The translations under genes were made by a program, and so were the position numbers. From positions 1-37,776 of the forward strand of contig JAAYGD010000008.1 in NCBI GenBank assembly GCA_012727915.1: a stretch of 37,776 nucleotides of DNA. Direction: 5' to 3'. Below the pieces are notes generated by a model, which worked only from the letters and a program-made list of their open reading frames with translations, searched no databases and was not told the DNA's origin. Positions 1 through 37,776 of this stretch are shown here, in pieces; position 1 is the stretch's first letter; each line of letters begins with the position of its first letter. Source of the DNA: Mycoplasmatota bacterium (GTDB lineage Bacteria > Bacillota_I > Bacilli_A > RF39 > UBA660).

Positions 1-1
1 A

Positions 2-139
2 GAAATACCATCAAATGTTAATGCAAAAACTAATGCTATTTCAGAAACACATACTTTTTATGATACTTATAATCCAACAAAACAAGGGGGCGTATATACT
101 GCCCCATCTCAAGAGGGGATATGGACTAAACAACCATAA
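2..139 (+). CDS. 3' end (45 aa, runs off the window start) of a probable BspA/TpLRR-type surface protein
   Basis: Frame 2 reads EIPSNVNAKTNAISETHTFYDTYNPTKQGGVYTAPSQEGIWTKQP*. This aligns by eye with the C-terminus of the LRR protein at 15426-16469 (SISENFYKTYVTNKKEAGTYKSSEQNGTWTKQS). Not in the ORF track. Confidence 0.75.
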   Translation, partial: EIPSNVNAKTNAISETHTFYDTYNPTKQGGVYTAPSQEGIWTKQP

Positions 140-141
140 TA

Positions 142-164
142 AAAACAGGATTTATTCCTGTTTT
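142..164. terminator. Bidirectional intrinsic terminator between convergent genes
   Basis: AAAACAGGA-tttat-TCCTGTTTT inverted repeat, overlapping the stop of the 152-592 gene. Confidence 0.6.
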
Positions 165-592
165 CCTTTACAATTAATACAAGGATTATTATTAATACAA
201 TAATTATCTATATCAATAGTTTCAATATTTAATGTTTTTTTAAGATATTGTTCTAACTTAGTAATTGTATAACAAGATACTGAATTTTTAATGTTTTCCG
301 AATCTCTAATAGCTATTTTTTTGTCTATTTTTAGTACATCTGTAAAGAATATTTGAAGTATACTATCTTTTCTAAGTATATTATTTATATAAGTTTTACC
401 TGTTTCAGTTATTGTTATTTTGTTAGCATAATTGATTAGTTTTAAATTATCTAATGTTTTAAGTGCTCTTACAACACTGGGCTTACTATAATTTAAATGT
501 TTAGAAATATTTGTTATAGTAATTTCATTATTTTTAGATACTTCAAATATAGCTATTAAGTATTCAGTTTGAGAAGGAGTTAATTCTATCAT
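152..592 (-). CDS. DtxR/MntR-family winged-helix transcriptional regulator with Cys-rich C-terminus
   Basis: [13 protein letters not shown]...[19 protein letters not shown]...ITETG is the DtxR wHTH pattern, followed by a dimerisation-domain-like helix set. ATGA overlap with the sufB stop. Cys107, 132, 138, 141. Confidence 0.85.
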
Positions 593-1968
593 CCTATTGA
601 GCCCTCCATATTTAGTTTTAATAATTGATTTAATTCTACAGCATATTCCATTGGTAATTCTTTTGTAAAAGGTTCTATAAAACCTAATATAATCATTTCT
701 TTTGCTAATGATTCTGGTATTCCTTTACTCATAATATAAAATAATAGTCTTTCATCAATTTTTGATACTTTAGCTTCATGTTTTATTATAGATGAGTTGT
801 TTTCTATTTTTGAATAAGGAATGGTGTTAGATATTGATTTATTATCTAAAAGTAATGTATCACATTCAACAGAAGTTTTTGAATTAATTGCGTCTTTAGA
901 ATGAATTACTGTTCCTCTATAATTATTTATACCACCATTTTTAGATATAGCTTTTGAAATGATTTTAGAAGATGTGTTGGGCGCTAAATGAATCATTTTT
1001 GCACCTGCATCTTGTATTTGATTGTTAGCAACTGCAATAGATATTGTGGTACCTTTTGAGCCTTCTCCTTTAAGAATTACTGAAGGGTACTTCATGTTAT
1101 ACTTGGATCCCAGATTTCCATCTATCCATTCCATAATAGCGTTTTCTTCGCATATTGCTCTTTTAGTAACTAAATTATAAACATCACTTGACCAATTTTG
1201 TATTGCAGTGTATCTACAATAAGCATTTTTTGCAACAAATATTTCTACTACTGAAGCATGAAGAGAATCATTGGAGTATAGTGGTGCTGTGCAACCTTCT
1301 ATATAGTGTAGTGAAGCTCCTTCATCTACTATAATAATAGTTCTTTCAAATTGTCCAAATTTATTGGAATTCATTCTAAAATATGATTGTAGTGGTTTAT
1401 CTAATTTGATTCCTTTTGGTATATAAATGAAAGACCCACCAGACCATATAGAAGAGTTTAATGCTGCAAATTTGTTATCAGTATAAGGTACTAACATACC
1501 AAAGTATTTTTTAAATAATTCTGGGTGTTTTTTTAATGCTGTATCGGTATCTAAAAATATAACTCCTTTGTCATCTAATTCTTTTTGTATATTATGATAT
1601 ACCATTTCTGATTCATATTGAGTTGCAACTCCTGATAAATATTTAGCTTCTGCTTCTTTTATTCCTAATCTATCAAAAGTATTCTTTATTTTTTCTGGAA
1701 CTTCATCCCAAGAAGTATTAGCTTTTTCTGATGGTTTAATATAATAATTAATATCATCAAAATCAATTTCAATTTGTTCTAATTTTTCCCAATTAGGCAT
1801 TTTTAATTCAATATATTTTTTATATGCTTTAATTCTATATTCTAACATCCAAACTGGTTCTTCTTTTAATTTAGATATTATTTTTATTTTATCTTCATCT
1901 AAACCTTTATCTAGTTTGAATAATCCTATATTTCCATCATTAAATCCATATTTATAATCATAATTCAT
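589..1968 (-). CDS. sufB: Fe-S cluster assembly protein SufB
   Basis: [25 protein letters not shown] and PMEYAVE motifs; in a suf operon. ATG at 1968 chosen over the ORF-track start at 1977. Confidence 0.97.
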
Positions 1969-2392
1969 CTTTATCACCTATAGCTTTCTTAAATGCTTTA
2001 TATGGTAATATCGCACATTTTATTCTAGGTGGTAAATTTTTAATACCTTCAAATGCTATAGCATCTTTAATAATATTTTTATCAAAATCTTTTCCTACTA
2101 GCATATTATTAATATTATTAATAATTATATCTACTTCTTTTAAAGTTTTTCCAATTAATAATTCACTCATAATAGAAGTAGAAGCTTTGCATACAGTACA
2201 TCCATTTACATCGTAAGAAACATCTTTGATAATATCTTTATCAATTAGAACATATATTAATACATCATCGCCACAAGCCGGATTTTTTAAATAAGATTTT
2301 AAATATTCCTGACTATTTATTTCTTTTTTATTTTTTGGATTTTCAATGTGATCTAATATAATGTTTCTATATAAATCATTAGAATAATTCAT
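1958..2392 (-). CDS. sufU: SufU zinc-dependent sulfur-transfer protein
   Basis: [23 protein letters not shown] and RIKCA motifs; lies between sufS and sufB. Confidence 0.95.
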
Positions 2393-3569
2393 TTATATAA
2401 TCACCTGCTTTCATTAAAATTTCAATTAATTTATCTATTTCTTCTTTTGTATTATAAAAAGATAAACTAATTCTTACTGTTGAATCTACTTTTAAATACT
2501 TCATAAAAGGTTCACAACAATGATGACCCGCTCTAACAATAATATTATATTTATCTAAAAGGCTTCCTATATCATGAGAATGTATATTATTAATGTTAAA
2601 TAACACTATTGAACTATCTTCATTTTGTTCATTATATATATTTATATTATATATATTTTGTAATTGTTTAATTAGATATTTTCTTAAATTAACAACATAA
2701 TTATGCATATTAATGATACCAATTTTATTTATATAATCTATGGCTTTCCCTAAACCCAATACAGAAGAAATCATCATAGTTCCTGCTTCGAATTTGTAAG
2801 GAGTATCTTTATATGTAGTATTATCTATAGATACAGAATCTATCATTTCACCACCATATGATATTGGTTCCATATTATCTAATAATTGTTTTTTTCCATA
2901 AAGAATACCAATTCCTGTTGGTCCATACATTTTATGGCCAGAAAAAGCATAGAAATCAACTTCTAAATCTTTAACATCAATTTTAATATTTGAAATTGCT
3001 TGAGCTCCATCCACAATAAATAAAGCATTATATTTATGAATAATATTAGATAATTCTTTAATGTTGTTTGTGGCTCCCATAGTGTTTGATACATGGTTAA
3101 GGGCTACAATTTTTGTGTTAGTATTTATATTATTTTTTAATAGAGAAGGGGATATTGTTCCATTTTTTTCTACATCTAATACAATTAATTTAGCTTTTTT
3201 TCTTTTACATAATTTTTGCCAAGGAACAAAATTTGAATGATGTTCTATTATTGAAATTATAATTTCATCGTTTTCATTTATAATATCTTCTAAGAAATAA
3301 GCAAGTAGGTTAATACTATCAGTAGTTCCTCTAGTAAATACAATTTCATTATTATTAGCGTTAATAAAATTAGCAACTTTATTTCTTACTTCTTCATATT
3401 TGTTAGTAGAATAATATGATAAACTATCTATTCCTCTATTAATGTTAGAATTATATTTAGTATAATAATCATTTATTTCATTTATAACTTCAATAGGTTT
3501 AAATGAAGTTGCAGCATTATTAAAATATATGTATTTTTCTTTTAACATTGGAAAATCTTCTCGATTCAT
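2379..3569 (-). CDS. sufS: SufS class II cysteine desulfurase
   Basis: REDFP, NAATS, EHHSN, DGAQ, FSGHKMYGPTGIG (PLP lysine) and RAGHHC (catalytic Cys). Confidence 0.97.
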   Translation of the reverse strand: MNREDFPMLKEKYIYFNNAATSFKPIEVINEINDYYTKYNSNINRGIDSLSYYSTNKYEEVRNKVANFINANNNEIVFTRGTTDSINLLAYFLEDIINENDEIIISIIEHHSNFVPWQKLCKRKKAKLIVLDVEKNGTISPSLLKNNINTNTKIVALNHVSNTMGATNNIKELSNIIHKYNALFIVDGAQAISNIKIDVKDLEVDFYAFSGHKMYGPTGIGILYGKKQLLDNMEPISYGGEMIDSVSIDNTTYKDTPYKFEAGTMMISSVLGLGKAIDYINKIGIINMHNYVVNLRKYLIKQLQNIYNINIYNEQNEDSSIVLFNINNIHSHDIGSLLDKYNIIVRAGHHCCEPFMKYLKVDSTVRISLSFYNTKEEIDKLIEILMKAGDYINELF

Positions 3570-4303
3570 ATATACCTCACAATCATTTTTTCAATTATTT
3601 CTTTTTTTTCAATAGGAGTATCTTTTAAAAGAAAATTTAATGCATACATTCTATTTGCTTCTTCTTTACTTATTCCTTTACTCATCAAATAATATAAATC
3701 TCTATCATTAAGTTTAGAAACACTAGATGAATGTTTTGCAAAAACATTATTTTCATCTATAAAAAGAATAGGAGACATTTCTACTTTTGAATTATTATCA
3801 AATATTATTGCTTCGATATTTTGATTTGAATTGGAATTTATAGAATCGTTTTTAATATTACTTTTAATATTCATTAAACAATTTGAATTGTTATTTAAAA
3901 TAGTTCTATTAATAATAATAGAATTAGTATTGTTGTTTAGATGATTTACAAGAGTATTGTGAGTACTTATATTATTGTTAGATAAATTAATTAATGAAAA
4001 GTTAGAATTGCTATTTTTACCAATTAAATTTATATTAATATCTGTAGTACTCTTTTTATTAAATAAACCAAAGAATAATTTTACTGATGAATTATCATCT
4101 ACATTTATTGTTAAATTTAATTTAATATTATGAATAGTAATTAAATAGATATTACTTTTTATATTTTTTTCTAAGGTTATGTTTAAATTTAAATTTAAGT
4201 ATTTTATAATATCTAATTCTAAATCTACATTTTTATTTATTATTATTTCTTTATCTAAGACTTTATCTATCTTTAAATTAGTATTATCGCTAATCTCTAT
4301 CAT
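3566..4303 (-). CDS. sufD: SufD (short, 245 aa)
   Basis: C-terminal PILFIDENNVFAKHSSSV...LYYLMSKGI pattern; lies between sufC and sufS. Confidence 0.88.
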   Translation of the reverse strand: MIEISDNTNLKIDKVLDKEIIINKNVDLELDIIKYLNLNLNITLEKNIKSNIYLITIHNIKLNLTINVDDNSSVKLFFGLFNKKSTTDININLIGKNSNSNFSLINLSNNNISTHNTLVNHLNNNTNSIIINRTILNNNSNCLMNIKSNIKNDSINSNSNQNIEAIIFDNNSKVEMSPILFIDENNVFAKHSSSVSKLNDRDLYYLMSKGISKEEANRMYALNFLLKDTPIEKKEIIEKMIVRYI

Positions 4304-5025
4304 GATTTATAACCTTCTTTTTCTATCTTTTCTGCTAAAGAATTATCACCAGATTGAGTAATTCTACCATTATCAATAACATGTACATGAGTTGGTTTTA
4401 AATATTTTAAAATATTAGTATGATGAGTAATTATTAAAAAAGATATTTCATCATTATTCTCATAGTATTCTTTTAAAGTTTTACCAACAGTTTTAACTGC
4501 ATCTACATCTAAACCAGAATCTATTTCATCTAAAATAATTAGTTTTGGTTTAAACATTAGTATTTGCGCAATTTCATTTTTCTTTTTTTCACCACCACTA
4601 AAACCTACATTAACATCTCTTTTAATATAGTCATCTTTTAGATTTAATTTATCTTTTGTATTTTCAATTAATTTATATAATTCTATTGTATTAATTTTTT
4701 CTTTATTTCTAGAGTTTATAGCGTTTTTAATAAAATCAAGATTAGAAATTCCATCTAATTCGTTAGGATATTGCATTGCAAGAAACATACCTTTTCTAGC
4801 TCTTTCATCAACTGTCATTTTAATTAAATCTTCATTATTAAAATAAATGGATCCATTTAATATTTCATATCTAGGATCTCCCATTAATGTGTTTGCAAGG
4901 GTACTTTTACCAATACCATTTTTCCCCATAACTGCATGAATTTCTTTATTGTTTATATTTAAACTGATATTGTTTAATATTTCTTTTCCATCAGTTTTTA
5001 CTTTTAAATTTTTTATTGTAAGCAT
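4300..5025 (-). CDS. sufC: SufC ABC-type ATPase
   Basis: MGKNGIGKST Walker A, FLAMQYP, NVGFSGGEKK, LDEIDSGLD and ITH. The ATG at 5025 has an AGGAGG RBS. Confidence 0.96.
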   Translation of the reverse strand: MLTIKNLKVKTDGKEILNNISLNINNKEIHAVMGKNGIGKSTLANTLMGDPRYEILNGSIYFNNEDLIKMTVDERARKGMFLAMQYPNELDGISNLDFIKNAINSRNKEKINTIELYKLIENTKDKLNLKDDYIKRDVNVGFSGGEKKKNEIAQILMFKPKLIILDEIDSGLDVDAVKTVGKTLKEYYENNDEISFLIITHHTNILKYLKPTHVHVIDNGRITQSGDNSLAEKIEKEGYKS

Positions 5026-5036
5026 AATTATCCTCC

Positions 5037-5054
5037 TGTTAGCAGACGCTAACA
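5037..5054. promoter_or_regulatory. Palindromic operator at the suf transcription start (DtxR-family-like box)
   Basis: TGTTAGC-agac-GCTAACA with perfect 7-bp arms, between the -10 and the sufC RBS. Confidence 0.65.
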
Positions 5055-5059
5055 AAACA

Positions 5060-5088
5060 ATTATATTATATAAATCAAAAATATGCAA
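5060..5088 (-). promoter_or_regulatory. SigA promoter of the suf operon
   Basis: Minus strand TTGCAT (5088-5083), 17-nt spacer, TATAAT (5065-5060). Confidence 0.65.
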
Positions 5089-5101
5089 CAATAAATGTTT
5101 G

Positions 5102-5110
5102 TGATATAAT
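5102..5110 (+). promoter_or_regulatory. Extended -10 promoter
   Basis: TGATATAAT upstream of an AGGAGG RBS and the ATG at 5129. Confidence 0.55.
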
Positions 5111-5128
5111 TATTTTTAGGAGGTTTTT

Positions 5129-5830
5129 ATGTTTCAACATAAACTTGATTATGATAGGTTAAAGAATGATTTTGAAAAAAGTTTTGAAAAAAATGAAAAG
5201 AAGGCATTAGATGATTCTTTGCTTTTTAATAGTAATTTTATTGATAACTTAATTTATTTACTTAAAGAAGAAATAAGTGTTATTGATAGATATTATTATG
5301 ATTTTTCTTTGTTTTTAGGAAACAAAGATATTACTGGACATGAAATATATGATTTTTATCATAGATATTTTTCTAATGATATTGCAAATGAAGAAAAAGA
5401 AAAAATTAATGAAGGAAATTCGAATGTTGAAATTGCGTATATTTATTATGTTGAAGATGGTTATAAGATAGTTCCGGAAACCGAAGCATCTGAAGATGTA
5501 AAAAATAATATTTGTGATGATTGGGGAGACAATTGTTCTTTATTAATATTGATAAATAAAAAAATAATGGAACAAAAACATGGTTTAACTTTGTCATTAG
5601 TGGAATTAAGTACTTTACCTTACTATAGATCTAAAGAAGAATATATAGGAGAATTATTAAAGTATGATTTAAATGATGATATATTATCTTATAATAATGA
5701 AGAAACTAAGAGATATTTTGTTGAAGTAATAAAAGAATATTCTAATAAAAACGGGAATAATTTGAATGATTTATTAGAAGATGTAATGATTAATGATAAA
5801 CCAATAAAATATAGTTTAGAAAGGCATTGA
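5129..5830 (+). CDS. Hypothetical acidic cytoplasmic protein
   Basis: 233-aa ORF with RBS, promoter and terminator; no recognisable motif. Confidence 0.75.
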   Translation: MFQHKLDYDRLKNDFEKSFEKNEKKALDDSLLFNSNFIDNLIYLLKEEISVIDRYYYDFSLFLGNKDITGHEIYDFYHRYFSNDIANEEKEKINEGNSNVEIAYIYYVEDGYKIVPETEASEDVKNNICDDWGDNCSLLILINKKIMEQKHGLTLSLVELSTLPYYRSKEEYIGELLKYDLNDDILSYNNEETKRYFVEVIKEYSNKNGNNLNDLLEDVMINDKPIKYSLERH

Positions 5831-5846
5831 AAAATGCTTTTTTTTC
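5821..5846 (+). terminator. Intrinsic terminator
   Basis: AAGGCATT-gaaa-AATGCTTT followed by a T run. Confidence 0.65.
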
Positions 5847-5899
5847 TTTATAAAATATACTTTATTGTGGTATAATAAACTTGTTTTAGGAGGTCTTTT

Positions 5900-6607
5900 A
5901 TGGCAGTAATATATAAATTAGTTAATGTTAGTAAAATTTATAAAAGAAAAAATTTTGAGACCAGAGCATTAGATGATATAAATTTAGACATTAATGAAGG
6001 TGAAGTTATAGTCATAGTAGGACCATCAGGTAGTGGAAAAAGCACCTTATTAAACGTATTATCATGTGTTGATAATGTTACAAATGGAGAAATTTATTAT
6101 AAAGATATGAATATATGTTTATTTAATGAAAAGAGTAAAGTTGAATATATTAGAGAAGTACCTGGATTTATTTTTCAATCTTATAATTTAATTCCCAATT
6201 TAATTGCAAAAGAAAATATAGAATTAGCTTCTCATATTTCGAAAGCTCCATTAGATGTTAAAGATATTATAAAATTAGTGGGTTTAAATGAACATAAATA
6301 TAAGTTTCCTTTTCAAATGAGTGGGGGGCAATTACAAAGGGTATCTATTGCTAGAGCATTGGTTAAAAATCCTAGGGTTTTATTTTGTGATGAACCAACT
6401 GGAGCTTTAGATGAAAAGATGGGTAAACAAATATTAAAATTATTACAAAAGATAAATAAACAATATAAGAACACTTTAATAATAGTAACTCATAATCCTA
6501 GTATTGGAGATATTGCAAATACCGTTATTACTATGAAAAATGGGAAAATTGATAATATCAAAAGAAATGAAAAAACAAAAAAAGCTGATGAAATAGGGTG
6601 GGCATAA
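5900..6607 (+). CDS. ABC transporter ATP-binding protein (LolD/MacB-NBD family)
   Basis: GPSGSGKST, FIFQSYNL, MSGGQLQR, FCDEPTGALD and VTH. TGGTATAAT promoter at 5868-5876 and an AGGAGG RBS. Confidence 0.95.
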   Translation: MAVIYKLVNVSKIYKRKNFETRALDDINLDINEGEVIVIVGPSGSGKSTLLNVLSCVDNVTNGEIYYKDMNICLFNEKSKVEYIREVPGFIFQSYNLIPNLIAKENIELASHISKAPLDVKDIIKLVGLNEHKYKFPFQMSGGQLQRVSIARALVKNPRVLFCDEPTGALDEKMGKQILKLLQKINKQYKNTLIIVTHNPSIGDIANTVITMKNGKIDNIKRNEKTKKADEIGWA

Positions 6608-9084
6608 TGAAGTTATTATTTATAAATTCATTTTCAAGTATTAGAAAGAAAAAATTACAAATAATAGGAATAATCCTTTTAGTGTTTTTATCTACTAGTA
6701 TTTATACGATGATGAATATGGCAGTAGATAGAATGGAAGGAGCTTATACTAATTATATTAATGAACAAAATGTTGAAGATTTAAGTTTAACTATTGATAT
6801 TGATTATAGAAATAGTTATACATATTCTGATGTTTTGAATATAAAGGGTAATATAGAGACTGATGATAATGAACAATATATTATTAATTTATATTTAATG
6901 TGTTTAGCAAGTAGAAATTGTACAGATGATTTTCTTAAACAAGTAGATAGAGTATTTGAAAAATATGATTTAAATAAATCAAAGAAACAAGAAGTATTAG
7001 AAGATATTGCAAGAAAATATAATTTTTATTATGAGGAAACAAGAAGTAAATTGGGTCAAAATAATGATTATATTTATAGAGTTATGCCTTATATTAAAAA
7101 TAAGAAAATCAATAAACCTTTTTTAATAAAAGGAAAGTTTCCAACCGCAAATAATGAAGTAACTATTTTAGATGGATATGCTAAAAAAAATAATTTGAAA
7201 ATTGGAAGTAAGATAAATTTAAGTGATAAGGAATATACAATAGTTGGTTATGCATATGCATCTGATTATATGTATCCTATAATTAATATTTCTTCTCCTA
7301 TGTTTGATGAACAAAAACATAATATAGTTTTTATGCACTCTGATGAATATAAAAATTTTAATGGTGTTGAAGAAATAGCTAATAGTATTAAATTTAAAAA
7401 AGAAAATAGAACAGATGAAATTGTTGAAAAAGAAAAAAAAGCATATCTTTCTATGAATGATATGTTAAGAATAGTAAGAAATAAATCTCCCAAATTAAAG
7501 TTTGAAAATGGAAGAATTTTTACTGAGAGTTTCTTATATTTATTATTGGGAGTATCCGCTATAATAATATTAGTAATAGCTAAGAAGAGAATAGATGATG
7601 AAAGATTACAAATTGGTGTATTAAAAGCTTTAGGCTATAATAGATCTTCTATAGCGTTATCTTATTTACTATATCCATTAATAGGTGGTTTAGTTGGTGG
7701 AATATTAGGTTTTACTTTTGGATATTTTATGCATCCTACAATGACAAGTTTATTTATTAGTTATTACAATGTTCCTACTTTAAAAGCTACTTTTGATACC
7801 TCATATTTATTAAAAAGTACATTAATTCCAACAGTTGTCTTATCTATATTGACTTTCTTTATATTCTTATTTATGTTGAGACATAAAGCATTATATTTGT
7901 TGAGAGAAGGAAGTAATATTAAGGTTAATTTTATAAGCAGAATAATATCAAGAATTACTATGATTTTACCTTTTAAAGAAAGATTAAGAATTTCTTTAGC
8001 AAATAGATCTATAGGTAAATTGTTTATAGTGTCATTATCTTCATTTTTAACAGGTTTACTTATAGTATTAGTTTTAGTGGTATTTGATTTGTTTTCATTT
8101 ATTATAGATAAAAGCTTTAAAGATGTTAAATATGATTATGTAGTCAATTATTTGAAACCAGAAACAACAATTAATTTAGTTGATGATTTAGTTTTAACTA
8201 GAGGATATGAAATATCTAAAGTTTATGATAGTAATGATGATTTAAAAGATTTAAAGGAAAGAAAAAAAGATTCTAATAATTCTATTACAATTGAAGGAAT
8301 AGATAAAGAATTAAAATATTTTTATTTGTATGATGAAAATAATAATAAACTTAATACAGATTTAAGTGAAGATAAAATAATAATTAATACTAATATGTCT
8401 AAGATTCTTGGTTTAGAAATTGGGGATAAAATTATATTTAAAAATTTAGATAGAAAATATACGATTGTCAATATTACTGAATCATTCAATGGTTTTTCTG
8501 CATATGTAGATAGGGAAGATTTTGCAAAAGCTATGTCATTAAAATTATCTTATAATAAAATATATTCTAAAGATAGTAAATATTCTGATTATTCTAAAAT
8601 TGAAAATGAAGAAATTATGAATATAGCTAGTATATTTAGTACTAAAGATTTAAAGAGAAATATGGGTACTATTTTAGAAACTTATGATATATCTTTATAT
8701 GTAGTAATGGTATTTGCCGCAATAATGGTATTTGTTATAGTTTTAATTATTGCTAATATTGTTATTGAAGAAAACAAAAAAACTATATCATTAATGAGAG
8801 TATTAGGGTATAAGAAAAAAGAAATAAATTCGATAGTATTAAATATGTATACTCCATTTATTATAATATCTTATATATTATCTATACCTGCTATGATATA
8901 TTTGTTAGAAAAAATTGTTGAAATATTAATGAAAGATATTGATTTTGCTCTTCCTATTACTATTTCTTATATTAAAGCATTTATTGGTTTATTAATATTA
9001 CTTGTTGGATATTATTTAGCAATGTATATTTCAAAAAGAACATTAAAAAGGATACCTTTATCGGTAGCATTAAAGAGGGAGTAA
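6607..9084 (+). CDS. FtsX/MacB-like (type VII) ABC permease with two permease repeats
   Basis: Two FtsX-type segments (DERLQIGVLKALGY; ENKKTISLMRVLGY) and two large extracellular loops. The TAATG overlap with the upstream ATPase favours the ATG at 6607. Confidence 0.92.
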   Translation: MKLLFINSFSSIRKKKLQIIGIILLVFLSTSIYTMMNMAVDRMEGAYTNYINEQNVEDLSLTIDIDYRNSYTYSDVLNIKGNIETDDNEQYIINLYLMCLASRNCTDDFLKQVDRVFEKYDLNKSKKQEVLEDIARKYNFYYEETRSKLGQNNDYIYRVMPYIKNKKINKPFLIKGKFPTANNEVTILDGYAKKNNLKIGSKINLSDKEYTIVGYAYASDYMYPIINISSPMFDEQKHNIVFMHSDEYKNFNGVEEIANSIKFKKENRTDEIVEKEKKAYLSMNDMLRIVRNKSPKLKFENGRIFTESFLYLLLGVSAIIILVIAKKRIDDERLQIGVLKALGYNRSSIALSYLLYPLIGGLVGGILGFTFGYFMHPTMTSLFISYYNVPTLKATFDTSYLLKSTLIPTVVLSILTFFIFLFMLRHKALYLLREGSNIKVNFISRIISRITMILPFKERLRISLANRSIGKLFIVSLSSFLTGLLIVLVLVVFDLFSFIIDKSFKDVKYDYVVNYLKPETTINLVDDLVLTRGYEISKVYDSNDDLKDLKERKKDSNNSITIEGIDKELKYFYLYDENNNKLNTDLSEDKIIINTNMSKILGLEIGDKIIFKNLDRKYTIVNITESFNGFSAYVDREDFAKAMSLKLSYNKIYSKDSKYSDYSKIENEEIMNIASIFSTKDLKRNMGTILETYDISLYVVMVFAAIMVFVIVLIIANIVIEENKKTISLMRVLGYKKKEINSIVLNMYTPFIIISYILSIPAMIYLLEKIVEILMKDIDFALPITISYIKAFIGLLILLVGYYLAMYISKRTLKRIPLSVALKRE

Positions 9085-9086
9085 AT

Positions 9087-9791
9087 ATGAAAAAATATAT
9101 AGAATTAAGTAATGTTTATAGAACTTATAAAAACGGAAAATTAAGAAATAATGTATTAAATAAAGTTAATTTGGTTATTAATAAAGGGGAAATAATTGTT
9201 ATTATAGGGCCATCTGGTAGTGGAAAGACTACATTGTTAAATTGCATCTCGGGATTAGATAAACCTACTAAAGGAAAGATTAAAGTGGGAAAAGATATTA
9301 TTACTAGATTTGATGAGAAAGCTTTAACAAAATTTAGAAGAAAAAAATTAGGATTTATTTTTCAAACATATAATTTATTAGAAAACCTAAATGTAAAGCA
9401 AAATATTGAAATAGGAAGTAAATTAGTTAGAAATAAAGTTGATATAAATAAAATAATTGAAATTGTAGATTTATCTAAACATATTACTAAGAATATAGAT
9501 GAATTATCTGGTGGTGAACAACAAAGAGTTAGTATTGCTAGAGCATTAGCAAAGAAACCTGAAATAATGTTTTGTGATGAACCAACTGGAGCTTTAGATG
9601 AAGATACAGGAAAAAAGATATTAAGAGCTTTAGTTGACGCTAATAATGAATATGGTACAACTATGATTATCGTTACACATAATCCCGGTATATCAAAAAT
9701 AGGAGACAGAATAATAAAAATGAATAGTGGTTCAATAATAGAAGATGTAAACAATAAAAGAGTTAAACCAGAAAACATTGTATGGGGATAA
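9087..9791 (+). CDS. Second ABC transporter ATP-binding protein (LolD/MacB-NBD family)
   Basis: GPSGSGKTT, FIFQTYNL, LSGGEQQR, FCDEPTGALD and VTH. Confidence 0.95.
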   Translation: MKKYIELSNVYRTYKNGKLRNNVLNKVNLVINKGEIIVIIGPSGSGKTTLLNCISGLDKPTKGKIKVGKDIITRFDEKALTKFRRKKLGFIFQTYNLLENLNVKQNIEIGSKLVRNKVDINKIIEIVDLSKHITKNIDELSGGEQQRVSIARALAKKPEIMFCDEPTGALDEDTGKKILRALVDANNEYGTTMIIVTHNPGISKIGDRIIKMNSGSIIEDVNNKRVKPENIVWG

Positions 9792-9825
9792 AAATATAGT
9801 ATAATTATAATAGTGAGGTGAATTA

Positions 9826-10818
9826 ATGTTAATTCTTACTAAATCTGTATTAGCTATGATGATTAGTTTTTTTGCGTCTATAGTTTTAGGTTATTTTATT
9901 ATACCTTTTTTAAAAAGAAAGAAGATTGGTCAAAATATAAGTAAACATCTCGAAGAAAAGCATAGTAAGAAAAATGGGATTCCTACTATGGGGGGAATAA
10001 TTTTTATTATTTCTACATTTATAACAGTATTAGTATTAACTTTAATGGGTAAAATTGAAATTACTTCAAATATGGTTATAGTTTTATTAGTATTTTTAGG
10101 TTATGCTGGGATAGGTTTTGTTGATGATTATTTAAGTTTAAAAAGAAAAACAAATAATGGTTTAACAAGTATTCAAAAATTATTGTTACAATTTATAATA
10201 GCAATTGTATTTTTTATAATATTTATAAATAATGGAGGACAACCAGTTTTAGAAATATATACTTTAAATATAAAAGTAGATATGGGTATATTATATGGGT
10301 TATTTATATTATTTGTATTATTGGGATCTTCTAATGCAGTAAATATTACAGATGGTTTGGATGGATTAGCAGCAGGATTATCTGTTATTGCTTTTATTTC
10401 TATAGGTATAATTGCTTGGGGTTCTACCTGGGTTGTAGGTAATGATGGATTAGCTATATTATCATTTATAATAACAGGAGCAGTATTAGGATTTTTGTTT
10501 TATAATTCTTATCCTGCAAAAGTAATTATGGGTGATACTGGTTCTTTATCTTTAGGTGCTACTATGGCTTCAATTGCAATATTAACTGATCATGAATTAA
10601 CATTGGTTGTTATTGCGGGTGTTTTTGTTATTGAAACATTAGTTGTTATAATTCAAACTGTATCTATTGTATATTTTAAAAAGAAAGTGTTTTTAATGTC
10701 ACCTTTACATCATCATTTTGAAAAATTGGGATGGGAAGAAGTTGATATTGTTAAATTATTTTGGATAGTTGGATTATTACTATCTATGGCTGGAATAGCA
10801 TTTGGAGTGTGGATATAA
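9826..10818 (+). CDS. mraY: Phospho-N-acetylmuramoyl-pentapeptide transferase
   Basis: PTMGG, GFVDD, NAVNITDGLDGL, MGDTGS and PLHHHFE motifs; about 10 TM segments. Confidence 0.97.
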   Translation: MLILTKSVLAMMISFFASIVLGYFIIPFLKRKKIGQNISKHLEEKHSKKNGIPTMGGIIFIISTFITVLVLTLMGKIEITSNMVIVLLVFLGYAGIGFVDDYLSLKRKTNNGLTSIQKLLLQFIIAIVFFIIFINNGGQPVLEIYTLNIKVDMGILYGLFILFVLLGSSNAVNITDGLDGLAAGLSVIAFISIGIIAWGSTWVVGNDGLAILSFIITGAVLGFLFYNSYPAKVIMGDTGSLSLGATMASIAILTDHELTLVVIAGVFVIETLVVIIQTVSIVYFKKKVFLMSPLHHHFEKLGWEEVDIVKLFWIVGLLLSMAGIAFGVWI

Positions 10819-12152
10819 TGAAATATCATTTTATTGGTATTAAGGGTTCTGGAATGAGTGCTTTAGCGCAAATATTATGTGATTTAGGTCTTTATGTACA
10901 AGGCTCTGATGTTGATCATCATCTATATTCTGAAGACTTATTAAGAAGTAAGAATATTCCTATATATTCATTTGATTCGAATAATATTAATATAGGGTTA
11001 ACTATAATAGTTGGAAATGCTTTTGATGAGTCTAATGTAGAATTAAAAAAAGCTAAAGAGTTAAATTTAAATATATATAAATATACAGAAATGTTAGGAG
11101 AATTGGTTAAGAAATATAAAACTCTATCAATTTGTGGAACTCATGGAAAGACTACTACAACATCAATGATTTCTTATATTATGAATAATACAATTGGTGT
11201 TAATTATTTAATTGGAGATGGAACAGGATTTGCTAATAAAAATAATGAAATTTTTATTATGGAAGCATGTGAATTTAAAAGAAATTTTTTGCATTATTAT
11301 CCTAAAGATATAATTTTAACTAATATAGATATGGATCATTTGGATTATTTTAAAGATTTAGATGATATTAAAGATGCATTTAAAGAATTTATTGGTCATG
11401 CGGAAAATACTTTAATAGCGTGTGGTGATGATTTAAATGTTAGAAGTATTATAAATAGAGAAGTTATATATTATGGATTTAATAGTAATAATGATGTAGT
11501 AATAGAAAATATGATTTTAGATGAAACTGGTTCATCTTTTGATTTGTATTATAATCGTGATTATTTAGATACTTTTAAAATTAATTTATATGGCTCTCAT
11601 ATGGTTTTAAATGCAGCAGCAGCAATTATTTATTGTTATATTAATGATATACCAATTGAAGATATTAAGAGGTATATAAATGAGTTTAAGGGCGCTAAGA
11701 GGAGATTTAAAGAAACCATAGTAAACAATACAATATTAATTGATGATTATGCTCATCATCCAACAGAAATTAAAACAGCAATATTATCAGCTAAACAAAA
11801 ATATCCTAATAAAAAAATAGTATCGGTATTCTTTGAAAACACTTTTTCAAGAACTCAAAAGTTATATAAGGAGTACGCTAATAGTTTAAAATTATCTGAT
11901 ATTGTATTTGTTACTGATATATTAAGTGATAGAGAAAAAAAAGAGGATTATAATGGAGTGGGTCCTCAATTAATATTAGATTTATTAAAAGAAGGATATT
12001 ACTTAAATATTGACAATTTTTTAGACAATAATAATTTAAATATTGTAAAACCATTATTAAATTATAAAAATGATGTTATAATATTTATGGGTTGTAAAGA
12101 AGTTTACTACTTAAAAGATAAATTAGAGGTTTTATTAAAGGAGGAAATATGA
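10818..12152 (+). CDS. murC: UDP-N-acetylmuramate--amino acid ligase MurC
   Basis: HFIGIKGSGMSALA, GTHGKTTT, EACE, TNIDMDHLDYF and DDYAHHPTEI. ATG at 10818 overlaps the mraY TAA. Confidence 0.93.
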   Translation: MKYHFIGIKGSGMSALAQILCDLGLYVQGSDVDHHLYSEDLLRSKNIPIYSFDSNNINIGLTIIVGNAFDESNVELKKAKELNLNIYKYTEMLGELVKKYKTLSICGTHGKTTTTSMISYIMNNTIGVNYLIGDGTGFANKNNEIFIMEACEFKRNFLHYYPKDIILTNIDMDHLDYFKDLDDIKDAFKEFIGHAENTLIACGDDLNVRSIINREVIYYGFNSNNDVVIENMILDETGSSFDLYYNRDYLDTFKINLYGSHMVLNAAAAIIYCYINDIPIEDIKRYINEFKGAKRRFKETIVNNTILIDDYAHHPTEIKTAILSAKQKYPNKKIVSVFFENTFSRTQKLYKEYANSLKLSDIVFVTDILSDREKKEDYNGVGPQLILDLLKEGYYLNIDNFLDNNNLNIVKPLLNYKNDVIIFMGCKEVYYLKDKLEVLLKEEI

Positions 12153-12718
12153 TAAAAGGAACTAAAACAGAAAAGAATTTATTGAAAGCATTTGCGGGAG
12201 AAAGTCAAGCTAGAATGAGATATTCTATGTATGCATCTAAAGCTAAAAAAGAAGGATATGAGCAAATAGCGGCATTCTTTTTAGAAACAGCTGAAAATGA
12301 AAAAGAACATGCTTCATTGTTTTATAAGAAACTTGGTGGAGGTCATTTAGAAATAACTGCAAGTTTTCCAGCAGGGGAAATAGGAACTACATCTGAGAAT
12401 CTAGACTTTGCTGCTAAAGGGGAAAATGAAGAGTGGACTAAATTATATAAAGAGTTTGCTGAAGTGGCTGCTCAAGAAGGTTTTTTAGAAATTGCTAAAT
12501 TGTTTGAAAATATATCTACAATAGAAAAAAGACATGAAGAAAGATTTAGAAATTTATTTAAAAATGTTACTATGAATAAAGTATTTGAAAAAGAAGAACC
12601 AGTTGAATGGGTATGTAGAGAATGTGGATATGTACATAGAGGTACAAGTGCTCCGTCAGTATGCCCAGTATGTTCTCATGAACAAGCTTTTTATCAAGTA
12701 TTAAATGAGAAGTATTAA
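12149..12718 (+). CDS. rbr: Rubrerythrin
   Basis: AFAGESQA, ENEKEHA, GENEE and IEKRHE di-iron motifs plus a C-terminal CRECG...CPVC rubredoxin domain. Confidence 0.96.
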   Translation: MIKGTKTEKNLLKAFAGESQARMRYSMYASKAKKEGYEQIAAFFLETAENEKEHASLFYKKLGGGHLEITASFPAGEIGTTSENLDFAAKGENEEWTKLYKEFAEVAAQEGFLEIAKLFENISTIEKRHEERFRNLFKNVTMNKVFEKEEPVEWVCRECGYVHRGTSAPSVCPVCSHEQAFYQVLNEKY

Positions 12719-12720
12719 TA

Positions 12721-12755
12721 AAAAAAGGAATTTAATTTAATATAATTCCTTTTTT
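12721..12755. terminator. Bidirectional terminator
   Basis: AAAAAAGGAATT...AATTCCTTTTTT inverted repeat between convergent genes. Confidence 0.65.
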
Positions 12756-13567
12756 ATTTCTTCAATATTTTTATACATAGTTTCAATGTAATTTTGTTCT
12801 ATATTTTCTATAGCAGCGGTATCAAATATTATCTTTTCTATTTTGTTATCTACAATGAATTTTTCTATTTCTGGATCTAATATTTCATCTTTAAATACAA
12901 TTATATATTTTAATATTTCATCTTCTATTAATTTTATAGCATCATTTTTTCTTTTTTCAAATAATTCTGTATCTTTATCTAGTGAAGTAACAGTTAAACC
13001 ATATTTTTCAAAGAAAGATAATGCATCATTTGAAATTAAAATGTTTTTTTGTTCTGAATTTTCAACCATTATTTTAATATCGGCATCTAATTCAGATATT
13101 TCTAATCTAATTTGTTCATAATTATCATCAATTTCATTTATTAAATATGTTGCTTTTATATATTCTTTAAATCCATTCCTAATATTTTGAGTTAACATTA
13201 AAAAGTTTGAGGGATTTATCCATAGTTCTTCAATAGAATTTACATAATCCATACCCATAGCTGCATCTATTATCATTAAGTCTTTGTTTTTGTTTAACAT
13301 AGAAACTGCATAATCTTTTTCTTCTGATAATCCATTATATACAAATAAATCACTTTTACTATAATCATCTAATAAAGTATCTGATATATCAACTATTTCA
13401 TTAGGATAAATACTAAATATTCTACTATGATTTCCGTATAATTTATTAGTAATATATTCTATTGGATAAGTAGAAGTATAAATAATAATATTTTCTAAAG
13501 AATTAGTAGTTACATCACATCCAGTTAATATTAATAGTAATAGCAATAAAGAAATAATTTTTTTCAT
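12737..13567 (-). CDS. ZnuA/AdcA-family (cluster A-I) solute-binding lipoprotein with degenerate metal ligands
   Basis: Lipobox LILTGC. YTSTYPIEYIT, SDLFVYNG, LWINP and ISNDALSFFEKYGL match the family scaffold. Confidence 0.8.
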   Translation of the reverse strand: MKKIISLLLLLLILTGCDVTTNSLENIIIYTSTYPIEYITNKLYGNHSRIFSIYPNEIVDISDTLLDDYSKSDLFVYNGLSEEKDYAVSMLNKNKDLMIIDAAMGMDYVNSIEELWINPSNFLMLTQNIRNGFKEYIKATYLINEIDDNYEQIRLEISELDADIKIMVENSEQKNILISNDALSFFEKYGLTVTSLDKDTELFEKRKNDAIKLIEDEILKYIIVFKDEILDPEIEKFIVDNKIEKIIFDTAAIENIEQNYIETMYKNIEEIKKELY

Positions 13568-13785
13568 AGCTCCTCCTTTTTTGGAACATTATCTATTCCT
13601 ATAGTGCCCCAAGGATTACATTTTAACAATCTTTTTATACTTAATTTTAAACCTAATATTGTTCCATGCTTTTCAAAAGCTTCTATAGAGTAATTTGAAC
13701 AAGTAGGTATATGCCTACAAGAATTATGCCAAGGTCCTGGTATTAATTGATATATTTTAATTAATAATATAAATATGTATTTCAT
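13564..13785 (-). CDS. yidD: Membrane protein insertion efficiency factor YidD
   Basis: LIKIYQ...CRHIPTCSNY...RLLKCNPW...D.VP signature. Confidence 0.95.
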   Translation of the reverse strand: MKYIFILLIKIYQLIPGPWHNSCRHIPTCSNYSIEAFEKHGTILGLKLSIKRLLKCNPWGTIGIDNVPKKEEL

Positions 13786-13800
13786 AAATCACCTATGATA

Positions 13801-13828
13801 ATTATATCATAAAAATTTGTGTTATAAT
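13801..13828. promoter_or_regulatory. Back-to-back extended -10 promoters for yidD (-) and rnc (+)
   Basis: ATTATATCA at 13801-13809 (TGATATAAT on the - strand) and TGTTATAAT at 13820-13828. Confidence 0.55.
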
Positions 13829-13852
13829 TAAATTATGTTAGATGGAGGATAT

Positions 13853-14509
13853 ATGGAAGTACTTAAACAATTTAATATTGAACCAAAAAATATTGAATTA
13901 TATGAACAAGCTTTTACACATACATCATATAGTAATGAAAATAATATGGGTGTAAGTTATGAGAGATTAGAGTTTTTAGGAGATAAAGTAGTAGATTTAA
14001 TAATAAGTGAGTATTTATATAGACATATGGATTTAAAGGAAGGCGATATGACTAAATTAAGAGCTTCTTATGTTTGCGAAAATGCTTTATATGAGTATGC
14101 ACTTTCTTTAAGATTTAATGAATATGTTAAATTAGGTAAAGGTGAAGAATCTTCTGGAGGAAAATTTAGAAAAGCTATTTTAGCAGATGTTTTTGAAGCT
14201 TTTGTGGGGGCTTTATATTTGGATCAAGGATTGAATATTGCGAAGAGATTTTTAAATGATACAATTATTTCTAGTATGATAGAAAAAGAAACTTATTTTA
14301 GTGATTATAAATCATTGTTTCAAGAAAGAATTCAGATTGATAATAAAAAAATAGAATATATTCTTATTGATGAATCCGGGCCAGCTCATGACAAGACTTT
14401 TACTTCAATAGTTAAAGTTGAAGATATAATATTTGGTAAAGGAGTAGGTAGCACAAAAAAAGAAGCAGAACAAAAAGCCGCAAAGGATGCTTTAGATAAA
14501 CAAGCTTAA
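13853..14509 (+). CDS. rnc: Ribonuclease III
   Basis: AFTHTSY, YERLEFLGD, ADVFEAFVGA and the dsRBD (GPAHDKTF, KKEAEQKAA). The ATG at 13853 follows GGAGG. Confidence 0.97.
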   Translation: MEVLKQFNIEPKNIELYEQAFTHTSYSNENNMGVSYERLEFLGDKVVDLIISEYLYRHMDLKEGDMTKLRASYVCENALYEYALSLRFNEYVKLGKGEESSGGKFRKAILADVFEAFVGALYLDQGLNIAKRFLNDTIISSMIEKETYFSDYKSLFQERIQIDNKKIEYILIDESGPAHDKTFTSIVKVEDIIFGKGVGSTKKEAEQKAAKDALDKQA

Positions 14510-14549
14510 ATATAACAATATAGGTTGATAAATTAATATAGAGGTGAAT

Positions 14550-15392
14550 ATGTATAAAAAATCAAATCAAAATATAATGATTGTGTTATTATTACTTGGA
14601 TGTATTATTATGAGTATATTATTGATATTTCCTGGATTAGTAATGAATAGGAATGATAATATAAATGATTTAGAAGAAAACAATAATATAGAAGAGGTAA
14701 ATGTTGAAGGAAATTATGTTGATGTAATTGATACTAATTATGAAAATATACATCCTAAATTAACTTCTCAATTTGTAAAAAATACTATAAATTTATTTAA
14801 TAATGATTTTACTGGTGATTATTTTGGATATTATTTTAAACAAGATAAAATTCTAGTAAAAGATATGGACAAAAAAGTTTTATTGAATTTAGCATTACAA
14901 AAATTTGCTAATGAATTATCAATTTCTAAAAATAATAATGAAGTGTGCGTAAATAAAGATGAAATTATTAAATATTCAAACAATATATTTTATAATGATG
15001 TAAATTTAGTTGATGTAAATGATACTATTATAAACGATACAGGGGACTTTTATTTGAAAGGTGATAAGTATTGTGGAAAATTATTAACTGGAAAAGATTT
15101 TGTGGGATATAATATTTATCAGAAGATAATTGGATATAATAAAGGAAGCATTCATCTTCAAATATTTACAAAATTTACTTTTTGTCAAGTTATATATAAT
15201 GAAAAAAATAAAGAGCCTGATTGTGTTTATAGAAATACTATGGATATTAATTTAACAAATAATATTATTGATACTTCAAAATTTAATTTGATACCTAGTA
15301 ATGAAATTTTTAATAAAGGAAATACTTATAAGTATACATTTTTGATGAAAAACGATAATTTATATTTTATTTCTGTAGAAAAAGTGATATAA
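14550..15392 (+). CDS. Hypothetical membrane-anchored extracellular protein
   Basis: One N-terminal hydrophobic helix, then an Asn-rich soluble domain with four Cys. GAGGTG RBS before the ATG at 14550. Confidence 0.8.
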   Translation: MYKKSNQNIMIVLLLLGCIIMSILLIFPGLVMNRNDNINDLEENNNIEEVNVEGNYVDVIDTNYENIHPKLTSQFVKNTINLFNNDFTGDYFGYYFKQDKILVKDMDKKVLLNLALQKFANELSISKNNNEVCVNKDEIIKYSNNIFYNDVNLVDVNDTIINDTGDFYLKGDKYCGKLLTGKDFVGYNIYQKIIGYNKGSIHLQIFTKFTFCQVIYNEKNKEPDCVYRNTMDINLTNNIIDTSKFNLIPSNEIFNKGNTYKYTFLMKNDNLYFISVEKVI

Positions 15393-15425
15393 TTTAAATA
15401 AGAAAAATAAGGAGGGATTAAATAA

Positions 15426-16469
15426 ATGAATTTTGATAAAAAGAAATTATCTATAATTGCTGTTTTGGTTTTATTTTTATTGATAATAATTTATGTATTA
15501 TTTTTAAAACCAGGAAGTAATAAAGAATTAACTATTCAAAATGACATAGAAGATGTTGAAGTATCTTGCTTTACTTATGAAAAAGAAGAAAGTGGAGTTG
15601 TTATAACTGCTTATGATGATAAGTGTCCTAAGGAAGTTGGAATACCTAATGTAATTGAAGAAACTGCAGTTACAAAGATAGGTGTATTTACATTTAGTAA
15701 TAAAAGTATTACTAAACTAAGATTACCAAAAGATTTAAAAGAAGTTGGTAATAATTCATTTCAAAATAATCAATTAGAAAACGTAATAGTTCCTGATTCA
15801 GTTACTGTAATAGGAAGTTATGCTTTTGAAAACAATAATATTAAAAGTCTTTCTATTCCAAATGGTTTGAAACAAATGGGAGCAGCAGCATTTAATAATA
15901 ATGATTTATCAGATGATAAAGGATTTATTTTTGCTAGAAATGAAGATGGATCTGTTAATAATACAAAAGTGGTTAGTTATGGTGGATCTAAAAAAGAAGG
16001 AGTAATAATTCCTGAAGGTGTAAATACAATTGGTGATTGGTCTTTTAGTAAATGTGAACTAATTTCAGTAACTTTACCTGAAAGCACAAATATGGTTGGA
16101 ATATATGCATTTTCTGATAATAAATTAACAACAATTAAAATTCCAAAGAATGTTGCTAATTTGGGAGATTATGCATTTACTAATAATGAATTGGCAGAAT
16201 TAAATATAGATTTAGGTTTAAATAGTATTGGAAATTATGTGTTTTCAAATAATAAATTAACAAAAATTAATTTACCAGTTAGTATTTCAAAATTAAATAA
16301 TTATTCATTTGAAAAAAATACTATAGTTGAAGTAATAATGCCAGAGAATATGGAAATTACTGAAAGTTCTATTTCCGAAAATTTTTACAAAACATATGTT
16401 ACTAATAAAAAAGAAGCGGGTACTTATAAATCTAGTGAACAAAATGGAACATGGACAAAACAATCTTAA
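15426..16469 (+). CDS. BspA/TpLRR-type leucine-rich-repeat surface protein with N-terminal anchor
   Basis: Repeats of about 22 aa such as LENVIVPDSVTVIGSYAFENNN and LTTIKIPKNVANLGDYAFTNNE; N-terminal TM helix; AGGAGG RBS. Confidence 0.9.
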   Translation: MNFDKKKLSIIAVLVLFLLIIIYVLFLKPGSNKELTIQNDIEDVEVSCFTYEKEESGVVITAYDDKCPKEVGIPNVIEETAVTKIGVFTFSNKSITKLRLPKDLKEVGNNSFQNNQLENVIVPDSVTVIGSYAFENNNIKSLSIPNGLKQMGAAAFNNNDLSDDKGFIFARNEDGSVNNTKVVSYGGSKKEGVIIPEGVNTIGDWSFSKCELISVTLPESTNMVGIYAFSDNKLTTIKIPKNVANLGDYAFTNNELAELNIDLGLNSIGNYVFSNNKLTKINLPVSISKLNNYSFEKNTIVEVIMPENMEITESSISENFYKTYVTNKKEAGTYKSSEQNGTWTKQS

Positions 16470-16492
16470 AAGAGTTAATAACTCTTTTTTTC
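16468..16492 (+). terminator. Intrinsic terminator
   Basis: AAAGAGTT-aat-AACTCTTT plus a T run. Confidence 0.7.
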
Positions 16493-16537
16493 TTGTTTAA
16501 TATACAATAATATATTATAATTATTAAGGTGATCATA

Positions 16538-19465
16538 ATGTATCTTAAACAAATAATTGCACAGGGTTTTAAATCTTTTGCGGATAAAACAAGTATCGAC
16601 TTAGAACCAGGGATTACAGGTATTGTAGGTCCCAATGGTTCTGGAAAGAGTAATATTGTTGATGCTGTTAGATGGGTATTAGGAGAGCAATCTGTTAAGT
16701 CTTTAAGAGGCGAAGGTGCTATGACAGATGTTATTTTTTCTGGGAGTAAAAGTAGAAATCCAGCAAATCATGCATCTGTTTCATTAATATTTGATAATAC
16801 TAATAATGAATTAAATATTGAATATAAAGAAGTAGAAATTAAAAGAATTGTTAACTCTAATGGTGAAAATGAATATTATATAAATAAAGATAGATGTAGA
16901 TTAAAAGATATATTAGATTTATTTATAGATAGTGGGGCAGGTAAAGAATCGTTTAATATTATTTCCCAAGGAGATATTGCAAGCATTTTATCAGATAAAC
17001 CTGAAGAGAGAAGAGTGATATTTGAAAGTGCTGCTGGAGTATTAAAATACAAAAAAAGAAAAGAAGATGCTTTAAGAAAATTATCTAGAACTAATGATAA
17101 TATTAATAGAGTTAATGATATTATGATTGAGTTAGAATCTCAATTAGAACCATTAAAAGAACAAAGTGTAAATGCTAAAAAATACGTTGAATATAAAGAT
17201 GAATTAGATAATATAGACATTTCTTTGATAGTTTATGATGTAGAAAAATTAAATATTGAAAGTAAAAATAATAAAGATAAAAAAGAAGAATTAAAAGAAG
17301 AATTAATAAATTTAGAAACAGAGTTTTCTTCTAAATCTTCTTTATTAGAAGAAAATAAATTGAAGTTGTTAAAGTATAGAGAAGAATATAATATATTAAA
17401 TGAAAAATTATTAAATCAGGTAAAAATAGTAGAAAAATTAAATAGTGAAAAAATTATATTAAATGATAGGAAAAAATACGATGTTGATGATTCTAAAATA
17501 CATCAAAGAATAATAGATTTAAAAGAAGATAAAAATAAGTTTAGTAATAAAATTGAATCAATTGAAAAAGATATTGATAAATTAAATAAAGAATTTATTG
17601 ATATTGAAACAAATATTGAAGAATTAGATATTGAAATAGTCAATATTAATAAAGAAAAAGACTCTTTAAATAATAAATTAGATAATCAAAATAAGAGAAA
17701 AATAGATTTAGAATATAAAATAAATGTAATAAAAAATAATATAGAAAATAATAGTGATTTATATTATTCGGTTTCTTCAGTATTAAGAAATAAATCACTT
17801 AATGGTATATTTGGTGTATTAGGAAAGTTGATTGATTTTGATTCTAAATATAGTACTATGATAGATATATCATTATCTTCTTCATCTCAGTTTATTGTTT
17901 GTGAAAATGATGAGTCTGCTAAAGAAGCAATTAATTTCTTAAAAGCTAATAATCTTGGAAGAGCTACTTTTTTACCTTTAAGCGAAATAAATGGTAGATA
18001 TGTGGATGAAGATACATTAAGTGAAATAAGTTCTCAAAAAGGTTTTATAGATGTTGCATCGAATTTAGTTGTTTGTGATTCAAAATATAAAAAAGCAATA
18101 TTAAATCAATTAGGAAATATAATTGTTGTAGATAATATAGAAAACGCAAATAGGATTAGTAAATCAATAAATCACAGATATAGAGTAGTAACATTAGATG
18201 GAGAATTACTTCACGTTGGGGGCTCTATAACTGGCGGTACAATTAAAAAGAATAGCGGTCTTATTATGGATAAACTTGATTTAGAAAATAAAATTAAAGA
18301 ATTAGACATTATTATTAAAGACATATCTAAAATAAGTTCTAATATAACTAATTTAAATAGTAAATATGTTATTTTAAAAGATAAGATGAATAACTTAAAT
18401 AGCAAGAAAATATCATTAGAACAAATTAATAAGATTAAATTGGAACTAAAAAATGAATATATTGAAAATTTAAATAATATTGATTTCGAATTATCAACTA
18501 AAGAAAATATAACTAAAGAAGAAGATGAATTAATAAATGATTATTATGCTGCTACTTCTTTAAAAGATTCGATATTAAAAGAAATTGAAGATTTAAACAA
18601 TAGTATTACTAATTTATCTGATAATATAGAAACATTAGAAAAAGATATTAAATTATATAATTCTAAAATAAATAAAAATAATAATAATATTAATAATATC
18701 GATATAGAAGAAACAAAAGTAGAAATGAAATTAGATCAATTGCTTTTAACATTAAATGAAGATTATAATATGACTTTTGAAAAAGCTAAAAGAGATTATA
18801 TTTTATATAATGATTATGAAGAATCAAAAATTAGAGTTGAAGAATTAAAAGATTTAATTAAAAATTTAGGTGTAGTTAATATTGGTTCTATTGATGAATT
18901 TGATAGAATCAATTATAGATATGAATTTTTAAATAATCAAAAGACAGATTTATTTAACGCTAAAAATACCTTAAATTCAATTATTGAAGAGATGGATGAA
19001 ATAATGAAATCTAGTTTCTTAACTACATTTAAAGAAATACAAATTGAATTTAGAAAAATATTTAAGAAATTGTTTAGTGGAGGAGATGCAGAATTAAAGT
19101 TAACAGATTCAAATAATATTTTAGAAACTGGTGTTGATATTGTAGCGTTACCTCCAGGAAAGAAACTACAACATATTTCTTTGTTAAGTGGAGGAGAAAA
19201 AGCTCTAACAGCAATTGCATTATTATTTTCAATATTAAAAGTAAAACCGGTCCCATTTTGTTTATTAGATGAAGTTGAAGCACCTTTAGATGATAATAAT
19301 GTAAATAGTTTTGGTCAATTCTTAAAAGAATATGAAGATAAAACTCAATTTATATTAATAACTCATAAAAAAGCTACAATGGAATATGCTGATATATTAT
19401 ATGGAGTTACAATGCAAGAATCGGGAGTTTCTAAATTAGTAAGTGTTAGATTAAAAGATGTATAA
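16538..19465 (+). CDS. smc: Chromosome segregation protein SMC (short, about 975 aa)
   Basis: GFKSFA, GPNGSGKSN, hinge GRATFLPL / VTLDGE..HVGGSITGG, LSGGEK, LDEVEA and ITH. Confidence 0.96.
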   Translation: MYLKQIIAQGFKSFADKTSIDLEPGITGIVGPNGSGKSNIVDAVRWVLGEQSVKSLRGEGAMTDVIFSGSKSRNPANHASVSLIFDNTNNELNIEYKEVEIKRIVNSNGENEYYINKDRCRLKDILDLFIDSGAGKESFNIISQGDIASILSDKPEERRVIFESAAGVLKYKKRKEDALRKLSRTNDNINRVNDIMIELESQLEPLKEQSVNAKKYVEYKDELDNIDISLIVYDVEKLNIESKNNKDKKEELKEELINLETEFSSKSSLLEENKLKLLKYREEYNILNEKLLNQVKIVEKLNSEKIILNDRKKYDVDDSKIHQRIIDLKEDKNKFSNKIESIEKDIDKLNKEFIDIETNIEELDIEIVNINKEKDSLNNKLDNQNKRKIDLEYKINVIKNNIENNSDLYYSVSSVLRNKSLNGIFGVLGKLIDFDSKYSTMIDISLSSSSQFIVCENDESAKEAINFLKANNLGRATFLPLSEINGRYVDEDTLSEISSQKGFIDVASNLVVCDSKYKKAILNQLGNIIVVDNIENANRISKSINHRYRVVTLDGELLHVGGSITGGTIKKNSGLIMDKLDLENKIKELDIIIKDISKISSNITNLNSKYVILKDKMNNLNSKKISLEQINKIKLELKNEYIENLNNIDFELSTKENITKEEDELINDYYAATSLKDSILKEIEDLNNSITNLSDNIETLEKDIKLYNSKINKNNNNINNIDIEETKVEMKLDQLLLTLNEDYNMTFEKAKRDYILYNDYEESKIRVEELKDLIKNLGVVNIGSIDEFDRINYRYEFLNNQKTDLFNAKNTLNSIIEEMDEIMKSSFLTTFKEIQIEFRKIFKKLFSGGDAELKLTDSNNILETGVDIVALPPGKKLQHISLLSGGEKALTAIALLFSILKVKPVPFCLLDEVEAPLDDNNVNSFGQFLKEYEDKTQFILITHKKATMEYADILYGVTMQESGVSKLVSVRLKDV

Positions 19466-19466
19466 A

Positions 19467-19500
19467 AAAATAAGATGCTAAATTGGACGCATCTTATTTT
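19467..19500. terminator. Bidirectional terminator overlapping the def 3' end
   Basis: AAAATAAGATGC-N10-GCATCTTATTTT inverted repeat. Confidence 0.7.
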
Positions 19501-20041
19501 CATCTTTATAAGGATTCTCTTTATCTATCTTATCAACAAATAATATTCCATTTAAATGATCTATTTCATGTTGAAACGCAATTGATAATTCTTCTCTTCC
19601 TCTATATGATACTTTGTTTCCGTTCATATCATATCCTTCAATTGTTACTCTAGCATATCTTGGAATTATTCCTTCAATTTCTCTATTAACACTTAAACAA
19701 CCTTCACCGAATTCAGCATATATTAATTCTTCAGAATGACTAACTATTTTTGGATTTGCTATAAAATAGTTTTTAAAGGATTGCTCTTTATCTCCTTCTT
19801 TTGTTGTTTCTTCAACTATTACGAAGAATCTTTTTAAAATTCCTAATTGAACTGCTGATAAACCCATTCCAGGTCTTAAATCATATTTCAAACTAAATTC
19901 TTCTATTTGACTTAATCTTAAATGTTCCATCATATCTGTTGCTAATTTTTTATCTTCTTTAGACATTGGAAAAACAACTTCCTTACTTACTTGTCGAAGT
20001 CTGTTATCAAGTTCATCCAAAATGTCATTTGATTTAATCAT
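19478..20041 (-). CDS. def: Peptide deformylase (Gram-positive type II)
   Basis: GMGLSAVQ, EGCLS and QHEIDHLNG motifs. ATG at 20041 follows GGTGA. Confidence 0.96.
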   Translation of the reverse strand: MIKSNDILDELDNRLRQVSKEVVFPMSKEDKKLATDMMEHLRLSQIEEFSLKYDLRPGMGLSAVQLGILKRFFVIVEETTKEGDKEQSFKNYFIANPKIVSHSEELIYAEFGEGCLSVNREIEGIIPRYARVTIEGYDMNGNKVSYRGREELSIAFQHEIDHLNGILFVDKIDKENPYKDENKMRPI

Positions 20042-20129
20042 TAAAATCACCAACAAAATTATAACATAGTTTACAAAACATTACAAATTATGTTATTATA
20101 AAATACAAGTTGAAAAAATTGGAGGTATT

Positions 20130-20927
20130 ATGAAAGCAGAAGTATATAATAGATTAAAATCATTAGAATTTTTAAGGTTAATGATAAATTGTAATGGTTC
20201 AAATTATTTTGATAATGAAATAAAATTTCAAGAAGAATTATTGAATGATTTAAATAAATTAAAAAATATTGATACAAATGATGAAGAATATTTTGAGTTA
20301 TTAAAAAAATGTTATCATATAAAATTTAATGAAGAAGACTATACAGAAATTAGTAAAATGATATTAAATGCTAAAAAAATAAAAAAAGCATATGTTAAAT
20401 CATCAATAGTAGAAAAAAGTATTGGAGAAACAAAGTATTCGAGAGAACAGGTTACTTCAAGATTTGATTTTAATTATATTAATATATTTTTATCATCTAA
20501 TAGAAAATATAAACTGAATTTATCTAAGATTTATTCTTATGAAGATATTAATAAAATGCTTAGTGATAATAAAATTGTATTAATTGATTATAAATTAGAT
20601 AAATCAGTTAAAATGTCTAAGAACGATGCTAATAATTATTTTGATAAAACTGCATCTTTACCATTTTTAAGTTTTCATTATTCTCATAATATTAATGAAA
20701 AATTTCCAATAGTATCAAAAAATTTAAAACAATATATTAGAACTTCTTTAACACCAGAAGTAATAGATAAGGATATTAGTAAATTAAGAATATCAACAAG
20801 AAATACATTAAGTGAAATTTCTAAAAGTTTAAAAAATAGTGATTCAAATTCATATAAAAGGAATTTTTCAAAAGAAGAAATGTTAGAAGTATGTGATAAA
20901 CACCTATTAATATTAAGTAACAATTAA
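20130..20927 (+). CDS. Hypothetical protein
   Basis: 265-aa ORF with a GGAGG RBS; no recognised motif. Confidence 0.75.
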   Translation: MKAEVYNRLKSLEFLRLMINCNGSNYFDNEIKFQEELLNDLNKLKNIDTNDEEYFELLKKCYHIKFNEEDYTEISKMILNAKKIKKAYVKSSIVEKSIGETKYSREQVTSRFDFNYINIFLSSNRKYKLNLSKIYSYEDINKMLSDNKIVLIDYKLDKSVKMSKNDANNYFDKTASLPFLSFHYSHNINEKFPIVSKNLKQYIRTSLTPEVIDKDISKLRISTRNTLSEISKSLKNSDSNSYKRNFSKEEMLEVCDKHLLILSNN

Positions 20928-20968
20928 TAGTATTGTTTTTATTATGATATAATTATTATGGAGGTAAT

Positions 20969-21868
20969 ATGAATTTAATAATAGGATCTCATGTGTCCTT
21001 TGTAAAAGATAAACAATTACTGGGAAGCGTAGAAGAAGCTTTAAATTATGGTTCTAATGCATTTATGATATATACTGGAGCTCCTCAAAATACTAATAGA
21101 ATTTCTTTAAATAATGATTTAAACACAAAGGGAAAAGAATTAATTATAAAAAATAATATAGATTTTAATAATATTATAGTTCATGCTCCATATATTATTA
21201 ATCTTGCTAATAAAAAGGATGAAGAATTTAGAAATTTTACTTTAAATTTTTTAAAGCAAGAAATAAAAAGATGTGAAGAATTAGGAATATATAAGTTAGT
21301 ACTACATCCTGGATCACATGTTGGATTAGGAGAAGAAGTTGGCTTAAATAACATAGTTGATGGATTAAATATAGTGCTTGAAGATAATAGTCCAGTTAAG
21401 ATATTAATCGAAACAATGTCTGGAAAAGGTACTGAATGTTGTTATAAGTTTGAACACATAAAATATATAATAGATAATGTAAAAAATAATGATAGATTAG
21501 AAGTATGTATGGACAGTTGCCACATGAGTGATGCGGGATATGATATTACTAAATTTGATATATTGTTAGATGAATTTGATAAAATTGTGGGTTTAAATAA
21601 AGTAAGCGCAATACATATTAATGATTCTAAAAATAATATTGGTGATAAAAAAGATAGACACGCTAATATTGGATATGGAAACTTAGGTTTTGATAATATA
21701 ATAAATATAATTTATAACAAAAGATTAGAAAATATACCTAAAATATTGGAAACACCTTATATTGAAAATACATATCCACCATATAAATTTGAAATAGAAA
21801 TGATAAAAAATAAGATATTTAACCCTAATTTGATTGAAACAATAACAAAATATTATAAAAACCTTTGA
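20969..21868 (+). CDS. nfo: Endonuclease IV
   Basis: GSHVS, YTGAPQNT, HAPYIIN, HPGSH, ETMSGKG, DSCH, HINDSK, DRHANIG and LETP. Confidence 0.97.
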   Translation: MNLIIGSHVSFVKDKQLLGSVEEALNYGSNAFMIYTGAPQNTNRISLNNDLNTKGKELIIKNNIDFNNIIVHAPYIINLANKKDEEFRNFTLNFLKQEIKRCEELGIYKLVLHPGSHVGLGEEVGLNNIVDGLNIVLEDNSPVKILIETMSGKGTECCYKFEHIKYIIDNVKNNDRLEVCMDSCHMSDAGYDITKFDILLDEFDKIVGLNKVSAIHINDSKNNIGDKKDRHANIGYGNLGFDNIINIIYNKRLENIPKILETPYIENTYPPYKFEIEMIKNKIFNPNLIETITKYYKNL

Positions 21869-21921
21869 TATTTCTTAATATTTTGATATAATCATATTGG
21901 TAAAAAAAGGAGTGATTAATT

Positions 21922-22086
21922 ATGGCAAAAGCACAAAATAGGGAAAGAATTACTTTACTGTGTTCTGAGTGTAAAGAAGAGAATTATAGAACAGTAAAAA
22001 ATAAAAAAAATACTGTTGAAAAATTAGAACTTAATAAATTTTGTCCAAGATGTAATAAAACTACATTACATAAAGAAAAGAAATAA
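21922..22086 (+). CDS. rpmG: 50S ribosomal protein L33 (Zn-ribbon C+ form, 54 aa)
   Basis: [62 protein letters not shown] and TGATATAAT at 21884-21892. Below the ORF-track size cutoff. Confidence 0.96.
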
Positions 22087-22115
22087 ACTAAGGTTTATTT
22101 TTTATTGGAGGCATT

Positions 22116-22673
22116 ATGATAAATGTTAATGATTTTAAAACTGGGATGACAATAGAATTAGATGGAGAAATATTTGAAGTTTTAGAGTTTTCTCATGTTA
22201 AACCAGGTAAAGGAGCAGCCTTTGTTAAAGCAAAATTATATAATTTAAGAACAGGATCTAATACAGAAAATTCATTTAATTCTAGTACAAAAGTTCCAAA
22301 AGCTTTAATTGAAAAAAAGCCTATGCAATTTCTATATATGAATGGTAATAATTATGTATTTATGAATATGGATAATTATGAACAAATTGAAATAAATGAA
22401 ACTCAAATAAATAAAGAAAAAAATTATTTAAAAGAAAATCAAGATGTATTTGTAATTTTTTATGGAGATGAATTATTAGGTATTAATTTGCCTGAAAAAG
22501 TTGAATTGCTAATTACTAAATCAGAGCCAGGTGTAAAAGGTAATACATCATCAACTGCAATGAAAGACGCTATAACTGAAACTGGTCTTTTAGTAAAAGT
22601 ACCATTATTTGTTAATGAAGGTGAAGAAATTATAGTATCTACCAAAGATGGTAAATATGTATCAAGAAAATAA
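22116..22673 (+). CDS. efp: Elongation factor P
   Basis: HVKPGKGAAFV, PGVKGNT, ETG and VPLFV motifs. Confidence 0.97.
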   Translation: MINVNDFKTGMTIELDGEIFEVLEFSHVKPGKGAAFVKAKLYNLRTGSNTENSFNSSTKVPKALIEKKPMQFLYMNGNNYVFMNMDNYEQIEINETQINKEKNYLKENQDVFVIFYGDELLGINLPEKVELLITKSEPGVKGNTSSTAMKDAITETGLLVKVPLFVNEGEEIIVSTKDGKYVSRK

Positions 22674-22700
22674 AAAAAACGAATTAAAATCGTTTTTTTT
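22672..22700. terminator. Bidirectional terminator
   Basis: AAAAAAAACGA-attaaaa-TCGTTTTTTTT. Confidence 0.7.
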
Positions 22701-22701
22701 A

Positions 22702-22812
22702 TTATAGATTTAATAATGGGTATATTATAGTTGCTATCATTGCACCAACTACAACTATAAGCATAGTCCATATTCCTATTTTTTTAAGTAATTCTTTTTT
22801 CTTTTTATTCAT
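22702..22812 (-). CDS. 36-aa single-pass membrane miniprotein (DUF4044/Prli42-like layout)
   Basis: MNKKKKELLKKIGIWTMLIVVVGAMIATIIYPLLNL*. GAGGTG RBS, TGATATAAT on the - strand at 22829-22837, and a shared terminator. Confidence 0.8.
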   Translation of the reverse strand: MNKKKKELLKKIGIWTMLIVVVGAMIATIIYPLLNL

Positions 22813-22876
22813 TATTCACCTCGATATAATTATATCATATATGTAATTTTGTGTTATACTAAATTTGGTGATTTCA

Positions 22877-23980
22877 ATGAAAAAAATTGTTGTAGGAATG
22901 AGTGGAGGAGTTGATTCTTCAGTTGCGGCATATTTATTAAAAGAACAAGGATATGAAGTAATTGGTTTATTTATGAGAAATTGGGATTCATTAATAAATA
23001 ATGATATTATGGGTAATCCCACAATTGAGAATGATATATGCACTCAAGAAGAAGATTATAATGATGCATTATATGTATGTAACCAATTAGATATACCTCT
23101 TCATAGGGTTGATTTTGTAAAGGAATACTGGGATTATGTATTTACTTATTTTTTAGATGAATTAAAGAAGGGAAGAACTCCAAATCCTGATGTAATGTGT
23201 AATAAGTATATTAAGTTTGATTATTTTATAAAAGAAGCAAAAAGATTAGGAGCTGATTATGTTGCAACTGGACATTATGCTAGAATCATTGATGGTACTT
23301 TATATAAAGGAATAGACACTAACAAAGATCAAAGTTATTTTCTTTGTGAATTAACTAAAAAACAACTTGAAAATGTATTATTTCCAGTAGGGGAGTTAAA
23401 TAAAGATGAAGTTAGAGATATTGCAATAAAATTAAATTTGAAGACAGCAAAGAAAAAAGATTCAACCGGAATTTGTTTTATTGGTGAAAGAAATTTTAAA
23501 AACTTTTTAAAAAACTATTTACCAACAAAAGAGGGAGATATAGTCAATATTGAAAACAAAAAAGTATTGGGTAAACATATAGGATTAATGTATTATACAA
23601 TTGGTCAAAGAAGAGGTTTAAATATTGGTGGATATAAAGAAAGATTATATGTTGTAGGAAAAGATTTAAATAAAAATATACTATATGTTTGTTATGGTGA
23701 TGATAATGAATACTTATATAGTGATGAAGCCTTAATTGAAGACTTTAATTTAATGAGTGATAAAAAAGTAGATAAATGTAATGCTAAATTTAGATATAGA
23801 CAAAAAGATAATGAGGTATATATAGAATATTTGAAAGATAAAGAAATAATTGTTAAATATAATAATATTAAGGCTGTTACACCAGGTCAAATATGCGTAT
23901 TATATGATGGGGATGAATGTATTGGTGGTGGAATTATTAAGGAAGTTAGAAAAAATGGTAATAAATTATGGTATCTATAA
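22877..23980 (+). CDS. mnmA: tRNA U34 2-thiouridylase MnmA
   Basis: GMSGGVDS, TPNPDVMCN, ATGHY, KDQSYFL, DSTGICFIG and PGQ. Confidence 0.97.
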   Translation: MKKIVVGMSGGVDSSVAAYLLKEQGYEVIGLFMRNWDSLINNDIMGNPTIENDICTQEEDYNDALYVCNQLDIPLHRVDFVKEYWDYVFTYFLDELKKGRTPNPDVMCNKYIKFDYFIKEAKRLGADYVATGHYARIIDGTLYKGIDTNKDQSYFLCELTKKQLENVLFPVGELNKDEVRDIAIKLNLKTAKKKDSTGICFIGERNFKNFLKNYLPTKEGDIVNIENKKVLGKHIGLMYYTIGQRRGLNIGGYKERLYVVGKDLNKNILYVCYGDDNEYLYSDEALIEDFNLMSDKKVDKCNAKFRYRQKDNEVYIEYLKDKEIIVKYNNIKAVTPGQICVLYDGDECIGGGIIKEVRKNGNKLWYL

Positions 23981-23990
23981 TTTACAATCC

Positions 23991-24018
23991 TTGACATTTT
24001 ATATATTTATGATAAAAT
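23991..24018 (+). promoter_or_regulatory. Near-consensus SigA promoter of the HTH gene
   Basis: TTGACA (23991-23996), 16-nt spacer containing TG, then TAAAAT (24013-24018). Confidence 0.65.
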
Positions 24019-24039
24019 AAATATGTATTGGAGGTAACT

Positions 24040-24810
24040 ATGAATTTATTAGAAGATTTCCTTAGAGAATTAGGAATATCAAAAGTTAAGTTAGCTAAAT
24101 ATTTAAATGTGTCAAGACAAATGGTATACAATTATTTAGAAATGAAGAGCATCGATGAATGGCCAAAGGATAAAAAACTTAAATTATTTTTGTTATTAGA
24201 TATACAAGAATATGATGATATTAAGAATATTAAACCCAATAATGAATACATTTCAAGATTAGAAAAACTAATTAATGAAACTGATGAAGATTATAATTTT
24301 TCTGGAAGTAATAAATATGATTTAAAAGAATTAAGTAAAAAACAACAAAAAATATTATTAGAAATTGTTGATTTAATAAAGGAATTATTAAGCGAAGATG
24401 AAAATGGATCATCATATTCTACATGCAAATATTTATATAACTTTTTACAAGTTGTAGATGATGTTGAAGAATTAAAATATATATTAGCGTACTTCTCAAA
24501 AGCAAATGGATTTATTCCTGTTAATGAGTTCGTTTATAATGAAGAAAATCAAATTAATTTTGAAAGTATAATGTTTCAAGCTATATCGTTATTCAATAAT
24601 GGTGGAGCATCTAAATCCAAATTGTTAGAAGCTCATAAAAAGTTTGAAGCTGAAATAGAGCAAAGACAAGAAGAGAAGTTATCTAGAACTCAAGAATTAA
24701 ACACAGTTAAAATACAAGCATTAAGAGAACTTGGTTATACTGAATTAAACGAAAAGAACTCTACAGAAGTTTTTGAAAAGATTGCGGAAATTCAATCAAG
24801 AAAAATATAA
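24040..24810 (+). CDS. XRE/Cro-type HTH protein with helical middle and C-terminal coiled coil
   Basis: LRELGISKVKLAKYLNVSRQMVYNY is a typical XRE HTH. HKKFEAEIEQRQEEKLSRTQEL is coiled-coil-like. GGAGG RBS before the ATG at 24040. Confidence 0.8.
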   Translation: MNLLEDFLRELGISKVKLAKYLNVSRQMVYNYLEMKSIDEWPKDKKLKLFLLLDIQEYDDIKNIKPNNEYISRLEKLINETDEDYNFSGSNKYDLKELSKKQQKILLEIVDLIKELLSEDENGSSYSTCKYLYNFLQVVDDVEELKYILAYFSKANGFIPVNEFVYNEENQINFESIMFQAISLFNNGGASKSKLLEAHKKFEAEIEQRQEEKLSRTQELNTVKIQALRELGYTELNEKNSTEVFEKIAEIQSRKI

Positions 24811-24823
24811 TAATATGTAAAGT

Positions 24824-24850
24824 AAAAGTAGGGGGATCCCCCTACTTTTT
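24824..24850. terminator. Strong (bidirectional) terminator / perfect 26-bp palindrome
   Basis: AAAAGTAGGGGGATCCCCCTACTTTT, 13 nt after the HTH gene stop. Confidence 0.8.
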
Positions 24851-24982
24851 ATATTGTTTTTTATATATAAATTATAAGCGTTTAATATTTATATAATTAT
24901 TTAATATATTTAGTACAAATAATATAATTTATATCATAATTGAAATATATATAAATTACATATCTTATATTACATTTTAAAA

Positions 24983-25090
24983 TCTTAATCGAGATTAAGT
25001 AATGTGCATAAATACCTATCTTAATTAATGATATTTTCTTAATCATGTTTGTTTAGGATAGATAAATAATCATCTTAATTAATAATATAT
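24983..25090. repeat. Degenerate tandem repeat, 2 x 54 bp
   Basis: 24983-25036 versus 25037-25090 match at 38/54 positions without gaps (hand count). TCTTAAT occurs at 24983, 25019, 25037 and 25073. Confidence 0.55.
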
Positions 25091-25210
25091 AGATTATTTA
25101 TATATTGTTATGATTAATATCATATATAATGAAAGTATTTATTATATTATAAATAAGAGTGTATTCCCTTATATTTAAAGGATTCTAAGAATATTCGTAC
25201 ACAAATAATA

Positions 25211-25238
25211 TATCATTATAATGTACATTATGTTAACT
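25211..25238 (+). other. Chromosome dimer resolution site dif (XerC/XerD type)
   Basis: TATCATTATAA-TGTACA-TTATGTTAACT has the 11-6-11 layout; compare E. coli GGTGCGCATAA-TGTATA-TTATGTTAAAT. Intergenic, at the gene-orientation switch. Confidence 0.85.
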
Positions 25239-25253
25239 TCTATTATATTGATA

Positions 25254-25280
25254 AAAAAAGATACTAAATATAGTACCTCT
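25254..25280 (-). terminator. Intrinsic terminator of the 25312-25644 gene
   Basis: Minus strand GAGGTACTA-tatt-TAGTATCTT (two G-U pairs) followed by a T run. Confidence 0.55.
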
Positions 25281-25311
25281 TCTCTATTGTTATAATCCTT
25301 AATAATAATTA

Positions 25312-25644
25312 TTAAATACCTTTTTGATTAGTTGGAACACTTATTAAAGTATACTCATTATAATGATATAATGTTTTATCTTTAGGATTTTCTGGTACTG
25401 TTTTTCCTGCATAAACTCTTTTAAAATTATCCCAATCAAGTTTCCTTGCTTCATAATCATAAGTTACATATTCAGAAAACCATTCTTTAGTAAAGTAATC
25501 TTCACTATTTTTTTCTACAATTACCTCTTTAATAACTACATCTTTGTTATATGTCTTACTATCATTATATAATGATAATGTACCTCCTAGTATCAGCGTA
25601 CCAGCTATTGCAAGCGTTAAATAATTTTTCTTTTTTTCAGTCAC
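25312..25644 (-). CDS. Hypothetical membrane-anchored/secreted protein (110 aa)
   Basis: GTG start with an AAGGGGGAG RBS; basic N-terminus plus a hydrophobic helix. Confidence 0.7.
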   Translation of the reverse strand: MTEKKKNYLTLAIAGTLILGGTLSLYNDSKTYNKDVVIKEVIVEKNSEDYFTKEWFSEYVTYDYEARKLDWDNFKRVYAGKTVPENPKDKTLYHYNEYTLISVPTNQKGI

Positions 25645-25764
25645 AATTAATCTCCCCCTTTTTAATTGAATGACTTATATTATACACGGAAATATATTTT
25701 TGTCAAGTTATGTACAAAGCGTGTGATTTAGAGACACTTTTATATATGTATATATTTTAAAAAA

Positions 25765-26037
25765 TTATAGTGTTTCATCCTTATTAATATTAGGTTCAGC
25801 ATTATCAATAGATTCTATAACTGTAGTATCTTTACTGTCAATTGGTTCTATTATTTGTCCTTTATTATAAAATTCATTTAAAGCTTGTAATGTACCTTTT
25901 TTTACTATTTTTATTTCCATTTTATATTTTAAATATAAAAGTAAGGGAACAAAAAGTATTGTTAAAATAACTATAGTTGTTACTACTCCGGAAATTGAAT
26001 CTCCTATAAGACTATTTATTTGATCTATATCATACAT
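25765..26037 (-). CDS. Hypothetical single-pass membrane protein (90 aa)
   Basis: One TM helix, an AGGTGA RBS, and TGATATAAT on the - strand at 26054-26062. Confidence 0.72.
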   Translation of the reverse strand: MYDIDQINSLIGDSISGVVTTIVILTILFVPLLLYLKYKMEIKIVKKGTLQALNEFYNKGQIIEPIDSKDTTVIESIDNAEPNINKDETL

Positions 26038-26063
26038 ATTATCACCTATTTTTATTATATCAC

Positions 26064-26090
26064 AAAAAAAGAACTATTATTTATAGTTCT
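26064..26090 (-). terminator. ileS terminator
   Basis: Minus strand AGAACTAT-aaata-ATAGTTCT followed by a T run, overlapping the ileS stop. Confidence 0.6.
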
Positions 26091-29000
26091 CTACTCTTTC
26101 AATTTCTAATCCTACTTCTAAACCATTTAAATCCAATTTATTATTAATATTTCTTTTGGTTATATTAATTGCTAGAGTATCCTTAGAAATATATTCTTTA
26201 AACTCATTTAATACTATCTCAAAATCCTCTTTACTATCATAATAAATATTAATTCTATCTATTACATTATAATTATTAGTTTTTCTTAGTTGTTGAATTT
26301 TTGAAACTAATTCTCTTGCTACTCCTTCATTTATTAAGTTTTGAGTAAGGTTAGTATCTAATATAATAAACTTATTATTTTGCATTTGAGCATTATATCC
26401 TTCTTTTGATGAAATTCTAATATCTATCATGTTTTTGTTAATAATATAATTTTTATTATCAATGTTGATTTGAATATCCCCTACTTCTAGTTTATTTAAA
26501 TCATCTTCAGATATTTTTGATAAATATTCTTGAAACAATTTAATATTTGATCCAAATATAGGACCAGCTTCTTTAAAATTAGGTTTTACTTCAAAATTCA
26601 TATATTTATTTAGATTGTTTTCAAATATAACTTCTTTAACATTTAATTCTTCTTTTATTAAGTCAACTAAATCTCCAATTAATGATTTATATTTTCCGTT
26701 TATTATTACATTTGATATAGGTTGTCTAACCTTGATTTTAGCTTCTTCACGAGCAAATCTACCTAAGGTTATTAAATCCCTTACTAAATCCATCTTTTCT
26801 TCTAAATGGTCATTAAAATGCTTCTTATTATATATTGGATAGTCTTCTAAGTGTACTGAATCATTATTAGTAAGTTTTTTATATAAGTCTTCAGTTATAA
26901 AAGGAATTATGGGTGCCATTAATTTAGTAAGTCCTAATAATACTTCATAAGTGGTTTTATAAACTGCTTTTTTACTATTATTTAGTTCTGAATCCCAGAA
27001 TCTTCTTCTATTTCTTCTTATATACCAATTAGATAAATCATCATTTAAAAATAGTTGAATATGTTTTACTGCTCTATTTAAATCATATTCTTTTAATGCA
27101 ATATCAGTATTCATTACTAATCTATTATATTTAGATAATAACCATTTATCTATTTCTTCTCTATCTTCATAATCTATTTCATAAGTTCTTGGATCTATTC
27201 TATCTGTATTTGCATATAATTGAAAAAATGTATAAGTATTTTTTAATGTATTAAACATTTTAGATTGAACTTCTTTTAATCCTTCGATATCAAATTTTGT
27301 TGGTAACCATGTAGGTGATACATATAATAAATACCATCTTAATACATCTGCTCCATATTCATCAAACATCTTAAATGGATCTACTGCATTTCCTTTACTT
27401 TTACTCATTTTTTGTCCATTTTTATCTAACAATAAATCATTTACTAATACATTTTTATATGGAGAAACTCCTTTAACAAATGTAGAGATTGCTATTAATG
27501 AATAGAACCATCCTCTTGTTTGGTCTATTCCTTCACATATAAAGTCTGCTGGAAATTGTGATTCAAACAATTCTTTGTTTTCAAATGGATAATGATATTG
27601 AGAAAAAGGCATAGATCCAGAATCAAACCAACAATCTATTACTTCTTTTACTCTAGTCATAGTTTTATTACATTTAGGACATTTAATATGAATTTCATCT
27701 ACAAATGGTCTATGTAAATCTATAGTATTATCAATTTTTTCTATTGATTTATTAATTAATTCTTCAATAGATGCGATTGATTCTATATGACCACATTCAC
27801 ATTTCCATATATTTAATGGAGTCCCCCAATATCTAGTTCTAGATATTGCCCAATCATTTAAATTTTCTAACCAATTTCCAAATCTTTTTTCTCCAATAAA
27901 TGAAGGATGCCAATTAACTGAATTATTATTATCAATTAATTTATCTTTTAGTTTAGTCATTTCTATATACCAACTGGGTTTAGCATAATAAAGAAGCGGT
28001 GTATCGCATCTCCAACAATGTGGATAATTATGTAATACTCTTTCTTTTTTAAATAATTTATTATTTTCTTTTAGATATTTAATTATTTCAACATCAGCGT
28101 CAAATACTAATATATCTTTCCAAGGACCTTCAGTATATTTGCCATCTTCTCCAACTGGATTTAATACTGGTAGATCATATTTTCTTCCTACTTGATAATC
28201 ATCTTCACCAAAAGCAGGCGCAATATGAACTATACCTGTACCATCTTCAGTAGTAACATAATCTGCTAAAGTAACATAAAATGCTTTTTTATTTACTTTT
28301 AATTCCGGTATTAATTGTTCATATTCAATATATTCTAAATCTTTTCCATTTAATTCTTCTAATACTTCAATATCATCACCTAATACTTTATGAGTTAATG
28401 ATTTTGCTAATATAAATGTATATCCTTGTGATTTTACTTTTACATATGTTTCATTAGGATTAACTGCTAAAGCAACATTTGATAATAATGTCCATGGAGT
28501 TGTTGTCCATACTAAGAAGTATTCATCTTTATTTTTAACTTTCATAGTTGCTATTACTGTATCAGTATTGACTTCTTTATATCCTTGAGCTACTTCGTGA
28601 GATGCTAAACCAGTACCACATCTTGTACAATATGGTAATATTTTATGGCCCTCATATATTAATCCTTCTTTGAAGAATTTATTTAATATCCACCATTCTG
28701 TTTCAATATAATTATTATCAAAAGTTACATATGGGTTATCTAAATCAATAAAATATCCCATCTTTTTAGTCATTAAACTAAAAGCATCTTTATTTTTAAA
28801 GACTGATTCTTTACATTTTTCATTGAATTCTTTTATTCCAAATTCTTCAATTTCTTTTTTACTTTTTAATCCTAATTGTTTTTCTACTTCTATTTCAACA
28901 GGTAAACCATGAGTATCCCAACCAGCTTTTCTAACTACTCTTTTGCCTTTCATAGTTTGATATTTACACACAGTATCTTTTAATATTCTGGATACTACAT

Positions 29001-29178
29001 GGTGAATACCAGGCATTCCATTAGCGGTAGGAGGGCCTTCATAAAAAACAAAATTTTCTTTACCTTCTCTATTATTAATTGTTTTATTTAAAATATCTTC
29101 TTTTTCCCATTTATCAGATATTTTATCTTCTATTTCACTTATCCTGCCTTTTTCTAATTCTTCAAATATTATTTTCAT
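26077..29178 (-). CDS. ileS: Isoleucine--tRNA ligase, type 2 (archaeal/eukaryote-like)
   Basis: EGPPTANG, GWDTHGLP, WTTTPWTL, GTGIVHIAP, EGIDQTRGWFY, KMSKS and SNWYIRRNRRRFW (IleRS2-type); 1033 aa with no C-terminal Zn finger. Confidence 0.97.
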   Translation of the reverse strand: MKIIFEELEKGRISEIEDKISDKWEKEDILNKTINNREGKENFVFYEGPPTANGMPGIHHVVSRILKDTVCKYQTMKGKRVVRKAGWDTHGLPVEIEVEKQLGLKSKKEIEEFGIKEFNEKCKESVFKNKDAFSLMTKKMGYFIDLDNPYVTFDNNYIETEWWILNKFFKEGLIYEGHKILPYCTRCGTGLASHEVAQGYKEVNTDTVIATMKVKNKDEYFLVWTTTPWTLLSNVALAVNPNETYVKVKSQGYTFILAKSLTHKVLGDDIEVLEELNGKDLEYIEYEQLIPELKVNKKAFYVTLADYVTTEDGTGIVHIAPAFGEDDYQVGRKYDLPVLNPVGEDGKYTEGPWKDILVFDADVEIIKYLKENNKLFKKERVLHNYPHCWRCDTPLLYYAKPSWYIEMTKLKDKLIDNNNSVNWHPSFIGEKRFGNWLENLNDWAISRTRYWGTPLNIWKCECGHIESIASIEELINKSIEKIDNTIDLHRPFVDEIHIKCPKCNKTMTRVKEVIDCWFDSGSMPFSQYHYPFENKELFESQFPADFICEGIDQTRGWFYSLIAISTFVKGVSPYKNVLVNDLLLDKNGQKMSKSKGNAVDPFKMFDEYGADVLRWYLLYVSPTWLPTKFDIEGLKEVQSKMFNTLKNTYTFFQLYANTDRIDPRTYEIDYEDREEIDKWLLSKYNRLVMNTDIALKEYDLNRAVKHIQLFLNDDLSNWYIRRNRRRFWDSELNNSKKAVYKTTYEVLLGLTKLMAPIIPFITEDLYKKLTNNDSVHLEDYPIYNKKHFNDHLEEKMDLVRDLITLGRFAREEAKIKVRQPISNVIINGKYKSLIGDLVDLIKEELNVKEVIFENNLNKYMNFEVKPNFKEAGPIFGSNIKLFQEYLSKISEDDLNKLEVGDIQINIDNKNYIINKNMIDIRISSKEGYNAQMQNNKFIILDTNLTQNLINEGVARELVSKIQQLRKTNNYNVIDRINIYYDSKEDFEIVLNEFKEYISKDTLAINITKRNINNKLDLNGLEVGLEIERVENYK

Positions 29179-29187
29179 ATTTACTCC

Positions 29188-30279
29188 TTAATCAATTAAA
29201 TCATAGTCCATAGTTCCTATATTTAATTTTTCTGCATATTCTAATCCTGATTTCCAATCAATATTAGAATGTATACAAGAAAATTTATCTTCAAATTTGT
29301 TTTCTAATCCATCTAATATGCTCCCCTTTACTATATCTGCTTTGTTTACTAAATCAGAACTTGCTTTATCTATGGAAACTGGGTCTGATGATGCGATTAT
29401 ACCAATATCAGGAACAATTGCTAAATCATTATTTGACCAACAATCACAATTTGGTGATACATTCATTATAAAGTTTATATGATAATGTTGTTTATCTTTT
29501 AAAACTCCATAAACATATTCAACTATTTTTTCATTTAATATAGTACTTTGTGACATTTCTTTTTGAGATATAGCTTTTTGTGGACATACAACAATACATT
29601 CTCCACATCCAACGCATTTATTGTAATCTATTATTGCTTTATCTTCAATATTAATTGCTTTTTGATTACAATTTTCTGCACATAATCCACAAGTTATACA
29701 TGTATCTTTATCTATAATAGGTTTAGAACCTGAATGCATTTCTAATTTTCCTAATTTAGATCCACATCCCATTCCTAAATTTTTTAAAGCTCCCCCAAAA
29801 CCAGCTTGTTCATGACCTTTAAAATGATTTAAAGATATTATTATATCTGCTTCAGTAATAGCATTACCAATTTTAACTGTACTACAATGTTTTAAATTAA
29901 CTTCTATTTCTTTATAATCATTTCCTTTTAAACCATCACCAATAATAATAGGGCAACCTGTAGTAGTACTATTAAATCCATTTAGTTCAGCAGTATTAAT
30001 ATGACTAATAGCATTACTTCTTGTTCCAGAATATAAAGTTGAACAATCAGTAACAAAAGGATAACCACCCTTCTCTTTTATTAAATCTGAAATTACTTTA
30101 ACATAGTTAGGTTTAATAAATGCAAGATTTCCATATTCTCCAAAATGAATTTTAAGAGCAACAAATTTGTTATTAAAATTGATGCTATTAAAATCACTTT
30201 TTATTAGTAATTTTTTAAATTTATCCAACATATTATTATCATATGTTGTTCTCATATTTGTAAAATAAATTTTTGACAT
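29188..30279 (-). CDS. DUF362-family Fe-S protein with a 2x[4Fe-4S] ferredoxin insert
   Basis: VALKIHFGE.GN, TDCSTLY.G.R, HFKGH, GGALKNLGMGC, CITCGLCAENC, CVGCGECIVVCP, CDC and DPVSIDKAS. Confidence 0.88.
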   Translation of the reverse strand: MSKIYFTNMRTTYDNNMLDKFKKLLIKSDFNSINFNNKFVALKIHFGEYGNLAFIKPNYVKVISDLIKEKGGYPFVTDCSTLYSGTRSNAISHINTAELNGFNSTTTGCPIIIGDGLKGNDYKEIEVNLKHCSTVKIGNAITEADIIISLNHFKGHEQAGFGGALKNLGMGCGSKLGKLEMHSGSKPIIDKDTCITCGLCAENCNQKAINIEDKAIIDYNKCVGCGECIVVCPQKAISQKEMSQSTILNEKIVEYVYGVLKDKQHYHINFIMNVSPNCDCWSNNDLAIVPDIGIIASSDPVSIDKASSDLVNKADIVKGSILDGLENKFEDKFSCIHSNIDWKSGLEYAEKLNIGTMDYDLID

Positions 30280-30293
30280 ATTTCCTCCTTATA

Positions 30294-30502
30294 ATAAAAA
30301 AAAGATAGTATCTAAAGGACGAATAACCGCGGTACCACCTTTTTTTATAGCTAAACTATACACTCTAAGATTGTAACGTAATCATCGTCTTTTTCTACGT
30401 TTCGAAAAAGCATATCAAGAGTGATTTATATATTATATTTAAACTTATTTGCACCAATCATAAGCTCTCTAAATTAAATTATAAAATATCTTCTCCATCA
30501 TT
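30294..30502 (-). ncRNA. Ile-specific T-box riboswitch leader
   Basis: Minus strand shows AGAGA and GGTGCAA stem I loops, specifier ATC (30425-30423), T-box AAGGTGGTACCGCG and antiterminator 3' arm CGTCCTTT. Located downstream of divIVA, as in other Bacilli. Confidence 0.9.
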
Positions 30503-30955
30503 TACTTTATATTCATCTGAATCCATGTCATTAATTAAATCTAATTGTTGTTCTAACATGGTTTTCATTCTTTTTTTATACATATTTATATTCTTTTTTA
30601 GCATTTCAGCTCTATATTGAACTTTTTCAGCTCTATTTAATGCATCAGATATAATTCTATTTGCATTTTTTCTTGATTCATTTATTATAGCATCACTTTC
30701 TTCTTTTGCAATATATCTAATTCTATCATTATTAGCTTGAGCATTAGTTATTGTACTATTTAATGTGCTTTCAATTTGTTTATATCTATTTAATTCATTT
30801 TGTAATTCTATAATAGTTTTATCTTTAGCGATTGCAATTTCATCTTTCTTTTTAGAATCAGATATTATTTTTTCTAATTTAACAATAACTTCATCCAAAA
30901 AAGCATTTACTTCTTTTGGATTATAACCTCTAAAAGTTTTATTAAATTTTTTCAT
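30479..30955 (-). CDS. divIVA: Cell division protein DivIVA
   Basis: KKFNKTFRGYNPKEVNAFLDEV N-terminal domain plus coiled coil; sepF-divIVA-ileS synteny. Confidence 0.92.
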   Translation of the reverse strand: MKKFNKTFRGYNPKEVNAFLDEVIVKLEKIISDSKKKDEIAIAKDKTIIELQNELNRYKQIESTLNSTITNAQANNDRIRYIAKEESDAIINESRKNANRIISDALNRAEKVQYRAEMLKKNINMYKKRMKTMLEQQLDLINDMDSDEYKVNDGEDIL

Positions 30956-30978
30956 ACAATCACCTCAGAATTATAAAA

Positions 30979-31389
30979 CTATTTTATTTCAACATCAATA
31001 TCACTATTGTCATGAATTTTGTCTTTAATATCATCTTCTGCCATTTTACCTTGAACACTCATGTTTTTTGGAGCACATAGAAATATTCCGCCACCAATTT
31101 TTTGTAAGTCTCCACCTATAGCATAAATAGTACCACTTAAGAAATCAACTATTCTTTTTGCTTGATCAGTAGTTACTCTTCTTAAATTAACTATTACTGT
31201 ATGTCTGTTTTTTAAATGATCCGCTATTTGTTGAGATTCTGAAAAAGCTCTTGGTTCAAGTAATATTAATTTTGTTCCTTCAGAAGCTAATCCTTTTAAT
31301 GCATCTTCTGTAGATAAAGCATAAAATTCATCTTCAGAAGACAAAGGTTCTTTATCTTTCCATAAATTTTTTAAATTTTTTAAAGCCAT
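30979..31389 (-). CDS. sepF: Cell division protein SepF
   Basis: EPRAFSESQQIADHLK..VIVNL..AKRIVDFLSGTIYAIGG..IFLCAP. Confidence 0.95.
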   Translation of the reverse strand: MALKNLKNLWKDKEPLSSEDEFYALSTEDALKGLASEGTKLILLEPRAFSESQQIADHLKNRHTVIVNLRRVTTDQAKRIVDFLSGTIYAIGGDLQKIGGGIFLCAPKNMSVQGKMAEDDIKDKIHDNSDIDVEIK

Positions 31390-31456
31390 TTTATCCTCCT
31401 ACTACTAGTGTTTACTTGATTATTATACCACATATTTATTTATTTAAATATATTTT

Positions 31457-33118
31457 TTAAAATAATCCTTCTATTATATTTTTACCATCAATTGTATTAA
31501 TTTTCATTTTACAAGCCATAGGTTCTTTAGGTAGTCCAGGCATTGTCATAATTTTTCCTGCTATACAAACTATAAATCCAGCTCCAATTGATAATCTAAT
31601 TTCTCTAATAGTAATATCAAAATTAGTTGGAGCTCCAATTAATTTTTCATCATCAGAAAACGAATATTGAGTTTTTGCAATACATATTGGCAAATTATTG
31701 TATCCTAATTTATTAATTTTATCTAACATATTAAGAGCTTCTTTTTCAAATATAACATTATTTGCTCTATATATTTCTTTAGCTATAACTTTAATTTTAT
31801 CTTCAATAGATAAATCTAAATTATATATTGGTTTAAATTTATTATCTTTAATTGAATCAATTACTTTAATAGCAAGATCTATTCCACCTTTGCTTCCTTT
31901 AGAAAAAACTTCTGATATCGCAATATTAATATTTTTATCTTTAAAATAATTTACAACAAAATCTAATTCTTTTTTTGAATCAGTATCAAATTTATTAAGC
32001 GCAATAACAATTGGTACATTATATTTTTTAATATTTTCTATGTGTCTTTCTAAATTAGGAATACCATTTTTAATTGCTTCTAAGTTAACTTTGTATAAAT
32101 CTTCTTTAAGAACTCCACCATGCATTTTAAGAGCTCTAACAGTTGATACTACTACAGCAACACTTGGTTTAAGGTTTCCAATTCTACATTTTAAATCAAA
32201 GAATTTTTCTCCACCTAAATCAGAACCAAATCCTGCTTCAGTAACCACATAATCGCTTAATTTTAAAGCATTTGAAGTTGCTATTATACTATTACATCCA
32301 TGCGCTATATTTGCAAAGGGGCCACCATGAATGAGTGTAGGAGTAAGTTCTATAGTTTGAACTAAATTAGGTTTAATAGCGTCTTTCATTATTAAAGTCA
32401 TTGCTTCTTCAGCTTTTAAATCTTTTACATTTACTGGAATATCATCATATGTATATCCAATAATAATTTTTTTTATTTTTTCTTTTAAATCCATTAAATC
32501 TTTAGATAAACACAATATAGCCATTATTTCTGATGCTACTGTAATATCAAAACCAGTCTTTCTTGGAGTACCATTTTTTTCTCCTAATCCAATTTCTATT
32601 TCCCTTAATGCTCTATCATTTAAATCAACTACTCTTTTCCAAGTTACTTTATTAGGATCTATATTTAATAAATTACCTTGAAATATAGAATTATCTATCA
32701 TTGCTGATAATAGATTATGAGCAGTTGTTACTGCATGAATATCACCTGTAAAATGTAAATTAATATCTTCCATAGGTAATACTTGAGCATAACCTCCTCC
32801 ACAAGCTCCTCCTTTCATACCAAAAGAAGGACCTAAAGAAGGTTCTCTTAAACATAACATAGTATTTTTATTTATTTTATTTAATGCATCTGCAAGTCCA
32901 ATACTAGTAGTTGTCTTACCTTCTCCTGCTTTTGTAGGACTCATTGCAGTTACTAATATTAATTTGCCATTCTTGTTCTCTTTTATATTTTCTACTTTTA
33001 TTTTAGCTTTGTAATCACCATATAATTCTATATTATTTTTATCAATATTTAATTTTTTGGCAATATCAACAATTTTCTTCATTTTTGATGATTGCGCAAT
33101 TTCTATATCAGTTTTCAT
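31457..33118 (-). CDS. fhs: Formate--tetrahydrofolate ligase
   Basis: TDIEIAQ, PTKAGEGKTT, KGGACGGGY, HGGPFANIAHG, TEAGFG and MTMPGLP. Confidence 0.98.
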   Translation of the reverse strand: MKTDIEIAQSSKMKKIVDIAKKLNIDKNNIELYGDYKAKIKVENIKENKNGKLILVTAMSPTKAGEGKTTTSIGLADALNKINKNTMLCLREPSLGPSFGMKGGACGGGYAQVLPMEDINLHFTGDIHAVTTAHNLLSAMIDNSIFQGNLLNIDPNKVTWKRVVDLNDRALREIEIGLGEKNGTPRKTGFDITVASEIMAILCLSKDLMDLKEKIKKIIIGYTYDDIPVNVKDLKAEEAMTLIMKDAIKPNLVQTIELTPTLIHGGPFANIAHGCNSIIATSNALKLSDYVVTEAGFGSDLGGEKFFDLKCRIGNLKPSVAVVVSTVRALKMHGGVLKEDLYKVNLEAIKNGIPNLERHIENIKKYNVPIVIALNKFDTDSKKELDFVVNYFKDKNINIAISEVFSKGSKGGIDLAIKVIDSIKDNKFKPIYNLDLSIEDKIKVIAKEIYRANNVIFEKEALNMLDKINKLGYNNLPICIAKTQYSFSDDEKLIGAPTNFDITIREIRLSIGAGFIVCIAGKIMTMPGLPKEPMACKMKINTIDGKNIIEGLF

Positions 33119-33127
33119 TTTATCTCC

Positions 33128-34195
33128 TTATTTTTTTATATTTGCTTTTTCTTCTAAAATTGGAGAAATAGAATCTTTTCTATTTAAAGTATCTATTACT
33201 CTTGCAACATGTTTTGTAAAATCTACTACTTCCATCCATTTTTCTTTTTTTACATCATCACTAATATAAGAAAGATTTGTAGTATATATTTTTTTAAATT
33301 TCTTTTCTTTATATAATGATTTAAATTTATCTATTCCATTTGTAAATAAAGCATAACTTACGAATATATATGTTTCTTTTACTCCTTTTTCTATTAATTG
33401 TTCAACTATGTCAATTATAGAATCACCTGAGGCTATCATATCGTCTACTATTATTGCAGTTTTTCCTTTAGGATTTGCACCTATATACATGTGATCTATA
33501 ATAGGATTTTTTCCATTTATTACTTTTGAAAAATCTCTTCTTTTATAAAATAATCCTAATCCATCTTCTAAATTAAAAGTACTTGAATAAAATTTTGCTC
33601 TATCTACAGCTCCAGTATCAGGACTAATCACTAAAATATTTTTTGTATTAATTTTTTCTTTTTTACAAAATGTTTCAATCATTAGTTTTGTTGGAAAAAA
33701 ATTAGTAAAAGGATAATTTGGAATAGAATTAACAATATCTGGATTATGAGCATCATATGTAATAATTTCGTCTACTCCAAAAGTACTTAATTCTTGAAGT
33801 GCTACAGCACAATCTAATGATTCTCTACTTTTTCTTCTATGTTGTCTTGATTCATATAATAATGGCATTATAAGTGTTGTTTTTTTAGAATGTTTTTCTA
33901 TTGCTCCAACTACTCTTTTAATATCTTGAAAGTGGTCATCAGGACTCATATGATTTAAATATTCTCCCATTTGATAAGTAAGATTTCTATTACCTACATC
34001 AGTTAATATGTATAAATCTTTATCTCTAATAGTATCTGATATAGTAGCTTTTCCTTCTCCATTAGCAAACCTATCTAATTTAGTAGGTACAATAAATGTT
34101 TTATTAGTTTTTCTAATTTTTTTTAATTCTTCATCTACCTTTTTCCCAAAATCTTCAAAATTTTTTAATACAATAATTTTTAAATCATTACTCAT
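33128..34195 (-). CDS. prs: Ribose-phosphate pyrophosphokinase (long clostridial-like type)
   Basis: RFANGE, LYESRQHRR, SPDTGA and IVDDMIASGDS (PRPP-binding loop). Confidence 0.93.
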   Translation of the reverse strand: MSNDLKIIVLKNFEDFGKKVDEELKKIRKTNKTFIVPTKLDRFANGEGKATISDTIRDKDLYILTDVGNRNLTYQMGEYLNHMSPDDHFQDIKRVVGAIEKHSKKTTLIMPLLYESRQHRRKSRESLDCAVALQELSTFGVDEIITYDAHNPDIVNSIPNYPFTNFFPTKLMIETFCKKEKINTKNILVISPDTGAVDRAKFYSSTFNLEDGLGLFYKRRDFSKVINGKNPIIDHMYIGANPKGKTAIIVDDMIASGDSIIDIVEQLIEKGVKETYIFVSYALFTNGIDKFKSLYKEKKFKKIYTTNLSYISDDVKKEKWMEVVDFTKHVARVIDTLNRKDSISPILEEKANIKK

Positions 34196-34230
34196 AATAC
34201 CTCCTTATATATTTTAACATAAAAATAAAT

Positions 34231-34256
34231 AAAAAAAGAGATGTAAAATCCCTTTT
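34231..34256 (-). terminator. Terminator of the IscU-like/GGGtGRT/small-protein operon
   Basis: Minus strand AAAAGGGAT-tttac-ATCTCTTTT followed by Ts. Confidence 0.55.
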
Positions 34257-34422
34257 AGTTTCCTCTATTTTGAGTTCTTTTTCCAAGGCTATCAACACGA
34301 ATTTTATTTCTTTTATTGAAGCTTTGATTTACTTTATTATCTTTTGATAAATTAGAATTAAATTTTTTATCTAATTTATTTTTTAAAGCTTCTTTAATTT
34401 TACTTTGTGGTTTTTCCTCCAT
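34255..34422 (-). CDS. 55-aa basic (K/N/R-rich) hypothetical protein
   Basis: MEEKPQSKIKEALKNKLDKKFNSNLSKDNKVNQSFNKRNKIRVDSLGKRTQNRGN*. AAGGAGGA RBS directly after the GGGtGRT stop. Not in the ORF track. Confidence 0.75.
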   Translation of the reverse strand: MEEKPQSKIKEALKNKLDKKFNSNLSKDNKVNQSFNKRNKIRVDSLGKRTQNRGN

Positions 34423-34431
34423 AAATCCTCC

Positions 34432-35430
34432 TTACTTCATTGCTTCTTCAACTGCAACTGATATTGATACTGTAGCTCCTACCATAGGATTGTTACCCAT
34501 ACCAATATAACCCATCATTTCTACATGAGCTGGAACTGACGAAGAACCCGCAAATTGTGCATCAGAATGCATTCTTCCCATTGTATCAGTTAATCCATAA
34601 GATGCTGGACCTGCACCCATATTATCTGGATGTAAAGTTCTTCCTGTACCACCACCTGAAGCAACTGAAAAATATTTTTTCCCTAATTCATTACATTCTT
34701 TTTTATATGTGCCAGCTACAGGATGTTGAAATCTAGTTGGATTAGTAGAATTTCCTGTTATAGAAACATCAACACCTTCTAAATGCATTATAGCTACACC
34801 TTCTCTAACATCGTTAGCACCATAACATTTTACTTTAGATCTTTCTCCATCAGAATATTTAATTTCTTCTATTATATTAAGTTTGCAATTATAAAAATCA
34901 AAGTCTGTTTTAACATAGGTAAAACCATTTATTCTTGATATTACTAATGCAGCATCTTTTCCTAATCCATTTAATATTACTCTTAAAGGATCTTTTCTAA
35001 CTTTATTAGCTGATTTTGCAATACCAATTGCTCCTTCAGCAGCAGCAAAACTTTCATGACCCGCTAAAAATGCAAAACATTTTGTTTCTTCACTTAATAA
35101 CATAGATGCTAAATTACCATGCCCTAAACCTATTTTTCTATCTTCAGCAACAGATCCAGGTAAACAAAAAGCTTGTAAGCCTTCTCCCAATACCTTAGCA
35201 ACTTCCTTAGCACTTTTAATTCCTTTTTTTATAGCAATTGATGCTCCAACTATGTATGCCCACCCTGCATCATCAAAAGAAATTGGTTGTACTTCTTTAA
35301 CTATTTTTAATATATCTATGTTTTTGTCATCACATATTTTTTTAGCTTCTTCTAGTCCACTAATACCATTTTTATTTAATAATTCATTAATTCTATTAAT
35401 TCTACCATTATATCTTTCAAATGTAATCAT
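34432..35430 (-). CDS. GGGtGRT family protein (function unknown)
   Basis: Contains the eponymous SVASGGGTGRTLHPDN motif, plus AGHESFAAAEGAI and GNSTNPTRFQHP. Confidence 0.93.
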   Translation of the reverse strand: MITFERYNGRINRINELLNKNGISGLEEAKKICDDKNIDILKIVKEVQPISFDDAGWAYIVGASIAIKKGIKSAKEVAKVLGEGLQAFCLPGSVAEDRKIGLGHGNLASMLLSEETKCFAFLAGHESFAAAEGAIGIAKSANKVRKDPLRVILNGLGKDAALVISRINGFTYVKTDFDFYNCKLNIIEEIKYSDGERSKVKCYGANDVREGVAIMHLEGVDVSITGNSTNPTRFQHPVAGTYKKECNELGKKYFSVASGGGTGRTLHPDNMGAGPASYGLTDTMGRMHSDAQFAGSSSVPAHVEMMGYIGMGNNPMVGATVSISVAVEEAMK

Positions 35431-35433
35431 CGG

Positions 35434-36123
35434 TTACTCCTTCCTTGGATCTATCTTTTTAACTGCTTCATTAAATCTTCCATATGTTCCACTAGCTTTT
35501 TCTATAGCTTCTAAAGGATTCATATTTGATTTAATGTTATCCATCATCTTACCTAAATTAACATATTTATAACCAATTATTGCATCATTTTCATCTAATC
35601 CCATTTCTAAAATATATCCTTCTGTTAGATGTAAATATCTTGGACCTTTTTCTTTTGTAGAATATATCATTCCTACTTGACTCATTTGTCCTTTGCCCAA
35701 ATCTTCTAAACCAGCTCCTATTGGTAATCCATTTTCAGAAAAAGCAGATTGACTTCTACCATATACAATTTGTAAGAACAATTCTCTCATTGCTGTATTT
35801 ATTGCATCACAAACTAAATCAGTATTTAAAGCTTCTAAAATGGTTTTACCTACTAATATTTCTCCAGCCATAGCAGCAGAATGTGTCATTCCAGAACAAC
35901 CCATTACTTCTACTAATGCTTCTTCTATTATACCTTCTTTTATATTTAAAGTTAATTTACATGATCCTTGTTGAGGTGCACACCAACCTACTCCATGAGT
36001 TAATCCCGAAATATCTTTTATTTCTTTTGCTTTAACCCATTTTCCTTCTTCAGGAATAGGTGCCGGTCCATGTTTAGCATCATTTTTAACACAATACATT
36101 TCTTCTACTTCTTTTGTAATCAT
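35434..36123 (-). CDS. IscU/NifU-N-like Fe-S scaffold-type protein (GGGtGRT partner)
   Basis: GWCAPQQGSCKLTL...GCSGMTHSAAMA.E.L.GKT..EALN.DLVCDA resembles the IscU fold with a C-terminal extension. 3 nt from the GGGtGRT gene. Confidence 0.82.
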   Translation of the reverse strand: MITKEVEEMYCVKNDAKHGPAPIPEEGKWVKAKEIKDISGLTHGVGWCAPQQGSCKLTLNIKEGIIEEALVEVMGCSGMTHSAAMAGEILVGKTILEALNTDLVCDAINTAMRELFLQIVYGRSQSAFSENGLPIGAGLEDLGKGQMSQVGMIYSTKEKGPRYLHLTEGYILEMGLDENDAIIGYKYVNLGKMMDNIKSNMNPLEAIEKASGTYGRFNEAVKKIDPRKE

Positions 36124-36153
36124 TATTCCACCTACCTTACATATGAATTATAA

Positions 36154-36192
36154 CAAAAATATGATAAAGAGTAAATATACACTTTATCATAT
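36154..36192 (-). terminator. Hairpin (probable terminator) abutting the promoter of the IscU-like gene
   Basis: ATATGATAAAG...CTTTATCATAT 11-bp arms with a T run on the - strand. TGTTATAAT (-) lies at 36147-36155. Confidence 0.5.
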
Positions 36193-36280
36193 CAAATAAA
36201 TCTTATTCTGATAGAAAATATTCTTTTCCATTTGAAACCTTGTAAAAATACATAATGAATTAATTTATAATTTTGAATTT

Positions 36281-36484
36281 TTACTCATCTTTTAAATTTT
36301 TAAAATAATCCTCAATCTTTTTTTCTACCATATCATCTGTTAAATCGAATTTTTCTTTATAATAATTAATACTTTCTTCTAAATCAAAGTGTGGGTTTTC
36401 ATTATTAATGCTTTGTGATCCCAATACAGGATGATATTCATCTGTTTGTTGATCGGTTTCAATTTCATTATCTTCATAATCCAT
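36281..36484 (-). CDS. Small acidic hypothetical protein (67 aa)
   Basis: Co-oriented ORF with protein-like D/E-rich composition; weak RBS. Confidence 0.5.
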   Translation of the reverse strand: MDYEDNEIETDQQTDEYHPVLGSQSINNENPHFDLEESINYYKEKFDLTDDMVEKKIEDYFKNLKDE

Positions 36485-36523
36485 ATTTTCGATTTCTCAT
36501 TTCTAGAAACTATTAATTTATTA

Positions 36524-37612
36524 TTATTTAATTTCTTTAATTTTGTTTTTAAATACATTATTGTATATAAGGACTGTTATTATTTTAAAAGAACATACAA
36601 CTATTAATGTTTTTATAACTCCTATATAGTCAGCCATAGCTCCAACTAATATCATTACAATTGCAATAGAAATTGTAACAATAAGTGAAGAAAATGATGC
36701 CATACTAGCTCTCAATTCATTGCTATAATATTCATTTAATAGGCTGTTTTTAGCAACTCCTGTTGGAAATAATGAATTACTTACTAATATAAGAGGTGAA
36801 ATAACACTATTTAGTACAAAACCTATTATGTTTGAAAATATACTATATAAATTACCTAATACAAGAACATTTTTGTCTCCAAATTTTTTAATTATTTTAC
36901 CAGCAAACCAATTTGAACTAAACATACCAATATTTGATAATAAACTTGGAATACCTATTGCCCACATTGGCCATACCATCTTATAAAACATCGGTCTAAA
37001 TTGATATGCAGATTCACCTACGCATGATGCTATCGTATCTGCAATAATTATTTTTTTTAATTGAGAATTCTTTTTTATATGCCTAAATAAATCTTTAGTA
37101 TTTTTAAATGGATTGGTAGATATTTTATTTGATAATATTTTTGGGTCTTTAATTTTAAAACAAACAAACATATTTATTATCTTAGGTATTATTGTTAATA
37201 ACATCAAAAATTTAATAGAGGTAAAGTAATATAAAACTCCACCTAATATCACTGCTATAATGGCTGCTAATTGATACATAGACTGAGTTTTTCCTAAATA
37301 TGTTTTATATTCTTTTTCTAAACCATCTTCAAGTAAAGTATCGTATAATAATGCTTCATTGTTGCCACTATAGAATGCTCTTTCTATTCCTTCAAATATT
37401 GCCGCAACAACTAATAATATATAATTATTACTTATAGCAAAACAAATAGAATATATTAAAGAAAATATTGTCCCTAAAATCAAAGTCTTTTTTCTTCCAA
37501 TTACATCCGATATTATTCCTGTTGGAATTTCAAATATGGCGTTTGTAATCATTGCTATAGAAAATATACTCATACCAAGAACCATAGATCCTGATAAAGT
37601 AGTAAAATATAT
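36524..37612 (-). pseudogene. MFS transporter body lacking its first helix and start (5'-truncated as assembled)
   Basis: FEIPTGIISDVIGRKK (MFS motif A), SGNNEALLYDTL and RASMASF. Upstream of IYFTT the frame runs through promoter-like DNA with no RBS. Confidence 0.7.
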
Positions 37613-37629
37613 TAAGCATATCTTGTTAT

Positions 37630-37668
37630 TTGTTTTTAAATAATTAAAAACAATAAATATGATATAAT
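37630..37668 (+). promoter_or_regulatory. Palindromic operator plus extended -10 for the + strand MFS N-terminus
   Basis: TTGTTTTTAA-ataa-TTAAAAACAA (37630-37653) followed by TGATATAAT (37660-37668). Confidence 0.5.
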
Positions 37669-37690
37669 TTTTTGTTGAATAGGTGCTTAT

Positions 37691-37776
37691 ATGAAAGAAC
37701 AAACAAAAAGAAATATTAAATTACTTGGGATATTAAATTTATTTATGGATTTAAAGTTTTATGGTGCTTTTGCAAT
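37691..37776 (+). CDS. N-terminus of an MFS transporter (runs off the window end)
   Basis: AGGTG RBS, then MKEQTKRNIKLLGILNLFMDLKFYGAFA(I), which looks like TM1 of the same MFS subfamily as 36524-37612. Confidence 0.75.
   Translation, partial: MKEQTKRNIKLLGILNLFMDLKFYGAFA

Follow-up and report, generated by a model that had tools for sequence, protein, structure and literature searches.

A DtxR-fold protein with a cysteine tail as a predicted repressor of Fe-S cluster assembly operons in uncultured Firmicutes

Introduction

The DtxR passages of a 2024 review describe the family as sensors of Fe(II) and Mn(II), and name M10 and C102 of DtxR, together with their counterparts in MntR, as ligands (PMC11672702). 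Characterized Fe-S sensors, according to passages of the same review and of a recent preprint (bioRxiv 10.64898/2025.12.26.696629), often bind their cluster through three Cys and one other ligand. In Clostridium perfringens, part of an earlier study places an Rrf2 protein just before nifS-nifU-mnmA (PMC2940859). How suf is regulated in most Gram-positive bacteria is called unknown in the sections of PMC8593673 that deal with it, and those sections make no mention of DtxR. Our own literature search, with subscription journals, supplements and regulon databases outside its coverage, found no published description of a DtxR protein that is linked to Fe-S genes and carries a Cys tail.

Here we analyze such a protein, encoded in a 37,776-nt stretch of DNA (the window) from a Mycoplasmatota bacterium (contig JAAYGD010000008.1). 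An earlier note, made from the sequence of the window, had singled out this gene as a candidate Fe-S-sensing regulator of suf.

Results

A DtxR-type gene ends the sufCDSUB operon

The minus strand of the window carries sufC, sufD, sufS, sufU and sufB in that order, followed by an ORF of 146 amino acids (152-592), the regulator. Four of the suf genes score above the cut-offs of their families: sufC (4300-5025, TIGR01978), sufS (2379-3569, TIGR01979), sufU (1958-2392, TIGR01994) and sufB (589-1977, TIGR01980). The sufD gene (3566-4303) is above the cut-off for PF01458, and its best match, TIGR01981, stays below cut-off; at 245 amino acids this short SufD is essentially the SufBD core without the N-terminal region. 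We take the ATG at 5025 as the likely start of sufC, with GGAGG at 5032-5036, and rejected the ORF finder's extension to a TTG at 5091, given that the ATG sits just past the predicted operator and the GGAGG.

The ATG of the regulator overlaps the stop codon of sufB (ATGA), which bears out the earlier note in calling it the last, translationally coupled gene of sufCDSUB. A terminator-like hairpin lies over the regulator stop codon (141-165, minus strand) at the predicted end of the operon; because shuffled sequence yields 0.9 such sites, we weigh it by its position only. At the other end, we read the TATAAT at 5060-5065 (minus strand) as the likely -10 hexamer of the suf promoter; it has no good -35 match and is not in the list from our consensus scan. 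That sigma-70 scan returned 60 sites in the AT-rich window versus 52.7 expected, and because this count is at chance level we excluded the scan from the evidence. Between the TATAAT and the ribosome-binding site of sufC lies the predicted operator, GTTAG-N6-CTAAC (5038-5053), the core of a palindrome with perfect 7-bp arms (5037-5054).

In the source genome, the only matches are the regulator gene and a partial copy of it. This copy opens another contig (L016, G000:C48:1-200) with a 3' end near-identical to that in the window (1-330), and its sequence departs from the window about 20 nt past the regulator stop, which suggests strain variation at the downstream flank of the operon. A paralog was considered as the source of this second match and rejected, given the near-identical 3' end at the contig start.

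The regulator combines a DtxR fold with a degenerate metal site

The regulator scores above the cut-off for PF02742 (32.2 versus 27 bits) and just under it for PF01325 (23 versus 26 bits, E 1e-4); in a clostridial member of the family (P0069) both domains are above cut-off. The Rrf2 domain (PF02082) has no match in the protein at E 0.01. In Foldseek, the model of the regulator matches DR2539, MntR and DtxR with TM scores of about 0.7, all of the matches listed being DtxR-family proteins, and a fold search with a clostridial member gives Z scores of 14-16 to DtxR/MntR-family structures; these searches aligned the DtxR core and barely probed the Cys tail. A search of the ESM Atlas returned generic DtxR cluster names only. 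These results show that the regulator has the DtxR/MntR fold, with a winged helix-turn-helix (HTH) and dimerization helices.

A homodimer model of the regulator scores 0.59, compared to 0.00 for the best control, with at least 96% contact agreement between runs and pLDDT of at least 87; the 4Fe-4S ligand in it is unscored. The mark for a homodimer was attained in 20 of 30 solved homodimers and in 1 of 23 single chains. That the model attains it is most likely due to its resemblance to DtxR/MntR dimers of solved structure. In the AlphaFold monomer, modelled without ligand, the Cys tail has pLDDT below 50, and the tail of a clostridial member is also of low confidence.

Alignment with the solved DtxR-family proteins 6o5c, 3hrs (ScaR) and 5cvi (SloR) places TEY, RKD and DSENIKN of the regulator where the references have the ligand motifs EDY, RKH and EAEVLEH. 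Positions 76, 102 and 103, which we take to be metal ligands in MntR/DtxR numbering, have lost His76, Glu102 (now Lys) and His103, but the acidic residues E10, D76 and E99 are kept. The earlier note had the DtxR/MntR ligands replaced: this holds for the canonical His/Glu/His set, which does not align intact, but not for the whole site, which is degenerate rather than wiped out. Throughout the clade defined below, the intact His...Glu/Cys-x2-Glu-His set is found in 0 of 208 members, versus 150 of 178 canonical proteins, the clade groups being partly defined by its absence. By its sequence, then, the regulator is a DtxR by fold that lacks the canonical Fe(II)/Mn(II) ligands, and a member of neither Rrf2 nor SufR.

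As the note had also reported, the only His of the regulator (H32) lies inside the HTH and its Cys residues are at 107, 132, 138 and 141, a spacing of 24-5-2. These comprise Cys107 (codon at 272-274) and a C132-x5-C138-x2-C141 tail (codons within 170-199), the predicted cofactor site.

Two branches share a three-Cys tail

Among the regulator and 45 homologues (48-99% identity), some of them from records titled Bacilli or Mollicutes bacterium, Cys107 is invariant and C132, C138 and C141 are at least 90% conserved. A profile search brought up a second group, which lacks Cys107 and has three Cys in its tail; by record title it comes mostly from uncultured Clostridia. We pooled 418 distinct sequences, set aside two partial and two mislabelled rows, and sorted the rest: 82 proteins are Bacilli-type and 126 clostridial-type, 178 are canonical, a further 15 are canonical and have a Cys tail, and 13 were classed as other. 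On core-only trees (about 123 columns, without the mislabelled outsiders P0140 and P0240), the Bacilli and clostridial branches form one clade, with support of 91/89 for 75 rows (unstarred) and an SH-aLRT of 90 for 178 rows; no canonical protein falls inside the clade on these trees built without the tail.

The metal site has changed in both branches. Position 102 is Lys in 74/82 Bacilli-type and 120/126 clostridial-type proteins and Glu in none, the two groups being partly defined by the absence of E102 and H103 together. D76 is kept in 73/82 and E99 in 62/82 Bacilli-type proteins; in the clostridial branch these positions are unconserved (Q, H or Y at 76; K at 99), and His103 is found in 83/126.

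The tails are far richer in Cys than the cores (9-14% versus 0.4% of residues). Exactly three Cys occur in the C-terminal stretch of 106 of the 126 clostridial-type proteins, and 104 of the 126 show the spacing C-x8-C-x2-C; Bacilli-type members carry four or five Cys with a CxxC and vary in tail spacing (1-2, 5-2, 3-4-2 and others). Because Cys107 is confined to the Bacilli branch, we rejected it as a family-wide ligand, and the shared sensor core would be the three-Cys tail rather than four Cys. The interpretation in the earlier note is supported here, with one adjustment: its Cys are conserved in syntenic orthologues and the three in the tail extend to both branches, but Cys107 belongs to one.

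Similar tails, of the C-x8-CxxC type, are found on the 15 DtxRs that keep E102/H103. Among these, genomic context is known for L133, which adjoins feoB, so tails of this type are not exclusive to Fe-S operons. L133 and P0168, P0175, P0184, P0187, P0190, P0192, P0219, P0224, P0233, P0235, P0236, P0257 and P0264 keep E102/H103 and have a four-Cys extension, often C-x14-C-x8-CxxC and in some followed by FeoA. In the tree they are placed apart from the Fe-S clade. These proteins may be dual-input sensors, or may mark the origin of the tail.

Members of the clade are rare. In a 301-genome sample of the window's order, 3 of 127 genera have full-length matches, and all six genus-mates of the source genome have a match; in the clostridial class, 400 genomes were scored and five have a full-length one.

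Clade members adjoin three kinds of Fe-S assembly operon

We counted distinct complete proteins on fetched loci that have an Fe-S assembly gene adjacent on the same strand within 250 nt. This is the case for 18/18 Bacilli-type and 79/85 clostridial-type regulators, the clostridial loci being close kin and the best 80 of 481 candidates, compared to 0/60 canonical DtxRs. In the Bacilli branch the regulator always follows sufB at the end of sufCDSUB (18/18). The clostridial branch goes beyond what the note had foreseen and heads three different Fe-S assembly systems: a pair of sufC and a SufBD-core gene (69), sufCBDSU (5) and nifS-nifU (5, of which four are headed by the regulator and one has it after nifS). 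The six clostridial exceptions comprise two contig ends, one scoring miss in which the genes are in fact adjacent (L055), two regulators that have moved elsewhere, and an orphan in G734. This orphan has the Cys tail, but the flank examined shows no Fe-S gene beside it, and its genome has no exact operator. Metal-uptake genes such as feoAB and mnt are not the neighbors of the clade, whose neighbors are Fe-S assembly genes; canonical relatives often lie by feoB.

The clostridial SufBD-core protein has no NCBIfam match at E 1e-20, and for this reason we call the pair minimal sufC-sufB, SMS-like, rather than SMS proper. The ATPase of one such pair (L038:8480-9193) has a Cys-Cys in its tail, recalling the Cys-bearing SmsC C-termini mentioned in part of PMC12192291. 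At one locus (L244 of G351, 4518-7299), the regulator lies between nifS and mnmA, where relatives have nifU.

We found neither Rrf2 nor Fur, and no match to feoB, in the source genome (94% complete). Among ten clostridial carriers tested, Rrf2 is over the cut-off in one, G332, where the Rrf2 protein heads nifS-nifU-mnmA and the clade member heads sufC-sufB. Elsewhere, the clade member that precedes nifS-nifU-mnmA occupies the very slot that Rrf2 holds in C. perfringens.

A conserved palindrome tracks the Fe-S operons

The operator core is found once in the window (0.01 expected) and has a single exact copy in the 873-kb genome; because about 0.6 copies are expected there by chance, its weight rests on its position. 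The palindrome lies before sufC in 12/12 Bacilli loci whose sequence covers this part (10 of them distinct, one being the window's twin; L154, whose contig starts inside the site, was left out), and a pattern scan places it before sufC in two further genomes, G070 and G004. In the clostridial branch it precedes the regulator in 80/85 loci, in all 80 lying 29-31 nt past a TTGAC and abutting the -10 hexamer. The five others include two with a one-mismatch site in the same place, one with a weaker site, one with the site at nifS instead and one with none; the G351 member has a one-mismatch site only. The palindrome proposed in the note is thus real and conserved at a promoter position. None of the refutation tests that the note named and that lend themselves to computation, on Cys conservation, ligand alignment and this palindrome, counted against its interpretation.

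Where regulator and operon have come apart, the site tracks the Fe-S operon rather than the regulator gene. G327 has it both in front of the isolated regulator and in front of a distant sufC-sufB. In G328, nifS-nifU-mnmA is preceded by the site and the regulator is not. G329 has two sites, the first ahead of sufC-sufB and the other ahead of regulator-nifS-nifU. An exact-pattern scan of 16 genomes places promoter-position sites only at Fe-S operons and the regulator; the single exception is intergenic and follows a tRNA-like sequence (L196). In one Bacilli sub-branch (L122, L123, L124, L127, L156), the stretch from the -10-like hexamer to the operator contains an extra short inverted repeat, AGACTT...AAGTC.

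The idea that this operator is unique to the Fe-S clade was rejected: the same type of site is present at 11 of 46 canonical DtxR loci, in many cases close to feoB. Its occurrence there ties it to the DtxR-type HTH, which supports the predicted binding and denies uniqueness. The site is therefore of DtxR type, inherited from an iron-uptake regulator.

In regulator-less family-mates, the site is absent within 1.5 kb upstream of sufC in 29/29 informative loci (30 loci were taken as the top scorers among 42 sufC matches, and one lacked upstream sequence). The SufC tree includes 28 of these 29 controls and places them in one nested clade. We read this as a single event in which a regulated ancestor lost regulator and site together, so that the 29 controls carry the weight of one test.

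Several of these relatives show arrangements of their own. In L163, L166, L167, L168, L182 and L185, sufC is often divergent from a gene that, from its motif, we take to be HIT-like, and between the two genes there is another palindrome, conserved but imperfect (TGAATA...ATATTC), which may be a different operator; Rfam has no match in three of these loci. In two relatives, a CsoR/RcnR-type repressor (PF02583) with extra N-terminal Cys overlaps the sufC start (L181:2240-2551, minus strand; L188:1113-1487, plus strand) and is a candidate second replacement regulator of suf.

Discussion

We propose, with a probability of roughly 0.6, that the regulator is a dedicated repressor of sufCDSUB with a DtxR fold and a cluster-bearing tail that binds GTTAG-N6-CTAAC. 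The parts of this reading differ in strength. That clade members are dedicated repressors of Fe-S biogenesis operons is very probable from the gene neighborhoods and site positions, with strong grounds for DNA binding; repression is suggested because the site overlies the -10 region, the transcription start or the ribosome-binding site. An Fe-S cluster as the cofactor has moderate grounds, and sensing by a cluster held in the Cys tail is probable rather than assured. Given that the canonical metal site is disabled, the conserved Cys tail would be the obvious new input. A cluster is favored because the targets are three kinds of Fe-S assembly operon, because the gene swaps places with Rrf2, and because most clostridial members have exactly three Cys, as do IscR, RirA, NsrR and SufR. 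The low-confidence tail in the models and the variable Cys spacing of the Bacilli branch speak against it.

In the mechanism that we envisage, the regulator dimer with a cluster in its tail would bind the operator over the suf promoter and repress its own operon; when clusters are scarce or oxidized, it would leave the operator and suf would be expressed. We predict the holo form to be the repressing one on the model of IscR, RisR and SufR, and of co-repression in DtxR.

The alternative that survives best is unlikely by our estimate, and shares the dedicated repressor and the operator with our reading: the tail would be a structural Zn site or a thiol, persulfide or oxidant switch, and oxidative or sulfur stress would release repression. 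Four or five Cys with a CxxC, as in the Bacilli members, are also compatible with Zn. Tails of similar type on DtxRs that keep E102/H103 fit this alternative too, and so does the case of Streptococcus mutans, where, according to part of PMC8264796, PerR and Spx make suf responsive to oxidative stress. It sits less well with the 106 clostridial members that have just three Cys, though the His103 that many of that branch carry could be a fourth Zn ligand, and with the clade member found in the Rrf2/IscR slot before nifS-nifU-mnmA (compare the relevant part of PMC2940859).

More doubtful still is that the regulator senses mononuclear Fe(II) through a rebuilt site made of E10, D76 and E99, of tail thiols or of both, so that repression of suf would depend on free iron. 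The clade does resemble feoAB-linked DtxRs in its fold, predicted dimer interface and type of operator, most Bacilli-type members keep D76 and E99, and DtxR is predicted to control suf in Corynebacterium diphtheriae within a global iron regulon, according to part of PMC524172. Against this, Lys stands in for Glu102 throughout, the clostridial branch has not conserved positions 76 and 99, the promoter-position sites in the scanned genomes are confined to Fe-S operons and the regulator save at L196, and the source genome gives no feoB match. A ligand-independent constitutive autorepressor or decaying passenger, with Lys102 in place of the metal and the Cys incidental, is very improbable: the patchy spread and the orphan G734 would fit it, but the Cys and the operator are kept across two bacterial classes and track Fe-S operons through rearrangements.

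If the cluster of the preferred reading, a tail-borne Fe-S sensor, is confirmed, the regulator would be a DtxR protein that binds Fe-S, of a type for which we found no description in the literature searched, and a clean case of a metal sensor that switched its signal while its DNA site stayed the same. Computation has defined a regulator together with its predicted 16-bp operator and target operons, which makes the control of suf directly testable in these lineages. The clade is found only in small-genome uncultured Bacilli and Clostridia, and it therefore does not explain control of suf in model Firmicutes.

Comparison with known regulators

We somewhat favor the view that the clade represents a third scaffold for such control, after Rrf2 (IscR/RisR) and SufR: a DtxR protein that would have exchanged its Fe(II) site for a tail cluster, kept the ancestral operator, and come to exert feedback on SUF, minimal SufBC and NifS-NifU interchangeably in uncultured Firmicutes. 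With the DtxR/IdeR/MntR family (DtxR, B. subtilis MntR, ScaR, SloR, DR2539) it shares the winged HTH, the dimerization fold and the predicted dimer interface, and with canonical feo-linked Firmicute DtxRs the type of operator. Unlike them, the clade lacks the His/Glu/His ligands, with a change from Glu to Lys that is clade-wide, has a Cys tail in place of the SH3/FeoA domain, and targets Fe-S assembly operons, not metal uptake.

The likeness to IscR and RisR is by inference: predicted co-transcription with genes for Fe-S assembly, a set of three conserved Cys, an operator that is palindromic and, as in the account given in part of PMC9973013, apparent movement between SUF and MIS-type operons. 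The clade differs from these Rrf2 proteins in fold, in the placement of the Cys and in operator. SufR (COG2345) is comparable in design, a repressor dedicated to suf whose HTH is N-terminal and whose [4Fe-4S] site, with three Cys, is C-terminal (bioRxiv 10.64898/2025.12.26.696629; PMC8593673), but it belongs to an unrelated family and to cyanobacteria, Mycobacterium and Streptomyces rather than to the phyla of the clade. By its description in part of PMC8593673, SufR has a C-x12-C-x13-C-x14-C-type motif and binds CAAC-N6-GTTG; the regulator described here has a Cys spacing of 24-5-2 and is predicted to bind GTTAG-N6-CTAAC.
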